Shown: positions 1 through 64,000 of the stretch, one piece after another
Layout: each line of letters begins with the position of its first letter
How positions within the stretch are numbered: the stretch's first letter is position 1
Assembly: GCA_963768425.1 (NCBI GenBank)
Contig: CAVYHV010000017.1
Span: 128,001 to 192,000 of the forward strand
Length of the DNA stretch: 64,000 bases
Reading direction: 5' to 3'
Source of the DNA: Candidatus Bathyarchaeota archaeon
GTDB taxonomy: Archaea > Thermoproteota > Bathyarchaeia > Bathyarchaeales > Bathycorpusculaceae
The notes under the pieces: generated by a model
Told to the model about the DNA's origin: nothing
Database searches by the model: none
Seen by the model: the letters and a program-made list of their open reading frames with translations, nothing else
Made by a program: the position numbers and the translations under genes

Positions 1-364
1 GCAGCCGCGTCTGGGCGCCGATGCTTTTAGCCATCAGATCGTAAGCGGTCCAGTAAGGCGTGGGTATAATGATGTTGCCACCAGCCTTCATTGTTAAATA
101 GAGGGTTGCAAAGACGCCCCATTTTGAACCTGGTGTGATAACCACGTTTTCGGCTTTTACTCCATGAATTTTAGCGAGTTTTTGCCTTAGTTTTTCCTCG
201 CCATAAGCTGAAGAATACTTGGTTTTCCCTGCCTTCATCGCAGCGTATGCTGCCTCTACAATCTCCGTGGGCGTGGCTAGGTCAGGGTCACCTAGGTTTA
301 AGCGGATTATTTTTTTCCCTTGGTTTTCGAGTCTTATGGCTTTCTCGTTTATTTCGTAGAGCAT
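1..364 (-). CDS. PLP-dependent class I/II (aspartate/aromatic) aminotransferase, 5' part; runs off the window
   Basis: Manual translation from ATG at 364: MLYEINEKAIRLENQGKKIIRLNLGDPDLATPTEIVEAAYAAMKAGKTKYSSAYGEEKLR...VVITPGSKWG...PTPYWTAY, typical class I aminotransferase N-terminus; last visible gene of the aro operon. Confidence 0.85.
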   Translation of the reverse strand, partial: MLYEINEKAIRLENQGKKIIRLNLGDPDLATPTEIVEAAYAAMKAGKTKYSSAYGEEKLRQKLAKIHGVKAENVVITPGSKWGVFATLYLTMKAGGNIIIPTPYWTAYDLMAKSIGAQTRL

Positions 365-393
365 TAGTGAACTTTCCTTTTTCTGATTATTTC

Positions 394-657
394 TTACTCT
401 TGAACTGCACTGCACATATTAACTATTTCGCGGTAGAGTGCCTCAACTTTCTGGGAATCTAAGCCTAATTCACCAGATTTCTCTTTCACTTTTTTGTAAA
501 CATCGTTTTCTCTGGAGACATCTTTTACAGGCATGCCGCGCTTCTTCTTCACTAAACCAATAGCCATGCATATCTTGATTCTTTCAGTCAGAGATTTCAA
601 AATCAAATCGTCTACTTGGTCAACCTGCTTTCGGTACATTTCAAGCTCATCTAACAA
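394..657 (-). CDS. Chorismate mutase (AroQ/type II)
   Basis: LEMYRKQVDQVDDLILKSLTER...KKKRGMPVKDVSRENDV motif; likely TTG start overlapping the aroC stop. Confidence 0.9.
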   Translation of the reverse strand: MLDELEMYRKQVDQVDDLILKSLTERIKICMAIGLVKKKRGMPVKDVSRENDVYKKVKEKSGELGLDSQKVEALYREIVNMCSAVQE

Positions 658-1765
658 TTTTCTTTGCCTCCAAGACTTTCGAAATGAAACCACCACGGAT
701 CATATGGTCAGCTAACGTAACAGCTACAGCGGCTTCCACCACCGGCACGGCTTTCGGGACCACACAGGGGTCATGCCTTCCTTTGACGGTTACAGATGCA
801 TCTTCCATATTGGACATGTTCACGGTTTTCTGCGGCAAGCTGATGGAAGGCGTCGGTTTAATCGCTACCAGCATGAGAATTGGCATGCCGTTTGATAAGC
901 CCCCCAAGATTCCACCCATGTTATTGGTGAAAGATGCAACTTTCCCGTTTTGCATGACGTAAGCGTCGTTGCTTTCTGAGCCTTTTGACTCAGCGATCCC
1001 GAAACCCAACCCGAATTCAACTGCTTTGACCGCTGGAACATTAAACAGCGCCTTAGCTAAATCAGCGTCAAGAGAGTCAAACAATGGCTCGCCTACCCCC
1101 ACTGGAACGTTGAGAACAAGACATTCGACTACGCCGCCTACGCTTTCACCTTCTTTTCTGGCTTCAACAATGACTTCCTTCATAATTTCACTGCACTCCA
1201 AGTCAGGGCATCGAGTCGCCGCCACATAACGATTCCTTCGGATCACTTCAGAACTAAACTTTTTGTCGCTTCTGATTTTGCCTATTGCTCTTGTATATGC
1301 TAAAACGTCGACGTCGAAGCGGCTTAGCAGTTTCTTGGCTATGGCGCCAGCCATTATTAATGCGACTGTGAGTCTTCCGCTGAAGCGTCCGCCCCCACGG
1401 TAATCGTTAAAGCCGCCGTACTTGATACTTGCAGTGTAGTCTGCGTGCCCGGGTCTTGGCAGATTCTTGTTTACCTCATAGTCTGAGGAGTCAACTTCTT
1501 TGTTCTCCACTGTCACCGCTATTGGTGCACCAGTCGTGAATCCATTAAAGACGCCTGAAAGGATTTTAGGCATGTCTTTTTCGATCCTTCCCGAAACAAT
1601 TTTGGGATCAGATGGGATGCGTCTGTCCAACTCGTCTTGAATGTCCGCTTCAGAGAGAGCTAAGCCTGCCGGGCAACCATCCACAACTACACCTACGATT
1701 TTGCCGTGGCTTTCTCCGAAACTGGTGACAACGAATTCTTTACCTATCGAATTTCCCGCCAACAA
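647..1765 (-). CDS. aroC: Chorismate synthase
   Basis: FGESHG, RPGHAD, GGGRFSGR, KPTPSI, GRHDPC motifs. Confidence 0.97.
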   Translation of the reverse strand: MLAGNSIGKEFVVTSFGESHGKIVGVVVDGCPAGLALSEADIQDELDRRIPSDPKIVSGRIEKDMPKILSGVFNGFTTGAPIAVTVENKEVDSSDYEVNKNLPRPGHADYTASIKYGGFNDYRGGGRFSGRLTVALIMAGAIAKKLLSRFDVDVLAYTRAIGKIRSDKKFSSEVIRRNRYVAATRCPDLECSEIMKEVIVEARKEGESVGGVVECLVLNVPVGVGEPLFDSLDADLAKALFNVPAVKAVEFGLGFGIAESKGSESNDAYVMQNGKVASFTNNMGGILGGLSNGMPILMLVAIKPTPSISLPQKTVNMSNMEDASVTVKGRHDPCVVPKAVPVVEAAVAVTLADHMIRGGFISKVLEAKKIVR

Positions 1766-3044
1766 TTTCCGCTCCTAACTGTTGTAGATGAATAAAGAAC
1801 TGTGGATAAGACTTTCTGACGCATTGAGCGTTTTGAATGAGAGTTTGCTTTTCCGCGCCTAGGGCTGCTACCGCGCAAGCCATCACTATACGATGGTCAT
1901 TGTGGGGGTTAATTGTGGCGCCGTGCAGGCTAGCGGTTTCCTTTATAGTTAGGCTGCTTGAATCCACTTCTATTTTGGCCCCCATCTTTGCGAATTCAGA
2001 ATGGAGGGATAGCAGCCTATCAGATTCTTTTAGCTTGAGCCTTTGCGCTCCGCTGATTTTTGAGGTACCTTTGGCGAAACATGCAAGAGCCGTGCACACT
2101 GGGACAAGATCAGGGATGTTTCTTGCATCGATGTTGAGTGGCTCAAGCGGACTTCCGACGCCGTCTATTTCGACGCTGTTCTCACAAACCTTGCCAGCTA
2201 CGCCCATTTGCTTGAGAATACCCAAAATTGCTTTGTCGCCCTGAATGGTCTCGTAATCGAGATCGTTTATCTGCACTTTTGAGTTAGTTACGGCTGCGGC
2301 TGCCAATAGAAATGCGGCTGAAGAGAAGTCTCCGGGCACTCGACAATCAACGGGCTTGAAGGTTTGGTTGGCTGGAATGACGATACTTTCGAAATTTCCG
2401 TAAACGTCCACTCTGATCCCATGCTTTGAGAGCACGTCCAAAGTCATCTTGACGTAGTCCGTTGACTCCAGCGGCGAGGTGAGCTTAATTTCAGTGTCAA
2501 CTTTAGCCATTGGGCATGCAAACATTAGACCCGAAATGAACTGGGAAGTAACATCGCCGCGAATTGAGGTTTGTCCTCCGAGGATTCCGCCGCCCTCGAC
2601 AATTACTGCGTCTTTGCCTCCGAATTTTTTTATATGAACCCTTGTGCCCAAATCGTCGAGGCTTTTGATTAGTGGTTCGATTGGTCTGCGGTTAAGAGAG
2701 CCGCGGAAGAGCAGCGTGGAAGAGTCACTTGCTAGGGCAGCTAGGGGTATCATGAAACGTAGCGTAGCCCCAGATTCTCCGCAGTCAACGGGTGCTTTCG
2801 CGTTTTGAATCGGCGCTGCGCCTTTGATAACCCAGCAGTTTTCCTCAAAGCTTGTTTCTGCACCTAACGCCGTTATCCCGCGCAAGGTAGCTTCTGTGTC
2901 TTCGGAAAGAAGCGGGTTTGAGACTTTTCCGGTACCGAATGAAAGCGCCGCTGCGATGAGCATTCTCTGTGTGTAAGATTTTGAAGGGGGAGCGCATAAT
3001 TCGCCTTTTAGTTTTTCAGATTTTTTAACGATTACGTCGACCAT
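1740..3044 (-). CDS. aroA: EPSP synthase
   Basis: PPSKSYTQR, GESGATLRF, SQFISGL, KESDRL, DHRIVM, KSYPQF. Confidence 0.97.
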   Translation of the reverse strand: MVDVIVKKSEKLKGELCAPPSKSYTQRMLIAAALSFGTGKVSNPLLSEDTEATLRGITALGAETSFEENCWVIKGAAPIQNAKAPVDCGESGATLRFMIPLAALASDSSTLLFRGSLNRRPIEPLIKSLDDLGTRVHIKKFGGKDAVIVEGGGILGGQTSIRGDVTSQFISGLMFACPMAKVDTEIKLTSPLESTDYVKMTLDVLSKHGIRVDVYGNFESIVIPANQTFKPVDCRVPGDFSSAAFLLAAAAVTNSKVQINDLDYETIQGDKAILGILKQMGVAGKVCENSVEIDGVGSPLEPLNIDARNIPDLVPVCTALACFAKGTSKISGAQRLKLKESDRLLSLHSEFAKMGAKIEVDSSSLTIKETASLHGATINPHNDHRIVMACAVAALGAEKQTLIQNAQCVRKSYPQFFIHLQQLGAEIVGGKFDR

Positions 3045-3045
3045 G

Positions 3046-3916
3046 CTAAATCACCTTTGCTTTCTCCTGGTTGAAGTTGGCTTGCAAGACTTCGCCGTCG
3101 AATTTCTTAAGCGCAGCACTCACCGAATCAACTTTGCCCTTGGGCGTAACTGCTGTTACCGCTGGTCCTTTACCGCAGAGCCCAGCCGCCACCGCCCCAG
3201 CTTCCAACGCGTCAATCGCGATTGAGGAGTCATACCCCCATGCTGATGAGTAGATTATGCCGTTGAGCGTCAACGACTCCCAGAACTTGCCCGCTAAAGC
3301 TTCTTCGTAGGCAACTTGAACTAGCGGTTTTACTTTTCGTGCCCTCTCAACGTTTGAGTCAGCTGTGTAGGATTTTTCCAGAGGAACATGGAAAAGCACA
3401 ACCAAATCTTCAGGCAAAGGTGACTTTCTGAGAAGTTTCTGCTCCAAATTGTCAGTAATAACCACGCCGCCGAAATATGAAGCGCATGCATCGTCAAAAG
3501 CGCCCGTAACTGTCACTTTAGCGTCGAAAGCAGCGTCAACGCCCAGCCTGACGATTTCAACGTCATCCAGCGTTTCGCCCAAGAGCCGCTATAGTTGCCA
3601 ACGCAACCGCATTAGCTGCGGCACTGCTGCTTTTAAGCCCCTTTGCGATGGGAATGTTGGACCAAGTTTTGACTTTGGCGCCGAATCTCCTCTCCGCCTT
3701 AAAATATTGGAGAACTCGCGCGACAGTTTTTTCCATCAGAACCGTGCTTTCTTTCGGATCAGAAACTATCTCTGCGTTGAAAATCGCGACCTCATCCGTC
3801 AATTCTACCTGCGCCTTCGTAAACAGGTCAACTCCGAAAGCGGCGCCTTTGCCCAGCGCCATTGCGTTAACAATCGTTGCTGCGCCATGAGCTATAGCTG
3901 TGGCTTCCTTCGTCAA
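3046..3916 (-). CDS. aroK: Archaeal GHMP-type shikimate kinase (apparent frameshift ~3575)
   Basis: HGAATIVNA and GLKSSSA in 3563..3916; VTVTGAFDDA and GKGPAV in 3046..3582. Confidence 0.9.
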
Positions 3917-4780
3917 CTCTTCTGCACCTTTCGCAAGTGACTAAGCGCTGCCTCCCTCATAACTTGAACTGGCGCCTTAGCTCCAGTCCAGATTTCAAAT
4001 GACGCTGCCCCTTGATAAATCAGCATTTCAACCCCACTGACCACTTTGGCGCCTGCAGCCTTCGCTTTTTTCGCTAATTTGGTTTCGATTGGGTTGTAGA
4101 CTATATCCATTACAGCTAAGTCAGGCTTGAGCCATTTTGGGGCTACCAGAGTTTCGTTATCGTTTGGTTTCATCCCGACTGAGGTAGCGTTAATCAGAAT
4201 GTCAGCATCAACTAGATTTCCTTTGACCGTGAGGGGGGAAAGCGCGTACGCAAACACTTTGCTGTCAAATGTTTCCTTTATGAGGTCAGCTAACTGGGCA
4301 GCTGGCACAATTGAACGATTCAAAATTGAAATCTCTGCTGTGTGCTCGGCCAAAGCGAAGGCTATAGCTCTTGCAGCGCCGCCTGCGCCAAGCAACATTA
4401 CTTTTTTGCCCTTGGGCTCAACTCCATTTTCTCTCAGAGCTGACAATGCACCGACGCCGTCAGTGTTAAAGCCCAAAAGTTTGCCATTTTCATTCTTTAC
4501 TGTGTTAACTGCCTTCAGAGCCTTGGCTGCCGGGTCAACTTCATCCAAGAAGCTAAGTACAGAGGCTTTATAAGGCATCGTAACGTTCAAGCCCTGAATC
4601 CCCAACGCACGTACGCCGTCCATGGCTTTTCCAACGTCAGGAGATTTTACATTAAACGCTAAGAATGTGCAGTCAAGTTTGGTTGCATGCAAACGCCGCG
4701 TTCTGCATAACTGGACTTAAGCTATGCTCAATGGGGTCGCCGATTACTCCGAAAACCTTGGTTTTCCCTGAAACAGCCAT
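3913..4780 (-). CDS. aroE: Shikimate dehydrogenase (apparent frameshift ~4688)
   Basis: N-terminus MAVSGKTKVFGVIGDPIEHSLSPVMQNAAF read manually from ATG at 4780; NVTMPYK, NTDG, GAGGAARA, QGAASF. Confidence 0.92.
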
Positions 4781-4781
4781 T

Positions 4782-5465
4782 TCACTGTGCCCCCAAAAGC
4801 TCGTATGCAGCCTTCATTTTGCCGATAGACATTTGCCCCTTCGCAGTTTCGCTACCCTGCTCAAGACAAGCAAAAGTGAAGAAAGCGCCGAACATCGGTG
4901 AAATAAGCCTTGAAACCTTCCCTTCTTCGCCCATGCAGAAACAGACAAGCTTCACCTTACCTGAATGGGAAGATACAAAATTCAGCACTTCCAAATTGTC
5001 CTCGATTTTCTTGGCTGTCACCACAATTTTGCAGACGTTGGCGCCGCATGCGACTTCTTGCTCAAGAACGTTTTCCATCGATGAACGGCTTAATTCGCCG
5101 TCGAATTTGTGGTGGGAAACTATTATTTTGGCGCCCAGCTGCTTGAGTTTTTCGATTATTTCTTGGCGATTCGGGCTTGACAGGTCAACGTCAACGTACT
5201 CGAACCCGTTTTGGGCTGCATTTAGAAGACTTTGTTGACGTTCGGTTTCTGACGCCGAGGAAACGCCGTTTTCACTGGTCAGTTTATGGGTTGCGATTAA
5301 AGGGATTTTTGCGCTCTGAATAAATGCCTTCAAGTCTGTTGTAACATCCATGCGGTCGAGCCTAACTTCGATTAGGTCGGCTTTGGCTTCCTCCGCGCTT
5401 TTGATGAGGTTTAACGCTTCAGCCGTGTTTTTTGGAAGAATCGAAACGCAGATTCTCATTGTCAC
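4782..5465 (-). CDS. aroD: Type I 3-dehydroquinate dehydratase
   Basis: EVRLD, VDVDL, IIVSHH, KIV, MGEEGKVSRL, GQM. Confidence 0.93.
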   Translation of the reverse strand: MTMRICVSILPKNTAEALNLIKSAEEAKADLIEVRLDRMDVTTDLKAFIQSAKIPLIATHKLTSENGVSSASETERQQSLLNAAQNGFEYVDVDLSSPNRQEIIEKLKQLGAKIIVSHHKFDGELSRSSMENVLEQEVACGANVCKIVVTAKKIEDNLEVLNFVSSHSGKVKLVCFCMGEEGKVSRLISPMFGAFFTFACLEQGSETAKGQMSIGKMKAAYELLGAQ

Positions 5466-6504
5466 CTTTCAATCACCGTTTCTTCAGGCACGGAAACGCC
5501 AAAGTGCCTGCCTCCCTTAGCGGCTAAATGCACCAGAACCTCGTCGTTTACGTTGAGTTCCGTGACGGGTTTGGAGGCTTTCGGCGTGACAAGGCGGATG
5601 GTTTCAGCGTTTTGCAGTATAGTTTTGATTTTTGTGTCGTCCGCTTGCGCTTCAATCAGGATGAGTGGTCGGAACTCGATTTTTGACCTGCCCACATTGG
5701 TTATTCTTGCTTTTCCTTCTCTGTTAATGATTAAAACTTCGTCCCCGGCTTTCAGTTCAGAGAGGTACCGAGTGTTCTGGATCGATGTTAGCGTGTAATG
5801 TGATGCAGGTCCAGCGTTCACTCGGAAGGGTCGGGATTGCACATACGGGTTCTCATTTACTTCCGCCTCAACGAGGAAGAACCCTGCTGATTGGCAGCCA
5901 ACGAGCATTCCCTCGCCTGGAACCATCAAATCTACAGTGTCCACGCAGACTCTTGCACCTGTGCCGATAGTTTGAATGGAGAGAACCTTTGCGATCGTTA
6001 ACGCGACCTTAGGAATTTGACCCTTGACCAGCTTTACTGTTTTGGCGAGTTCATTGAGGTTTGAGGTTTTTAGTAGAACACCGTCTGTTCCCAGCTCTAA
6101 GGCTTCAAGAACCACTTTGGCTTCTTGCGCGGTGGCGACTTCGCGATAAGTTTGCTTTTACCCCCATGCGCCTTCGCAATTAAGTTCTCCAGCGGGATAA
6201 CACGCCAATCAAACGTGCTAATAATTATGTAATCAACTCCCATCTCAGCCGCTTTGGCAGCGCGGTTCTCTTCTTCTTTCCCTGTTATGTTGATTTTAAC
6301 GGCGGTTTTTCTGCTTTCATTTTTAGTTTGCGAAATTTTTTTCTCAGACAGATCAGCGAGGAAAACTATGTCTAATTTGCCGTTACGGGTGCTCGCTTGG
6401 GTTCCTTCGAGCACTACATCCGCGTTTTCATGTGCAGTGCTGAGCAAGTTTTCTTTTTCTTGCGGTGAAGCCGCATGTTCGATTTCTACCCAAAGTTCCT
6501 TCAC
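5462..6504 (-). CDS. aroB': 3-dehydroquinate synthase II (archaeal; apparent frameshift ~6140)
   Basis: DWRVIPLENLIA, RVCVDT, RPFRVNAG, YLSEL, LQNAETIRL, GRHFG. Confidence 0.93.
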
Positions 6505-7291
6505 GTTTTTTCACCGAGAATTTTAGCGCTTCTTGCACGCTGGCGCCGCCGTGAACGATTGCTGAGAGCGCCTTGACGATTAGGGTTGGGTTTTCATGTT
6601 GGAAGACGTTGCGTCCGATTGAAAGCCCAGATGCTCCAGCTGAAAGGGCGTCATGTGTGGTTTGGAGAACTTCTTCAGAAGTCTTGCATTTCGGTCCCCC
6701 GGCAATCACCACTGGAACGGGGCAACTCTCCACCACGGTTTTGAAGGTGTCTATGCTTCCTGTAAAGTTTGCTTTGATGATGTCTGCGCCAAGCTCGGCG
6801 CCGATTCGTGCTGCATGAGCAACGACGTCGGCTGCGTGTTCATTTTGTATTTTGGGTCCCCGAGGATACATCATTGCAAGAAGCGGCATGCCGTAAACAT
6901 CACATTCGTCGGCTACGCTACCAAGGTTTTGAAGCATTTTGTCTTCGTCTTGGGCGCCGATGTTAACGTGCACTGAAACCGCGTCTGCACCAAGGCGAAT
7001 TGCTTCCTGTACGCTGCAAACTTGGACTTTGCCGTTCACGTTCGGGCTAAGGTTTGACATGCCTGAAAGCATCACGATTAACCCTACGTCATCAGCGTCG
7101 GTGTGTTTAGCGATGCCTTTGTGGACAAGGACGGCGTCGGCGCCGCCTTTGATGAGTTGATCGATTGTTTTCTGCATGTTGGTTAACCCTTGGATTGGGC
7201 CGATTGTTACGCCGTGGTCCATAGGTACGATTACAGTACGGTTGTCTTGCTGCATTATTCTTCTTAGTCTTCGACTTTTTCCTTGATTCAT
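6428..7291 (-). CDS. aroA': 2-amino-3,7-dideoxy-D-threo-hept-6-ulosonate (ADH) synthase, DhnA-type aldolase; true stop probably ~6500 (1-nt deletion near end)
   Basis: PMDHG, MYPRG, AELGADIIK, AGGPK, GRNVFQ; adjacent to DHQ synthase II. Confidence 0.9.
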   Translation of the reverse strand: MNQGKSRRLRRIMQQDNRTVIVPMDHGVTIGPIQGLTNMQKTIDQLIKGGADAVLVHKGIAKHTDADDVGLIVMLSGMSNLSPNVNGKVQVCSVQEAIRLGADAVSVHVNIGAQDEDKMLQNLGSVADECDVYGMPLLAMMYPRGPKIQNEHAADVVAHAARIGAELGADIIKANFTGSIDTFKTVVESCPVPVVIAGGPKCKTSEEVLQTTHDALSAGASGLSIGRNVFQHENPTLIVKALSAIVHGGASVQEALKFSVKKREGTLGRNRTCGFTARKRKLAQHCT

Positions 7292-7300
7292 GTTTCCACC

Positions 7301-8549
7301 TTACTTAGCGCTCCTTAAAGAGTTTTTAATCATTTTGAGGGCTTTTTCCCGTTCATTCCAATCCACAAAAAGTAGGATGCTTGACGTTATTGTCAGTATT
7401 CCTGAAATGTTTATGCCGCTAACTCGCAAATCTTCACTGATTTTCCCAATTATGCCGTGGGTTTCCTCCAAGCCGACGCCGCTTGTCTTTATGAAAACAA
7501 GGTCCTTTTTCACAGCCATAGCGATCGTTTCCTTGTTGCTCTTTGTTATATTGTGGATATCGTTGAATAACCCCTCCAAGTTTGCTTCTTCTGAAACGTA
7601 AAGGATAACGGAGTTCGTGTTCATCGACATGCCCAAGAGATGCGAATGCAGCTTCGTTTTCTCAACCATCTCCTGAACGATCTGCGGGTTAGCTGAGATG
7701 CCGTTCCCTATCACGGTAATTTCGGCGACAGGGAAAGGATGCGCAATTTCAGCGTCAAGCTCACTGGCTAAGTCCACCTGTAACTAACGTTCCTTCTTCT
7801 GAAAGGTTGCCGCAGGCGTGGTTGATGACGCGGACGTTGATATTTTTGGGTTTGTACTTTAACGCTTTGCTGTGGATGAATTTCGCACCTGAATCGGCAA
7901 GCCCAACTAGCGTGTTGACATCGATTTCTTTTAGACGCTCAACGTTGGAAAGAAGTTTCGGGTCTCCTGTCATGATGCCGTTAGCGTCTGTTACCAAGAT
8001 GATTTCGTTCGCTCCTAGCGCTTCGGCGAGGACAAAGGCCGTTGTGTCGCTTCCACCTCTTCCAAGAGTTGTGATTTTGCCGTCTTTGGTTTTACCCAAG
8101 AAACCTGCAACCACGGGAACTGTGCCTTTTTCCATGATTGGCAGGACGCATTCACGGATATTTTTTTCGCAGTCTTTGAGGATTGGATTAGCATTTTGAA
8201 AGGCTGCATCAGTTATTATAGGCCAGTTGCTGTCAATCGGGTCAAAATAGCAGGATTCCGCTCCGTTCGTTCTTAGCGCTGTTGAGAAGATTCGGATGCT
8301 GGTCCGCTCACCCATCGACAGGATATCGTCCAAATCTTTTTTCTCCAGTTTCCCGTTGGAAGCGTTCTTCGCCGTAGCCATGAGGACATCAGTTGTTTTG
8401 CCCATAGCGGAAACTACAACAGCGATCCGAGTGCCTTTTTTAGCTTCATTAACCACAGCAACCACAGCTTTTAAGAGTCTTTCGTGATCCGCTAGGCTAG
8501 ACCCACCGAATTTAACAACAATTGTTTTGTTAGAGCGAGTTTTCTCCAT
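7301..8549 (-). CDS. lysC: Aspartate kinase with C-terminal ACT-like region (apparent frameshift ~7770)
   Basis: VKFGGSS, VVSAMGKTTD, GER, TLGRGGSDTTA; ACT-like part in 7301..7777. Confidence 0.92.
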
Positions 8550-8566
8550 TTGTTACACCCGTGCTT

Positions 8567-8605
8567 GCCCAGAACCAACCCCAAAAAAATTCTTTAGTTC
8601 TGGGC
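8567..8605 (-). terminator. Putative attenuator hairpin with U7 tract in the loop
   Basis: mRNA GCCCAGAACUAA-AGAAUUUUUUUGGGG-UUGGUUCUGGGC: 12-bp stem (11 Watson-Crick + 1 U:G) whose 5' arm covers the last 3 leader codons and the stop. Confidence 0.55.
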
Positions 8606-8689
8606 TTGAGGAAAATAACTATAATAAAAGTAGTCGAAGCTCTGGAACCATGAGGCAACGTTTTCTTTGTTGAGTGCGAGATTAGACAT
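8594..8689 (-). CDS. Putative aromatic-amino-acid-sensing leader peptide (31 aa)
   Basis: ATG...TAA ORF MSNLALNKENVASWFQSFDYFYYSYFPQAQN; 1 W, 4 F, 4 Y within residues 14-26; ends 44 nt before the aspartate kinase ATG. Confidence 0.8.
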   Translation of the reverse strand: MSNLALNKENVASWFQSFDYFYYSYFPQAQN

Positions 8690-8728
8690 TGAAGCTTCGA
8701 ACCTTGCAGAATGAGTCATAAAATAGAA

Positions 8729-8744
8729 AATATAAGCGTTTCGG
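8729..8744 (-). promoter_or_regulatory. Putative BRE/TATA promoter of the leader plus aro operon
   Basis: Minus strand CCGAAAcgCTTATATT; predicted TSS ~8705-8710, just upstream of the leader ATG. Confidence 0.55.
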
Positions 8745-8850
8745 ATTCAGCCTCCATTTTAGTCGCCTGCCTGAGACTTTTAGGCCTTGAAATCTGTGTA
8801 TAGCATTTATCAACTTGTCCATTCTATAACAACAAGCAGGAAGAGCCGCC

Positions 8851-9687
8851 ATGAAAACTCAAAACCAAAGCAACTGGCAAAGTATCCTTCTCGAATGCAA
8901 AAACAATGTTCAGAAAAGCATCGCGCCCTGCCTCAAAACTATCAAAGAAACTCAACCCAACCTTGGAGTGGGCGCAGGCGGCGACTCGATGAAGCCTATG
9001 GATTTAGCGGCTGAAAAAGCGATCATAGACACCTTGAACCTACATAAAGTTTCGTTTACTTTAATCAGCGAGGAATCGGGGGTAAAGCAATTTGGCGAGT
9101 CGGCGAATGAGTGTTTTGTTACGGTTGACCCGATTGATGGAAGCACAAATTTCATGCGTGGCTTACCCTTCTACGCATGCTCTATCGCGGTTTCAGATAA
9201 GCCTCGGCTAGCGGATGTTTACGCTGGGTTGGTCGCAGACCTCTTCCATGATGTGACGTACACTGCTTTATTGGGGAAAGGCGCATTCCGGGACGGAAAA
9301 AAGATTGAACCCTCAAAAACTGCGTCGTTGGATGAGGCGCTGATAGGTTTAGATCTGAATACTTACAAAGTCAAAGAGGTTGCGCCCAAAGTAACTGCAC
9401 TTATCGAGAAAACTAAGCATATACGCCACTTCGGTGCAAACGCGCTGGAACTCTGCTACGTGGCCGATGGCTCAACAGACGCGTTCGTCGACTTACGAGG
9501 GAAACTGCGCACAACTGACGTCGCAGCGGGTTTCCTCATCATAAAAGAGGCAGGCGGAATTGTTACAACCCCAGATGATCAAGCCATAGATGTCGAGTTA
9601 GACCCTAAGCGGACGTTGAGTTTTATCGCTTCAAGCAACAGGAAAATCCACGAAAAAATCTTAAGCCTGGTTAAAAAACCATGTTAA
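8851..9687 (+). CDS. suhB: Inositol monophosphatase / FBPase (FIG family)
   Basis: ISEE, DPIDGSTNF, DVAAG. Confidence 0.88.
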   Translation: MKTQNQSNWQSILLECKNNVQKSIAPCLKTIKETQPNLGVGAGGDSMKPMDLAAEKAIIDTLNLHKVSFTLISEESGVKQFGESANECFVTVDPIDGSTNFMRGLPFYACSIAVSDKPRLADVYAGLVADLFHDVTYTALLGKGAFRDGKKIEPSKTASLDEALIGLDLNTYKVKEVAPKVTALIEKTKHIRHFGANALELCYVADGSTDAFVDLRGKLRTTDVAAGFLIIKEAGGIVTTPDDQAIDVELDPKRTLSFIASSNRKIHEKILSLVKKPC

Positions 9688-10503
9688 GTTTGCTTTGGCC
9701 CAACCCTGCTGCAATGGTAAAGACGGGAAACGTCAAGACTCTTCTCATCGCCGACCCACACATAGGATGGGAAATGGAGCTCCAGGAAAAAGGCATCCAT
9801 GTGCCCAGCCAGACACCCAAAATCCTCAACAAACTAACCACAATTCTGTGCAGGTACAAGCCTCAGCAACTAGTTATCGTCGGCGACGTGAAGTACACGA
9901 TTGTTTCAAGCGAACTCGGCGAGTGGCATGACGTACCCGACTTCTTCACCAAATTGCAAAGCATTCATTGGAAACATAGCAGTTGTCCGGGGAAACCACG
10001 ACGCGAACATAGAGCCTCTTCTGCCAGAAAACATCAAGCTTCTACCCGCAACTGGCATAACAATCGGCGATGTAGGCGTTTTTCACGGACACAAGTGGCC
10101 GTCGCCTGCGCTGCTCGGCTGCAAAACGCTTGTGATGGGGCACCTGCATCCCGTTGTTGTATTCCGTGACCCGGCAGGCTTTAAAATTACAAGGCAAGTC
10201 TGGATTAGGGCAACCTGCGACACCGAAACGCTTGGAAAGATTCTTCTGCAAAAACACCATGTAAGAATCGAGGGTTCAGTCGCCAAAACTTTGCAAAAGC
10301 ACTATGGAGTCAAGCTTAAAGTGAAGGAGATTTTCATAATGCCCAGCTTCAACGATTTCTTAGGCGGCAGACCTGTAAACGAGACTAGACCAAGAAAAGA
10401 AATCGGCGGAGAAGCATTGATTGGACCCGTGTTGCGTTCGGAGGCTGTGGATGTGGATAACTCTGAGCTTTACTTGTTGGACGGGACCTATCTTGGGACC
10501 TGA
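9681..10503 (+). CDS. Calcineurin-like metallophosphoesterase (frameshift ~9960, possibly another at the 3' end)
   Basis: ADPHIG, GD, GNHD, HGH, GHLHP, MPSFN. Confidence 0.85.
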
Positions 10504-10712
10504 ACCAGCTAAGAAAGCTTTAAGACAAAACGTGGGTCCCACCGTTTTTGTTGGAATCAAATCATAACGAAACAGGTGACTACGAGTTCGAAAAGCAAAG
10601 AAGGGGAACCTAATCTGCATCAAAGGTCTGCTGTTCGGTTAGAGTTTGCTGGTTAATTCTTATATTTGCCGCATGTTATAAGCATATTATAGTTTGAGTG
10701 GAGGAAAATGAA

Positions 10713-10868
10713 ATGAAACTTGTAACAGTCTTGTTGCCAGAAGCATATCTGGAAGGTTTAGATGAACTTGTACGAGCGAACATGTACCCGAGCAGAAGCA
10801 GCGTCATAAGGTCAGCAGTTCGAGACCTTCTTAAGAAAGAGCTTTGGGAAAACAAACGCGGAAGATAA
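10713..10868 (+). CDS. Ribbon-helix-helix (CopG/CdrS-like) regulator, 51 aa; not in the ORF track
   Basis: MKLVTVLLPEAYLEGLDELVRANMYPSRSSVIRSAVRDLLKKELWENKRGR; GGAGG SD upstream. Confidence 0.88.
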   Translation: MKLVTVLLPEAYLEGLDELVRANMYPSRSSVIRSAVRDLLKKELWENKRGR

Positions 10869-10873
10869 GCCGC

Positions 10874-11643
10874 TTAAACCCCTTTTATTGAATCTAAAAT
10901 TTCGCCTGCCGCCTTGGCGGGGTCAACTGCAAGAGTAATTTCTCTTCCGATGATAAGATAGTTGGCGCCTGCTTTAAGTGCGGTTTCCGCAGAGCCGCCC
11001 TGCGCACCTACGCCTGGGGAATAAATCGCTACTTTTTCGCCAACAATCTGTTTCACTTCAGTTATTTTTTGTGGGAAAGTTGCGCCGACCACTATTCCGT
11101 CTGCACGATACTTTACAGCTTTTTCAGCAAAAGAAAGGTACTGCAGCTTTTGCTTGCCCGTTTCCGTGTCAATTATGGTTTGTCCGTAGCCTTCTTGTGC
11201 CCCTCTGTGGCTCATGTAGCAAAGAAGTATAATGCCTCGGTTAAGTCGCTGGGAAACTTCAAAGAGCGGTTTTAAGCCTTCTTCCCAACCGATGAATGGG
11301 TTCGCAATCAACGCGTCAAAGCCAGCTGCAAAGTAATATTGCGCTATGACTTGGTTGGTGGAGCCTATATCGTTGACTTTAGCATCCATAATCGCTATCA
11401 GTCCTTGCCCTCGAATTTTCTCCACGAGCTGCTGAACGCCGTCGAACGTACCTAAGCGGAAGAACAAGATGATGATTTATCTTGACTGCACAAATGTAGG
11501 GATGAACCGCTTTGAGGATACTTTGAGCTTTAGCCAAGATTTTGCTTCGGTCTTCTGGAGCTTCAAACGGTAAATCTAAGGCTAAAACTATTCGAGAACC
11601 CTTACTCTTAGCTGCTTCCTGAATTTTCGCGCTAATAAGACAA
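10874..11643 (-). CDS. pyrF: Orotidine 5'-phosphate decarboxylase (frameshifts ~11455 and near the start)
   Basis: IVLALD and VKIN read manually upstream; DAKVNDIGST, VVGAT, PGVGAQGG, IIGR. Confidence 0.92.
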
Positions 11644-11793
11644 TAAAGTCGCCTCTTGCTGTATCAATTTAATCGCTTGACTATTTCATTTTTTCGCCTG
11701 CTTCAAAAATCTTTGGATCATTTGGCCACGAGAAAAAATTCAACCTAAAGAAAATGGAGAAAAACAGAAAATCAATAGTTAAAAAATGTCGGC

Positions 11794-12490
11794 TTACATT
11801 GGCCAAGCATTTGTGCTGTAAGCGTCCAAATGATCTCGGTGGATATTACCGGGTTATTGTAGTCGGTTATGGCTACTATGCTGGTCGCCATTCCTGTTTG
11901 TTTGTCAAAGTATACTTGGTCGTATGTCGAGCCTTGTGTGCTGCCCGTCGGATCTTGAGTGTAGTAAATCAGACTTGTAGCCGTATAATAGTTTGTTTCT
12001 CTTGACCCCTGGATAAGTTGTTGTAATCGGTGCCGTTAATGTGGACACCTTGATAGAGATGAGGGTAAATCGTCTGGTTTGCATTCATGTCAGCAGGGTA
12101 AAGCGGATAAAACCCGCTTTGATCACTCAAAATTCCAGAAGCCAAATCAATCGTCTGAGGACTATCAAATTTTGTTCCATTTCGCAACACCCAATCCGTG
12201 TCAAGCGTCACTCTTGTTCCGTTAATGGCTGTCACAGTGACTTTGTAGTACTGGGTGGCGTTATAAATTCCAAAATCTGAACTTATCGTATCGGGAACTG
12301 GACCTGAACTGGAGCCTGATAGAGCGTACGTAAAGGTGTCACCGACCTGAACGCCGACTTTTGTAGTGGTGTTGGTAGATTGCTTCGGATTTGACAAGAC
12401 AACAGCCGCAACAACTCCCACTACAATTACAGCTAATAGAACGACGGCGAGAATTATCTTCTTGTTTACACCCTTCTTTTTGAAAGCCAT
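11794..12490 (-). CDS. N-terminally anchored extracellular hypothetical protein (frameshifts ~12000 and ~11820)
   Basis: Basic N-terminus plus TM helix, GVQVGDTFTY; continuation YFDKQTGM...TNAW in other frames. Confidence 0.65.
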
Positions 12491-12655
12491 GGAGACATGA
12501 GTATATAGTCAGGTATTTAGTTTTTTCCCAAAAAGACATTGAACCTACGAAACCGGTTTTCCCGCAGAAAACATTAGAGTAAACAGTTGCTGAAGGAAGA
12601 TATTTGAGGTAAATTTAAGAGAAAGAAGATTTATTTAGAGAGTCGGTGGAATAGA

Positions 12656-13721
12656 TTGTATTGCCATAATTGTGGTGCTCAGCTTCCAGACGACGCTGCG
12701 TTCTGCACTAAATGCGGAACGAGCACAGGAATAAATACGTTAAAGCCAACTTCGGCAGCTGGACCTGTTCTTGCACCTTCGGGAGTAACATCCTTGAAAT
12801 GTCCGAGTTGCGGAGCACCGATTGCGCCTAAGTTCGGAGAAATGGTTATCACTTGCGAGTACTGTGGCACTGGAGTGACCTTGGGAAGCCAAGGGTGGAC
12901 TAACATTCAGAAGCAGACAATGCTGGTTTTGAAGGTTGCCACCGTTGACCAAGTGAATTCGATAATCACGCCCATGATGGATAAAGGTCTTCTCCACAGG
13001 CACCTTCACGAAGACTCTAAACAAGAAGAAATGAGCCTCACCTACGTGCCTTACTGGATTGTAAGCGTCTCAGCTAGAACAAGCATCGTCGCCACAGACG
13101 AAACAGCCCAAATTGCACAGACAGCTACAACGGCCGCTTTGATGGGTGTAATATTCGGCGGCATGGGAGGGGGCTTCGGAGGAGGCGGCGGTCGACGAGG
13201 CGGTGGATTCGGAGGAAGACGCGCTTATCAAGGCCAATCAGTGGACAACCCGTTTGCAGGCATTTTCGGGCTTAAACGAATAAGAATCATGGCTTGGGGG
13301 ATGGGGATGGGTTACGGCGGCGGAGCTAAGAAAATCCGAGCAGATGGACATGAACTACAATTTCCCAGTTATCGCATTAAAAGCCCTCACTGATTATCAG
13401 CCCCGCGACTACCAATTCAACCTGGAGGGCAGAGAACTGTTTGATATTTCTAAGCTGCCCAAAGACGTCAAAATCTTAAATGGCGATATCAGTGAAGACG
13501 TAGCCAAATCCCAGGCGAAAACCCTTGTCGATCAGCTTCAATCACAAAAGGCACATGAAAAATACCACATGATACAGTCCATACATACTGATTCGGACAT
13601 TGGCGACGTAGAATTGCTTCATGCACCCGTATGGTTCTCAAAGTTCGACCACAAAGGGAACAAAATCGTTCTAGTTGTCGACGCCAACTCAGGCAGAGTA
13701 ATCAACAGTCTCGGCATCTAA
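12656..13721 (+). CDS. Double zinc-ribbon, Gly/RGG-rich protein (frameshift ~13335)
   Basis: CHNC..CTKC, CPSC..CEYC, YVPYW, Gly-rich insert; C-terminal HAPVW..VVDANSGRV in 13344..13721. Confidence 0.7.
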
Positions 13722-13872
13722 GATCACTCTACCCAAACTTTATTTCTATAATTTGCCAGTAACCAAGAATTTGCCGAATCCATTTTGCCTTTTTCATACA
13801 ACCAAGATTTTTAGCGAGAAAACAATAGCGAAAAAAGATTAGTTTTAAAAAAAAAACTAAAATGAGAAAAGT

Positions 13873-14211
13873 TTAGTCGGTTTTTTCTTCAGTTACTGGC
13901 TCGGCAGCGGCTTTCTCTGCTTCTTTTGTTACTTGCTCAACTGGCAAACCTTTAGCTGCCCGTCTCGCTACTACGCCGAGCTTTGTCAGTGGTGTGTAAG
14001 CTCCACCCGAGTAGGTGTAACTGCATTTGCCGCATTTCCAGATGCCGACGCTTTCACGGTGTACCCGCACGAATCCGCAATTTGGGCATTTGTGGGGTTT
14101 TTTGAGTTCAGTGACGACTTTGATATAGCGTTTCCTAACTGTGGCACCGTAACGTGGCCCTAAACCTCTTGTTGGACCGACTTTCTTTGTTTTAGGCACT
14201 TCTTTCACCAA
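13873..14211 (-). CDS. rpl37ae: 50S ribosomal protein L37Ae
   Basis: GPRYGATVRKR, CPNC..GIWKCGKC, GGAYTP. Confidence 0.95.
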   Translation of the reverse strand: MVKEVPKTKKVGPTRGLGPRYGATVRKRYIKVVTELKKPHKCPNCGFVRVHRESVGIWKCGKCSYTYSGGAYTPLTKLGVVARRAAKGLPVEQVTKEAEKAAAEPVTEEKTD

Positions 14212-14996
14212 TCAAACTTCTTGCGTATTTCGACTGCTTTCTCCTGAGCAATCTTTGATGCCTCTAAAATCTGTTGCGGTGTAAAGTAGCCTGAGCCGCC
14301 TTTCTGAGTAGCGCAAATCTTGCCTTCGCTGTTGGTTGCAATTGTTATTCGGGAATCCATAACCTTTTCTTCTTCAAGCCATGGATCTACAATCAAAACA
14401 TTGTTTATTTTGCCCATGGTTACGGTTACTGGATGGCTTTTCATAGGTAATGAAGTGTATCCCTGTTTCATCTTCAATTCGCCATCTTTGATCTCATAGT
14501 TTGGCATCTTCGTGTTCATTAATGCAGCTACAGCAGCTAATGCGGCGCAGTCAATCAGGTTCCCATCATGGTTCAGCACGTAAACGTCAACGAAAACAAC
14601 AAATACTTTCTTGCCTGGCTCAATACAAAGTTTTTCAGTGTCAATTGCGTGAGATTCGCGGATACCTCGGTCAACAACTCTTGCAAGCTCAATTGAGTTT
14701 TCGTCTGGTGGTCCTGGCTCAAAATTCGGTGAAGCCAACGGCACAAGTTCAGCGTTAACTGTCATTACACCTTCATTTGGTGTGTCTGGGAACGGCTCGC
14801 CTGTTTCAACTTTTACGCCTGCAAGAACCTCAGATTTGCCAAGATAACATCGTGCTGACCCTTCAGCTCGTTCGATTAAGCCTTGCTCGATTTTGATTTC
14901 TCTGTAGTCATGTAAGCCTCGTTCGTCTAGGCGTTTTCCTTTTTCGAGAAGCCCTTCTATTTGCTTCAGTCTAACTTTAGTTATAAGTGATGACAT
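14205..14996 (-). CDS. rrp42: Exosome subunit Rrp42
   Basis: RNase PH fold; PFPDTPNEG, FEPGPP, ELARVVDRGIRES, DGNLID. Confidence 0.95.
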   Translation of the reverse strand: MSSLITKVRLKQIEGLLEKGKRLDERGLHDYREIKIEQGLIERAEGSARCYLGKSEVLAGVKVETGEPFPDTPNEGVMTVNAELVPLASPNFEPGPPDENSIELARVVDRGIRESHAIDTEKLCIEPGKKVFVVFVDVYVLNHDGNLIDCAALAAVAALMNTKMPNYEIKDGELKMKQGYTSLPMKSHPVTVTMGKINNVLIVDPWLEEEKVMDSRITIATNSEGKICATQKGGSGYFTPQQILEASKIAQEKAVEIRKKFDW

Positions 14997-15733
14997 TACT
15001 CTTCACCAGTCTCCTTAACAACCATATACTTGGTTTTTAACGCTTCCTTCTGCATTTCATAGATTTTCTTGCATCCTTCCATAGCCATTCCGATGGCTTT
15101 TTCAAATTCTTCTGGCGCAAGGATGCCGTCCATTTGAAGCAGCGTAATCGCGTTTAGTGCGGGCATGTAAGCTACTGGCACATCGGCGGCGCCAAGCTTG
15201 TCTTCGGCGTCATAAAGATCCAAGACTACTGTGTCGTCCACCTTTCCAGCTGCACAACCTACTACTAAGTCGCGCATTGGAACGCCTGCGTCAGCGATGG
15301 CCAAGGCAGCCGCTGTGATTGCAGCACAACGTGTTCCACCGTCAGCTTGCAAGACTTCAACGAAAACGTCTACGCCTGTCCGCGGATAAAGCTCCAAGAA
15401 CAAAGCTGGCTCTAAAGCTTCTCTTATGACTTTTGAGAGTTCAACTTCCCTTCTAGAAGGTGCGGGTGATTTACGTTCCTGTACTGAGAAAGGAGCCATG
15501 TGATAGCGGCACCGCAAAACCATGCGGTCTGGCTGAGCCAAATGTTTAGGATGCATCTCTCTTGGGCCAAATGCAGCGGCTAAGATCTTGTTTTTGCCAT
15601 GTTCAATATAGGCTGATCCGTCAGCGTTTGATAATACTCCGACTTGAAGCTTCAAAGGTCGAAGCTCGTCTGCTTTTCTACCATCCGATCTGATGCCTTT
15701 TTTATCAATCAGTTTTTCGGGTTTTTCATTCAT
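14996..15733 (-). CDS. rrp41: Exosome subunit Rrp41
   Basis: [39 protein letters not shown]. Confidence 0.96.
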
Positions 15734-16448
15734 TCTTGTTTTCCTCCACTTTTTCTTCAACTTTACCTTTACGTTCTTTAAGCAACTGTGTTATGCGATC
15801 TGTGAGGCCACTTGTATGAGACTCTTGCTCAATTTTTTTGATTACCTCTATCGCGAGATCTTCATCCTCAAGGGCCTTGCCGGTGACCAAAATAACTCCG
15901 TTCAATCCAAGAATAATTTGGCAACCTGTTTCCTGTTTTATCATTGAAATCATTGATCCTTTTCTTCCGATTACCCTTGGAATCTTTGTCGGTGTCACAT
16001 GAAGGATTTGCCCTCGCGTGATCTTTCCCAGTCCTGGCTCTCCAACGGTGAGCTGTGGGTCATGGGCTCGGTCGTATGAAGCGATTTTTGCAACTATCAA
16101 GTCGCCTGCGTTCAGAACTGCAGATAGCTCGTCGTTTTGAGGCTTAAAAGGCCTAGCTAAAACGTCTGAGGCACGTAGGAGCGCTGTGTAGGGTGCTTTA
16201 ATGTCGATTGTCCATCCGTTAAACCCAACTTCGAGGACTGTCCCTATCACAATGTCTCCCATTTTGGGCACATAAAACGCCCTTAATGCGACCACGTTTA
16301 CTTTTTTGTTATCGGTATCTACAAGTCCGATTCTTGAGGCGTAAATCTTGTTTTGCTCCATGTATGTGTTTTCGCCAGGCAAGTATTCGCCTTCAGCGAC
16401 AAGTTCTCCCGGCGTCACAAGCTGTTTTTTTTCAAAGAATATTGGCAT
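15726..16448 (-). CDS. rrp4: Exosome RNA-binding subunit Rrp4
   Basis: [16 protein letters not shown] (S1), [13 protein letters not shown] (KH). Confidence 0.95.
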
Positions 16449-16477
16449 TAAATCTTCACCATCCATTTATCTTTCTT

Positions 16478-17167
16478 TTACGAGATTATTTTTGCTTCTC
16501 CACTTCCTTTGGTTACGTCGCCAAGTTTAGTCAGCAACGAGGCGTAGGATCCAGCGGGCAACTCTAATTCGCCATACCACGAGCCGTCTCCACGCCATTC
16601 CTCCCGTTTTATAGTTCCTAAGGTTTTTACTGACCCATAAGCCCGTGCAGAGTATTGTGCGGGAACCTTCACTGCTACTATAACTTGCTCGATTTTCAGG
16701 GGCAAAATCGGACGTAGCAGCTTAACGATGTCTCTTGCTTGTTCCTCAACTGGTTTGTACGGGTCAATCGGGTAACGTATCTGATCCATCGCGTTCTCGA
16801 TGCGCATTGGAGGATGCGGCAGGTTTGTCTTTGGGTCTACTGCTTGTCGGGAGATGAAATCTATTATTTGTCTTCTTTTGTCTTCCACCATTTTTCGTCT
16901 TTGTTCAGTTGTAAGCTGAAGCGTTCCCTTCTTCAGTATGATATCGGCGATTTGCAGTGCATTCACTGTTCCAAAGGCTTTGTGCATAGATTCCTCTGAA
17001 ACTTTGGTTCCTTTGTTTGCGTCAGAAAAAATCAGTTCAGCAGCTAAAACTTCGGTTATTCCTGAGATTTTTCCGTTGCGGTAGTCAAGTGCTTTTTGAG
17101 GTTTGACTAGGATTTCAAAATGCTCGTTTTCTTTTGTTAGGCGTGCAACGGTGAACTTTTCACTCAT
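16478..17167 (-). CDS. Ribosome maturation factor SBDS/Sdo1
   Basis: HFEILV, LQLTTEQRR, PHPPMRIENAM. Confidence 0.95.
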   Translation of the reverse strand: MSEKFTVARLTKENEHFEILVKPQKALDYRNGKISGITEVLAAELIFSDANKGTKVSEESMHKAFGTVNALQIADIILKKGTLQLTTEQRRKMVEDKRRQIIDFISRQAVDPKTNLPHPPMRIENAMDQIRYPIDPYKPVEEQARDIVKLLRPILPLKIEQVIVAVKVPAQYSARAYGSVKTLGTIKREEWRGDGSWYGELELPAGSYASLLTKLGDVTKGSGEAKIIS

Positions 17168-17174
17168 CAGGTTT

Positions 17175-17903
17175 TCACTTGCTTGAACCCAGCTCTTTGA
17201 TGTAGCCTTCCACTTTGTCGTCTGCCAGCATTTCCATTTTCTTTGTCTCTAAGGGTATGATCGCGATCTTTATTCTTGGAGGCAGCTGTCGTGCTTCTAA
17301 GGCTTTGACTAAGCATTTTACTGCTAGTTTGATGCCTGCTTCGAGCGATAAGTCGTCTTTGTAGTCTTCTTTGAGGATTGACAGGACGGTTTCTCTTCCT
17401 GCGCCAAGTGCTGTGGCTTTGTATCCTCGGTAGGTTCCGCTTGGATGTGTGCCGAAGACACGTGTACCTGTTTTGTCGACGCCGCCGAAGATTATTGAGA
17501 CTCCGAAGGGTCGAACACCGGCGTGCTGCGTGTACATCTGCTGGATGTCGCATATTCTTTTGGTGACGACTTCAACATCTATGGGTTCATCGTAGGTTAA
17601 TTTGTTACTTTGAGCGTAAATCCGCGCTTGATCGATAAGTATTCGGGCGTCTGAACTTAAACCGACTATCGCCGCGCCGATATGATCATCTACCCTGAAG
17701 ATTTTCCATGAGTACCCTGCTTCTTCAAGGACTTCGATGTTTTCTTCTGAGCCCAAAACTAAGCCTTCTTGGCATTGGATGCCTAAGATGGTGGCTCCAC
17801 GGTTCACTAGTTCCATTGCGTATTCGACTTGGAAGAGTCGTCCGTCCGGCGAGAAAACGGTTATTGCACGGTCATATGCTCCTGGTGCTGCAAAGACTGA
17901 CAT
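17175..17903 (-). CDS. psmA: Proteasome alpha subunit
   Basis: YDRAITVFSPDGRLFQVEYA, RPFGVS. Confidence 0.97.
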   Translation of the reverse strand: MSVFAAPGAYDRAITVFSPDGRLFQVEYAMELVNRGATILGIQCQEGLVLGSEENIEVLEEAGYSWKIFRVDDHIGAAIVGLSSDARILIDQARIYAQSNKLTYDEPIDVEVVTKRICDIQQMYTQHAGVRPFGVSIIFGGVDKTGTRVFGTHPSGTYRGYKATALGAGRETVLSILKEDYKDDLSLEAGIKLAVKCLVKALEARQLPPRIKIAIIPLETKKMEMLADDKVEGYIKELGSSK

Positions 17904-18320
17904 AATGTTAACCTCACTTTACACAATACACTTTTTCAACAACTCATATAATAACCACACTAAAAACCTTTCCTAGCCGAAAAGCATTTGAGGCAAAATA
18001 GACAGTGACGGATTTTTTCAATTTAGATGTTTGCAGAAAACAGAGTGATGTTTGCTTCCTCTTATTGTGCTGGTTTTTGCAACAAACAGTAGCCTGACTT
18101 GTTGGGTCCCGCTCTATCTTTCTCACTGTCTACCTCCGCGGTTCGCTTTAGAACCTAAATAGGCTTATCATTGAGGCCCAAATAAACAAGTATATCGGTG
18201 CTGTGAACTGCACCATCGAGTTTCCATTTAAGTTCTGTCTTTTTAAGATGACATTTATAGCTCTGGCAAACCAAATAGTTCCGCAATACTTTTCACAGTA
18301 GAGAAGGCAAGATAAAGATA

Positions 18321-18989
18321 GTGGCTCAATCCCGTGCGGCAACAATCATGAAGATACTGCAAGATACTTTAGCTTTGCCGAGGCTGGTTAAGCCGAAAGC
18401 TGACCCATTTGAAACATTGATTGTAACCATTATTTCACAGAACACGGCAGACACCAACACTGAGAGAGCCTTCGAAGCCTTATCGAAGCACTTCGAAATT
18501 ACCCCCCAAACGCTGGCTGGCGCTCAATTAAGCGAAATTGAAGATTGCCTTCACATTGCGGGCTTGTACCACAGTAAAGCCAAAGCAATACAGGCAGTCT
18601 CAAAAATCATTATTGAAAAATTTCAGGGCTCTCTTGCGTCAGTCTTGTCTAAGCCGCTTGATGAAGCGAGAAAGACGCTTATGGCGTTGCCAGGAGTAGG
18701 ACCGAAAACGGCAGACGTTGTGTTGCTTTTCTCAGCCAACCAACCCACAATTCCAGTGGACACCCATGTAAATCGCGTTTCTAAACGGCTTCATTTAGCC
18801 CCGGCAGACGGCGACTACGAGGCTGTTCGGTTGAGTCTCCAGTCGATTTTTAAGCCTAAGGATTACTTGGCGGTTCATCTGTTGTTGATTGCGCACGGCA
18901 GAAAGTTCTGCAAAGCAAGCTGCCCACATTGCCATGAGTGCCCAGTTTACGATTATTGCCCGTCAAACTTTTTGGGGGATAAAGCATGA
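18321..18989 (+). CDS. nth: Endonuclease III (HhH-GPD, 4Fe-4S)
   Basis: LPGVGPKTA, VDTHV, C-x6-C-x2-C-x5-C. Confidence 0.93.
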   Translation: MAQSRAATIMKILQDTLALPRLVKPKADPFETLIVTIISQNTADTNTERAFEALSKHFEITPQTLAGAQLSEIEDCLHIAGLYHSKAKAIQAVSKIIIEKFQGSLASVLSKPLDEARKTLMALPGVGPKTADVVLLFSANQPTIPVDTHVNRVSKRLHLAPADGDYEAVRLSLQSIFKPKDYLAVHLLLIAHGRKFCKASCPHCHECPVYDYCPSNFLGDKA

Positions 18990-20922
18990 TTAAGCTGCCC
19001 AGCCAAGTTTCTGCGTTCTTCCCTTACAATAGTGTGCGACCTCACCAGGACGAGTTTGTCAGCACGGTTTACAACGCCGTGCATGAGAGGCGTTCGGTTC
19101 TCATTGAAGGCAGCAATGGGTTGGGAAAAACGATTTCGGCTCTTTCCGCTTGTGTGCCAGTCGCCATCGAAAAGAACTTAAAGATTCTGTATGTGGCGAG
19201 GACACATCGGCAGCATGATCGGGTCATAGAAGAGCTGCGAGCTATCTACAATAAGCATCATGTATCAGGAGTTTCAATCCGTGGACGCAACGAGATGTGC
19301 CTAAACGTTTTTGCTCAGAGAGGCGCGTTTGACTCGAAATCGCTTATGGAAGTCTGCGAGCTCCTTAAAGCCAAAGGCAGATGCCCTTACTATGTAAGCG
19401 TAGACGAGCGAACCTACGATTACCTTGTGCTTCAGCAGCAAGTTTCAACTAAACCGTACATGGCGTCGGAAATCATACAGGTTTGCAAGAAAAAACAAGT
19501 CTGCCCCTACGAATTGGTCAAATCAGCCCTGTCAGAAGCTAAAGTAATCGCATTAAGCTACCTCTACGTTTTCGACCCCCAAATTCGACACGGCTTTCCT
19601 AAAAAACTTGGAGACTGAACTTGGAAAAATCATCTTAATTGTTGATGAAGCCCACAACTTGCCTGAAACAGCCATTGACATTTCAAGCATCAGCCTGTCG
19701 CTTTTTGTGATGAAGCAGGCGGAGCTGGAAGCAAACAGATTTCACAACAAGGATGCTGAAGCGTTTGCCTTATTCTTCAGAGAAGAAGTGGAAAAACTGA
19801 TTGATCATGTCAGCCGAGAGGAAATCATGTCTCCCGAATCCATCCTTGAAATCATCGAAAAGCAAGGGAACATTAAAAATCCACGCGAGTTTTTTGAGCA
19901 GCTACACGATGCAGGTGGGGCAATTAGGAAGACCTTGTTGGCTGAGGGAAAGAACCCGCGTTCCTACATTCATGCGATGAGCGAGTTTTTGCTTAAATGG
20001 GTTGATACTGTGGGAGATGAGCTCCTACATCAACGTTGCAAGCAGCTACCTCAACAAGGAAAGAAACAGGACGGCGAAGCTGCAGATAGTTGCGTTGGAC
20101 CCTGCGAAAATCACCGAACCCGTTTTCTCGTCAACCTATGCCAACGTTATAATGTCAGGGACACTTCAGCCGCTGCAGGCTTTCGAAAGAATAACTAAAC
20201 TTCCACTGAACACCGTTGAATGCGTTGTGCCTTCGCCGTTTCCCAAAGAGCACGTTTTTTCAGCAGTCTGCTGCGGCGTGAGCACTTCGTTGGAGAAAAG
20301 AACCCCAGCCATGTACCAGACAATGATTGAGCGGATAGATGAGGTGGTTGAGAATACTCCGACTAACACGGGGGTTTTCACCGCTTCATTTGGAGTGCTG
20401 AATTCGCTAATTGAGGCAGGCTTAGAAAATAAGCTGCAGAAGCCGTTTTTTCATGAACGAAGAGACATGACTTCCAAAGCCAACGAGAAAATAGTTCAGG
20501 ACTTTAAGGGATTCGGGGGCAAAGGCGGCGCTGTTTTCCTCGGCGTGCAGGGCGGAAGAACATCCGAAGGCGTGGATTTTCCCGGCAACCAAATGAACTC
20601 CGTGGTGGTCGTCGGGGTCCCATACGCTGAGCCAACCCCCAGAGTAAAAGCACAGATCGAATATTATGAGAAGCGTTTTCCAGGATTCGGTCGCGAATAT
20701 GGGTACATTTTGCCAGCTATGAAAAAAGCGTCTCAAGCGGCGGGCAGACCCATAAGAACACTGGACGACATGGGAGCAATTATCTTCTTAGATTACCGCT
20801 TTTCTACAAGTTATTGCCGAAACTTTCTCCCGTCATGGATAACTGAACGCATGAAAACGCTTCCAAATGAAAACGGGGTTTTAGCGCAGGAAATAAAAAG
20901 CTTCTTCAAAGGTCAATCTTGA
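18986..20922 (+). CDS. xpd: XPD/Rad3-family Fe-S DNA helicase (frameshifts ~19590 and ~20022)
   Basis: GLGKT, Fe-S cysteines (CPYY, CPYE), DEAHN, SGTL, SEGVDF, QAAGRPIR. Confidence 0.9.
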
Positions 20923-21998
20923 ATTTCCCTCAACTTCTCATCCAAACAAACTTTCCCAACAACAATTCTTGAAGGCTTGGTTGAAACAGCCGTTTGCACC
21001 TTTAGGGCTCTTCGCAACTGGTTAATTTCTCTCAAGACGCCGATTCCTAAAAATTTACTACCTGAACCGTAAAGCCCCACAAGCAATCCTTTGTCTGGCG
21101 TCAGATTTTTGGGAAGAGCACCTCGAGGTTCAATAGTCACTTGGGTTACGGGATAGTTTTGGAGTTTAGCATCTTTAAGGTACCTTGCGTAGGTCATTTC
21201 CCTTAGGCTTTTACGTTTCTCAGCGGTTCTTGGGCTAAGAGATGAAGAAAGTTCAACTGTAAGAACGGGTTGTCCTATGTTAGCGATCAGCGCTTTAAGT
21301 TCATCTGTGGCTTGAACTCCAACGATTACGTCGGGTGTTAGCTCTTTAATTAACGCCGTCTTGTACTGAATTGCGATGTCACCTTCGACCCAGCCGTCTG
21401 TGTTAACTACGACAAAGTCAACTGGTCGCTGCAGAATTTCAGCCTTCAAAACAGCGAAGCCTTCAATTGTTTTGACAATTGCCATTATCGGCGATGTTAC
21501 CCCGACAAAGTTGGCGTTTTCAAGTTTCAAATCGTAGAGTTCCGTGACGGGTTTGGAAGCCAGGGCGTAGCTAACGGTTCCTGAGGGTCCAATGTCTGAC
21601 TGACCTAAGTCTCCATCTAATACCGCAACCCTACATTTGCCATTTACGAGTTTGTTCACTAAGTAAGTGCAGTAGCTGCTTTTTCCTGAGTCAATTTTTC
21701 CTAAAACCAAAACGACGGGGGGTCTCTTCTGCACAGCCAAAATTGATTCAAGAGGGTTGCTCCATGAATCAGGGATTGTGCTGCCATCTGTCTCTTGCAT
21801 TGCCGCGTTTGGCCCTAGAGATATGTCAAAGACTGCTTTTTCAAAAGCAAGAAAAGGCAGTCTCTTTCCTTCCCGCACCACAACCTTTTGAGAAGGCTTA
21901 ACTTGACAGCCGAAGACCTCAGATCTTCCGGAAACAAGCTTCACGGATGCAGGACCATCAACTAGAATTGTCCTATTGGATTCGACTGTCTGTTGCAA
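20913..21998 (-). CDS. Clp1/Grc3(Nol9)-family polynucleotide 5'-OH kinase
   Basis: GKIDSGKSS, DGDLGQSDIGP, NTDGWV, RKSLRE. Confidence 0.88.
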   Translation of the reverse strand: MQQTVESNRTILVDGPASVKLVSGRSEVFGCQVKPSQKVVVREGKRLPFLAFEKAVFDISLGPNAAMQETDGSTIPDSWSNPLESILAVQKRPPVVLVLGKIDSGKSSYCTYLVNKLVNGKCRVAVLDGDLGQSDIGPSGTVSYALASKPVTELYDLKLENANFVGVTSPIMAIVKTIEGFAVLKAEILQRPVDFVVVNTDGWVEGDIAIQYKTALIKELTPDVIVGVQATDELKALIANIGQPVLTVELSSSLSPRTAEKRKSLREMTYARYLKDAKLQNYPVTQVTIEPRGALPKNLTPDKGLLVGLYGSGSKFLGIGVLREINQLRRALKVQTAVSTKPSRIVVGKVCLDEKLREIQD

Positions 21999-22629
21999 CC
22001 TTTTCTCCCCTTGGAACAATGTACCCTGTTCTCGCGGCTATTCGTTTGGCCGAAGAAATGTGCCTAATTTTTCGGCTTCGTCTATTCTCTTTAAGTGGCT
22101 GATTGGTCCCTTTTTCGTTTACAACTTCAAGCGCAACCTGCGGCGGCAACGCAGAATCCAAGTTCTCAACTATTTCCTTGTAAATGGGAACACCGTTACC
22201 GATTTTCACAGAAACATTTGTCAAAGAAAAATCAACGTCCTTAACCAGTTTTTGTAGGCTGAGCACTAACTCGTTTATACTGAAACAGTTGTTTTCCTCT
22301 ATCACTATGCCATCAGCGATAACTGCAAGCCCTATAGCCCCGCCGGGGTCAACGCCCACTATTATTTTTTCGTATTTTTCTTTACCTTGGAGAATCAGCT
22401 TTACCGCTTTAACTAAAGCATCGAGTTCACCCTCTTCGGGCAGGATCAGAATTTTTTCATGGGAAACCAGATGCCTTTCTTTTTCGGTTGTTATTACAAC
22501 CTCAACTTCGGATGAGACAGGTTCGCCCGGAACCAAATTAACAAAGGGGATGCCTTGCTCTTGCAGCTTGTTAACAATCAGGAAGTAAGCTTTTCCTTTT
22601 ACCGTTGCTACCGCAACTTTTTCTTTCAA
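21973..22629 (-). CDS. Hypothetical protein with RNase H-like (YqgF/DUF460-like) domain
   Basis: IIVGVDPGGAIGLAV, KIGNG, VNEKGT, HISSAKRIA. Confidence 0.6.
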   Translation of the reverse strand: MKEKVAVATVKGKAYFLIVNKLQEQGIPFVNLVPGEPVSSEVEVVITTEKERHLVSHEKILILPEEGELDALVKAVKLILQGKEKYEKIIVGVDPGGAIGLAVIADGIVIEENNCFSINELVLSLQKLVKDVDFSLTNVSVKIGNGVPIYKEIVENLDSALPPQVALEVVNEKGTNQPLKENRRSRKIRHISSAKRIAARTGYIVPRGEKVATDSRIQ

Positions 22630-22693
22630 TCAATCAACCTTGGAGCACACGTTTAAGTGCAAAAAACATTACTAGTTTCAAGTTTAATAAAAC

Positions 22694-23404
22694 TTGGGTA
22701 TGAAAATGGACACGATCATCACGGGCTGCAAATGCATCGACGACAACATCGGTGGAGGAATCTTGCCCCAAAACGTTGTTTTAATCTATGGTGAACCCGA
22801 AACTGGGAAATCTACACTTGCAATACAATGCGCCGTCAACTGTGCATTTCAAAACCTCAAAACCCTCTACGTTGACTGTGATAACACGTTCTCATCGAAA
22901 AGAATGGCGCAGATATCAAAAGGAAATTTTGAGCATATCGCTGACCAAGTCATTTTGATTAGACCCAAGAATTTCCGTGAGCAAACTGCAGTTATTGACC
23001 GTATCCAAGATTACACGGCGAAGAATTTTGGGTTAATAGTGATTGACACTTTAACTTCGCTTTACGGCGCAGAGGTTGCCCAACGTTCAGGCAAAGCCTT
23101 TAGCGTAAACCGCGAGTTAAACAGGCAACTGGCGATTTTAGCGCAGTCTACAAAAATCCGAAAAATCCCCGTAATCGTGATAAGCCAAGTTCGAAGCGTG
23201 CTTGACAATCCAAACGTCACAGTGGCACCCGTCGCTAACAGGGTTTTGAAGTTCTGGGGAGACACAATTATCGTTCTGAAACCAACCGAGTACCCGCAAA
23301 CCATCGAAGCCACCATTGAAAAATCCCCTGCAAACGTCAACGAAATCACCTGTTATGTACAAATACTTGAATCCGGAATACAAGATACTCAAATCCCGAA
23401 ATAA
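22694..23404 (+). CDS. radB: RadB recombination protein
   Basis: Short RecA fold, GEPETGKST, IVIDTL, SQVRS. Confidence 0.8.
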   Translation: MGMKMDTIITGCKCIDDNIGGGILPQNVVLIYGEPETGKSTLAIQCAVNCAFQNLKTLYVDCDNTFSSKRMAQISKGNFEHIADQVILIRPKNFREQTAVIDRIQDYTAKNFGLIVIDTLTSLYGAEVAQRSGKAFSVNRELNRQLAILAQSTKIRKIPVIVISQVRSVLDNPNVTVAPVANRVLKFWGDTIIVLKPTEYPQTIEATIEKSPANVNEITCYVQILESGIQDTQIPK

Positions 23405-23913
23405 TGACGGTTGACCATATGAGCATAGTCTTGCTAGTTGTTGATGCACTGAAATTTATTTTCCCAGCTTACTGTGCAAACGCAACGCCAGTACTTGCAG
23501 GCGGCGGAACAAAAATGGATTTCGGCAAAAACTTCTTTGACGACAAACGGGTTTTCGGCGACAACAAAACTTTCAGAGGCTTCTTCTTCGGTCTCGCCAT
23601 CGGCGCCCTGGTCGGTGCCATGGAGGTCGTTGCTTTTCACTTCCCGACGCTATTTGCCTTCCTAATCCCTTTAGGAGCGCTTCTCGGCGATTTAACAGGG
23701 GCGTTTTTGAAGAGAAGAGCAGGAATCGCGCCCGGGGGCTTGCTACCTATCGTTGACCAAATCGATTTTGTTGTGGGCGCTGTTGTGTTTGCGCTTCCTT
23801 TAGCAATCGTGAGCTGGCAACTCGCAGTTGCAGTTCTGCTGATCACCCCGCCAATCCATCTTTTCACAAACTACTTAGCCTTCAAATTGAAACTAAAAAA
23901 GAACCCATGGTAG
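23404..23913 (+). CDS. carS: CDP-archaeol synthase
   Basis: PAYCAN, KTFRG, GDLTGAFLKRR, DQIDF, KKNPW. Confidence 0.93.
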   Translation: MTVDHMSIVLLVVDALKFIFPAYCANATPVLAGGGTKMDFGKNFFDDKRVFGDNKTFRGFFFGLAIGALVGAMEVVAFHFPTLFAFLIPLGALLGDLTGAFLKRRAGIAPGGLLPIVDQIDFVVGAVVFALPLAIVSWQLAVAVLLITPPIHLFTNYLAFKLKLKKNPW

Positions 23914-24080
23914 AAAACCACTTACTTAGTAGGGATTTTGTTGCAAAAAACAGGTCTTAGCGGAGAAAAACGCCTGTGTTTTTGGTGCGATTTGATAACA
24001 ATGTTGAAAAAGTTCAGCCGTAAAACGGGTTAATTTCTATTTTAGAGATACCGAGCAAAAAAGAAAATGAAAAGGCTGAC

Positions 24081-24506
24081 TTAGCCGCCTTGAGTGGATT
24101 TGAATGATATTGCGCCTTCTAGGAATATGTATGATAGAAGCAGAAATGTCACGCCTATTATAAGCAACATGTAGGCTTGCCGCGGCTTGTAGGCGCTCTT
24201 TGTGCTTTGATAAATCGCAAATAGACCAAAGAAGCCGAAAGCATAGAGTATACATGCGATAATTGTGTCGGAGATGAATTGTCCGCTGACGCTTGGGTAA
24301 AGGAAGTAGATCACTGTGGTTCCCAGATAAGCTGGGGCAGGGTGAGTGATGAGAGTGTACAATCCGCCGCCGAAAAGGAAAATTGCATAACCGACTCCAA
24401 CGAATGTTAATATTAGCGCTGTGGGGGTTGTCGTTTGGATCCTTTGGAACCAGCGACTCAGCGAAAAGGATACATCTGAAGACCGCTTTTTCAGTTTATT
24501 TGACAT
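24081..24506 (-). CDS. Three-TM protein resembling the OSTC/DC2-Ost3/6 oligosaccharyltransferase accessory subunit
   Basis: FLFGGGLYTLITHP...FLYPSVSGQFISDTIIA...GFFGL pattern matches OSTC/DC2 as recalled (manual comparison). Confidence 0.6.
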   Translation of the reverse strand: MSNKLKKRSSDVSFSLSRWFQRIQTTTPTALILTFVGVGYAIFLFGGGLYTLITHPAPAYLGTTVIYFLYPSVSGQFISDTIIACILYAFGFFGLFAIYQSTKSAYKPRQAYMLLIIGVTFLLLSYIFLEGAISFKSTQGG

Positions 24507-24720
24507 GCCCGTTCTCATCCTTAATTAAGTGCTCTACCACCTCTTTAGCCCATCCTCCAGTTAATGAATTTTTCTGAATCGCAACCAGATATTCCATCCA
24601 AACGAGGTCTGACGCCCTTCGCCAAGCATCAAATTTCTCCAAAACGTTCCTGTAAGCCCTTAAATGAAGCGAGCAAAAGCCAGCCTCCTCTGCTTCCCTG
24701 ACGCAAACCTTACATTTCAC
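24496..24720 (-). CDS. Small hypothetical protein with CxxC...CxxH
   Basis: VKCKVC..GFCSLH; translationally coupled to topA and the next gene. Confidence 0.65.
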   Translation of the reverse strand: MKCKVCVREAEEAGFCSLHLRAYRNVLEKFDAWRRASDLVWMEYLVAIQKNSLTGGWAKEVVEHLIKDENGHVK

Positions 24721-26795
24721 TATTTTGCCTCCTTCTTGTCGGGGCAATCAGGGTTAAGGCATAGGATCCAAGAATGCCGGCTTCCAAACCAGACATTAAT
24801 CATCGGGCTACCGCAGCTTTTGCACGGACTATTCAACCTTTTTAAAGCTCCTTTTTGAGGCAACGGAAAAGTAGCGTGACATTTGTTTTCTTTGAAGAAG
24901 TTTGTGCAGCCCACAAAACGTTTACCAGTTTTTTGGGAACGCAAAATAATCAACTTTCCGTCATCGCATTTTGGGCAAGCCCCAACTGTCTTTTCATCAA
25001 AACGAACTTGTTGTAACGTTCCACTTAACCGTTGACCAATCTCGGATTCATTTGCCTTAAGTTTTGACATAACTGGTTTCAGAATGGAAACAGCGTTTTT
25101 CAACACTGATTCTTTTGTTACTTTGCCTTCTTGGATGTCAGCCATTTCTTTCTCGAGGTTTTTGGTCATTTCAGGCGAGACAATCGCAGGCGAATATTTC
25201 GTCAAGGCATCGACTACTTCAAAGCCAAGTTCAGATATAGAAAAATTGCCCGCGCCGCAGACATATTTGCGGTCCTGCAGCGTCTCTATGGTTGCTGCCC
25301 TAGTAGCCTTGGTTCCAATGTTTTCTTTCTCCATTTTCAAAAGCAAACTACGGGGATTATACCTTGGCGGGGGCTTGGTAAAATTGGTCTTTACAACTAC
25401 CCGTTTAACAGTCACTTTTTGCCCCACACTTAAAGATGGCAAAAGCACGTCTTTAATTTGATCAAAGGGCTCATAGAGTCGAATCCATCCTGCCTTAAGC
25501 GTTTTCACGCCGCCTAAGTGAAACTTGTTTCCATTGACGGCCACAGTTATCTTTGTGCTTTGGCGGATGGCGGGTTCACCGAACACAGCCATAAATCTGC
25601 GTATGATAAGGTCAAAAACATTTCTTTCAGCGTTCTCAAGGGGGTTCCCAAGTAAATCCCCCGTCGGATAAATTGCAGGATGTGCAGAATCAAACCTTGG
25701 TCCCTCATTCGGCTTTAAAGACGGCTTGGATAGCAACTCAGAAGCCTGTTTCTTGTAAATTTGGATTTTAGCCAGCTTTCCCAGTATAGCTTTGTAACCT
25801 ATTGTAGGCGGAAGCTTTTGACTGCTTGTCCTCGGATATGAGATTAATGCGTTCAGATACAGTTGCTGCGCTATGCTCGAAGTCCTCGCAGGCGTGTACT
25901 TGAAGAGTCTGTATGCTTCACTCTGCAGCGCACCTAAATCAAATGGAAAAGGCGGCTGCACATAGAACTCTTCCCCAACAACGGATTCCACTTCCCCTTT
26001 CCCTGTTTTGCATTCAACCATGACCCGCGCAGCGTCTTGCTTGCGATTCAAAATATTTTCGTATTCCGCGTCTAATGCAAAATCGTCGACAATTACTTTG
26101 GCAATCAGCATCCAGTATGGCGTTGGTACAAAGCATCCAATTGTTTTTTCTCGTTCTTCCAGAAACTTTAGAGTTGGCCCCTGAACTCGTCCAGTACTGA
26201 GCACTGCATATTGCCCGCTGTTTTTTTTGACGGCTGATGTTAATGCTCTTGAAAGGTTGATACCGTAAAGCCAGTCGACTTCATGCCTGGCCAATCCCGC
26301 TTGGATGAGGGCAAAATCCAGGGTCGGTAGTAGGTGATTATATGATTCCCGTAGCTCATCTCGCGTGAGAGTGGAGTACTTCATGCGTTTTGCATTTTGC
26401 TCTTTGCCCCCGCAAGCGTATTTGAGAATGCAGTAGCCGATGAGACTGCCTTCAATATCGTAGTCGCATGCGTCAACGAAGCAATCGGCATTCTCCGCTA
26501 GCTTAGCGATAACTTTGAGCCAAACGAGAATTCTCGACGCACCCTTCTCAGCCAAGTACCTTGGGACCCATTCGTAGTCGAAAATAGGAAAGCCGCCGTG
26601 AGGTTTTTTCTTGGCTGCCACAGTGTATAGATGTCCAAGTGCGGGAACTACAACCAAGTCCCCGTCACTATAAGCGTGATAGTAAGGGACACCGCGATCA
26701 ACGTTTCTTTTTCCGCGCCCTTCAATATCCAAAGCCGCAGCTATTCTGCTGGCGGCATCAGGCTTCTCGGTGATAATTAAAGTGTACTTTCCCAT
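24720..26795 (-). CDS. topA: Type IA DNA topoisomerase
   Basis: ITEKP, DYDIEG, GRVQ, ISYPRT, AHPAIYPT, GTKATR, C-terminal zinc ribbons. Confidence 0.95.
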   Translation of the reverse strand: MGKYTLIITEKPDAASRIAAALDIEGRGKRNVDRGVPYYHAYSDGDLVVVPALGHLYTVAAKKKPHGGFPIFDYEWVPRYLAEKGASRILVWLKVIAKLAENADCFVDACDYDIEGSLIGYCILKYACGGKEQNAKRMKYSTLTRDELRESYNHLLPTLDFALIQAGLARHEVDWLYGINLSRALTSAVKKNSGQYAVLSTGRVQGPTLKFLEEREKTIGCFVPTPYWMLIAKVIVDDFALDAEYENILNRKQDAARVMVECKTGKGEVESVVGEEFYVQPPFPFDLGALQSEAYRLFKYTPARTSSIAQQLYLNALISYPRTSSQKLPPTIGYKAILGKLAKIQIYKKQASELLSKPSLKPNEGPRFDSAHPAIYPTGDLLGNPLENAERNVFDLIIRRFMAVFGEPAIRQSTKITVAVNGNKFHLGGVKTLKAGWIRLYEPFDQIKDVLLPSLSVGQKVTVKRVVVKTNFTKPPPRYNPRSLLLKMEKENIGTKATRAATIETLQDRKYVCGAGNFSISELGFEVVDALTKYSPAIVSPEMTKNLEKEMADIQEGKVTKESVLKNAVSILKPVMSKLKANESEIGQRLSGTLQQVRFDEKTVGACPKCDDGKLIILRSQKTGKRFVGCTNFFKENKCHATFPLPQKGALKRLNSPCKSCGSPMINVWFGSRHSWILCLNPDCPDKKEAK

Positions 26796-26945
26796 GACAG
26801 TTTAACTCGCCGCATTAAGTCACAAAATACCCATTCTTGAAATAAAGGTTTGCAATACCGCAAACGTCAAAGCATTAACCAGCATGGTGATCATTTTTTA
26901 GCAACCAATAAATATTCCATGACCATGTATTAGCTGGGAAATTAG

Positions 26946-27116
26946 ATGCCGCAACGTGTTATTTGCCATGGGTGCAATCATGTTTTGTATGAAGGATCTG
27001 AGCTAAAGCCTCCGGACGAAATTATTTCTCAAAATGGAGGAAAATGTCCGAAATGCAATCGGAAACTTTCATTGTTGCCATTAGATGTGGAAGTTAAACC
27101 ACTAAGTAAGCGGTAA
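26946..27116 (+). CDS. Small zinc-ribbon protein, 56 aa; not in the ORF track
   Basis: MPQRVICHGCNHVLYEGSELKPPDEIISQNGGKCPKCNRKLSLLPLDVEVKPLSKR. Confidence 0.8.
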   Translation: MPQRVICHGCNHVLYEGSELKPPDEIISQNGGKCPKCNRKLSLLPLDVEVKPLSKR

Positions 27117-27269
27117 CAGCCAGGTTCATTTTCACAGTCAAAACCAACAAAAAGATAGGGCAGAAATTTTTCCTAGGAATAAGAGGCAAATGGGTGAGTG
27201 CGTAACTTGAAATCCGCACACAGCAGTTTATGTCGTGTTGTCCTATTTGTTTTTAAACGAGATAAATTG

Positions 27270-27428
27270 ATGAGTCAAATGACTAAGCGCAAAATCACTT
27301 CTAAAACAAAAGCTGGGCAGTACATGTGCCCTGAATGCGGCAAAATCTTTGAGGACAAAAAATCCGTTGACACTCACATTTATGGCAAGCATGAACCCAA
27401 CTTGAAGAGCGCATGGAAACTCGCGTAG
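27270..27428 (+). CDS. Small C2H2 zinc-finger protein, 52 aa
   Basis: YMCPECGKIFEDKKSVDTHIYGKH. Confidence 0.7.
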   Translation: MSQMTKRKITSKTKAGQYMCPECGKIFEDKKSVDTHIYGKHEPNLKSAWKLA

Positions 27429-27512
27429 AAATAAGCGTTTTTCATGCATTTTTCCTCCCCAACTCAAAAGGGCAAAACTTTGTTTTGTAGTCACTAAAGA
27501 TTTTAGTCTCAT

Positions 27513-30281
27513 ATGCGCATAGACATGTTAAGGTCAAATGGGATGGCGCGAACACTCTTAGACTATTGCATTAGTGAACCAGCTAAGCTCCTGCCAAAAC
27601 AAGAGGCTAACGCGCAAGTCACGCCCTCACCTGAAGTTTTCAATGCTTTGAAATTCAAAGAGAAAAAGAAGAAGCCTCGCAGTTTTCCGCCTGTTGCGCC
27701 CCAGAATCTTCCCGCATCTTATTTTGTCTCCGCGTCTTACGATGGGCGCCTAAAAAAGGCAGTCATCAAACTTTACGAGCCCGAGTCAGGGCAGATTTAC
27801 TTTTGGTACGACAACACGGGACACAAACCCTACTGCCTAACCAACTTGTCTAAGGCTGATTTGGAAAAGATCGAGCGGGTGGTTAAACATGAAGGCTTTG
27901 ACCACATTGAAACATGCAAAAAACTGGATCCTTTTCAAGATCAAGAAATTGAGGTATCAAAAATCGTTACAGACGATCCATTAGCCATAGGAGGCAAACC
28001 ATACGGCACTATAAGAGATATTATTCCTGCAGATTTTCCGAAAGTTTCTGATTTGCCAGTTGCCAGGGAAGATATCAAGGTATGGGAATCGAGCATAAAA
28101 TATTATCAATCATACATTTATGACCGCCAATTTTTGCCCGGCATGATTTACGAAGTCAAAGATGGCTCCCTTGTTGAAAAAGTGGTTGAAGAAGCAAAAA
28201 ATAGCCTAAACATGATACGTGCACTTTTCAAAGACTGTTCTGAAGAAGAACGTGGCTATGCTGAAATGTGGGCAAAACTGTTAGAGTATCCGGCGCCGAA
28301 GTTCCGCAGGGCAGCTATAGACATCGAAGTTCTGTCACCAATAGCAACGAGAGTTCCTGACCCCGAGAAAGCGGAAGGTCAAGTAATTGCCGTATCGGTG
28401 TACAGTTCAGACGGCGAAAAAAGAGTTCTCGTTCTGAAGCGGGATGGAATGAGAGAAGGCATTCAGCACCTCACGGAAGACATTGAGGTGGAGTATTGCG
28501 AGACAGAGGAGGAACTTCTCAAAAAAACGTTCGAGGTTCTTTGGGATTACCCGTTCATTTTGACTTTTAACGGTGATGACTTCGATTTACGCTACCTTAG
28601 TAACAGAGCGTTAAGAAAGGGATTAAAGCCAAGTGAAATCCCGATTGTTGTTGGAGACAGGGTTTGCTTACTTAAATATGGTGTCCATATTGACCTCTAC
28701 AAGTTTTTCTTTAATCGTTCCGTGCAAATTTATGCTTATGGCAACCGCTATAAAGACGTAAGTCTTGACGACGTAGGAAACGCTCTCTTAGGCGAGCAAA
28801 AAATTCATTTAGAAAAAGCATTCGGAGACTTGAACTACTCTGAGCTAGCCGCCTACTGCCTCAGAGACTCAGAAATCACCTACAAACTAACAAGTTTCGA
28901 CAACGATTCAGCGATGAAACTGATCCTTGTTCTGGCACGTATTGCGAGCATGCCGATGGAAGATGTCAGCCGCCAAGGAGTAAGCCGATGGATCCGCAAC
29001 TTTATGCACAGAGAACATCGCAAACGCAACATTTTGATTCCAAACGCAGAAGACATCCTAACTAAGAAAGGCAAGACCTCAACAACAGCCGTTATAAAGG
29101 GCAAAAAATACAAGGGCGCGATTGTCGTTGAGCCAACTCCGGGTATTCACTTTAATGTTGCAGTTATGGACTTTCCCAGCCTGTACCCTTCAATCATCAA
29201 AGTCTGGAATTTGGGCTACCAATCTATCCGCTGCAATCATCCTGGATGCAAAGGACACAGCATTCCTGGCACTCAGCATTGGGTCTGCACAGAAAAACGG
29301 GCTCTCGAAAGCTTGCTTATAGGCTCACTAAGAGATCTGCGTGTAAAATGGTACAAAAGCCGAGCCAAAGACAAAACCTTGCCTCCTGAACTCAGAAGTT
29401 GGTATGGTATCACTCAGGGAGCGCTCAAAGTCATTTTAAATGCAAGTTACGGAGTGTTCGGCGCCGACAGCTTCGACCTTTACTGCCCACCCGTAGCTGA
29501 AGCAACTGCAGCCATCGGCCGATATTCTATCACCCAAATACTTAACCATGCTGAGTCAGTAGGCATAAAGGTTCTCTATGGAGACACAGACAGCCTTTTC
29601 CTCAAAAACCCCACAAAAGAACAGATTGAAGATGTCGTCAACTTTACAGAACATGAATTGCACATGGGCATAGATGTTGACAAAGTCTACCGCTATGCAG
29701 TTTTCAGTTCACGCAAGAAAAACTACCTTGGTGTTTTGGAAGACGGAACCGTTGACGTTAAAGGCTTAACGGGGAAAAAGAAGCATATCCCACTTTTCAT
29801 TAAACAAGCCTTCAACAATATGAAGGATACGCTTGCAAGAGTTAAAACCCCAGCCGATTTCGAAAAAGCCCGAAAAGAGATTGCCGAAATTATCCGTGAA
29901 CGGTACTCGCGGCTGAAACGTCGGGATTGGGCTGACATAAACGAGCTTGCTTTCCACGTAGTATTAGGCGATGAACTTGCAAGCTACACTAAAACTACAC
30001 CTCAGCATGTCAAGGCTGCTCGGATTCTTCAGAAAAGCGGCAAAGAGTTGAGGGCGGGTGATTTGATCAGTTTTGTTAAAGTCATAAAGTCCTCGTCTCG
30101 CGGTTCATTGGATGATTCCAATTGGGGGGTTAAGCCCGTTGAGTTAACGTCAAGGAACGAGGTTGACGTTGACAAATATATTGCTTATTTGCAGTCTACA
30201 TTTGACCAAGTCCTTGATGCGTTGGGCTTGAGTTTTGAAGAAATCATCGGGTTAACGAAGCTTGAAAGCTTTCTTGCTTAA
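27513..30281 (+). CDS. polB: Family B DNA polymerase (PolB1-like); start may be 27543
   Basis: DIEV, FNGDDFD, DFPSLYPS, KVILNASYG, YGDTDS, KKNY; YDNTGHKPY N-terminal motif. Confidence 0.96.
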   Translation: MRIDMLRSNGMARTLLDYCISEPAKLLPKQEANAQVTPSPEVFNALKFKEKKKKPRSFPPVAPQNLPASYFVSASYDGRLKKAVIKLYEPESGQIYFWYDNTGHKPYCLTNLSKADLEKIERVVKHEGFDHIETCKKLDPFQDQEIEVSKIVTDDPLAIGGKPYGTIRDIIPADFPKVSDLPVAREDIKVWESSIKYYQSYIYDRQFLPGMIYEVKDGSLVEKVVEEAKNSLNMIRALFKDCSEEERGYAEMWAKLLEYPAPKFRRAAIDIEVLSPIATRVPDPEKAEGQVIAVSVYSSDGEKRVLVLKRDGMREGIQHLTEDIEVEYCETEEELLKKTFEVLWDYPFILTFNGDDFDLRYLSNRALRKGLKPSEIPIVVGDRVCLLKYGVHIDLYKFFFNRSVQIYAYGNRYKDVSLDDVGNALLGEQKIHLEKAFGDLNYSELAAYCLRDSEITYKLTSFDNDSAMKLILVLARIASMPMEDVSRQGVSRWIRNFMHREHRKRNILIPNAEDILTKKGKTSTTAVIKGKKYKGAIVVEPTPGIHFNVAVMDFPSLYPSIIKVWNLGYQSIRCNHPGCKGHSIPGTQHWVCTEKRALESLLIGSLRDLRVKWYKSRAKDKTLPPELRSWYGITQGALKVILNASYGVFGADSFDLYCPPVAEATAAIGRYSITQILNHAESVGIKVLYGDTDSLFLKNPTKEQIEDVVNFTEHELHMGIDVDKVYRYAVFSSRKKNYLGVLEDGTVDVKGLTGKKKHIPLFIKQAFNNMKDTLARVKTPADFEKARKEIAEIIRERYSRLKRRDWADINELAFHVVLGDELASYTKTTPQHVKAARILQKSGKELRAGDLISFVKVIKSSSRGSLDDSNWGVKPVELTSRNEVDVDKYIAYLQSTFDQVLDALGLSFEEIIGLTKLESFLA

Positions 30282-31154
30282 TTAATAAAGTTGGCTGGCG
30301 ACCGCGAGCACAGCGAAAACTGCAACGATCAAAGCTATTATTCTTACAGTTTGTTTTTCACTTAGTGGACGATGATAAGTTACTAGTGTAATAAGGCTTC
30401 TTCTGTGCTCAGAGCAGAGTTTGTTTCCGTCAAAGATAACTTTAGCCTTTTGTCTGGAGAAGAAAATCGAGAGGAGAATCAAGGAAGAATTGAAGATGTA
30501 GGGCAGCATAGCTATGATTAAACTCAGTTTTAGATCCGAAATTACTGCGAAAGATGCTATAGTAATGCCTATGGCAAATGAGCCGGAGTTTCCCACGAAG
30601 ATTTTTCCTTGAAAATTAAAGTAGGCGAGCACCAACCAGAACAGCAGAGGCCCAACCATCAGCAAATAGGATGACGAAATAGCCATCAACCCAATTATCA
30701 CAATTGCGGGGCATATTGTTTCTAAACCGTTTAACCCGCCGAGCATGTTCACTGCGTTGGTGACTATCATTACGATTACGGGAATTATGATGTAAAAGTA
30801 AATTGCACCCAGGTGAAATGACGCGATGTAGGGTAGCAACAAGGTTGTTCTTGCTCCTATCGCTTGGGCGTAGTATATGAGAGGGAGCGCGGCGATTAGA
30901 GGCATAAATGCTTTGTAACGCCATTTAAGGTCGATCCAATCGTCAAGCAACCCCATGAAGCCGCCGAAAAGGATGCATGAAGCCAAAATCAATGGTGCTG
31001 AAATAGGTGCGGAAACGCCTGCCGGGTTCTTAATTGCCCCTGCGAAGTAAAGAAGAAAGAGGTAGATGGTGGTGAACAGGACGTAAAATACGCCGAAGCC
31101 GTTTGGAATAAGGGGATGTCCCGGTTTGTGTTGATCTGGAACCTTTGGGAACAC
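30282..31154 (-). CDS. Family 4 (MraY/GPT/AglH-like) polyprenyl-phosphate HexNAc-1-phosphate transferase
   Basis: GLLDD, NAVNMLGGLNGLE, KIFVGNSG; coupled downstream of aglB. Confidence 0.88.
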   Translation of the reverse strand: MFPKVPDQHKPGHPLIPNGFGVFYVLFTTIYLFLLYFAGAIKNPAGVSAPISAPLILASCILFGGFMGLLDDWIDLKWRYKAFMPLIAALPLIYYAQAIGARTTLLLPYIASFHLGAIYFYIIIPVIVMIVTNAVNMLGGLNGLETICPAIVIIGLMAISSSYLLMVGPLLFWLVLAYFNFQGKIFVGNSGSFAIGITIASFAVISDLKLSLIIAMLPYIFNSSLILLSIFFSRQKAKVIFDGNKLCSEHRRSLITLVTYHRPLSEKQTVRIIALIVAVFAVLAVASQLY

Positions 31155-31179
31155 AGAGCCGCTTCCTTGTTGCCATCGT

Positions 31180-33516
31180 CTAGCCGACGTTAGTAACGCC
31201 TGTGCCTTTTGCGCCTGTTGCTGCGTAGTATGCTGGGTAGTTAACTTGGTATATTGCGACTAATGGCACTAGTCCGCCGTATTGGAATGGTGAAGTGCTT
31301 ATGCCTGCGATTTCTACTGGTGTGAAGTAGCTTGGCAAAGTTGCTTTCCAGCTTGTGGAGACGCTGAATCCAGCCTGAGTTAAAGCTCCCACATACTGTG
31401 ATGCAGCATCGTACATTAGCTCGTTTATTGTGCAGTTTTCTCCTTGGCTATTCCAACTCCAAGCTCCATTTGTGCTGCTGTAGTTGCCGAATGACGTTTC
31501 ATCTTTCCACTTTGTTAATCCGTTGCTCGTGCCCATATAGCCGTCGTTAATGTACATTTGCTCGTATGTTCCTGATATCCTTGCCATCCACACGAATTTG
31601 CCTTCGTCTCCGTATCCCGCCGGCGAAGCTGTGTAGGTGGTGCTACCACCGTTTGACTGCTGAATCGCCAAGACAAGGAACACGACCACGTAGTTTACGC
31701 GTCCTGGGTTGTCATAGTTTTCATAGTGGTTTAGCATCATCAATGATTGATTTTCGTTGCCCATCATTATGAGACCTACGTTAGCGATTTGCGTAGCATT
31801 GTATGTTGTGTTATCGCAAAGCGTAGTAACGTTTCCAATATCGCTTAACCAGTCGCCGTAATCCCACCAAGCAACGACAACACTATTTGCAGGAGCATTA
31901 CCCGGACTTTTGAACCAACTTAACGCGGAAGTCCATGCACTTACGGATTCCGTTAAACTTGTTCCGCCTATAGGTAGGCTGGATGCGCTGATAGCGGTGG
32001 GGATGAAAGATTGGTCGATGGATCTTGGGACTCCGCCTGTTTGGGGTGAGAAAGCAACCTCTGTCATTAGGATGAGGAATATGAGGAAGATTGCGACTCC
32101 GCTATACTCTTTGCTGACGCGTGCAAGTTTTCGTTTTGTTTTCGCTAGGCTGCGGGGCGATTCCTTGAGCAGAGTGTAGAATGGTTTGAGTACGCTTAAG
32201 ACACCTACTGCTGCTATGACGGCGAAAGCTGGAGCGAATATTGCAAGCAAACGAATCATTGATGCTGCAAAGAAGAGTGCTGTTACTGCAAAGATTATGA
32301 AGAAGACGTTTTTGGTCGTCGGGTTCCTCAGAATGAAATACAGTCCAACTAGGAAGAATAGTATGCCGACACCTAGTTCAAGGTAAACGTTTCCCCAAGC
32401 TGTAATTTGTTGTTCAGCTACTGAGTTGATGATGGGTGAAGAAGCCCTGATGAATGGGTCTAGCACTGTTTCGAATTTTCCTGTTATTCCAGCGCCGTTG
32501 ATGACTCCAGTTGCAACTAACCCGGCGAAGCCTCCGATAACCACAACCAATGCGCCTAATGCCATGGTTAGTTTGGTTCTCATAGAGAGGTTATAATGCA
32601 GAAGTTCTGCGATAAGAAGTACCACGAATCCGGCTGCGACAGGAAGGACTGCGCCTGAAGTCAAATACGACAACCCCATGTATGGGACTTTGGTTGCGAT
32701 CATCAGCGCTAAACCGAAAGTTATGCTATAGCTGAGGAGTAAGCGTTGGCTGTACCGTCGTAGCATAAGCATAACGAACGTGAATAGGACTGTTGCATCT
32801 ATCATGTAGTAGGCGCCTCCCCAGCCTGCGATGAAGTAAGCTAAGGTTGCTGCTGCACCAATGGAGTAAAGTATGGATGCCCGCAGGGACTTGTTGCTAT
32901 CAATTGACCTTAGAAACAGGAAGACAAAAAGTATCAGACCGATCGTGCCTGGAACCTGCGTGTCGAAAAACCCTAACGAAGTTCTTTCGATAATCGATGG
33001 TTCTAAAGCGATAAAAAGTGCGGAAAACAAGCCTACGGCTCTTCCGCCGATATCTTTGCCTAACAAGTACATCACGTAAACTGCAAGGACACCAATAGCA
33101 GGAGGAACCAATGCGCAAAGCGTTATCATATTAACGTTTGCGCCTAACGCATGGATTACGTCGTAGGCCACTGCTCCGGTTATTGGTATTGAAGGCAGTG
33201 CTGTAGCCATGTTAAGTCCAAAAGGATACCATAGTTGGTTGTTTATCCAGTGAGTAGGCCAGTAAGGCGAAAGCAAACCATGGGTAACCATGTATTGCGT
33301 CACCGTAAACTGATAGTAGGGATCGAATTCGTTTAGCGTTGTAGTTCCCGATGCAAGGTTTTCCCAACGCAGCGGCAAAATGCGGATAACAAACGAAACA
33401 AACAGAATTAGCGCTAGCGCAGAATATGCAATTATCGTGCCGTGACTAACTTCAAGACGTAGTCTGCTAAAAGGTGCTAGCCTTTTACTAAGCCGGTCTT
33501 TAATTCCTTCCCCCAC
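31180..33516 (-). CDS. aglB: Oligosaccharyltransferase AglB/STT3
   Basis: EFDPYY, GFFD, SVAEQ, WWDYG, DNTT, DEGK; multi-TM. Confidence 0.95.
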   Translation of the reverse strand: MGEGIKDRLSKRLAPFSRLRLEVSHGTIIAYSALALILFVSFVIRILPLRWENLASGTTTLNEFDPYYQFTVTQYMVTHGLLSPYWPTHWINNQLWYPFGLNMATALPSIPITGAVAYDVIHALGANVNMITLCALVPPAIGVLAVYVMYLLGKDIGGRAVGLFSALFIALEPSIIERTSLGFFDTQVPGTIGLILFVFLFLRSIDSNKSLRASILYSIGAAATLAYFIAGWGGAYYMIDATVLFTFVMLMLRRYSQRLLLSYSITFGLALMIATKVPYMGLSYLTSGAVLPVAAGFVVLLIAELLHYNLSMRTKLTMALGALVVVIGGFAGLVATGVINGAGITGKFETVLDPFIRASSPIINSVAEQQITAWGNVYLELGVGILFFLVGLYFILRNPTTKNVFFIIFAVTALFFAASMIRLLAIFAPAFAVIAAVGVLSVLKPFYTLLKESPRSLAKTKRKLARVSKEYSGVAIFLIFLILMTEVAFSPQTGGVPRSIDQSFIPTAISASSLPIGGTSLTESVSAWTSALSWFKSPGNAPANSVVVAWWDYGDWLSDIGNVTTLCDNTTYNATQIANVGLIMMGNENQSLMMLNHYENYDNPGRVNYVVVFLVLAIQQSNGGSTTYTASPAGYGDEGKFVWMARISGTYEQMYINDGYMGTSNGLTKWKDETSFGNYSSTNGAWSWNSQGENCTINELMYDAASQYVGALTQAGFSVSTSWKATLPSYFTPVEIAGISTSPFQYGGLVPLVAIYQVNYPAYYAATGAKGTGVTNVG

Positions 33517-33857
33517 TTTAAGCCATCCTTGTACAGCGATTGATTACTCGTTTGTTAATTCTTTACTTATACACATTGGAGGTTTATTTATGGCTTTCCA
33601 AAATGCATCAATATGGATTTGAAGACTGCGTGGCTTAGAGGAAGCAACAATTTAAACAAATGATTAGATTCTGCATGGTTTTTCCAGTCAAAACAGCCAT
33701 AAGGACAGCGGAAGGAAGACAGAAAACGATGCAGCGAGAAGCCAAAAGAGGAAAAACACGTACCTGCAACTATTTGAAGCTAAACAGAAGAAGAATTTGC
33801 GCATCCTGGTTGTACTCTTATTTAGAGGCACTGTATCTTGTTCTGTCGTGAAGACAT

Positions 33858-35216
33858 TTGTTGAAGGATGCTTGGACAGTCGCCATTGAAACCTTAAGCT
33901 GGATGGAAATGCAGAAGCTAAGCGAACACTTAGCGCTCGCAAGAACCATCAATCAACTTGGCGTAAAAGACCCAAACGCCATACGCTATGCCTATGGTCT
34001 CGTTGTCGAAACCATACGACGCCGAAATCTAATAGACAAATTCGTAAACACTGTGGTTGTGCCCAAAAAAATCAGCGACTACAACCTTGGGATCCAAAGC
34101 TTCCTTCGGCTCTACGTTTACCAGACCCGCATGACGAAGAACTGGGGAAAAGTCAACCTTCAAGAAGCCCAACACATTGCCAGCATGGGCAGAGCCATCC
34201 TCGGATGGGAAATCCTACGGGAAGTCGAGCAGTACCTCGGGTTTCTGCTCACACGCCAACTGCAGCCTATCCTTGAGGCAGCAAGCGACGAAGAACAGGT
34301 CAGCCTTGAAACTTTTCATCCCATATGGTTCGTCAGGTACTGCTTCAACCTTATGGGACGCAACGAGGCCATTGCGTTTCTGCAGGGAAGTATGAACCCG
34401 CCGCCCACCTACCTTCGAGTCAACACGTTAAAGTCAACCGAAGAAGCCATTGTGCAAAAATTAGATGTTGCAGGCGTCAAACTGGAAAAAGCATCGCCTC
34501 TGAAGTTCACGTATAAAGTATGCGAAACCAAGCAGCCACTGAACAGTTTATCCAGCTATAAAGAAGGATTATTCTATGTCCAGGACAAAGCAAGTTGCTT
34601 CGCAACAGAAGCCGCCGACCCTAAAGAAGGCAGCATTGTCTTCGACATATGCGCTGCTCCGGGCGCCAAAACCACCTATCTCGCCCAGCAGATGCGAAAC
34701 AACGGCGACATCTACTCCGTGGATTTTTCAGGCCGAAGGATGCAGACGTGGAAGCTGGAAACTAACCGCATGGGAACCAAAATTGCCGAGCCTGTTATTG
34801 CCAGCGCATGTGTCAGCCTGCCATTTTGGGGCGAAGCAAACCTGATTGTTCTGGATCCGCCATGCACGGGCACAGGGATCTTCGCAAAACAGCCCTCAGC
34901 CAAATGGCGCATCACTTCAAAATCTATCAGCAAAATGGCAGATATTCAATGGCAAATGATCAACAACTGCGCGGAAAAAGTGGCGGCGGGGGGGGTCATG
35001 ATTTATTCAACGTGTAGCATAACAGTCGAGGAAAATGAGATGATTGTTGAGAGGTTCCTGAAAGATCACCCCGAGTTTAGCTTGGCAGAAATCAAGCCAG
35101 AACTGGGGTCACCAGGATTGCGTGGATTAAGCCAATGCCAGCGGCTTTACCCGCACATTCATCAATGCAACGGATTCTTCATAGCAAAACTACAAAAAGA
35201 GAAAAAAACCGGTTAG
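33858..35216 (+). CDS. RsmB/NOP2-family RNA m5C methyltransferase with NusB-like N-terminus
   Basis: QDKAS, DICAAPGAKT, DPPCTGTG, YSTCS, GFFIAKL. Confidence 0.92.
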   Translation: MLKDAWTVAIETLSWMEMQKLSEHLALARTINQLGVKDPNAIRYAYGLVVETIRRRNLIDKFVNTVVVPKKISDYNLGIQSFLRLYVYQTRMTKNWGKVNLQEAQHIASMGRAILGWEILREVEQYLGFLLTRQLQPILEAASDEEQVSLETFHPIWFVRYCFNLMGRNEAIAFLQGSMNPPPTYLRVNTLKSTEEAIVQKLDVAGVKLEKASPLKFTYKVCETKQPLNSLSSYKEGLFYVQDKASCFATEAADPKEGSIVFDICAAPGAKTTYLAQQMRNNGDIYSVDFSGRRMQTWKLETNRMGTKIAEPVIASACVSLPFWGEANLIVLDPPCTGTGIFAKQPSAKWRITSKSISKMADIQWQMINNCAEKVAAGGVMIYSTCSITVEENEMIVERFLKDHPEFSLAEIKPELGSPGLRGLSQCQRLYPHIHQCNGFFIAKLQKEKKTG

Positions 35217-35800
35217 AGCTTCGGTTCCGAAATCGCATAGTGTTCCGCTGAGGAGTTTCCTTGGTGAATAAGGGGTAGGTTATTTTTGTTCCTTCAACCT
35301 GAGCCATCTCGCTTACCTCGTGGTTGATGAGGCTGGTTACGCTTATGATGTGCTGCACTTTTATGTGCCGAACCACGAGGGCATCTGAGATAAGACTTCG
35401 GTGGCATCGCCAAGGCAACGCTTCAGCGCACATCAGCGCCAAGAGGTTTTCCTGTGCGAGGGCGATGATTTTTAACAGGTTTTCGGTGAATTCTTTGGTT
35501 TGCATGAAATCGGCGTAGCCTCGGAAACCCATGTTTTTCCAAGCGAGGTTAATGGAGTCATGTTTGGGTCTGCGTAAGCCGCCGATTTCTGGCATATGGA
35601 TGTATCTTATGCCCTCTGAGTTTGAGGCTGCCAGGCAGTGTTTCCTTGTTGAACTGTGGGTTGTGCCTGCTGCGAGGAACCGTACGCACATCAACTACTA
35701 AGGTCACGCGGTAGGTTTTGAGCAAAACGATAACCTCGTCAAGCGTTCGTGTTGAGTGCCCGATCGTGAAGAGGGTTAACTGCGTCTCCTTAGACAACAA
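35179..35800 (-). CDS. DUF488 family protein (frameshift ~35630)
   Basis: FTIGHSTR, DVRTVPRSR, MCAEALPWRCHRSLI. Confidence 0.85.
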
Positions 35801-35866
35801 GGTACCTCAGCAGGACTTATGCTTGTGTTGAAATATAAGAATTCAATACTTAGAATGCCAGGCACA

Positions 35867-36775
35867 TTAGGCGTCATATTTTTTTCTTGATTTTTCCAAT
35901 TGGCAAAGCATTTCGCATATTACTTTTGCCGCTGCAATCGCAGAGATTCCCTGATCATAGGTGGGCACAACCTCAACCAAGTCAAAGCCGAGCACCCGTT
36001 TATCGCATAGGGCACACACAAGGTCTATGAGCTGGGTCGTGCTGATTCCTTCGGGTTCAGGGTTCTGCACTGCCGGCGCAAACGCTGGATCAAGCACATC
36101 CATATCCACTGTCAAATACAGGTTCTCGTACGGCAGAAGCTTCTCTTTGAGCTGTTCCCCAATGAGCAGTGAACCTTGCGTGATAATTTCTCGGGAAGTA
36201 AAAAAGTCCACATGGGCTTTCTTCGCGTAAGCCAACTCTTCCTTGCAGGCACTGCGAGTGCCAACCTCAACGATTTTAGCTGGCTTGACTTCCTCGCTTA
36301 TCAGCTGCATAAATGTCGTGTGAGAAAGGGTTGAACCAAGAAATTCACAGCGCAAATCTAGATGGGCATCGAAGCTTACAATAGCCGTTTTAGCAGCCTT
36401 TGCGCCTAATCCCTTCGCAGCCCCAAGCGTAACCGTGTGTTCCCCGCCCAAAGCGACAGGCAACTTCCCAGCCGCCAAAATCTCATCCGACACAAGGCGG
36501 GTCATGTCGACGGTTTTCTGCGCTTCCATGGAAACGGCCAAGTCGCCTGCGTCATGCAATGCTAAATCTTCAACGTCGACCCCGCTGCGGAAACTGTAAG
36601 TTTCGATATTCAAAGAGGCCTGCCTAATCGCCGCTGGAGCAAACCTTGCGCCGTTGCGGTAAGTGCTTGTTGCATCGAAGGGAACACCGAAAACCACGTA
36701 TTTCGCCTCTTCAAATGGCTTCTGGACGCCACTAAAAACATTGGTTTGAGAAGCGAACAATTCGAGATAACTCAT
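35867..36775 (-). CDS. speB: Agmatinase
   Basis: GGEHT, DAHLDL, DMDVLDPAFAP. Confidence 0.92.
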   Translation of the reverse strand: MSYLELFASQTNVFSGVQKPFEEAKYVVFGVPFDATSTYRNGARFAPAAIRQASLNIETYSFRSGVDVEDLALHDAGDLAVSMEAQKTVDMTRLVSDEILAAGKLPVALGGEHTVTLGAAKGLGAKAAKTAIVSFDAHLDLRCEFLGSTLSHTTFMQLISEEVKPAKIVEVGTRSACKEELAYAKKAHVDFFTSREIITQGSLLIGEQLKEKLLPYENLYLTVDMDVLDPAFAPAVQNPEPEGISTTQLIDLVCALCDKRVLGFDLVEVVPTYDQGISAIAAAKVICEMLCQLEKSRKKYDA

Positions 36776-37252
36776 GCTACAATCGACCCTCTGCCACGTG
36801 TTATTGCGTCAAGACTTGTTCTAAACTTTTTCGCTATGACCTATTTTTAACGACTCAAAGCTTAGGGAAAAGCGTACTTTGCGAGGGAACACTTCATTCT
36901 TTGGAGAGAGTAATGGGATTACTTTCGATTTAGAAATGCCGTTGGATATTTTTAACCCGTCAGATTATATTGGCTCCATTCAAGATAAGCACCCTTAGTT
37001 TACCTGATAGCTCTTGTCGGCTTCCCGAACACTTTGCTTATACTAGTCGGGCGTCATCGTAAGGATCGGTAGATTCGCTTCCCAATTTTCCAAAATTACC
37101 ATTCTGCCATAGTTTTCATGGTTGAATTATCTGCTGCCTTCTTGATAATGAAAAGAAAGTTTACCTCAAAGGTAACGGACTACCTTGCTCTTTCCCGCAC
37201 TGCAAAACTTATTAATTCAACCCTGAATGCATTAGGTAAAGGCGAGCAAAAA

Positions 37253-37609
37253 GTGACTTTGGCATTAGCGTCTAGACTGAAAGACTTCAACCGCATCGAA
37301 ATCATATCGTTAGCTTTCTACGCGCTTAGCGGATTAATCCTTCTCATTTCCCTGCCCTTCACAGACTACGCACCGCAACTTGGGCTTCTGGGAATCCTGA
37401 GCCTAATCGTGGCTTACGGCGTCTTCACAAAACGGTTTTGGGCTCCATACTTAGTATTTGTCCTGTTCGTAGCTGCATCAACTTTCGCACTCTACACGTT
37501 GATCGTAGCAGGATTCACCAACGTATTGGTTGGCTTGAGCATGCTTGGCTACCTAGTGCTTACCTGGGTGTTTGCTATTTACTTGTTACTGATAAGAAGA
37601 AAACCCTAA
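37253..37609 (+). CDS. Four-TM hypothetical membrane protein
   Basis: Hydrophobic ORF; likely GTG start within 37118..37609. Confidence 0.6.
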   Translation: MTLALASRLKDFNRIEIISLAFYALSGLILLISLPFTDYAPQLGLLGILSLIVAYGVFTKRFWAPYLVFVLFVAASTFALYTLIVAGFTNVLVGLSMLGYLVLTWVFAIYLLLIRRKP

Positions 37610-37925
37610 ACCTAAAATTTTTTGAAACAATCCAATTATTGCCCTTCAACAAGAGTGTGATTTTGACGCACGAGCCATTATAGTTCGGGCGTTCTATTTT
37701 AGCAGTGGATTTGAATGCACGTAATATCCCCAAATAAGCGTAGAGAACAAGGAAACTTGAAAGAGTTAATTAACTAGAACTTGCCGATTCGCAAAAACTA
37801 ATTTGTTCAAGCAAGCCATCGCTTACTTTGATGAATAATTTCAAAAAGCAAAAAGTTATTGAGACCCATAACCGTTCTTAACAAACTCAGCTTACGATAA
37901 AGAAAAAAAGAGCCCTTTGCTCAGC

Positions 37926-39177
37926 CTACACTTTTCCTGCAACGTTGCGAAACAGAAACACCAGCACTTCTTGGTCTGAGTCAACAAACTGCTCATTTTC
38001 AGGAATTTCCACGAATCCATCAGCCTTCGCCAAGGTGGTGATTGCCCCTGAAGCACCTGATTCTACGGGTTCAGCAATCAAACGGCAGTTTTTGTTAAAC
38101 ATCAACCTCACCATAACAAAAGTACGCCTGCCTTTTGCACTAAACATGCGCGAACCAGCAGCTGCTCTAATCGTTTTCATTGCGCCGACAGGTCTTCCAG
38201 CTAACTGCTGAATCAAAGGTCTAGCAAGCAAATAGAAAATCAGAAGTGCTGAAGTGGGGTGACCTGGCAAAGAAAAGACGGGTTTTTCTCCGATGAATGC
38301 AATGGTGGTTGGTTTTCCAGGCTTAACTGCGATACCGTAGACTACGATACCTGGTTTGCCCAATGAATCTACTATTTGCGGAGTATAGTCCCGTGGACCT
38401 ACAGAGACGCCGCCGGAGGTGATGACCATGTCGGCTGAAGCCAATGCTAAATGCAAAGCCTTAGACAATGCCTCTTTGTCATCGGGGACTACACCGAAAT
38501 AGACGGGTTTGCCGCCGCTTTCCGTTACAGCTGTGGAGATGCTGTAGGCATTGATGTCGTAGATTTTACCTGGCGGAAGGGGCTTGCCGGGCTCGGTTAC
38601 TTCGCCACCTGTCGACAAAACAGCAATCATAGGGATCCTGTGATACCTGAACTTTGGTCAAACCTAAAGCGGCTAAAACACCGATTTCTGAAGAACCTAA
38701 AAGCTGTCCTTTCTTAAGAACTGCCTCGCCCTTCTTGATATCTGAGCCGCATTTCATAACGTTCTCGTTAGGGGTGATGGGCGTGAAAACATGCAGTTCG
38801 CTGTCTTCCCGCTCTGTGTCCTCAACCATAACCACAGCGTTGGCCCCCTCAGGAATCGGCGCTCCAGTGACAATTTCAACCGCCTCACCCTTTGCGACGT
38901 TAACCTTAGGCTGTTCCCCGATGTTTACGACTCCACAGACTTTGAGGGTTGCAGGCTGGTTTTCGTCTGCTCCGAAGGTGTCTTCGGCTTTCACTGCGTA
39001 ACCGTCCATTGTAGAGCGGCTAAACGGCGGAATATCTAGCGTTGAAACCACATCTTCAGCCAAAACCCGATTGTATGCTTCAAGCAACACCGCCTCTTCC
39101 TCGCCCAGAGCTGATGGCTTAAATTGAGATGCGATGGCTCTTTGTGCTTCCTCAAACGTCATAAGCTTCCTAAACAT
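37926..39177 (-). CDS. moeA: Molybdopterin molybdotransferase MoeA (frameshift ~38640)
   Basis: STMDGYAV, TGAPIP, SGGVSVG, KPGKP, LPGHP. Confidence 0.92.
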
Positions 39178-40425
39178 TTACACAGCCTCCACTGTGCCAA
39201 ACATTTGCACAATTACTGTTTCGCCTTCGCTTACGCCTTCACGGTTCTCTGGAACGACAACGAAGCCGTTGCTCTGTGTCATGGTAGAAATCGAACCTGA
39301 ACCCTTCGCGCTCACAGGCTCAGCGTAAAACTCCCCATCATTCAAGGTCACATGGACCCGAACGTACGTTTTTCGTCCCAAGGCGCTTGAAACCCGTCTC
39401 GTCAAAACTGCCTTCAACATGGGTCTTGGCTCCGAGTCAACCATGCCGAGCAACCTACAAACCATCGGACGACCGAATACTTCGAAGCCTACAATTGCAG
39501 CAACAGGGTTACCTGACAAAATTAAAACAGGTTTGCCTTCCAACATTGAAAGAGCCGTGGGCATAGCAGGTCTAAGCGCAACGCCATGAACAACCACGCC
39601 AGGCTTTCCCAGCTTGTTGACAGCATCAGGCACCAAGTCAAAACCACCGACGCTTGTGCCGCCAGTTGTGATTACAGCATCCTGCGTTTTTAGCGCCTCG
39701 CGGATTTTTTCGGCGATTTCATCCAAATTGTCTTTTGCGATTCCATAGTCGGTTGTTTCTGCTCCGAGTTCTCGGCATACTCCTGAAATCATGATCTTGT
39801 TGGAGTCATAAATTAGGCTGCCGCTAAGTTTTGCTCCGGGCTCTGCCAATTCGTTTCCTGTGGCGACTATGCCGATTTTGGGTTTCGCGGCAACTTGTAG
39901 TTGGCTGAAGCCTAACGCTGCAGCTAACCCGATGTGGTAGGGATTCAATCGTGCCCCAGCCTTTGCGATGATAGCGCCTTTTTTGAGGTCTTCCCCAACT
40001 TTGGCAACGTTTTCGCCTGGCAAAAGTCGACCCCAAACCTCAAGGTTGCCCTCTTCTTTCTCAGTGTTTTCTAGCATGACGACGGCGTCTGCTCCTTTAG
40101 GAATTGGGTTTCCCGTCCAAATCGGCTTGGCTTGTTTGGGGCCTATCTCTTGGCTGTCTGTGAGTAAGAAACCTGCGGGTTTAGATTGTGAAGCGCCAAT
40201 TGAATCTGCCGAACTCAAGGCATATCCATCCATTGCTGACTTGTCAAACCGCGGCAGACTTTCCTCGGCAATGATGTCTTCAGCTAAAACCCGTCCTAAC
40301 GCATCCTGCAAAGACACCGGTTCGACCTTCGGTTTGCCAATCCGCAGCGTTTCAAGCCAAGTTTGCAGGGCTTGGTCCGTAAAGGTTAGTTTTTGGAATC
40401 CTTTGAGTTTCACCACGCCTATCAC
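39178..40425 (-). CDS. moeA: Molybdopterin molybdotransferase MoeA paralog
   Basis: SAMDGYA, TGNPIP, TGNEL, TGGTSVG, SGNPV. Confidence 0.93.
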   Translation of the reverse strand: MIGVVKLKGFQKLTFTDQALQTWLETLRIGKPKVEPVSLQDALGRVLAEDIIAEESLPRFDKSAMDGYALSSADSIGASQSKPAGFLLTDSQEIGPKQAKPIWTGNPIPKGADAVVMLENTEKEEGNLEVWGRLLPGENVAKVGEDLKKGAIIAKAGARLNPYHIGLAAALGFSQLQVAAKPKIGIVATGNELAEPGAKLSGSLIYDSNKIMISGVCRELGAETTDYGIAKDNLDEIAEKIREALKTQDAVITTGGTSVGGFDLVPDAVNKLGKPGVVVHGVALRPAMPTALSMLEGKPVLILSGNPVAAIVGFEVFGRPMVCRLLGMVDSEPRPMLKAVLTRRVSSALGRKTYVRVHVTLNDGEFYAEPVSAKGSGSISTMTQSNGFVVVPENREGVSEGETVIVQMFGTVEAV

Positions 40426-40484
40426 GGTAGGACAGTAGCGAACTTCACGTAAAAAACATATCGAAACAAAAAAGCCTAATTAGC

Positions 40485-41018
40485 CTAGGACACTGTACCT
40501 GATTTATCTTTTGGCTGTGCCTGTTCGGCCATCTGCTTAAGAAACGTTTTTATGCCTTCTTGTTGCCCGTAAACTACTAGTCGCCCGTCTTTTTGCTGGT
40601 TCACTGAAAGGCTGTTTTCCTTGGCAATCACGGTAAGCTTCTCGGCAGACAAGTTGGGCATAGGTTCAACTCTTATCCACTTCTGGTCTCTTGGAATTCC
40701 TGTGATAAGGGTTGATTCGATTTCCCCTTTTGGTTCATAGGTTGGCAAGCTAGCTTCGTCAAGCCGCTTGAGCCATTCATCGACCTCTTCTGAACTCATG
40801 GCGATTTCTGTTTGTGTAATAAGCAGCGATTCGACGCTGCCAAGGATCTCTTCCAGCTTCAAGGCAACGTCACCCGTGCTTACTCCTGCGTCTGCGATTT
40901 TGATCATCATCTTCGCACTTCTTAAATCATTAATTACGTTCGGTGGAGCGTCGTAGCCTTTTTTCCGCAGTGCCAACATCAAGTCTTCAAGCACCTTCCA
41001 CTTCTCAGTGTAGCCCAT
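40485..41018 (-). CDS. DUF2096-like archaeal protein
   Basis: WKVLEDLMLALRKKG..INDLRSAK pattern. Confidence 0.6.
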   Translation of the reverse strand: MGYTEKWKVLEDLMLALRKKGYDAPPNVINDLRSAKMMIKIADAGVSTGDVALKLEEILGSVESLLITQTEIAMSSEEVDEWLKRLDEASLPTYEPKGEIESTLITGIPRDQKWIRVEPMPNLSAEKLTVIAKENSLSVNQQKDGRLVVYGQQEGIKTFLKQMAEQAQPKDKSGTVS

Positions 41019-41201
41019 CAACATCCTCAACTATTCTATGGTTAAAAGTGACCTTAAAACCTTGCTTTATTATTTTGGAAAGGAATAAATTCTCTAGTTT
41101 TTGATATATTTGCAGAGGTAACGGTTTTGTTTGAAGATGAGAGATTTCGGAGTCCCATGCAGAAGTGCCAGCGTCAGCAGTAAACGTGAGGTGGACAGGA
41201 C

Positions 41202-42574
41202 ATGAGGCTTCAAGTGATTAAGTCGGAGGGGTTAGCGCACAACAGCTACTTCCTGGCAGACAAAGGCGAAGCAGTTGTAGTTGACCCAAGACGCGACTGC
41301 GAAATCTACACGGAGCTTGCTAAGGAGGAATGCGTATCCATTCGCTATATCCTTGAAACCCACCGTAACGAAGACTATGTCTCGGGCGCAGTTGAGTTGA
41401 AAAACTTGACTGAAGCAGAAATCGGGCACAGCAATGCTCTGCAGTTCAAGTGCGGAGAGCATAACCTCTCCGACGGCGACATCCTAAATCTTGGCGACGT
41501 CAAAATCAAAGCGCTCCACACTCCGGGACACACAAACGAATCCCTTTGCTACCTCATTTACCTATAGGCAGCAGCGAGGCAACCATGATATTCAGCGGCG
41601 ACACACTTTTTGCTGGCTCCGTGGGAAGAACCGACCTATACGGCAAACCTACACTACAAAGTCAGGCTGAAAAACTCTTCACGAGCCTCCACGAAAAAAT
41701 TTTGCCACTTGGCGACCATGTTGTTGTTTACCCCGCGCATGGAGCGGGAAGCATCTGTGGACATGACATAAGCGGGCAGGAGCCAACAACTATTGGGTAC
41801 GAGAAAAAAACCAACCCATACCTTCAACTAACAATGGAAGATTTCCTGTACAAATCCTCCTCAGAAGAACTTTTTGCGCCGAAGTATTTTCGCGAAATGG
41901 AAGAATATAACCTGAACGGACCGCCCTTGCTGAGCAAGCTGGCTTACCCCGAGCCTTTTTCGCTTCAGGAGTTTGAAGAGAAAATGCAGGAAAGCTTCGT
42001 CGTAGCAATGGACACTAGGATGCCTTACGCCTTTGCAGGTTCACATATTTCCAACTCGCTGAGTATGTGGCTTGGCGGAACCAGCGTATACCCTGGTTGG
42101 TTACTGGAAACCCGTCAATACCTAGTTTTTGTTCATGAACGACCAAGCGACATCGACATTGTTGCACGGAGACTCCGGAGACTCGGGTTTGACAACATGT
42201 GCGGTTACCTTTGCGGAGGCATGAACGAGTGGCAAGAAGCTGGAAAACCTCTAAGTCGAAGTGGCACAATATCGGCGCTTGAGCTTAAAACAAGACTGAA
42301 CAAAGACGAGGTTTCCCTTTTAGATGTTCGTGAACCAAGTGAATGGAGGGAAGAAGGCACAGTAGAAGGCGCCATGCGAATTTTCTTCGCTGACCTACCA
42401 GAAAAAGCGGATATCCTCTCAAGGGACAAGCCCATTGCTGTGACATGCTCAGTGGGAAACCGCGCCAGCACAGCCGTCAGCATACTGCAACGGGCAGACT
42501 TCAGCAACGTTAGCAACGTGTTGGGCGGCATGACCGCTTGGACAAACCTTGGCTACTCGACCAAGAAAGGTTAA
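41202..42574 (+). CDS. MBL-fold hydrolase fused to two rhodanese domains (frameshift ~41565)
   Basis: THRNED, HTPGHT, GDTLF, PAHGAG; DVREPSEW, CSVGNRA. Confidence 0.88.
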
Positions 42575-42590
42575 ACCCATTTGCGTTAGC

Positions 42591-43322
42591 TTATTCTGCT
42601 TTTTCCTCAATCATTGCCTTTGCCATTCGGCTGAGTTTATCCTTTGGCTCCAACAGCTCTTGAACGAGTTTAAATTGTCGCTTGTAGATGTGGCAGTTCT
42701 TGGAGTGAAAAATCAGCTTGCCTGTTCTTATGGAAAGATTTCCGCGGTCGTTGATTTCCGCCACGAAAGCCTCGTTGAATAGTTGGAGTCCAGCTATGTT
42801 TGCAGGTAGTCCAGCATAGGCATCCCAGCTGCGGAAGTAGCATGTTAGATGCATTTTGCCTTCAAGGATCTCTGTGTCGATTAGACTTAGACATGGGGGT
42901 TCGTGACGCTCGGTTGTGCCGTGGCGAAAAAGTTTGATGTCGTCGGGCAATCTTACAACCATTGTAATTTGCCTGTCTCTTTGCTCTTTCATGTAGCGTT
43001 TAATGGCTTCTTCAACTTGATCAACCGGTTCTCGAAGCCTGCTGCCATAAGTGTAGGTTTCATCCTGCTTACCTTCGCCGCACCATAAATACGTCAACGC
43101 ATACCACTGGATGTATTTCATGTCGCAAGGAGCTTTGTCGCTCACAAGGGGACGGTTCTCTGGATGGTCAATCTCCAGCGTTAAATTGAGTTTCTTCGTG
43201 AGGGTTTCCTCTGACCCGTACCCAACTTGGAAATCGTCTCCTTCAGCCCATATACTGGTTAAAGCTTTGAACCAAGCGTCAGGGCAGTCAAACGCCGTTA
43301 TTTTAACGTGCTTCATATGCAA
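42591..43322 (-). CDS. thyA: Archaeal thymidylate synthase
   Basis: YTYGSRL, PPCL, FRSWD, PAN, HIY. Confidence 0.8.
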   Translation of the reverse strand: MHMKHVKITAFDCPDAWFKALTSIWAEGDDFQVGYGSEETLTKKLNLTLEIDHPENRPLVSDKAPCDMKYIQWYALTYLWCGEGKQDETYTYGSRLREPVDQVEEAIKRYMKEQRDRQITMVVRLPDDIKLFRHGTTERHEPPCLSLIDTEILEGKMHLTCYFRSWDAYAGLPANIAGLQLFNEAFVAEINDRGNLSIRTGKLIFHSKNCHIYKRQFKLVQELLEPKDKLSRMAKAMIEEKAE

Positions 43323-43451
43323 GCCTCCAAGACACGAAATAATGTTTAGCCGATTCGAATATAAGTTTGCACTTTAAGAGGGCACATAAGTTAGAAGCAA
43401 ACTCAAAACTTGTTCTAAAAACTAAAAAAATAAAGAAGAAAGTTGGGTTTT

Positions 43452-45125
43452 TTAGTAGGGCATTCCGCCCATACCGCCCATGCCGCCCATTCCACCCATG
43501 CCGCCGCCCATTCCGCCTGGAGGCATCGGAGGCATTTTTCCGCCGCCTTTGACGCTGATTAGGTCGTCGATTTTGAGTATCATGTTTGCGGCTTCGGTGG
43601 CTGATTTTATTACTTGCTGCTTCACGCGCAGTGGCTCGATGACGAGTAGGTCTAACATGTTTTTGATTTTGCCTGTTGTGACTTCGATGCCGAAGTATTT
43701 GCCGTCTGGCTTCTCGTGTTGCGCCCTGAGTGCCACCATGATGTCTATAGGGTCTAACCCTGCGTTCTCAGCCAACGTTAATGGGATTGCTTCGACTGCT
43801 TCAGCGTACGCTTCCACTGCAAGTTGTTCTCGTCCGCCGACCTTGACTGCGTATGCGCGTAGTCCTCTGGCAAGTTCTGCTTCTGGTGCTCCACCGCCTG
43901 CAACGATTTTGCCGTCTTCAATCGCGTTGCGGACAACGCATAAGCCGTCGTGTAGTGAACGTTCCGCTTCGTCTATGACATGGTTGGATGCGCCTCGGAT
44001 CACGATTGTTACTGCTTTCGGGTTCTTTGCGTCCCTAACGTAGATGAGTTTGTCATCACCGATTTTGACTTCTTCAACCCGTTTTGCCTTGCCCAGAACA
44101 TCAGCTTTGAGGTCTTTGGGGTTTGCAACTATTGTGGCGCCTGTTGCCTTGGAAAGTTTTTCTGCGTCGCTGCTGCTTACGCTTTTAACTGCTAAAACGC
44201 CTGCTTTGCCGAGAAAGTGCAGTACCATGTCGTCGATGCCTTTTTCGCAGAAGACAACGTTTGCACCAGATTTCGTAACTAACGTAACCATTTCTTTGAG
44301 CATGCGTTCTTCTTCGTCGAGAAAAGCCTGCATTTGATTGGGGCTTTCAATGTTGATTTTTGCGTCGAACTCTGTTTTTTCAATCTCCATCTTTGCGTCT
44401 AACAGGGCGATTTTGGCGCCTTCGATTATCTTGGGCATCCCTGAGCTTGCGACTTCCTTGTCGATAACCATTCCTCTGACAAGCTCTGTTTCGTCTAAGC
44501 TTTTGCCATGTTTCTTGACGACTTTAATGAGATCAATGTCAGCTTTGTATTTTCCGTCGATTTTTTCAGAAACCTGTTTAACAGCTTCAACGATGATTTT
44601 TGCAAAGTGTTCCTCAGCAACATTGATGCCTTTGCTAGCCAAGGATGTGATCGCTATATCCCTCAGGGTTTTGTCATCATCTATAGAAATAGGAATAGCT
44701 ATTTGGTCCAAAATTTCTTGAGCTTTCTCACTTGCCTTCTTGAAACCTTCAATAATAACGGTTGGATGCACGTTTTTGTCAAGCAAACCTTCAGCTTTTG
44801 AAAGCAACTCTCCAGCCAAAATCACCGCTGTGGTTGTTCCGTCGCCTACCTCGTTGTCTTGGGCTTTGGCAACTTCGACAAGCATTTTTGCTGCTGGATG
44901 CTGAATGTCAAGCTCCTTCATTATTGTTGCGCCATCATTAGTTATGGCAACGTCGCCCATGCTGTTAACAAGCATTTTGTCCATGCCGCACGGACCAAGC
45001 GTGCTTTTCACTGATTCAGCCACTATTTTTACAGCCATGATGTTGTTTTTCTGTGCTTCGCGGCCTGTTGATCGACCGGTTCCTTCTTTAAGGACTAAAA
45101 TTGGAACTGTTCCACCTTGAGACAT
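43452..45125 (-). CDS. ths: Thermosome (group II chaperonin) subunit
   Basis: STLGP, TNDGATI, GDGTTT, GGGAPE, GGM tail. Confidence 0.97.
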
Positions 45126-45771
45126 AATTTTCACCAAGTTTTGTTGTTTTGATACAAACGGAATTCAACAATCAAATATTTAAATATAAATTTTTCTCAC
45201 TGACAACGACACAACTACCCAATTGAGAGCCACTTTTGGATCAGCTTGTTCACTTTAAAGGTTGGAGCACGTGTTTTTGGGATCGTCAAAAAAATTAGAT
45301 GCTTGTTCGGGACGCAATTAAGGGCAGTTTTTGTTTCTTAATTTATTTTGGATTACTTGTTTTTTTTCCCTTTTTGATAGTACCCTTAAAAGTTTGTACT
45401 GTTTCTTCGCAAATACCCGGTTTCCATTTGCATATACCGCCAATTATCTCTTTAAGATAGTATTCGAGTTCTTCATTTGTCAAGTCGTTAGAGCGGTCAA
45501 CGCTGTAGACAATTTCATCTTTTTTCCGGCTTACAGTTACCGACAATAAAACATTGTCACCCAGCGAGAAGATTCTTGACGAAGAGGAACAACTGAAACG
45601 CTTGCTTGCGTGCGAGTTGGGGCGCTTACATAGAAAACTATTCGAGTAACCTTGAGATAAAGACAGAAAGATAAGAGACATTTCGCCGTGATGCAAATGC
45701 ATTATTGGCGTTGAGATTCAGCGAACTGAAAAAAGCTGCTCAGACTGATCTTTAGAGTAAACAATGTGTGT

Positions 45772-45975
45772 TTATAGCGATGGTGTTCCAGAGTGCCTTT
45801 CTGAATGCAGTTGTCCACCTGTTGCCCAATTGCTCTTTGGCGCTTCGTAAATAACGATCTCGACAGCTTGCTTAGGAACTCCCATGTCGACAAAAACCTT
45901 AGTTATCCCTTCAACCGTCTTTTTCTTATTCTCAGAAGACATACCTTCCCAAACAGAAACCTGAACTATCGGCAT
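45772..45975 (-). CDS. 4-oxalocrotonate tautomerase family protein
   Basis: N-terminal Pro (MPIVQV), NWATGG. Confidence 0.88.
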   Translation of the reverse strand: MPIVQVSVWEGMSSENKKKTVEGITKVFVDMGVPKQAVEIVIYEAPKSNWATGGQLHSERHSGTPSL

Positions 45976-46070
45976 TTCAACCCTACCTCTAACAACACTT
46001 TGCAGTTTTCGCCTAATTAATCTGTTCTTCCCTATCCGGAAAGCTCTCGCCTTAATTCAAAAATGAAGCG

Positions 46071-47132
46071 TTAGTTTGCTTTGACGATGTGATAGCCTGA
46101 TGCTTTGCGAAGCCTGTTCATGACAGCTAACCCAAGCCCTTCAGAAGAAACCCCTTCGGCAATTATGACTCCGACGTTTTCTGCGTCTATCTCACGTAGC
46201 ATGCGAAAAAGATTCTGGGCAACAAGCACCAAGTTAAAGCGGCTTCCCAACGATTTGACTACGTCGGTTTTATAGCTGGCTTGGGTTTCATCCGTGGCTA
46301 AGACTCCAACCTTCACACCTTTTTTCATATAAAATTCCGTCAGCTCTTTAACCTTGGCGACTACCGCTGAAATATTTCCTTCGACAAGAATCACTTCAGC
46401 TTTAGGAGCGTAATGCTTATGTCTCATCCCGGGTGAACGGGTCTTTTCCAGGGGCAACTCAGCTTCAGCCAACACGAAAGGATGAAGCCTCATGTCATCC
46501 AAAACCTGCTTTAACGCTTCAAAAGGTGTACCGCCTGGGCGAAGAACCATAGGTGGATCCACGCTGAGGTCCACAACTGTGGATTCAACCCCGATGTTTG
46601 TTGCGCCGCCGTCCAAGATAACGTCGATACGCCCGTTTAAGTCCTCAAACACATGTTGGGCGGTGGTTGGGCTTGGCTTTCCGGCGAGGTTCGCGCTTGG
46701 AGCAGCAATCGGGCAGCCGCTTCGCCTGATTAACGCCAAAGCCACCTTATGCTTGGGCATTCGAATCGCAACCGTGTCTAACCCAGCAACCGTTACGGAT
46801 GGCACAAGCTTTGAATGTTTAAAAACCAGAGTCAACGGACCTGGCCAAAATTTTTTCATCAGCAATTCGGCCTTTTTCGGAACCTCCTCAACCAGCCTGC
46901 AAACTTCGCTTAAATCTGCAACGTGGACAATTGGCGGGTTATCCAAAGGACGTTTTTTAGCTTCAAAAAGTGCCAAAACAGCTTCAGCGTTAAGCGCGTC
47001 TGCGCCTAATCCGTAAACCGTCTCGGTTGGAAAAGCCACTAACCCGCCCATGAGGATAAATTGCGCAGCAACCTCTATTTTGGAAGCATCTGGGTTTTCC
47101 GAGTCAACTTTGAGCATAAGAGTTTGTTTCAT
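46071..47132 (-). CDS. sua5: Threonylcarbamoyl-AMP synthase Sua5
   Basis: FPTETVYGL, KKRPLDNP, APSAN, SPGMRHKHYAP. Confidence 0.95.
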   Translation of the reverse strand: MKQTLMLKVDSENPDASKIEVAAQFILMGGLVAFPTETVYGLGADALNAEAVLALFEAKKRPLDNPPIVHVADLSEVCRLVEEVPKKAELLMKKFWPGPLTLVFKHSKLVPSVTVAGLDTVAIRMPKHKVALALIRRSGCPIAAPSANLAGKPSPTTAQHVFEDLNGRIDVILDGGATNIGVESTVVDLSVDPPMVLRPGGTPFEALKQVLDDMRLHPFVLAEAELPLEKTRSPGMRHKHYAPKAEVILVEGNISAVVAKVKELTEFYMKKGVKVGVLATDETQASYKTDVVKSLGSRFNLVLVAQNLFRMLREIDAENVGVIIAEGVSSEGLGLAVMNRLRKASGYHIVKAN

Positions 47133-47623
47133 CAGGGTTGCCTTTTTAGTTTGAGTACTACTGAGGTTTCAACCTGCCGCTCCGAAATCGTCCAATACCG
47201 CCTCAGGAGCCTGTTCTTTTCTGCCTCTGGCACAAGTTGGAACCCGTTTTTCTCATAGAACTTAACTGCCCAGCCCGCAGCTTCCCATGTGCCAACATAA
47301 ACCTGACGAGTCACAGTTATACCCAGCAAATGCTCCAGCAGTTTCTGCCCCAGGCCCATGCGTTGTTGATTTGCTAAGACGTATGCGTGCCTGATTAGGG
47401 TGACATCTTGCACGCATTGGATTCCCATAACAGCTATAAGGACGCCGTTTTCTTTGCAACCGAAAAATTGCACGCCACCTTCGATTTCTTTTTTGAGTTC
47501 TTCAAGAGGCATGTAGGGTTCTTTCCACATGTCGCTTGGGATTTTCCCTTTGTAGGCGTTTGAGGCGCTATTGACAACATTTAAGATCGATGGAGCATCA
47601 GCGGATGTCAACTTGTAAATCAT
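47132..47623 (-). CDS. GNAT acetyltransferase
   Basis: QRMGLGQKLL, FYEKNGF. Confidence 0.85.
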   Translation of the reverse strand: MIYKLTSADAPSILNVVNSASNAYKGKIPSDMWKEPYMPLEELKKEIEGGVQFFGCKENGVLIAVMGIQCVQDVTLIRHAYVLANQQRMGLGQKLLEHLLGITVTRQVYVGTWEAAGWAVKFYEKNGFQLVPEAEKNRLLRRYWTISERQVETSVVLKLKRQP

Positions 47624-47665
47624 TAGGTTTCCCTTTTCACTTCAAGCATCATGTTCAGCATTTTC

Positions 47666-48058
47666 TTAGGTAGCGGTCGGCTCCTTTTGGCTGTCGCCTT
47701 TAAAGAGCTTGTCAATAAGTTTGTTAAAGAATCCTTGTGCCTCAATTTCACCTACTTTCTCCAAGTAAATGGAGACTAAGGCGATTTTTCCCTTTTTAGA
47801 GGCAACGTATTCTGCGAACATGCGGGCGGAAATCATGTTTTTGTCGCCGAGAAGCACCGAGGACGTTACGGCGCCAACGCCTTCTTTGGGTTTAGGAACC
47901 GCTATCGCCAGTGTTCCCAGTTTGTCTTCTCTTTCGCTTAACATTACCATGCAGGAGTTCTTTGATTCAACGTAGACTGCTAGGAAACGAGTATCTTGCT
48001 GTTGGATTTCCTCCTTTGTAACTTTGGCGCGTTCCATTTCTTTTCGCTTCCTATCCAT
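47666..48058 (-). CDS. Hypothetical protein resembling proteasome assembly chaperone PAC4/PAC3
   Basis: LGTLAIAV...SSVLLGD...FAEYVASKKGKIALVSIYL pattern (manual comparison). Confidence 0.55.
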   Translation of the reverse strand: MDRKRKEMERAKVTKEEIQQQDTRFLAVYVESKNSCMVMLSEREDKLGTLAIAVPKPKEGVGAVTSSVLLGDKNMISARMFAEYVASKKGKIALVSIYLEKVGEIEAQGFFNKLIDKLFKGDSQKEPTAT

Positions 48059-48204
48059 TGTTGAATAACTTGGCTCCTTTAAAAACTTCGCAAGAGTTTT
48101 TGCAGGGTTTTCTTGGATAAGGAAAACTGTTCCTTGCCTGTCCGTTGGCCAAAAATGGGTTTTTACAGCAAGGCATTAAGGATGGAACAAGTTAACAGTC
48201 TCCT

Positions 48205-49530
48205 GTGGGTTCAGCCATGAGCGGCCTAAAACGCGTCAGGAAATACTTGCTTCCTGCCTTCCTCATCGTAATATTGGCAGCTTCGGTGGGGATATACACA
48301 TCTTACTCGATTGGAAACCAGCCTAAGGCTAATCCAAACGCCGTTTACGTTGGGGTAGCTTTCGGCGGAAACACCACGCAGGAAGCCAAACTCCTCATTG
48401 ACAAAGTAAAAGGCTACACAAACCTCTTCATATTGGACGCGGGAAGAAACGCCCTAACCCAAAACGAAACAGCGGTGAATGAAATCTGCAATTACGCAGT
48501 CGCCAACGGTTTAAGCGTCATCGTAAACGTCGGCGTCCAAGTGCCCTATGACGCCAGCCGCTACTGGTTCTGGAATAATTCGTTAAGCGTTACTGAACAA
48601 TGGAAAGCGCAGTGGGGCAGCAAATTCTTGGGCATGTATTACAGTGACGAGCCAGGCGGGATTCAGCTTGACGGCAATTGGACTGCTTATTTTACGCTTT
48701 TCCAAAAGTATTTTTTGAACACAAACTTTTCAAAAGCAGCCAACCTTAATCAAGATTTTTTAAATTCAACCAGGGATCTTGACCAAATTTATCTAAAGAT
48801 GTTGGGGTACATGAACAACGGCACGAGCCCTCCAAACTATAATTTAGAAGCCAACTTTTTCGTCAAAGACATCCTTCAAGGAAACAGCGGACTTGAGAAC
48901 TTGAAAGCGGCTGATATCACAACGTTCACTTCTGATTATGCTCTTTACTGGTATGATTACTTAGGCGGATACAACGTTATGTTCGCTGAACTTGGTTGGA
49001 ACTGCAGTGTAGCTGAGCAAATCGCCCTTGTAAAGGGAGCCGCAAGATTGCAGGATAAAGAGTGGGGAGCTATGATCACTTGGACTTACGACAATGAACC
49101 CTACTACCTTGACAGCGGATCCGAAATTTACAACCAAATGCTAGCTGCATACGAAGCAGGCGCAAAATACATCGCGGTTTTCAACTACCCCTACAATAAC
49201 GGAAGCCTTTACGGCGCATTGACAAATGACCAATTAATAGCCATGCAAAGCTTCTGGGATGACATTCACCAGAAACAGTTTCCTGATTTAAGCGGTCCAG
49301 ACGCCGTGTTGGTTTTGCCTGAAAACTACGGATGGGGCATGCGGAACCCGAATGATACAATTTGGGGTTTCTGGCTTACAGACGACAAAACCATGCAGAT
49401 AGCCATAACCACAAGCGCCCTACTATCACAGTACAGGGTAAGCTTGGACATAGTTTATGCTGACCCGCAATATCCAGTGGGAAACATTGGTTACCAGCAC
49501 ATCTATTATTGGAACCAAACTGGGATTTAG
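48205..49530 (+). CDS. Membrane-anchored extracellular protein, putative glycoside-hydrolase-like barrel
   Basis: N-terminal TM; YYSDEPGG, TSDYALYWYDY, WGAMITW; Tyr/Trp/Asn-rich with many sequons. Confidence 0.6.
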   Translation: MGSAMSGLKRVRKYLLPAFLIVILAASVGIYTSYSIGNQPKANPNAVYVGVAFGGNTTQEAKLLIDKVKGYTNLFILDAGRNALTQNETAVNEICNYAVANGLSVIVNVGVQVPYDASRYWFWNNSLSVTEQWKAQWGSKFLGMYYSDEPGGIQLDGNWTAYFTLFQKYFLNTNFSKAANLNQDFLNSTRDLDQIYLKMLGYMNNGTSPPNYNLEANFFVKDILQGNSGLENLKAADITTFTSDYALYWYDYLGGYNVMFAELGWNCSVAEQIALVKGAARLQDKEWGAMITWTYDNEPYYLDSGSEIYNQMLAAYEAGAKYIAVFNYPYNNGSLYGALTNDQLIAMQSFWDDIHQKQFPDLSGPDAVLVLPENYGWGMRNPNDTIWGFWLTDDKTMQIAITTSALLSQYRVSLDIVYADPQYPVGNIGYQHIYYWNQTGI

Positions 49531-49609
49531 CGAGCTTGCGAGAAGGCTGCACCAGTTGGAAATACTTAATTAAGGGCTTCTCTTATTGCTGGGTACGGAA
49601 GGATAAAAT

Positions 49610-49984
49610 TTGAGTGATGAACTTTCAAGATTACCGCCTAACGTCCAAGAAAGACTTCTTAGACTTCAGCAACTCCAGCAAACGTTACAGTCGATTCTCG
49701 CGCAGAAACAGCAGGTTGAAATGGAAAAATCAGAGGTAGAACAGACAATAGCTGAACTGCAGAAAACAGTTGAAACTGCAGTCATTTACAAGGCAGTCGG
49801 CTCACTGCTGGTGAAAGCTGAGAAACCAAAAGTGACAGAGGAACTTGTCGAACGCAAAGAACTTCTGGAGACAAGAAGCACCGTTCTGGCAAGACAAGAA
49901 GAGCGGATGCGCAGCCAGATAAAAGAGTCGCAAACAAAACTTCAAGAAGACCTAAACCCAGTTAATCAGCCACCTACATCTTAG
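49610..49984 (+). CDS. pfdB: Prefoldin beta subunit
   Basis: Coiled coils, IYKAVGSLLVK. Confidence 0.93.
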   Translation: MSDELSRLPPNVQERLLRLQQLQQTLQSILAQKQQVEMEKSEVEQTIAELQKTVETAVIYKAVGSLLVKAEKPKVTEELVERKELLETRSTVLARQEERMRSQIKESQTKLQEDLNPVNQPPTS

Positions 49985-49995
49985 GTGAATGCGCG

Positions 49996-50283
49996 TTGGA
50001 TGAGCTGGGGATACCAGAATTATCCATCGAGCAAAAAGAAGCCTTATGCCAAAAGGCGGAGGATGCAGCTAGAAAATGTCTCCTCGCCAAAGTTTCTTCT
50101 AAAATGGTTGACAAACTAGACATCAGTGTTGAAGCCGAAGGCACAAGGCCCCTCAAAGTCTCTGTAGAAGTAAACCTCCTGCTAACGCCGGAAGCTAAAG
50201 ACGTAGACGCTCAAGCTCTGGTTAAGGAGTCAACAAACGCCGCACATAGAGCGGTTGAAAACTTTTTGAGAAAATCTAAATGA
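49996..50283 (+). CDS. DUF3194-like protein
   Basis: Usual position between pfdB and a DHH gene; LDISVE..VEVNL. Confidence 0.6.
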   Translation: MDELGIPELSIEQKEALCQKAEDAARKCLLAKVSSKMVDKLDISVEAEGTRPLKVSVEVNLLLTPEAKDVDAQALVKESTNAAHRAVENFLRKSK

Positions 50284-51326
50284 ACGAATTTCAAAGTTTT
50301 CTGCAAATACTCAAGGAAAGCAAGGCATCTTTTGTTCTTTTGCTATGTCACCGTAGCGCTGATGCTGATGCCATCTGTTCAGCGTATGCTTTGCAAGGTT
50401 TGCTGAAGCGGTTCATGCCTGATGTTGTGTTTGAAGTCGGGTGTCCTCAAGGCGTCAACAAACCCTCCAAAGTGCTTCTTGAACGAATGCCAATAACAGT
50501 CAACTTGAATCCGAACATTGAATCGGCGGATGTGATTGTTTTTCTGGATTTAAACACAATAGACCAACTTGACCAAGTGGCTGAAACCATAAGAAGGTCG
50601 CCAGCACCTAAAATCATCGTTGACCACCATTACCCAAGCCTTCAAACCACTGAAATCTGCAAGCTCTGCATATTAGACCAGAAGGCAGCCGCTAACTGCG
50701 AAATAGTCTACAATCTGTATAGACAGGCGAAAGTCAAACCAAACTTCAACGAGGCAAAGGCATTATTTGTAGGAATAACTTTTGACACTAGGCATTTCGC
50801 ACTGGCAAGCGCGGCAACTCTTGCAATCGCGGCTAAACTTGTAACAGTTGGCATAGATGTTCAGGCGACGCTGCAAGAGTTTGCTTTACCTATTGACACT
50901 TCGGAACGCTTGGCAAAGCTGAAGGCGTGCAAAAGAGCCAAAATCGTCAGAGTAAACAACTGGATAATCGCGGTCTCGCATGTAAGTGCCTATCAAGCTG
51001 CAGCAGCAAAATCGCTAGTTGATTTAGGCGCACACGCCTCGGCCGTCGCAGGGCTCAAAAACGGAAAAATCGAGGTAAGCTTGCGTTGCACCCGCCAGTT
51101 CACCGAGGAGACTGGCGTCAACTTAGGAAAGGACATAGCGGCGCCTCTTGGCGAATTTCTGCAAGGAGTTGGTGGAGGACACGCCATGGCGGCAGGAGTA
51201 AGCGGCGCAGGCGAAATAGAACCTACTCTAAAACAGTGCCTCACGCTTATGAAACAGATCTTGCGAGCTTCTCATCGCCCTGCTTCAGCAGTCCTCTCGC
51301 AATATTCATCTTCAGAAAAAATCTGA
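50280..51326 (+). CDS. DHH/DHHA1 phosphoesterase
   Basis: HRSADAD, DHH, DTRHF, SLR, GGGHAMAAG. Confidence 0.9.
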   Translation: MNEFQSFLQILKESKASFVLLLCHRSADADAICSAYALQGLLKRFMPDVVFEVGCPQGVNKPSKVLLERMPITVNLNPNIESADVIVFLDLNTIDQLDQVAETIRRSPAPKIIVDHHYPSLQTTEICKLCILDQKAAANCEIVYNLYRQAKVKPNFNEAKALFVGITFDTRHFALASAATLAIAAKLVTVGIDVQATLQEFALPIDTSERLAKLKACKRAKIVRVNNWIIAVSHVSAYQAAAAKSLVDLGAHASAVAGLKNGKIEVSLRCTRQFTEETGVNLGKDIAAPLGEFLQGVGGGHAMAAGVSGAGEIEPTLKQCLTLMKQILRASHRPASAVLSQYSSSEKI

Positions 51327-51433
51327 GGAACGGATTCAGCTAGCGAATTTTCATTTTTGTTGTTTGGCATGGACTTTTCAACAAAGGTGGAAGATTGCCA
51401 AAGTTGGGTAGCTACGCTTAAATGAGCAAAGTC

Positions 51434-51441
51434 TCACGCTT
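51434..51441 (+). repeat. Left target-site duplication TCACGCTT
   Basis: Identical 8-mer at 56948-56955; each copy abuts a TIR. Confidence 0.9.
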
Positions 51442-51558
51442 GGTTCTGTGAAATAAACGTTACCAACCATACCCTTTTTTCGGGTTTTCCTTCATGTGAA
51501 ATTTCGTCACCTTTTAGATTTTTGGCAAAATCTAAATACTCATTTATTACAACTAAAA

Positions 51559-52419
51559 ATGCGGATGTCTTTGAAAAGGTATCAATTAAGCACGATGCTT
51601 CTCGTAGTAATATTAGTCGCTATTCTTTGGGTAGGGCTTTATCTGAAGTGGTACCAAATGAGTGACATTTTATCTTACATTCCTTATTTCATACTGACTG
51701 CTATTTCGGGGGTTATAATCTGGGGTCTGGGTAAAAACATTGAGAGCGCTTTAGGAAAGCAAACGCAAACAGAAAAAGATGAGAAGATTGCACCTTACAT
51801 TTTCAATCCAAATTTTAAGAATATCGAAGTTCACTTTTTAAAAAGCGAAAAGATGCCTGAAAGCCCTGAATACTCTCAGAGAAGGTACATTGGAAATAGC
51901 AAAACGCGACAAGCATATCACATGGATGAGTTACCAAGCTGGTTTAAACAAGAAATTATTGACCATAAGATAATTTGGTATTCTTATTCAAGTGAAAAAG
52001 TACTCAAAAGTTACATGATAGAAAACTTTAGTCCAATAGGTAATGTTGCTTCTCCTAAAGGGCTTGGTTTAGAAAATGTAAACGGTGAATGGAAAATTGA
52101 CAAACAAGATTCTGAATTATTGAAAAAACTTCACGGACAGAAACTCGAATATTTACAAATAGCAAACTTGGAACGGCTATCATTTTTTGGAAAGAAAAAA
52201 AGAGTTCTATTGGTCGATTTTGATGAAAAGAAAATCTGGCAGGCACCAGAATGCTTCCATGAATTAGTTGATTACGAGATAGTTTCTGGAGAAACTTATA
52301 GAATGGGTATATTTGATAACTGTAAAAGATGGTCTAAGAAGGAGTTTGGGTTCGAGTTTTTCAAAAAGCGTTATCCTGAAAGCAAACTAATTGTTAAGAA
52401 AATTACGGGCAACTCATAG
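51559..52419 (+). CDS. Two-TM-anchored hypothetical protein (cargo)
   Basis: Long AT-rich ORF with two N-terminal hydrophobic helices. Confidence 0.65.
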   Translation: MRMSLKRYQLSTMLLVVILVAILWVGLYLKWYQMSDILSYIPYFILTAISGVIIWGLGKNIESALGKQTQTEKDEKIAPYIFNPNFKNIEVHFLKSEKMPESPEYSQRRYIGNSKTRQAYHMDELPSWFKQEIIDHKIIWYSYSSEKVLKSYMIENFSPIGNVASPKGLGLENVNGEWKIDKQDSELLKKLHGQKLEYLQIANLERLSFFGKKKRVLLVDFDEKKIWQAPECFHELVDYEIVSGETYRMGIFDNCKRWSKKEFGFEFFKKRYPESKLIVKKITGNS

Positions 52420-52607
52420 CTTTTGTCATGCTTTGGTTGGTTCTGTTAACTTCATAGGTGATAAATCTACCTGTTACGAATCGCGTGATAATTTTGTTGC
52501 TTTGGAAATGGGTGTTAACTTTCGGGTGATGTATATTCGGAAGGGGATTTAAAAACTGGGGAAACTAAAAGTTCTGTAACGCAAGAAAACGGAAGGAGGT
52601 TGTAAAT

Positions 52608-52987
52608 TTACCCTTTAGGAGGCACAGCGTCGTAAGTATAATCAATGTCTAAACTTTTGAGAAGAGCCCAGTCCACAAGTTCCATTTTCTTAGGCGGTAT
52701 TTTTCCAGCTTGGTTTATCAAGCGACCTTTAGCTACAGTCTGAATTTGGTTGCAGAGTACCTAGACCATCATCTTTCAACCCTGTTTCGGAAGCTGTTAT
52801 AAAAACATTAACTTCGTGATCTTTATGTTTAGTACTGCTGGTTATGGCCGCCATAATTACGACTGTACTATGCTGGTTAGCAATATCATTTTGAATTACA
52901 ACCCATGGTCTAAGTTTTTTGGATTTCTCCACCTATAGGAGTCCCCTCTGCTACAAAAAAGATGTCTCCTCTACTGACTGGAATCAA
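52608..52987 (-). CDS. mazF: MazF/PemK endoribonuclease toxin (apparent frameshifts ~52922 and ~52760)
   Basis: Reconstructed: VSRGDIFFV..GGEI-KKLRPWVVIQNDIAN..AAITS..GL..LVLCNQIQTVAKGRL..AGKI..MELVDWALLKSL. Confidence 0.85.
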
Positions 52988-53324
52988 TGTCAATGTCGGA
53001 GTTCATCCCCTCACACTCTTTGGCTAAAGCCAAATCATCATCAGCTGATGCTTCATAACACTTAGCCATAAATTTGACCTCCTCTTCAGAGGCTCTTTTC
53101 TTTGTGAGGGGAACTGTTAAAGCAATTGGCATTGATTTGATTTCAGAATGGACTAACCAACTGTCTGACTTACCTAAAATACATTCTCTCGCAACAGTGT
53201 AAGCATTAGCGATGTTTTCAAAAGTAATCATCCTTTGAGATTTAAGCGTTTTCAATATTGTGAGCATATCAAACCGCATGACATCGCCTTTGTAATCGCA
53301 GAATTTATGCTCCTCAGTCATCAA
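52971..53324 (-). CDS. Putative antitoxin of the MazF homolog
   Basis: Overlaps the mazF start; acidic C-terminal helix MAKCYEASADDDLALAKE resembles MazE/EndoAI toxin-binding tails. Confidence 0.5.
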   Translation of the reverse strand: MMTEEHKFCDYKGDVMRFDMLTILKTLKSQRMITFENIANAYTVARECILGKSDSWLVHSEIKSMPIALTVPLTKKRASEEEVKFMAKCYEASADDDLALAKECEGMNSDIDIDSSQ

Positions 53325-53821
53325 TATTGAGTTTCTCCTATGAGGTTATGACTTCTCAAGAGTTTAAGCATTTGGTTAAAATCGTTTAATGAAACGCTAG
53401 GAATCTTTTTCCTAACTTTGCTGTAAATCTCGCCTTTTGATAAAGTAGGGTACATAGTATAGAGAAAATGAGTGACTGCAAGTTTTTCTAAGTAGTAAGA
53501 ATTATTTGAAATTGGATTAATAAATTCAAGAAACTCACAAAAACGTTGCTCTTTATTTCTGTCAGCGAATTTAACTGGAATTTCATAATTAGATTTAGTT
53601 AATTCATAAGCATCTCTGGTAAGATTTGGAGAATAAGGACCACGAAGATACCAACTAAATGAGTAACCGATGTTTAACCCAAACTGTTGCATAAGATAAA
53701 CGGTTTTTTGTAACACTAACCTAGAATCAAAATTCTTTTCATAATTATGACCGTTGAAATTCCCTATTCTAAGTAATAATCCACCGAGTGCAACCATCCT
53801 TTTATTTTCATCTGCACTCAT
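53321..53821 (-). CDS. YwgA/SocA(Panacea)-like wHTH protein
   Basis: SRLVLQKTVYL..GYSFSWYLRGPYSPNL..LEKLA motif. Confidence 0.65.
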   Translation of the reverse strand: MSADENKRMVALGGLLLRIGNFNGHNYEKNFDSRLVLQKTVYLMQQFGLNIGYSFSWYLRGPYSPNLTRDAYELTKSNYEIPVKFADRNKEQRFCEFLEFINPISNNSYYLEKLAVTHFLYTMYPTLSKGEIYSKVRKKIPSVSLNDFNQMLKLLRSHNLIGETQY

Positions 53822-53932
53822 GCTGTTTCAACCATAATATTAAAGTCCAATCGCATGCGTATTTGTGATATACGTTATTCTTGTATATAAGATGATTTCA
53901 CGTTTTAAAGAGTTATGTTGTCACAATCTGTA

Positions 53933-55062
53933 TTAACAGTCTTTGGAGCTGGATACAGATGCGTTTTGTATGAGGGTTATCCATTTATTTTTTCCTTCTA
54001 TTTTTATTCCGCATGCTTCGGAAGGGGTTTTGCCATCTAAGGCTTCATGAGGTCTAAAGTAGTTGTGGAACAATTGGTAACCTGTTAGGATTGCGGTGTC
54101 TTTGGTTTTTAGTCCTCGCATGACTATTTCTCGGTCTCGGATTTCACCATTCATCCTTTCCATTTTGTTATTGTTGTTTTTTGCGCTTGTGAATTTGATG
54201 CTTCTTATGTGGTTGGTGTTTGGGATAGATCTTGTTGAGCTGGCTTGGAAGTAAGCTGTATAAGCCATCTGTTATGAACGTTTCAGGTTTCTTTCCCATG
54301 AGGTAACTTGCTTTTGCAGAATAAGGTTCTTGCGTCATGCTTGTCTTTTGTGTCTGCTACTTCTTGAGCTATCCAAAAGCGGGTTTCATCATCCATCATG
54401 GCGAAGAGGTATTTCATGTTGCCTTTGACTTTTATCCATAGTTCGTCTGCTCTCCATGTGTCGCCGACGTTTGGCTCTATGGTTTCAACGTAGTCGTTCA
54501 TTAGTTTAATGTATTTTTTTATCCAGTTTAGGATTGTTCTGTAAGAGACTTCTACGCCTAAGAGTTTGAGTGACCGCATTGTGTTTCTTAGGCTTTCTCC
54601 GCTAAAGTATAGTTGCATGGCAGATGTGATTGCTTGAGGGTTATGCTTCATGCGTTCAAAGCCTAAGTTGAAAGTGAAGAATTTGTGGCAATCTTGGCAA
54701 TAGAATTTTTGAAGGTTTCCTGTCTTGTTTTTGCGTATTCCCTTCTTTATGAAGTTGCTTGAACCGCAAAAGATACATTCCGAAATGTTTTCTATGGGGA
54801 CTATTGTTCTTACTGCTACCTCTGCTCTTAGGGATTGTGAGAAGTTTACGGCGTGGATGTGTTTGCATTCTACATGTCGGTATTTGTTGTCTGGGCAATC
54901 GCATAGCCATTCTCCGTTAACTTTGTTAACGGTGTATTCGCCGTTGTCTGGATTGAGATTTAACGATGTAGAGGCATTTCGTCTATTCTTTTTACTTGCC
55001 CGTTCCGATTGGGCTATTGTTTGACCGCGTTCTTCTCTTGTGGTTGTTAGTCTTTGAGTCAT
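53933..55062 (-). CDS. IS6-like DDE transposase with SWIM and zinc-ribbon N-terminus (several apparent indels)
   Basis: CDCPD..CKHIHA (SWIM), CIFC..CQDC, HTH (SLRNT..SYRTILNW), WRADELW, YLFAMMDDETRF, NNKMERMNGEIRDR, HNYFRPHEAL. Confidence 0.85.
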
Positions 55063-55066
55063 GCTT

Positions 55067-55172
55067 ATACCCTCACATATACCTAATAGCATACCCATTA
55101 ATAAGCATTTAGGCATAGTGATAGGTATATTAATATACACCTTCCCCCTAAACAATACCCATAACAAGGTAT
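55067..55172. promoter_or_regulatory. ATACC/GGTAT repeat array in the divergent transposase-AbrB promoter region
   Basis: ATACC at 55067, 55079, 55091 (12-bp period) and 55155; GGTAT at 55124 and 55168. Confidence 0.5.
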
Positions 55173-55176
55173 AACA

Positions 55177-55359
55177 ATGGGAGAAATAACATTCCTAAAC
55201 AAAGCATCCCCAAAAACCGAATCCCTAAGAACAACCGTGCCAGCAAGCATAATCAAACAATTCGGCTTAACCGAATACGATAAACTAGAATGGATTCTCA
55301 AAGCAGAAGGCAGTGAATTAGTAATTATCGTTAAGCCTCAAAAAGGTGAAGTTAGGTAG
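55177..55359 (+). CDS. AbrB/MazE/SpoVT-type DNA-binding protein
   Basis: SLRTTVPASIIKQFGLTEYDKLEW. Confidence 0.8.
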   Translation: MGEITFLNKASPKTESLRTTVPASIIKQFGLTEYDKLEWILKAEGSELVIIVKPQKGEVR

Positions 55360-55361
55360 AG

Positions 55362-55781
55362 ATGGCTAGAGGAAAAGGCTTTGTTAATTATCTAGAAAAT
55401 CCTATTGTGGCTTTCCTATTTGTGGTAGCCTGTTTAGTGTTTATTGGTTGGTTATTGCCTGATTTTTGGATTTTTGGTTTTACAGCAATTTTTACCTATT
55501 TGGTTAGCGACATTCTGCTAAGTCTCATCATCAAGGGTGGAAACGGCATAGCGGTTATTCCAACTATTGACAACAAAACTAAACATAAAGGACACGCTTA
55601 CTTGGCATTTTTCATAGGAATGATTTTTGCAACAGTGTTTAGTGGGTTCTTTAATAACATTATTCTGTCAACAATGAAAGATTCAAATCAGTGGTTTTAT
55701 GCAGTTGTTATTGCGAGCTTTGGTTTAGGAATTGCTGTTTTTGCTGATCTTCAAGCCAGATTCTATGCTCATAACGAATGA
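55362..55781 (+). CDS. Four-TM membrane protein (cargo)
   Basis: Hydrophobic ORF directly after the AbrB gene. Confidence 0.6.
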   Translation: MARGKGFVNYLENPIVAFLFVVACLVFIGWLLPDFWIFGFTAIFTYLVSDILLSLIIKGGNGIAVIPTIDNKTKHKGHAYLAFFIGMIFATVFSGFFNNIILSTMKDSNQWFYAVVIASFGLGIAVFADLQARFYAHNE

Positions 55782-55963
55782 GAAACATCAAAGAACCGAA
55801 ACACACAGACAATCCCACGATAGTATTTACATCTGCCCATAGCGCAACTATAGAAAAGATGATAATGGCAAGAACCCCTAATACCATTATTTTTTCATGA
55901 GGTAAGAACTCTTCCCAGAAATCCTTAACTACTTTCAGGATTATCAGCAAAAGAAAAAGAGAA

Positions 55964-56158
55964 TTATTGTTTTCTTGGTTTATTCATGTCAACGTTTGGT
56001 AAGTCGAAACGGTTAGGCGCACTTAGCCACTGTTCAATATTTTTGGCTTTTGGAGCTTTCAAACTTTGGTCAATTGCTTTGGCGTGGGCGCTTCTTATAG
56101 CTTGAACCTTTCCTAGCCCTTCTAATCTGACTACCGTAACTAGAACCTTGTTTTCCAC
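55964..56158 (-). CDS. Small hypothetical protein (cargo)
   Basis: 64-aa ORF with AAGGTTGA SD-like sequence upstream. Confidence 0.4.
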   Translation of the reverse strand: MENKVLVTVVRLEGLGKVQAIRSAHAKAIDQSLKAPKAKNIEQWLSAPNRFDLPNVDMNKPRKQ

Positions 56159-56213
56159 GATAACTCAACCTTATCAACCTCAAAAGAAAAATAAAGAGCG
56201 TTGTTCGGTTGTT

Positions 56214-56816
56214 TTAAACAGTAGCTTCTTTTTGTGTTTGAACTAGAGGTTCTGATTCTTCCCATACCCTGTTAAAGAAATCTATCGCTTGAGTGATTAC
56301 GTCTTTGTTGTTGGAGTATATTCCAGCATCGAAACGTTCGCCTCCAAAACATTCGGTTTGAACATCTCCTGAACCAATAATGAGAATCTGTCTTTGAGGG
56401 ACACAGAATATTCGAGCATGTAACATGGGGTGTAATCTCACATCAGCTCCTGCTTTTTGTATCCTTTTTAGTGCATCTTTGTTTTTCTTGGTCTGAATTG
56501 CGGTTGCTGGGCTTATGATTTTGAATTGTTTAGCTACGGTTGTTAATTTGTTTAGCATCACTTGGTCAAAATAACCCATGACATAAAAAGTTTCATTGCT
56601 ATACATTCCACCATGCATGCCACCCATTCTTGGGTCAAACAAACCTTCTATAATTCCACTATAGGTTCTGATTTGTGGAGAGTTTTCAACAAATCTAGGT
56701 GCTAGTCCTTGAGGGTTTTCCTGTATCTGTCTCATTCTTGCCAGTTCTTGCTCTATTGTAATTATCCTTCTTCTGATGTCTTCCACAATTTGAGCTATCC
56801 CTTCGTTTTCAGGCAT
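56214..56816 (-). CDS. PLD-like domain protein with N-terminal coiled coil and degenerate HKD motif
   Basis: LHARIFCVPQRQILIIGSGD..DAGI..FFNRVWEES. Confidence 0.65.
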   Translation of the reverse strand: MPENEGIAQIVEDIRRRIITIEQELARMRQIQENPQGLAPRFVENSPQIRTYSGIIEGLFDPRMGGMHGGMYSNETFYVMGYFDQVMLNKLTTVAKQFKIISPATAIQTKKNKDALKRIQKAGADVRLHPMLHARIFCVPQRQILIIGSGDVQTECFGGERFDAGIYSNNKDVITQAIDFFNRVWEESEPLVQTQKEATV

Positions 56817-56947
56817 TTTTTACCCCTGAACTTTAATCATAGCTTTAAGTAGAAAAGATTTGCCTATGCTTTTCTTAGGTGACGGTTTTTCACAGAAAGA
56901 CAGGAAATCACCTATTCTTAGGTAGGTGACGTTAAATACACAGAACC

Positions 56948-56955
56948 TCACGCTT
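56948..56955 (+). repeat. Right target-site duplication TCACGCTT
   Basis: Identical to 51434-51441. Confidence 0.9.
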
Positions 56956-56974
56956 AAGGTAGCAGGCACAAAAC

Positions 56975-57826
56975 ATGGCTATAATCGAAACCAAAAACCT
57001 CACCTACACCTATCCAAGCGCAGCCAAACCGTCAATAGCCGAAGTATCCATCAAGGTTGAGAAAGGCGAATTCGTGCTTATTACGGGTCCAAGCGGCTGC
57101 GGAAAAACAACTTTGTGCCGATGCTTCAATGGGCTTATCCCTCATTTTTATCAGGGTGAGATGAAAGGAGAAATTACTGTTGCAGGCGAAGATGTCCTTA
57201 AACGCCATACTTACGAAATGGCTAAACACGTTGGGCTTGTGTTTCAAAACCCAGAAAACCAGCTGTTCGCCCTGTCAGTCGAGAAAGACGTGGCTTTCGG
57301 GCTGGAAAACCTCGGAGTTTCCAGACCTGAAATCCGAAAAAAAGTGGATTGGGCGCTAAACCAAACAGGCATTTACGATTTGCGCGAGCGCTCCCCGCAT
57401 GAAATCAGTGGTGGACAACAGCAACGCGTTGCAATTGCCGCTGTTCTGGCGATGGAACCCGAAATCATTGTGCTGGACGAGCCAACTTCTTTTCTTGATC
57501 CGTTGAGCGCACAGAAAATCTTTGATGTCATTTACGATTTAAACAGAAAACAGGGCATCACAGTTATTCTTGTCGAGCACAGACTTGATTTGACGGCAAA
57601 GTACGCGAACCACCTCATCGTTATGGATGAGGGAAAAGTGCGCTTTGAAGGCAACCCGAGAGAAATCCTAAGCTCAGAAGAAACACGCTTAATCGGAGTG
57701 GGCATTCCCAAAGCAACCCTGTTGTACAAAATGCTTAAAAAAGACGGTTTAAACCTGGACGGCAACACACCCCTTTCTTCAGAAGAGCTTGCTGACCAAC
57801 TGTTGGAGACACTTAGAGCAAAATGA
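56975..57826 (+). CDS. ecfA1: ECF transporter ATPase A1
   Basis: GPSGCGKTT, FQNPENQ, SGGQQQR, DEPT. Confidence 0.92.
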   Translation: MAIIETKNLTYTYPSAAKPSIAEVSIKVEKGEFVLITGPSGCGKTTLCRCFNGLIPHFYQGEMKGEITVAGEDVLKRHTYEMAKHVGLVFQNPENQLFALSVEKDVAFGLENLGVSRPEIRKKVDWALNQTGIYDLRERSPHEISGGQQQRVAIAAVLAMEPEIIVLDEPTSFLDPLSAQKIFDVIYDLNRKQGITVILVEHRLDLTAKYANHLIVMDEGKVRFEGNPREILSSEETRLIGVGIPKATLLYKMLKKDGLNLDGNTPLSSEELADQLLETLRAK

Positions 57827-58647
57827 TTGAAGCTATAGATGTCCGCTTTTCGTATGCTAGGAAGATTGAAGCCCTCAAAGGCGTTACGTTGACGGTGAAA
57901 GACGGCGAGTTCTTGGCGATAATGGGCCAGAACGGAGCGGGAAAATCAACCTTCGTCAAACACTTTAATGGTCTCCTAAAACCCACCTCGGGAAAGGTAA
58001 TAGTCGACGGGGTTGAAACAACTAAAACAAGCGTCGCAACTTTGGCCAGGAACGTAGGGTTTGTTTTCCAAAATCCTGACCACCAACTTTTCAGCGAAAC
58101 AGTCGAAGAAGAAATCGCCTTCGCCCTCAAAAACTTCGGGTTCGCCACGGACGTCATTGAGAAGCGGGTTACATGGGCTCTGGAGCTACTATCACTTACT
58201 CAGTACCGGAAAACATCGCCTTTCCTGCTGAGTGGAGGCGAGCGAAAACGTGTTGCGTTGGCTTCGGTTTTGGCTTGGAACCCGCAGACCCTGATTTTGG
58301 ATGAACCCACAATTGGACAGGACCATGAGCAGAAAGAGAAACTAACCCAATTCATCTTACAAATGCAGGCGCAGGGAAAAACCGTGGTCATTGTCACTCA
58401 TGACGTCGAGTTCGTCGCCGAATGCAACCCCCGCGTGGTTTTGATGAAGGAAGGGAAAATTGTTGCTGAAGGTATGGGAAAAGACATCTTGACAAACCCG
58501 CAAATCCTCGCAGAATCGTCCATTGTCCTCCCCCAAATAGCGCAGGTCTTCTCAAAGCTGTCGCCTCTGGGCTTCCCAAAAAACGTCATTGATATTTACG
58601 AAGCAGAAAAGATAATCCTAAACGCCATGGGAAGCAAACGGCAATGA
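57823..58647 (+). CDS. ecfA2: ECF transporter ATPase A2
   Basis: GQNGAGKST, FQNPDHQ, LSGGERKR, DEPT. Confidence 0.92.
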   Translation: MIEAIDVRFSYARKIEALKGVTLTVKDGEFLAIMGQNGAGKSTFVKHFNGLLKPTSGKVIVDGVETTKTSVATLARNVGFVFQNPDHQLFSETVEEEIAFALKNFGFATDVIEKRVTWALELLSLTQYRKTSPFLLSGGERKRVALASVLAWNPQTLILDEPTIGQDHEQKEKLTQFILQMQAQGKTVVIVTHDVEFVAECNPRVVLMKEGKIVAEGMGKDILTNPQILAESSIVLPQIAQVFSKLSPLGFPKNVIDIYEAEKIILNAMGSKRQ

Positions 58648-59426
58648 GCGTTTTCGACGGGTTAAAGTTCCGAAAAGTTTATTCTCCAATCCACAATTTG
58701 GACCCACGAGTAAAATTCATTTACGTCATATCGATCTTCGCTGTTGCGATAATCTTTGCGCAAATCATTCCACTGCTTTTTCTGTTCGTTTTGCAGGTTC
58801 CTTTCGTGCTTTTGGCGCGTGTGCAGCGGCAGTGGCTTCGCTCGTTAAGGGGAGCAGCTTTTTTGGCAGCAGTCATCTTCGCAGTAAACGTTGGAACGTC
58901 TTTCTTCTATGCAGGCTACAAATTAGCTCCGCCTGCCGTAGAAAGCGCCATTGCCCTTACCCTGCGTTTCGTGGTGCTTGTTGAATCCTTTTCAGTTTTC
59001 TTCCTAACAACATCCCCTGACCACTTAGGCTTAGCGCTAGAAGAATCCCACGTACCCTACGAATTCGCCTTCGCCTTCACCACAGCAGTGCGTTTCGTCC
59101 CCGTTCTTGCAGAGGAAGCCCAAACAATTATGGATGCGCAAAAAGCCAGGGGGTTGGAACTCGAGAAAGGAGGCCTGATGAAGCGAATCAGAAATTACAT
59201 CCCCGTTCTTATCCCGTTAATAGTCAGCGCAATCCGAAGGAGCCTTGAGTTGGCTGAGGCAATGGAGAGCCGCGCATGGGGAGCTACTAAGAAACGCACC
59301 AACCTTTACTCGCTAAAACTCCATAAAGGAGATTACGCACTGTTGGCAATCACAATCGGAATATTGATTGCAGCTGTTTACACTCGTCTGTATGTGCCTA
59401 TCCCTACAATCGTCCATCTGCTTTAA
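58644..59426 (+). CDS. ecfT: ECF transporter T component
   Basis: LDPRVK, RFVP, AQKARG, AMESR. Confidence 0.93.
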   Translation: MSVFDGLKFRKVYSPIHNLDPRVKFIYVISIFAVAIIFAQIIPLLFLFVLQVPFVLLARVQRQWLRSLRGAAFLAAVIFAVNVGTSFFYAGYKLAPPAVESAIALTLRFVVLVESFSVFFLTTSPDHLGLALEESHVPYEFAFAFTTAVRFVPVLAEEAQTIMDAQKARGLELEKGGLMKRIRNYIPVLIPLIVSAIRRSLELAEAMESRAWGATKKRTNLYSLKLHKGDYALLAITIGILIAAVYTRLYVPIPTIVHLL

Positions 59427-59504
59427 CGCAAAGACGCATTAACGAAATTTCTTAGAGACAGAAACTTTAATGTTTGACAACCCAAAAGAGAAAGATGAGA
59501 TTTA

Positions 59505-60381
59505 ATGGCTGAGCATACACGTTTTGGACCTGCAGGCGTCCCGCCGATGTTCCGGCTTATGGGAGCTGACTTGCCGGACGTTCCCAAGTTGCTGCGGGAG
59601 GAAGGCTTGGATGCATTGGAGTACGAAGCTGTCCGTTGGGGGCCAAAGCCGCAGATTTCAAAGGAGTTGGCGGAAAAGCTGGGTGCAGCGGCTAAAGCAA
59701 ATGACGTGCAGCTTAGCCTTCATGGATCTTACTACATCAACCTGTCAGGCAAACGTGACGTCGTCGAAGCAAGCAAACGGCGGCTAATAGCCTCTGCCAT
59801 CGCAGCAGAATGGATGGGAGCTTACGTCATGGTGTTCCACACCGGGTTCTATGGGCGCTTCGAAAAGGACTTTGCCTTCAAAACTTGTCTGGAAGCACTC
59901 AAAGAAGTTAGCGCTGAAATGCGGAGTCTTGGACTTCAGGGTGAAGCTTGGTCCTGAAACGATGGGAAGAAAATTCCAAGTAGGCAGTCTAGACGAAATC
60001 CTGATGATTAACCAAGAGATCGAAGGGACTCAGCTTGTTGTTGACTGGGCTCACCTCCACGCGATTCACCAGGGAACACTAAAGAAAACCGAAGACTTTC
60101 GGAAAATCGCCGAAAAAGTCGAAGAAAGACTCGGCACTGAAGTGATGCGGAGCATGCATTGCCACTTCTCAAAAATCGAGTACTCAGAGCAAGGCGAAAA
60201 AAAGCATCACACACTTGATGACGATGGGTTTGGTCCAGACTTCCGCATGCTAGCCGAAGTCATCGTCGATTTTCACATGCATCCGACAATGATATGCGAA
60301 TCGCCCATCTTGGATGTTGATGCCAGGAAAATGAAAGAAACACTCAAAGAAGTGCTTGAAGCTAAAACGCCGAAAAACTAG
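59505..60381 (+). CDS. nfo: Endonuclease IV / AP endonuclease 2 (frameshift ~59938)
   Basis: RFGPAG, HGSYYINL, ETMG, DWAHLHA, HCHFS, ICESP. Confidence 0.88.
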
Positions 60382-60384
60382 AAA

Positions 60385-61002
60385 CTATTCTTTTCGATTG
60401 GATAGCAATTGTTCGGCAAGTTGCAGTTCTCTTACTGTGTTGATGTTGACGGCTAGTTCTTCTAGGTCTAGCAGATAGATGTCTTGGTCGAGCCATTCGT
60501 CGCCGTAACGTTTGCGACCGTCGATGACGTTGATGCCGACGGGAACCACGTCTTTGTCGTTCATTTTGAACGAGTACTCGACGCACATGCCCAAACGCTT
60601 TTTGGTTTCAAGAGGTACCGCTACGGTTAGGGCGGGTTTGCCGCATTGCTCATAGCGTTCCACGATTGCATCCAACACTTCAGCCGTGACAAGAGGTAAG
60701 TCAGCCGCGATAGCTAAGAAAACGCCTAGTTTGAGGTTTTGGCTCGCGTAGCCCATGTCTGAAACATAGTCTTTCCCAGGCGTGTCAACCACTTTGACCG
60801 GGAAGCTGCTCAAGTGTGTGGTAGTCTTCGGTGTGCAAGCGCTTGTTGCAACAATGATGCTGTCTATTTTCTTGGCGTCCTTTAGTGCTTCAATCACGTA
60901 TTCGATTACTGGTTTCCCGCAGATTTTAATCAACGGCTTTTCTTCGCGGATTTGCATGCGTGTTCCTCTTCCGCCAGCCATGACAAGCGCCTTTACGCCC
61001 AA
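60385..61002 (-). CDS. cobY: Adenosylcobinamide-phosphate guanylyltransferase
   Basis: MAGGRGTRM, EKPLI, ADLP, NINT; within the cob cluster. Confidence 0.87.
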   Translation of the reverse strand: MGVKALVMAGGRGTRMQIREEKPLIKICGKPVIEYVIEALKDAKKIDSIIVATSACTPKTTTHLSSFPVKVVDTPGKDYVSDMGYASQNLKLGVFLAIAADLPLVTAEVLDAIVERYEQCGKPALTVAVPLETKKRLGMCVEYSFKMNDKDVVPVGINVIDGRKRYGDEWLDQDIYLLDLEELAVNINTVRELQLAEQLLSNRKE

Positions 61003-61767
61003 GCAGCCACCGCCAGCAATACAATCACGCAGACCATTCGGGTTATTTCGTTAGTGGCTCCGAAAACGTCGCCTGTGACCCCGCCGAAATGCCTGTGAGC
61101 AACTGCAACCATCACCAAACTTGTGACAACGCTTGCTAAGACAACCATCGCGCCTGCCCAACCAAGCAGAGGCAAAGCAACCGCAAAAGAAAGCACGAGC
61201 GCAACGAGGAGCCTTAAATTACCTTTGCCGCCGCTCATGGCTTCAAGAAATGGGGAATTCATGCCTTGATGAACTGATTTTCCAGCCCAAGCCATGATAA
61301 CCATGGAAAGTTTAGCTGAAGCCTCAATAACAATGATGCCGCCGACAATCAAAGGAATTTTGAACAGACCGTTGACCTACGATTTGTCCAATGGCTAAGG
61401 CTGAGATAAGCATGGTCATAATGCCTATAGATAAGCCTCCTGCACCTGTGAGTTGGTCATGCATAACCTCGATTTTGTGTTCGGGTGTACCATGAGCCAT
61501 GACGCCGTCGCCAAAATCCAGCAAGCCGTCGGTATGGTGAAGCCCAGTAATTAGAAGCAACAAAGCTAAAACTAAGCCGCCGACGACTATGCCTGGCAAA
61601 AATTGGTCAGCCACCCAACCAAAAACCCCAGCAATTAAGCCGATAACTGCGCCGATAAGCGGGAAAGTCCACATGCCTTTGGCGCAGTCAGTAAGCATGT
61701 CCTTGTCCATCGCTACGGGAAAGATTGTGAGGAAAGACAGCAGGTTCTTGAGCTCTTTAATAACCAT
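60993..61767 (-). CDS. cobS: Cobalamin synthase (frameshift ~61375)
   Basis: SFLTIFP, GLHHTDGLLDFGDG, MHD, GGVTGDVFGA. Confidence 0.92.
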
Positions 61768-61768
61768 C

Positions 61769-62869
61769 TCACTTCAAACCCATAAGCAAACCATAATTGT
61801 GCTCTATCTCTTTAAGCAATAGGTCAGCCGTCACAGCGCCGCCAAGCTTCGCCATAGCAGCGATCGAAGCGCCCCCCGCACCGACCCCTTCCTTCACAAG
61901 ACCCGTCTCGTAGATTTGCAACCCTGGGAAACGTGAACAACCAAAGTTCAGATTAGCCGCTAAAATCGGTACATCACAGAACTGCTTCACAATCCCTTTG
62001 AGGTCAGACGACTTGTCTTTTGCAACCCATCTGGTTGTGCCCACAGCCACGTTACACAAAACGTCGGGCTGCAAAGCGTTAATCAAGGCTAAGACAGCGC
62101 TCATCTGGGTTCCGCCCGCCATCAAAACGGGGACTTGTCCAGCCGCACCAACAACCAAACCTGTGAACGCGGCCATCATCGGGTCGCCAACGCAGGAAAT
62201 CGCCTTAACAGGGTCTTTCGCTAAGCTACCGAAGCTTTGACCTGCAGCCGCCAAACCCGCCTTAACTGTTTCAGCCTTTAAAATGTGGGGATTCTGAGGC
62301 AACGTGCTGCTTACCTTTCCCTCAGCACTCACGCCAAGAGCCGACAGTACGCCAAGTGCGGTTGTTGTTCCCCCTGGAATGCTCTCGCCAATCACAAGGT
62401 AATCAACGGCCTTCGCCAAGTTTTGCCCAGCAATTTTGGCGCGTTCAATAACTTCTGCAACATTGTCAACTGCGTTGCCGCTTCGAATGTCCCTACCAGG
62501 GTTTCCGCCCAAATCTAAAAAAGGAATCTGAGGCTTCACTCTTACCCCGCCGCTGGCTATGAGCACAGGAATGTCGGCGAGTTGCAGAGCGGACCTTGTA
62601 ATCAATCCAGGCGTGGGGATTCCGTCGGGAGTTATGGGAACACCGTTGATGGATTTGCATTTGCCTAAAAGAAGCAGTTCAGCGTCTGCGGGCGGAGTGT
62701 AATCCGTGAATTCGGGGTTTGCACCAGCCGCAGATATTCCTGCGATTTTGCCAGTTTCAGTTGTTCCGATTGTGCAGATGAAAAGTGGGTTTTTGCCCGC
62801 GACTTCATCGAGGAAAGCCTTAGCTTTCAACTCGTTATTCGCGATTATTACGTCGAGTGCTTGGTCCAT
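61769..62869 (-). CDS. cobT: Archaeal-type nicotinate-mononucleotide:base phosphoribosyltransferase
   Basis: GISAAG, ESIPGGTTTA, GDPM, AGGTQM, VKEGVGAGG. Confidence 0.9.
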   Translation of the reverse strand: MDQALDVIIANNELKAKAFLDEVAGKNPLFICTIGTTETGKIAGISAAGANPEFTDYTPPADAELLLLGKCKSINGVPITPDGIPTPGLITRSALQLADIPVLIASGGVRVKPQIPFLDLGGNPGRDIRSGNAVDNVAEVIERAKIAGQNLAKAVDYLVIGESIPGGTTTALGVLSALGVSAEGKVSSTLPQNPHILKAETVKAGLAAAGQSFGSLAKDPVKAISCVGDPMMAAFTGLVVGAAGQVPVLMAGGTQMSAVLALINALQPDVLCNVAVGTTRWVAKDKSSDLKGIVKQFCDVPILAANLNFGCSRFPGLQIYETGLVKEGVGAGGASIAAMAKLGGAVTADLLLKEIEHNYGLLMGLK

Positions 62870-62870
62870 C

Positions 62871-63557
62871 CTACGTTTTTCCCTTGCCTTTCGGCTTGAC
62901 TTCGAACTTTTTGATTTCGAGACATCCGAAGCCGCCGTCTAGCTTGTGCTTTTGTGTTTCTAGGATTTCAATCTTTTTCCTAAATGTGGGTCCATCGGTC
63001 ACGACCGTATGGTATTCGCCGCCTTCGCCGCATGGGTCAACGCCGCCGAGTTTAAGGATATCGTCATAAAATTTTCTGTCCAGCACCCTTCCAAGCCACT
63101 CAACACCAAGCTTCTCCAGGTTCGTGCGGACTACGGTTGCTTTAAAACCAGTTTTCAAGTAATCAAGATAAATCTGCTTCGTGTCACCCATCCATAGCGG
63201 CTTAATCGGCTTCAAACCGACTTCTTTGAGTACTCTGCCCAGCCAACCCTCTTCATGCCCAGCCACCTCATAGATGTCACCTGTAACTAAGCCTTCGACG
63301 CCTTCGGCTTTGAAGTGTCGCAACGCAGCTTTGAAGTCGTCCTCGTACGTTTTGGGGGTTGCTTGTTGTTTCACAATGGGGATTCCAATTGCGTCTGACT
63401 GAGCATCCAAAATTCCTACCGGTATCATGTGGAAGTTTGATTTTTCCTTGCTCATCATCATGGTCAAAATTTTGACTACTTCGTAGCCCTGCTGGATTGC
63501 CAAGTAGTAAGCGTAGCAACTGTCTTTGCCGCCGCTCCAAGAAGCAACAACTTTCAT
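62871..63557 (-). CDS. DUF71/COG2102 (Dph6-like) PP-loop ATP pyrophosphatase
   Basis: SWSGGKDS, GDI, PLW, DPCGEGGEYHT; first gene of the cob operon. Confidence 0.9.
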   Translation of the reverse strand: MKVVASWSGGKDSCYAYYLAIQQGYEVVKILTMMMSKEKSNFHMIPVGILDAQSDAIGIPIVKQQATPKTYEDDFKAALRHFKAEGVEGLVTGDIYEVAGHEEGWLGRVLKEVGLKPIKPLWMGDTKQIYLDYLKTGFKATVVRTNLEKLGVEWLGRVLDRKFYDDILKLGGVDPCGEGGEYHTVVTDGPTFRKKIEILETQKHKLDGGFGCLEIKKFEVKPKGKGKT

Positions 63558-63589
63558 TTCCGTTTAATCCTCCCATAATATCCTTCACC

Positions 63590-63772
63590 TTTAACCGCTG
63601 AACCAACGACAACGTCAAGTTGAACGGATTTGCCAAAGATTCAAGGGAAAGAGTCCCTGAAACGTGTGGACAACAAAACGCGGTTTTAGCGGTCAAATAT
63701 TCAGATAATCTGCCAATCGATAGAAGATTGAGTGGAACAATCGGTTTTTTTTCGATGTTCAGCAAATTATCC
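63590..63772 (-). ncRNA. Candidate structured 5' leader RNA of the cob operon
   Basis: Two consecutive long stems whose non-Watson-Crick pairs are G:U on the mRNA strand; TATA-like CTTATATG at ~63806-63813. Confidence 0.4.
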
Positions 63773-64000
63773 TTTCCCGTGTTTGGTTGGTTTATCCAAC
63801 CTTTTCATATAAGCATTACGGTTTCTACAATCAATCAACACTTAGAAGAATTTTAAGCTCAAAACGCAGGTTTTGAAGCCGCAAATCCGTGGTTGAAATT
63901 CTCCTGCCTAAGCATTTGTCTGAAGGTTTTCCAGAAAGCTTTTAATTGTGTATCGATTGAGGAGTTTACGCTGTTGGGCTCCATGGTCAAAACAAGGCTA

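Follow-up and report, generated by a model that had tools for sequence, protein, structure and literature searches.

The locus described here raises the question of whether an archaeon can sense its supply of aromatic amino acids through a translated leader peptide. Leader-peptide attenuation is a textbook bacterial mechanism. A first-pass annotation of a 64,000-nucleotide stretch of a Candidatus Bathyarchaeota genome (the window) had proposed a ribosome-dependent attenuator, composed of an aromatic-rich peptide and a hairpin, ahead of an operon for aromatic amino acid synthesis, and had suspected that such an element would be new to archaea. On the latter point the literature search agreed, as it turned up no description of an archaeal amino-acid leader peptide, and the abstract of PMC8448881 names initiation as "the only known target" of archaeal transcription regulation.

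Results

The leader and its operon

The features of the locus are given in Table 1. The promoter, the 31-codon upstream open reading frame (uORF), its aromatic run, the hairpin and the U7 tract were all found where the first-pass annotation had placed them. Residues 14 to 26 of the peptide comprised 1 Trp, 4 Phe and 4 Tyr, confirming the count of nine aromatics in 13, and the rest of the window peptide was free of them. As a measure of chance, nine aromatics in 13 residues were reached by 3 of the 22,543 ATG ORFs of 15 to 60 amino acids in this genome.

Table 1. Coordinates of the leader, its predicted RNA elements and the operon genes in the window.
Feature	Position	Strand	Basis or remark
BRE/TATA promoter cgaaacgcttatatttt	8728..8744	-	
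Predicted transcription start, about A8705	8702..8706	-	usual archaeal spacing, TATA centre ~26-27 nt upstream
Helix A, 5' arm UCGAAGCU, in short 5' UTR	8693..8700	-	RNAalifold consensus (23 genus sequences), arm-swap test
uORF / leader peptide MSNLALNKENVASWFQSFDYFYYSYFPQAQN	8594..8689	-	31 codons + stop; ATG 8689, TAA 8596-8594
Aromatic codon run WFQSFDYFYYSYF	8612..8650	-	residues 14-26
Helix A, 3' arm AGCUUCGA (Ser-Phe-Asp codons)	8634..8641	-	RNAalifold consensus, arm-swap test
CAA codon at position of relatives' uORF stop (TAA)	8606..8608	-	
Hairpin B GCCCAGAACUAA ... UUGGUUCUGGGC	8567..8605	-	12 bp, abuts ancestral stop
U7 tract in hairpin B loop	8583..8589	-	begins 4 nt past uORF stop
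Shine-Dalgarno-like GGGUG of first operon gene	8556..8560	-	conserved GGGTG
Aspartate kinase, first operon gene	7301..8549	-	Pfam; split into AA_kinase (8549-7761) and ACT (7777-7301) pieces
AroA' (DeoC/LacD-family aldolase, ADH synthase type)	6428..7291	-	Pfam PF01791, E 1.6e-63
AroB' (3-dehydroquinate synthase II)	5462..6504	-	two overlapping frames, PF01959 on each piece
aroD, aroE, GHMP-type shikimate kinase (two pieces), EPSP synthase, chorismate synthase	647..5465	-	Pfam
Class I/II aminotransferase, its start only	1..415	-	

Besides aspartate kinase, AroA' and AroB', the operon encodes the shikimate-to-chorismate enzymes, an aminotransferase and TyrA. Past the edge of the window the aminotransferase is followed, on the same strand, by a prephenate dehydrogenase and a GATase. 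The split of the aspartate kinase corresponds to a 1-nt insertion relative to L031, in which the frame runs for 415 amino acids. L031 and L032 are the nearest relatives (kinase 99-97% identical), and in both of these and in most of the genus the uORF is four codons shorter (27 codons), its TAA lying directly 5' of the stem. Two RNA-derived contigs carry T at 8608, unlike the CAA of the window. An in-frame ATG at 8719 gives a 41-residue ORF; its start adjoins the TATA box, and this longer version is probably not transcribed.

Conservation of the leader

An ATG-initiated uORF with an aromatic-rich C terminus was found ahead of the orthologous aspartate kinase/AroA'/AroB' operon at 108 of 114 loci, counts that are not independent since the sampled genomes are related. 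The rule applied was an ATG start and at least 5 aromatics in 12 residues. By the same rule, 108 of 2,758 proxy genes of this genome (3.9%) scored as background, while at a threshold of at least 7 aromatics in 12, which is the leader median, the background was 0.22% of proxy genes. Three of the six loci without a leader represent a paralogue. Loci L111, L114 and L118 fell below the rule, yet they carry weaker F/Y-rich frames; L076, which had no upstream DNA, and L078, an unrelated 27% match, were left out. The leader was present in 26 of 26 orthologous loci of the first draw, in all 46 usable loci of named Bathyarchaeia MAGs and in 37 of 40 loci from a sample of seven families of the order. 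In other orders of the class it was found at 10 of 18 informative loci, and in other classes at 6 of 12, only one of the six being strong. The first-pass annotation had expected that in relatives, too, this operon would be preceded by a short ORF rich in W/F/Y and by a hairpin and U-tract, and this was strongly borne out.

The composition of the peptide was deduced from 92 unique leaders, a set that omits 6 duplicates and 10 leaders with no assignable kinase start (L005, L007, L012, L013, L050, L053, L055, L061, L077 and L099). The leader frame is 22-31 codons long, and its final ~12 codons are about 60% Tyr/Phe. The last 12 residues contained 33% Tyr, 26% Phe and 1.3% Trp, with a median of 7 aromatics, compared to 7% aromatics in the remaining peptide. 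The last aromatic codon lies 0-2 codons ahead of the stop in 91 of the 92 leaders. The N-terminal half varies in both sequence and length while the frame is preserved; the C terminus retains its composition and not its sequence, with Tyr and Phe codons switching synonymously among relatives. Judged from these sequences, the leader is conserved in composition and position only, and this pattern of conservation is that of regulatory codons. In view of this low share of Trp (1.3%), and of the tyrA and aminotransferase genes in the operon, which match a Tyr-rich peptide, the element was assigned as a Tyr/Phe leader, and the earlier proposal that the codon run covers all three end products of the pathway was not supported.

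Analogous leaders at other biosynthetic operons, for which the first-pass annotation had suggested a search, were not found at trpE or hisG in this genome: neither upstream region contained an ORF rich in Trp or His, although a frameshift obscures the start of trpE. When 4,115 short ORFs upstream of genes in this genome were scanned without guidance, no other convincing leader emerged, and the top ORFs adjoin genes not obviously connected with amino-acid biosynthesis, as judged from their sequences alone. An F/Y-rich ORF at C8:119687 was rejected as a leader because no biosynthetic gene lies downstream.

Promoter and transcription

The BRE/TATA element was invariant at 15 of 17 positions among 23 aligned genus leaders, with variation confined to the first position and to the C of GAAAC, and the motif also precedes the leaders of other genera. 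The 5' UTR between promoter and uORF is short or all but missing. RNA data came from three metatranscriptome runs with small shares (0.06-0.08), all of them in the form of contigs, in which uncovered parts are uninformative and from which expression level, strand and 3' ends therefore could not be read. The uORF was covered by contigs from metatranscriptome runs of two studies, and one contig spans the uORF, the hairpin and the U7 tract into the kinase gene. In both studies the RNA-derived contigs stop at 8694, which is 5 nt ahead of the ATG of the uORF. This is a weak hint to the start of transcription, and it weakly contradicts a start downstream of 8689, which the first-pass annotation had named as an argument against the leader. 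No contig ended at the U7 tract, true 3' ends being unreadable from contigs. The host organisms are uncultured, and the leader is seen to be transcribed at the level of RNA contigs.

The central proposal, that this archaeon has an aromatic leader peptide whose action depends on the ribosome, was considered to be well supported by comparison (108/114 loci), because the leader recurred in relatives and a start within or downstream of the uORF was weakly contradicted.

Structure of the leader RNA

A hairpin was predicted at the stop codon in 91 of the 92 leaders, with 46 distinct 5'-arm 8-mers, and in 85 of these 91 its base lies between -3 and +3 nt from the stop. The stems range from 10 to 24 bp with bulges and variable loops, and the hairpin B motif is unique in the genome. 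The region from the stop to the kinase start folded better than dinucleotide shuffles (median z -3.0; 70/92 below -2). The whole-leader fold of the window as a single sequence gave z -0.69, with 44 of 200 shuffles as good, and significance therefore rests on conservation and not on this sequence alone.

Two predicted helices, A and B, were examined by an arm-swap test, in which the pairing of own and foreign arms was compared for 36 genus-level representatives. For hairpin B, own arms paired at -19.6 kcal/mol and foreign ones at -13.0 kcal/mol; in 23 cases the own arm was among the best 4 of 36. The corresponding values for helix A were -17.5 versus -13.2 kcal/mol and 14 of 36. These comparisons support both modelled helices. 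Helix A joins the initiation region of the uORF to the first aromatic codons. In the codons of its 3' arm, among 55 genus-type leaders, Ser is nearly always AGC (one AAC) and Phe is always TTC. The other Tyr and Phe codons of genus-type leaders vary, unlike this Phe TTC.

In the genus alignment, the 16 predicted pairs showed one-sided changes to G-U or U-G in 9 cells, and 7 cells were broken. Five of the seven were put down to the row of the window being shifted by one column in the alignment, and the remaining mismatches were a C-A in L012 and a G-A in L023, both in helix A. Across families, misalignment of the inner stems limited MAFFT-based RNAalifold to 8 pairs, of which 3 showed compensatory changes; cross-family structure was accordingly judged from per-sequence folds and swap tests.

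In the genus RNAalifold consensus, helices A and B neither overlap nor compete. Swap tests gave no better-than-chance downstream partner for the 3' arm of B (own -8.1 versus foreign -8.3 kcal/mol), and 2 of 32 cases, L105 and L108, fell below z -1.64. A third segment pairing with this arm, as in the classical 2:3/3:4 switch, was rejected on the negative swap and shuffle tests. To the extent that the first-pass annotation implied an attenuator switch, no competing terminator/antiterminator pair was found by these tests of the B 3' arm. The Rfam search gave no match at gathering score in the window, and between 8450 and 8800 it returned three chance-level matches only (E 0.051-9.3), far below cut-offs.

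The U-tract

The distance of the U7 tract from the stop was as the first-pass annotation had described; its placement is unlike that of a terminator U-tract, as U7 sits in the hairpin loop and not 3' of it. No U-run was present 3' of the stem in the window, where AAGCACGGGUG is found instead. The first run of at least four U ended at a median of 24 nt past the stop (IQR 24-26; 81/92 leaders) despite the differing stems, and about 11 of 33 genera, as tallied by eye, lacked such a run with its end between +19 and +29 relative to the stop. The U-run is unpaired within a large loop in many leaders, and elsewhere it lies on the descending strand. In some lineages (L119 and L120 of f14) the hairpin is followed by U5, so that in such lineages the U-run comes after the stem. 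PMC8716108 reports that the KH domains of aCPSF1 bind U-tracts and that archaeal termination is independent of a hairpin. A metallo-beta-lactamase/beta-CASP gene is present in this genome, but the assembly breaks it into fragments, which left its KH domain unconfirmed.

Discussion

Proposed function and output

From the comparative sequence data, the element is probably a regulatory leader peptide that senses Tyr and Phe and acts in cis on its operon, whatever its output step, and it appears to be the first archaeal equivalent of the leader-peptide attenuators of bacteria. It is proposed that the leader signals to the downstream operon how much charged Tyr- and Phe-tRNA is available. The leading ribosome, close behind RNA polymerase, would read the aromatic run during the synthesis of hairpin B. 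With charged tRNA in ample supply it would stand at the last codons and the stop, masking or melting the 5' arm of B; when Tyr or Phe runs short it would lag, and hairpin B would fold.

The favoured output, which is speculative and to which we give somewhat less than an even chance, is that hairpin B shields its embedded U-tract. Folded B would neutralise the oligo-U, there would be no U-tract/aCPSF1(FttA)-dependent premature termination, and the operon would be transcribed. When B is held open by the ribosome, the U-tract would be exposed and transcription would stop ahead of any translation of the kinase gene. Helix A would shut the leader start site once the pioneer ribosome has gone. We know of no archaeal precedent for a hairpin acting as the protector of a U-tract, and the hairpin-then-U5 layout of L119 and L120 matches this output poorly. 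A simpler physical expectation, in which a stalled ribosome would leave an uncoupled polymerase to terminate at the oligo-U, gives a sign of regulation that is wrong.

Relation to known systems

The element resembles E. coli pheL-pheA, trpL and hisL in having a short ORF with clustered end-product codons in the leader of a biosynthetic operon, and it resembles the multivalent thr and ilv leaders in mixing two amino acids in the codon run. As in the bacterial attenuators, RNA helices overlap the ORF and the scheme needs coupled transcription and translation. It differs from these in being archaeal, a BRE/TATA promoter standing before a very short 5' UTR; the pairing tests gave no competing terminator/antiterminator pair, and in this window the U-tract is inside the hairpin; the codon run reaches the stop and the stop abuts the hairpin, and no Rfam leader family matches.

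The leader ORFs of Salmonella mgtL and E. coli tnaC gate Rho-dependent termination. The favoured output follows the same logic, in that the position of the ribosome would set the access of a termination factor to the nascent RNA, with the difference that the proposed factor would be aCPSF1/FttA on a U-tract and not Rho on a rut site. A small ORF in an archaeal 5' UTR is itself familiar from Haloferax volcanii, in which ribosome profiling detected translated small ORFs in 5' UTRs (PMC7261190, PMC10117724). The passages on these ORFs describe no amino-acid logic, codon run or demonstrated regulation, and one paper calls such ORFs "reminiscent" of leader peptides.

Other readings of the leader

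Control at translation was deemed unlikely. According to this interpretation, the ribosome-binding site (RBS) of the kinase would be sequestered in the ground state, its partner being either the uORF tail or the 3' arm of B once freed, and the position of the ribosome would gate it, in the style of ermC or of the leaderless polycysteine sORFs of mycobacteria, with effects on the transcript being secondary polarity. In the mycobacterial Cys attenuator (bioRxiv 10.1101/834739) the regulatory codons likewise stand at the 3' end of the uORF, and the two systems share a first, nearly leaderless ORF and a structured spacer before the Shine-Dalgarno (SD) sequence. A fraction of 0.5-0.98 of the predicted SD pairing went to the uORF tail in L001, L031, L079, L081, L082, L084, L087, L089, L109 and L117; masking of the 5' arm in L083 and L108 led to a 3'-arm hairpin around the SD and start codon; and L105 and L108 are both of the significant cases of the 3'-arm partner test. 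However, the mean RBS accessibility over 92 leaders was 0.44 when free; placing a ribosome at the first aromatic codon, at the last one or at the stop gave 0.43, 0.47 and 0.47, respectively. Duplexes between uORF tail and RBS did not outperform shuffled or mismatched controls (median z +0.25; 1/92 below -1.64), so that tail-SD pairing is at chance level here, whereas control in the mycobacterial system is translational and relies on pairing of the Cys tract with the SD downstream of it. SD-core accessibility was 0.35 in the leaders, which is not below the 0.31 at 250 control genes of the genome, and the 3' arm of B had no lineage-specific partner. With the ribosome-mask, duplex, SD-core and control-gene tests all lacking a signal, RBS sequestration by the uORF tail and its opening by a stalled ribosome were rejected, although the models suggest that lineages L083 and L108 may differ in this respect.

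A second interpretation, deemed very unlikely, is nascent-peptide arrest, in which the aromatic C terminus in the exit tunnel would sense free Tyr or Phe and arrest the ribosome near the stop, so that hairpin B is kept open and the operon repressed when amino acids are abundant. TnaC senses Trp and the fungal arginine attenuator peptide senses Arg by such arrest. It would account for regulatory residues that are the last made before the stop and for a stop that abuts structure, and it would yield the correct regulatory sign without hungry codons. Known arrest peptides rely on specific residues, however, and no position-specific motif was common to the families here, only aromatic composition being kept in C termini as varied as SFDYYFYYYHFP, FYSFSYFFYN, YFSGYWTFSY, FFGSFGYFGYRG and MFFDFFYYYFYFE.

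The least probable reading, to which we give hardly any weight, dispenses with a ribosome sensor in favour of a small functional protein (perhaps a trans-acting peptide) or of an inverted repeat that serves as the DNA operator of a dimeric repressor with the ORF incidental; dimer-bound repeats can also co-vary arm by arm, but the nine one-sided stem changes to G-U or U-G keep RNA pairing and break DNA symmetry, leaving two genuine mismatches, both in helix A, the stems are long, bulged and variable in loop (10-24 bp), the repeat always begins at the stop of a frame held open despite indels, the peptide keeps its composition only, and the motif is unique in the genome.

Implications

The preferred reading remains the cis-acting Tyr/Phe leader. 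That Bathyarchaeia, and probably other Thermoproteota, use true ribosome-coupled attenuation, in which the speed of the lead ribosome on the Tyr/Phe run would govern hairpin B and through it the availability of the U-tract to aCPSF1/FttA-type termination, is a doubtful but tenable proposal. If true, it would describe an attenuator built of archaeal and eukaryote-like termination parts and not of the bacterial hairpin-plus-U terminator. A deeply conserved Tyr/Phe leader would be the first use of archaeal transcription-translation coupling as a metabolic sensor, and would provide a natural template for the interplay of ribosome, RNA structure, U-tract and FttA. Regulatory ORFs of fewer than 30 codons escape the annotation of MAGs, and the leader offers a recipe with which to search for them.

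Aromatic leader ahead of the operon

The first-pass annotation had noted an aromatic run in a short reading frame (uORF), a hairpin and a U-tract ahead of the aspartate kinase/AroA'/AroB' operon, and all were confirmed. The run comprises one Trp, four Phe and four Tyr within uORF residues 14 to 26. The stem-loop abutting the uORF stop, here called hairpin B, carries the stop codon within its 5' arm and T7 (8589-8583) within its loop. The final four codons of the window uORF (QAQN) are a local peculiarity; where the window has CAA (8608-8606), its nearest relatives read TAA, as do most of the genus and two RNA-derived contigs.

Features of the leader and of the genes it precedes
Feature	Position	Strand	Sequence or remark
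Promoter	8744-8728	minus	cgaaacgcttatatttt; canonical archaeal
uORF	ATG 8689, stop 8596-8594	minus	MSNLALNKENVASWFQSFDYFYYSYFPQAQN; 31 codons, ATG ~40 nt 3' of promoter
Hairpin B	8605-8567	minus	GCCCAGAACUAA/UUGGUUCUGGGC; 12 bp
GGGUG	8560-8556	minus	3' of hairpin B
First operon gene, aspartate kinase	ATG 8549	minus
AroA', AroB', aroD, aroE, GHMP-type shikimate kinase, EPSP synthase, chorismate synthase		minus	next in operon
Class I/II aminotransferase, prephenate dehydrogenase, GATase	running past window's edge	same strand

The GATase, a class-I glutamine amidotransferase of 206 aa (G000:C17:125782-126402, minus strand), is last in the same-strand run, after tyrA, and could be a subunit of TrpG/PabA type sharing the operon's transcript. 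The leader promoter and a divergent inositol-monophosphatase/FBPase-family gene (8851-9687, plus strand) share a 300-nt intergenic region. Overlapping split frames were seen in many genes of the assembly, among them aspartate kinase, AroB', shikimate kinase, trpE and a beta-CASP nuclease (window 7761-7777, 6097-6115 and 3563-3582; G000:C6 ~49.1-49.9 kb; related locus L163). The aspartate kinase split is a 1-nt insertion relative to L031, a related locus where the kinase has 415 aa. These splits look like assembly indel errors rather than pseudogenes, so homopolymer lengths such as that of U7 need caution; T7 is also present in L031.

Conservation of the uORF

On its own, the window leader is only modestly beyond chance. 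Nine aromatics in 13 residues were reached by 3 of the 22,543 short ATG ORFs of its genome, and from the window sequence alone the whole leader folded no better than its shuffles (z −0.69). Judged across related sequences, the comparative evidence is what decides that it exceeds chance. The window comes from a Bathyarchaeia MAG, and its close relatives are Candidatus Bathyarchaeota/Bathyarchaeia, chiefly from peat, bog and soil. An aromatic-rich uORF preceded the kinase at 26/26 orthologous loci of the first draw, and the three first-draw loci missing it each carried a paralogue (43-46% identical) behind another gene. It was also found in 46/46 usable loci of named MAGs and in 37 of 40 loci sampled across seven families of the order. 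Conservation in relatives, put forward as a check by the first-pass annotation, was borne out under a fixed rule (ATG start, 10-45 codons, end ≤170 nt from the gene, at least five aromatics in some 12-residue window): 108 of 114 loci qualified against 108 of 2,758 proxy genes (3.9%) of the window's genome, although the genomes are related and such locus counts therefore overstate independence. At a threshold of at least seven aromatics, which is the leaders' median, the background was 0.22%.

Other orders of the class had the uORF at 10 of 18 informative loci (e.g., MFFDFFYYYFYFE, ...NPYYYYYYYCFF and ...RFFGYFYFYYFK), with L139 as an eleventh, weaker case. In other classes of the phylum it was found at 6 of 12 fetched loci; only L154 was individually strong, and L158 had the complete promoter-uORF-hairpin-Shine-Dalgarno (SD) arrangement.

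Different elements were also observed upstream of the kinase. L141 (~190-260 of the oriented locus) and L134 (~930-1000), from families f17 and f32 of other orders, are without the aromatic uORF and share a conserved GG..CACG/CGCGTTTTCAGGGGGC stretch, which may be a different leader element. In L143, L144 and L147 (f26, f35), a GD-x-[VIF]-[YF]-GD-like short frame replaces the Tyr/Phe run (e.g., MGVHFFGDGVY, HGDHVYGDGY). In L152 (f40, another class), the uORF contains an anti-SD-like CCUCCUGA with two possible UCAGGAG partners, a copy just 5' of the aromatic codons and the kinase SD directly after the stop. This arrangement is unlike the hairpin-after-stop design.

Peptide composition

Among 92 unique leaders, the uORF has a median of 27 codons, and its last 12 residues are 33% Tyr, 26% Phe, 10% Ser, 5.5% Gly and 1.3% Trp; elsewhere the aromatic share is 7%. 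This low Trp content does not support Trp as part of the sensing, as originally proposed. In 91 of the 92, no more than two codons separate the last aromatic codon from the stop. The N-terminal half varies in sequence and length with the frame preserved, and synonymous Tyr/Phe codon swaps occur among close relatives. What the uORF keeps is composition and position, not sequence.

RNA structure and U-tract

Hairpin B was present in 91/92 leaders, its base lying −3 to +3 nt from the stop in 85 of the 91, and its 5' arm took 46 distinct 8-mers. The stop-to-start fold had a median z of −3.0 against dinucleotide shuffles (70/92 below −2). In a second helix, A, the first aromatic codons are paired with the initiation region of the uORF, which is either 5' UTR or the first codons; within the genus this helix is UCGAAGCU:AGCUUCGA, and in other lineages its role is filled by perfect 9-13 bp helices of unrelated sequence. 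When arms were swapped among 36 genus-level representatives, own arms gave −19.6 kcal/mol versus −13.0 for foreign arms in hairpin B (own arm in the top 4 in 23/36) and −17.5 versus −13.2 kcal/mol in helix A (14/36). Within the genus, one-sided changes in 16 predicted pairs produced G-U or U-G in nine cells. Of seven broken cells, five were attributed to the window's own row being shifted by one column in the MAFFT alignment; the others, C-A in L012 and G-A in L023, fall in helix A. This pattern of changes speaks for pairing in RNA rather than for a DNA operator. The genome has a single copy of the hairpin motif, and no Rfam family matched the leader.

A run of at least four U was found in 81/92 leaders; in the window, as in most of them, the first such run ends ~24 nt past the stop (median 24, IQR 24-26). 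By our tally, runs ending at +19 to +29 occur in ~22 of 33 genera, the rest having it elsewhere or lacking it. The terminator geometry of the first-pass annotation was not supported: the U-run is in the loop of hairpin B in the window and in most leaders lies either at the apex or along the descending strand, often facing an A-run. A few lineages, e.g., f14, have U5 directly after the stem, then GGAGG.

Transcripts

Small parts of the region were recovered, as assembled contigs only, in three metatranscriptome runs from three studies. Two of these studies yielded contigs over the uORF, each with an end at 8694, 5 nt short of the ATG on its upstream side. One of these contigs continues across the uORF, hairpin B and U7 and reaches 8427 within the kinase gene. 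The contigs argue weakly against a transcription start downstream of 8689 and bear on initiation, not on termination. The conserved TATA predicts a start 11 nt upstream of their shared end. A start at 8694 itself would suit another TATA-like stretch, tattttat (8725-8718), and would leave helix A without a transcribed 5' arm.

Proposed mechanism

On its anatomy, the element is probably a regulatory leader peptide sensing charged Tyr/Phe-tRNA by ribosome progress; we conceive of no other reason for a translatable frame, Tyr/Phe run and hairpin to be kept class-wide ahead of this operon. The core idea of a ribosome-dependent aromatic leader peptide is backed as far as comparative genomics reaches, and the read-through control put forward by the first-pass annotation is hypothetical. 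A translational output gave no signal in four tests: ribosome masks, uORF-tail/RBS complementarity, SD-core accessibility in leaders (0.35) and the same measure at 250 control genes (0.31). A separate search for a third segment able to pair with the 3' arm of hairpin B found none, so the element is not a classical 1:2/2:3/3:4 switch.

The leader geometry fits transcription-translation coupling. While the polymerase makes hairpin B, a ribosome following it closely would be decoding the aromatic run (the last ~10 codons), and only one reaching the very end of the uORF could cover the 5' arm. Hairpin B would then form behind a lagging ribosome (starvation) and be blocked by a pace-keeping one (sufficiency). 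Because it would form on starvation, hairpin B would have to favor expression if the feedback is negative, possibly by neutralizing the embedded U-tract that could otherwise support premature termination assisted by aCPSF1/FttA, an archaeal termination factor. Archaeal termination needs no hairpin and relies on U-tracts, to which aCPSF1 binds by its KH domains (PMC8716108). This specific U-tract/hairpin output is favored but speculative, and may well prove wrong.

The full-text literature searched, with most subscription journals and supplements outside its scope, yielded neither an amino-acid leader peptide nor a ribosome-mediated attenuator for archaea. In that literature, archaeal uORFs are reported descriptively only, in Haloferax (PMC7261190, PMC10117724). 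The sensing principle would be the same as that of bacterial leader-peptide attenuators, whereas the Bathyarchaeia element differs from them in domain, promoter context and expression platform.

Follow-up and report, generated by a model that had tools for sequence, protein, structure and literature searches.

The IS6 family is the textbook example of insertion sequences whose transport of foreign genes is confined to pseudo-compound structures. The consulted sections of a review of the family (PMC7986276) describe them as elements of 0.7-0.9 kb (the longest 1.76 kb) with one ORF, short ends (15-20 bp) with GG tips and cTGTt and caaa motifs, and an 8-bp target site duplication (TSD), and state that foreign genes are carried only between two directly repeated copies. 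The same sections describe clades h and i, which have a zinc finger and include clostridial ISCpe7, and list ISDsp3 of Dehalococcoides, which has one hypothetical passenger, as the sole 'transporter IS' (tIS) of IS6. In unit transposons of the Tn3 family, toxin-antitoxin modules lie beside the transposition genes, and the consulted part of PMC7157771 cites a proposed role for them in regulation or stabilisation. Among archaeal integrated elements said to carry cargo, the aloposons of Heimdallarchaeia integrate at tRNA genes and have tandem giant genes and a ParA-like gene, according to the consulted text of PMC8813620.

We analysed a 64-kb stretch of DNA, here called the window (GCA_963768425.1, contig CAVYHV010000017.1, 128,001-192,000, forward strand); all coordinates are positions within it. 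With a probability of about 0.88, the segment 51442-56947 is a unit transposon ('transporter IS') of an IS6-related, passenger-carrying family, inserted by DDE transposition in the DHH-ecfA1 intergenic spacer with duplication of 8 bp.

The element in the DHH-ecfA1 spacer

The element is a low-GC segment of 5,506 bp lying between a DHH/DHHA1 phosphoesterase gene (50280..51326, plus strand; orthologues in 56/60 same-genus genomes) and an ecfA1-type ABC ATPase gene (56975..57826, plus strand). A preliminary description of this DNA had claimed a perfect 8-bp TSD and terminal inverted repeats of 19/23 identity, and both were recovered. The sequence TCACGCTT was found at 51434-51441 and, as an exact match, at 56948-56955, with a chance probability of 1 in 65,536 at fixed junctions, while 51442-51464 differed from the reverse complement of 56925-56947 at 4/23 positions (81% identity when extended to 27 nt). 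The left repeat (51442..51468, plus strand) begins GGTTCTGTGAAATAAACGTTACC, and the right repeat (56921..56947, minus strand) contains a TTAAAT sequence (56932-56937) 10 nt from the TSD; the insertion cut ecfA1 from its upstream TTAAAT box at 51418-51423. Searching the 64-kb window for GGTTCTGTG gave two matches, both at the element ends, with 0.47 expected, and no sequence in the whole 2.96-Mb genome matches the left end better than the right end, which ties with one other. The other genome match with four mismatches to the left end (window 18422-18444) lies inside an ORF and was taken as chance. The GC content drops from about 0.47 to 0.32-0.40 with boundaries exactly at the two ends, and averages 0.372 for the element versus 0.456 for its own contig.

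At both ends the end motif recurs once more in a subterminal position. The left copy (51490..51512, plus strand; ..CATGTGAAAT..CGTCACC) pairs with the right copy (56877..56899, minus strand); the former has two half-site mismatches and went uncounted in the family-wide scan described below, and the latter was counted there as TGTGAAAAACCGTCAC at +54. A further, internal end of another subtype is located at 52439..52530 (plus strand) and is 19/24 identical to both ends of the related element L048.

The empty site that the preliminary description had suggested looking for was found. Both flanks were contiguous in 28 of 29 same-genus DHH loci, with a single T[C/A]ACGCTT copy, and the junction was in exact register in 22 of these 28; the remaining locus ended short of the insertion site, and all 28 comparable loci were uninterrupted. 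In the soil-metagenome run X2, a 329-nt contig connects 51432 directly with 56947, without a mismatch and with one TSD copy, skipping 5,514 bases; an empty allele thus exists. Two contigs of run X4 carry the same flank-to-flank joint. Contigs of 151 to 211 nt from X1, X2 and X3 correspond to parts of the element interior and differ from it at one position at most; contigs crossing the occupied junction were not seen in the four metagenome runs, so these matching pieces could sit elsewhere there. The exact empty allele is consistent with the recent insertion suggested earlier.

The transposase and its relationship to IS6

The window element has one transposase locus in a central position (53933..55062, minus strand), with SWIM, zinc-ribbon, HTH and DDE regions, and its product is 67-69% identical to the intact transposase P0001 of a sister element. 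The single central transposase of the preliminary description therefore stood as regards the one locus and all four regions, but not as an intact ORF, since five one-base insertions break the frame as assembled. All catalytic motifs are present and spread over different frames, which run 1, 2, 0, 1 near the N-terminus and are followed by two +1 shifts near the second catalytic Asp. When the frames were restored, no stop codon was found, and the family motifs were as similar as the rest of the gene. No contig of the metagenome runs compared covered the five insertion sites at full identity. The insertions may mark a real pseudogene or a consensus artefact, and the copy's own mobility depends on their being real; given the broken transposase, the copy may be dead.

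The profile matches of the window transposase were weak (DDE_Tnp_IS240, 1.6e-5 and 0.0038; SWIM, 0.0063), and the intact sister gave DDE_Tnp_IS240 at 1.4e-17, SWIM at 3.8e-5 and the IS1/IS1595 zinc domain at 1.2e-6. P0001 scored 64.6 bits against Pfam PF13610 (cut-off 27), and matched the NCBIfam IS6 model at 4.8e-34 over positions 1-201 of 202, ahead of the IS1 model at 1.5e-13. It lies below the cut-off of the curated NCBI IS6 equivalog NF033587 (117.8 versus 125 bits), and IS481 and IS3 models also score on it. In a tblastn search against plasmids, all 25 matches listed were genes annotated IS6, at 22-33% identity (best bacterial match about 32%), and a relative at 69% identity carries the NCBI name 'IS6 family transposase'. 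The relationship to IS6 proposed earlier is thus borne out by IS6 being the best model, ahead of IS1, and by the annotation of the 25 plasmid matches listed. Among 57 full-length family transposases, SWIM was found in 57, the zinc ribbon in 56, the first Asp in 57, the second Asp in 50, and the Glu with K/R at +7 in 55; public data hold 5,512 homologous proteins at E<=1e-10. Judged by its sequence, the transposase is of an IS6-like type extended at the N-terminus by SWIM and zinc-ribbon regions, and this zinc-finger extension resembles that of IS6 clades h and i as described in the consulted sections of PMC7986276.

Passenger genes and related archaeal elements

Eight or nine further ORFs surround the window transposase, in agreement with the roughly eight passengers counted before. 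At the left end, a 307-aa passenger ORF with N-terminal hydrophobic segments (51496..52419, plus strand) has a homologue in the end-proximal gene of L046; it had no match in Pfam, NCBIfam, PADLOC or PHROG, and its Atlas leads were all under 0.9. It is followed by a truncated PemK/MazF-like toxin fragment of 67 aa (52729..52932, minus strand; profile positions 18-69 of 109, 5.5e-11; PHROG MazF-like, 3.9e-8). A 117-aa ORF (52971..53324, minus strand), without a family match in Pfam, NCBIfam, PADLOC or PHROG, overlaps by 4 nt the stop of the upstream 166-aa ORF (53321..53821, minus strand), and the two possibly form a two-gene module; the 166-aa product resembles the C-terminal, non-macrodomain part of the antitoxin DarG (PADLOC, 2.4e-7, profile positions 173-226 of 329; NCBIfam, 3e-4). 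Divergent from the transposase across a 114-nt spacer, a 60-aa predicted AbrB/MazE-fold DNA-binding protein is encoded at 55177..55359 (plus strand; PF04014, 2.1e-5), and directly 3' of it lies the gene of a 139-aa predicted membrane protein (55362..55781, plus strand) with homologues at the same position in L039 and L085. The core block of these two genes and the transposase is 72% identical to that of L085. A 64-aa ORF (55964..56158, minus strand) matched no profile library searched and belongs to a conserved family with the motif AKAID.SLKAP.AKNIEQWLSAPNRFDLPNVD, found in 6/62 elements of the family. The last passenger (56214..56816, minus strand) encodes a 200-aa PLD-like (PLDc_2) putative nuclease or phosphodiesterase at 2.4e-5, below the Pfam cut-off; at the same locus, the G116 element has a PLD gene that is 85% identical to it in DNA sequence. 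The profile search found neither an integrase nor a resolvase or Tn3-type transposase among the window ORFs.

Other copies of the ends, which the preliminary description had suggested searching for, were found in the same genome: a 3,275-bp sister with the intact transposase P0001, 45-nt perfect ends and the TSD CTTAAAGA, and C3, a 3,180-bp derivative with a transposase remnant alone and a 7/8 TSD. G116 is a unit of 1,097 bp consisting of an end, a PLD gene and an end. Like mobile insertion cassettes, C3 and G116 enclose cargo in family ends but lack a functional transposase, and we regard them as derivatives within the archaeal family rather than a separate kind. A second copy of the window element was found neither in its own genome nor in 119 other genomes of the genus, where the transposase block had at best a 78% match and the PLD gene with its end an 85% match.

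Elements were delimited by their ends and a perfect 8-bp TSD, C3 (7/8) being the exception. This gave 62 unique elements of 2,165-8,093 bp (median 3,316; none IS-sized) in Bathyarchaeia, Nitrososphaeria, Methanoperedens, Thermoplasmata and an Asgard archaeon, 61 of them built like the window one with ends and 8-bp TSD around homologous transposase loci. The ends of homologous transposases are therefore distant rather than close. GG-started ends with a perfect 8-bp TSD were obtained at 15/20 and then at 49/80 loci, versus 1/80 and 2/80 in laxer controls; these controls are the better test of the TSD because the 62 elements were themselves selected by the 8-bp rule. Under the strict rule no ends were found at 31/80 loci, and three distant homologues (36-41% identity) had none by any rule applied. 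The subterminal copy of the end motif was present at +30 to +59 in 65/124 ends (permuted mean 17.9, maximum 34) and absent by pattern search in 22/62 elements. A small AbrB, RHH or zinc-ribbon gene is divergent from the transposase in 37/62 elements, and the other 25 have no recognisable small DNA-binding gene. One transposase is accompanied by 2-10 other genes, among them restriction-modification, toxin-antitoxin-like and nuclease genes. This cargo differs even among close transposases (2,680 versus 5,720 bp; 4,629, 6,230 and 8,093 bp). As in a tIS, passengers unneeded for transposition lie between the ends.

With IS6 (IS26, IS257) the family shares an IS6/IS240-type DDE transposase with HTH, the 8-bp TSD and, in part, the end sequence: GG and TCTGT are present, and the 'caaa' position reads GAAA, GAAG or CAAG. 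Unlike IS6, it combines one transposase with 2-10 other genes over 2.2-8.1 kb, has the subterminal motif copy as a putative second binding site and a companion predicted DNA-binding gene, and lives in archaeal hosts; the window element (5,506 bp), like all 62, exceeds the length and single-ORF limits of IS6. Matches between family ends frequently extend beyond 24 nt, and the second copy frequently accompanies them, features that the consulted sections of the IS6 review (PMC7986276) do not describe. Since one transposase and its cargo lie inside one pair of ends, the structure argues against the rule that IS6 passengers travel only between two direct IS copies. ISDsp3, going by its description in those sections (PMC7986276), likewise has an IS6-type element with a passenger inside its ends, but with one passenger and one copy, whereas the archaeal family comprises at least 62 delimited elements with changing multi-gene cargo. 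One end pair, passengers and a small antitoxin-type gene adjoining and divergent from the transposase recall the Tn3 family (PMC7157771, consulted part), and the aloposons have archaeal hosts and reported cargo in common with the present family, with no apparent similarity in ends, size, duplication or enzyme in the consulted text of PMC8813620. The archaeal transposase is about 370 aa and IS6-like, the TSD is 8 bp, and the profile search of the window ORFs gave no resolvase. Tn3 itself combines a transposase of about 1,000 aa with 38-bp ends, a duplication of 5 bp, and a resolvase with a res site. The full-text literature search found no published description of the family; it apparently is a large, undescribed family of IS6-related multi-passenger transposons with one pair of ends. 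The class of cargo-carrying IS6-related archaeal transposons proposed earlier is supported by the ends, the TSD, the empty site and the 61 further elements.

Proposed mechanism, rival readings and significance

We infer catalysis, site binding, cointegrate formation and AbrB regulation from sequence, as proposed parts of a mechanism. The transposase would bind a two-part site, TGTnAA followed after 3-6 nt by an element-specific half-site, occurring twice in direct order at each end; it would pair both ends and join their 3' ends to a target cut with an 8-bp stagger, so that all DNA between the ends would move together as a single segment. The analogy of IS26 and IS257 makes a replicative route through a cointegrate and its resolution by host recombination probable, with cut-and-paste as the alternative route. 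The divergent AbrB-fold gene most likely represses the shared promoter region, and together with the following partner gene, where present, may act as an addiction module. Cargo could be acquired through a second, more distal end with the same polarity, as with 52439 and 51442 around the 307-aa gene, or by exchange between elements with a common conserved core.

The window copy could instead be a dead relic, an old insertion with a true transposase pseudogene, immobile, the empty alleles belonging to lineages never invaded. The five frame breaks, ends mismatched at 4/23 positions next to the sister's 45-nt perfect ends, the truncated PemK fragment and the lack of a second copy in its own genome or the 119 others of the genus point that way, but we consider it unlikely. 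The empty allele matches the flanks without a mismatch over 329 nt; none of the 29 species compared comes as close, which makes the presence/absence difference a young one. Moreover, since all breaks are one-base insertions and the restored frames are stop-free with their motifs kept, very recent damage or a consensus artefact fits better than long decay, and imperfect ends are also common with intact transposases (e.g. 17/24 in L093 and L153).

A composite or nested origin, with several family elements or solo ends trapping cargo like IS26-type pseudo-compound structures, bears on the earlier label 'non-composite', which holds for the one transposase in one end pair but not for the 307-aa gene, which sits between two same-orientation ends. 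The internal end 52439-52530 has the polarity of the outer left end and brackets this gene, and similar double ends occur in L090, L099, L101, L109 and L146 (19-23 of 24) and in G116. Such an origin is nevertheless improbable for the whole element: only one transposase locus and one full element were found, the outer end pair is the one bordered by the TSD, the right end matches the outer left end at 19/23 while the inner end agrees over the first 8 nt only, and elements without an internal end still hold 1-5 kb of extra genes. Equally improbable is a separate DDE family, kin to IS1, IS481 or IS3, with a cut-and-paste or copy-out-paste-in route, to which IS6 cointegrate biology would not apply. 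The IS6 score under the NCBIfam cut-off, the IS1/IS1595-type zinc domain, the scores of IS1, IS481 and IS3 models, the 22-33% identity to plasmid IS6 transposases, and a size, accessory gene and subterminal sites unlike IS6 in the consulted sections of PMC7986276 favour it; the IS6 model is nonetheless best by 20 orders of magnitude in E-value with an end-to-end match, the 8-bp TSD and GG..cTGT tips are as described for IS6 there (PMC7986276), and the 69%-identical relative bears the IS6 name. That chance repeats surround a genomic island which arrived otherwise, by an integrase or homologous recombination, has a negligible probability: the repeat search does list many short repeats, but the profile search gave no integrase among the window ORFs, the empty site is exact, and the same ends with 8-bp TSD recur at 61 other homologous loci versus 1-2 of 80 in controls.

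On the reading as an IS6-related unit transposon, we tentatively suggest, at somewhat below even odds, a distinct and widespread family of genuine unit transposons, native to archaea and derived from IS6, with its own multi-site ends and a dedicated small DNA-binding regulator, which would be a main shuttle by which soil and sediment archaea exchange restriction-modification, toxin-antitoxin and nuclease genes. The archaea concerned are Bathyarchaeia, ammonia-oxidising Nitrososphaeria, Methanoperedens and Asgard. Bathyarchaeota are reported to lack CRISPR-Cas in the consulted part of PMC12669027. The intact 3.3-kb sister is small enough for in vitro work, which would bear on the question of IS6-type end synapsis. 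A 2019 survey of thaumarchaeal mobile elements noted that passenger-carrying DNA transposons were undetected in archaea (PMC6563490); the thousands of homologous transposases would fill this gap if they regularly carry defence or addiction genes in one end pair, and the family would then offer uncultivated soil archaea a concrete means of gene flow.

Ends, empty site and insertion locus of the window element

The window element (51442-56947, 5,506 bp) lies between the DHH gene and ecfA1, and we found the 8-bp sequence TCACGCTT at both of its junctions (51434-51441 and 56948-56955). The inverted ends adjoin this duplication, begin with GGTTCTGTG and match at 19 of 23 positions, or over 27 nt at 81%. 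Within the 64-kb window the 9-mer end tip was found only at these two ends; a similar sequence at 18422-18444, with 4 mismatches, was set aside as a chance match because an ORF of 222 aa encloses it. About 47 nt further in from each tip, the end motif is repeated once more in direct orientation (51490-51512 and 56877-56899). GC content falls from about 0.47 in the flanks to 0.32-0.40 exactly between the ends, and the mean is 0.372 for the element versus 0.456 for its contig. A single minus-strand transposase locus and eight or nine further ORFs occupy the interior. The duplication, the inverted ends and a lone transposase with about 8 passenger ORFs had all been claimed in the preliminary description; these results indicate that the element is real and support that interpretation.

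Orthologues of the DHH gene were detected in 56 of 60 other genomes of the genus. Among 29 DHH loci compared, the window flanks were contiguous in 28, with one T[C/A]ACGCTT between them, and the 29th ends short of the insertion site. The register was exact at 22 of these empty sites and off by 1-3 nt at the other 6, owing to small nearby indels. In one relative (locus L058), 45 nt of left flank, the 8-mer and the right flank read identically to the window. Four public metagenome runs (X1-X4) were then aligned to the window region. A 329-nt contig of X2 joins 51432 to 56947 with 0 mismatches and omits 5,514 bases, the length of the element and a single duplication copy together. X4, from the same study as X2, contained two contigs with the identical empty joint, one of which has an exact left-flank match. 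Contigs of 151 to 211 nt from X1, X2 and X3 align to the element interior with at most 1 mismatch; since no occupied-junction contig was seen in X1-X4, these interior pieces cannot be assigned to the window site in their samples. The insertion is therefore polymorphic at a finer scale than any of the species representatives compared. The empty allele, which the preliminary description asked to be sought in relatives or reads, was present in relatives and in metagenome contigs, and together with the fine-scale polymorphism it fits the proposed recent insertion.

The DHH-ecfA spacer is a repeated target. Genome G116 carries a 3,480-bp family element without transposase at a different site of this locus, at the 3' end of DHH (L177, 7534-11013; duplication TTGAAGCG). 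In the same position G013 (L059) holds a transposase fragment and a family end; G064 (L070) has a family-like end at the equivalent place, and two further relatives (L056 and L066) have 0.9-1.1 kb of additional DNA. An X3 contig from a relative omits 174 nt corresponding to window 51224-51397, and relative to other species the C-terminus of the window DHH gene is longer and divergent, with the spacer enlarged by about 110 nt; the difference at 51224-51397 may be what remains of a previous event in this hot spot. The element also separates a TTAAAT box (51418-51423), upstream of ecfA1, from the ATG at 56975. Its right end carries ACGTTAAAT (56932-56937), which lies 10 nt from TCACGCTT, just as the native ACGCTTAAAT does, and because this spacing is kept, the right end may substitute for the displaced ecfA1 promoter element. 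This AT-rich variant of the right end is atypical of the family.

The transposase, the conserved core and the cargo of the window element

As assembled, the window transposase is spread over several frames. In the N-terminal region, IAQS, NGQVKRIDEM, LYIVKSQS and NGEYTV are read in frames 1, 2, 0 and 1, and two further +1 shifts lie on either side of the ITDG motif, the site of the second catalytic Asp. Each of the five breaks is an insertion of one base; once the frames are restored they are free of stop codons, every motif is kept, and the adjoining genes are intact. No contig in X1-X4 spans the five breaks at full identity. This pattern fits long decay no better than it fits very recent damage or a consensus artefact limited to a repeated gene. 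The same genome also encodes an intact transposase, P0001 (371 aa), which is 67-69% identical to the window transposase. It matched Pfam DDE_Tnp_IS240 (1.4e-17), SWIM (3.8e-5) and an IS1/IS1595-type zinc domain (1.2e-6), the NCBIfam IS6 model over its full length (4.8e-34; 117.8 bits, slightly below the cut-off of 125) and the NCBIfam IS1 model (1.5e-13). Matches on plasmids comprised 2,018 records, all below 60% identity; among those listed, 25 of 25 fell on IS6-annotated genes, and the top one, of clostridial ISCpe7 type, shared about 32% identity. A relative with 69% identity is named 'IS6 family transposase' by NCBI, and a PDB sequence search with the transposase gave zero matches.

The core of the window element consists of a 139-aa membrane protein, an AbrB protein and the transposase, and is 72% identical to that of element L085 over 2 kb. 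A minus-strand frame antisense to the AbrB gene (55098-55301) is open in several elements (the window element, L038 and L039), and in L038 it is fused with the transposase ORF (480 aa). An 80-aa minus-strand ORF containing hydrophobic stretches (55708-55950) overlaps the 139-aa gene at its 3' end; it could encode another small membrane protein or could be spurious.

The cargo comprises a PLD-like protein, a 166-aa protein similar to the C-terminal region of DarG and a 117-aa partner whose ORF overlaps it, a truncated MazF-like fragment, a 64-aa member of a conserved family, and a 307-aa gene (51496..52419, plus strand). Proteins of 64-172 aa with the motif ..LKAP.AKNIEQWLSAPNRFDLPNVD lie near one end of 6 elements (window 55964-56158; L001 4730-5209; L039, L042, L085 and L096) and read inward from the nearer end in the 5 that were positioned, L096 not among them; they had no match in any library searched. 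Atlas searches with a 159-aa conserved protein and with the 307-aa ORF gave no usable match. The 307-aa gene is bracketed by the outer left end and an internal end at 52439-52530, which has three sites and matches the L048 element ends at 19/24. Such an extra internal end, with polarity equal to one outer end, occurs in 6 elements. In 119 other genomes of the genus we found no closer copy of the window element, except for a partial case in G116: its 3,480-bp element includes a 1,097-bp unit in which two ends enclose a PLD gene. This unit shares 85% identity with the window PLD gene and right end, and its left end is also window-like.

Census and shared anatomy of the family

Two further elements reside in the same genome. 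The first (C9:92838-96112, 3,275 bp) has 45-nt perfect ends, the duplication CTTAAAGA and an intact transposase; the other (C3:11689-14868, 3,180 bp) has a 7/8 duplication and only a 61-aa transposase remnant. Two genes of the C3 element (L002, 2057-4138) match virus protein families of unknown function, phrog_22469 (8.8e-60) and phrog_27163 (3.1e-12). Homologous transposases occurred in 17 of the 36 genus genomes first sampled, and a scan of one genome per species confirmed 259 relatives, whose titles are mostly Bathyarchaeia but also include Nitrosopumilus, Nitrosotalea, Nitrosocosmicus, Methanoperedens, Methanoregulaceae, Thermoplasmata and Asgard lineages.

To delimit the elements, flanks were scanned for GG-started inverted ends of at least 17/24 abutting a perfect 8-bp duplication. 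This rule was satisfied at 15/20 and 49/80 loci, with essentially a single candidate per locus, versus 1/80 and 2/80 in two laxer controls. After 5 duplicates were dropped, 62 elements of 2,165-8,093 bp (median 3,316) remained, and none measured 1.2-1.5 kb, the size expected for the transposase alone. The homologous transposases are thus bounded by distant ends, and the other copies of the ends sought on the strength of the preliminary description enclose differing cargo. Loci failing the rule were frequently on short contigs or showed well-matched ends but lacked a duplication in register, and a rescan of 36 loci recovered end pairs of at least 17/24 at 10. In L100, L105, L110 and L133 the ends match at 22-24 of 24 and an in-register duplication is absent, and in L132, L135 and L164 the duplication is one base out of register; the 62-element set leaves out these seven. 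L110 (4746-7780; ends at 22/24) lies between CGATTAAA and TTTAATCG, which are mutually reverse complementary and form a 16-bp palindrome with no direct duplication. For the distant homologues L052-L054 (36-41% identity), ends were not found under strict or relaxed rules.

A quick tree of 57 transposases separated a Bathyarchaeia clade (30 rows) from a Nitrososphaerota-dominated clade (27 rows). Family members (L103, L111, L113; P0061) lie on 4-17 kb contigs from bins labelled Pirellulales, Saccharibacteria, Limnocylindrales and Patescibacteria; because they are nested among Bathyarchaeia copies on this tree, mis-binning appears more likely than bacterial hosts. Close neighbours on the tree differ in element size, so the cargo changes more quickly than the enzyme.

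We also scanned the subterminal regions for a two-part site, in which TGTnAA is followed after 3-6 nt by the element's own half-site, and used half-sites permuted among elements as the null. A second site at +30 to +59 was found at 65 of 124 ends (permuted mean 17.9, maximum 34): at both ends of 25 elements, one end of 15 and neither end of 22. An ungapped subterminal-repeat test gave no separation from the internal control (means 10.3 versus 9.6 of 18). Directly upstream of the transposase, 37 of the 62 elements have a divergent companion gene of 45-90 aa (Pfam E<=0.01), of the AbrB/MazE/PrlF/SymE-fold (22), ribbon-helix-helix (10), zinc-ribbon (4) or DUF7557 (1) type. A 120-220-aa partner of varying family often comes next; in L041 and L099, the two shortest AbrB-bearing elements, the companion stands without a partner and adjoins the end. 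The family cargo includes five large methylase/restriction fusion enzymes, a restriction enzyme of Tsp45I type accompanied by its methylase, a methylase fused to Mrr, and proteins of the NYN, HEPN, Panacea, GNAT and DUF3800 types, together with a TATA-binding protein and many unknowns; PADLOC and PHROGs searches left the majority without a name. The TATA-binding-protein gene (Pfam TBP, 1.3e-29) is located in L091 (1015-8652, 7.6 kb) together with a type I-like methylase and a specificity subunit.

Relation to known transposons and proposed mechanism

A review gives the length of IS6 members as 0.7-0.9 kb and at most 1.76 kb, places zinc-finger clades in Clostridia and names ISDsp3 as the sole passenger-carrying member (PMC7986276). 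The preliminary description had proposed an IS6-related class of cargo transposons. The relation to IS6 and the carriage of cargo inside one pair of ends held, whereas the size, single ORF and composite-only habit of IS6 do not apply: the family is IS6-related and departs from IS6 in these three features. An account of the thaumarchaeal mobilome describes IS-like transposons with one or two genes and states that passenger-carrying transposons had not been detected in archaea (PMC6563490). Aloposons, as described, differ from this family (PMC8813620). The main text of a paper on Atabeyarchaeia mentions five IS-like elements without detail (PMC11529989); we found a 6,159-bp family element (L101) in its genome, and only IS605 rows matched IS6 in the supplementary tables searched. 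A limited search of open-access full text returned no description of the family.

The window element has the family ends, an 8-bp duplication and genes carried as one block, and many relatives likewise carry different cargo as one block. We propose that the transposase would use its zinc and HTH domains to recognise the repeated two-part sites and would catalyse DDE strand transfer at an 8-bp stagger. The analogy of IS26-type elements (PMC7986276) suggests a replicative fusion that host recombination would then resolve, and a long element would offer more homology for that step. The companion DNA-binding protein would govern the divergent promoters. Toxin-antitoxin pairs have been proposed to stabilise Tn3-family transposons (PMC7157771), and the companion and its partner may stabilise these elements in a comparable manner. 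Extra outer ends may be one way in which the family gains cargo.
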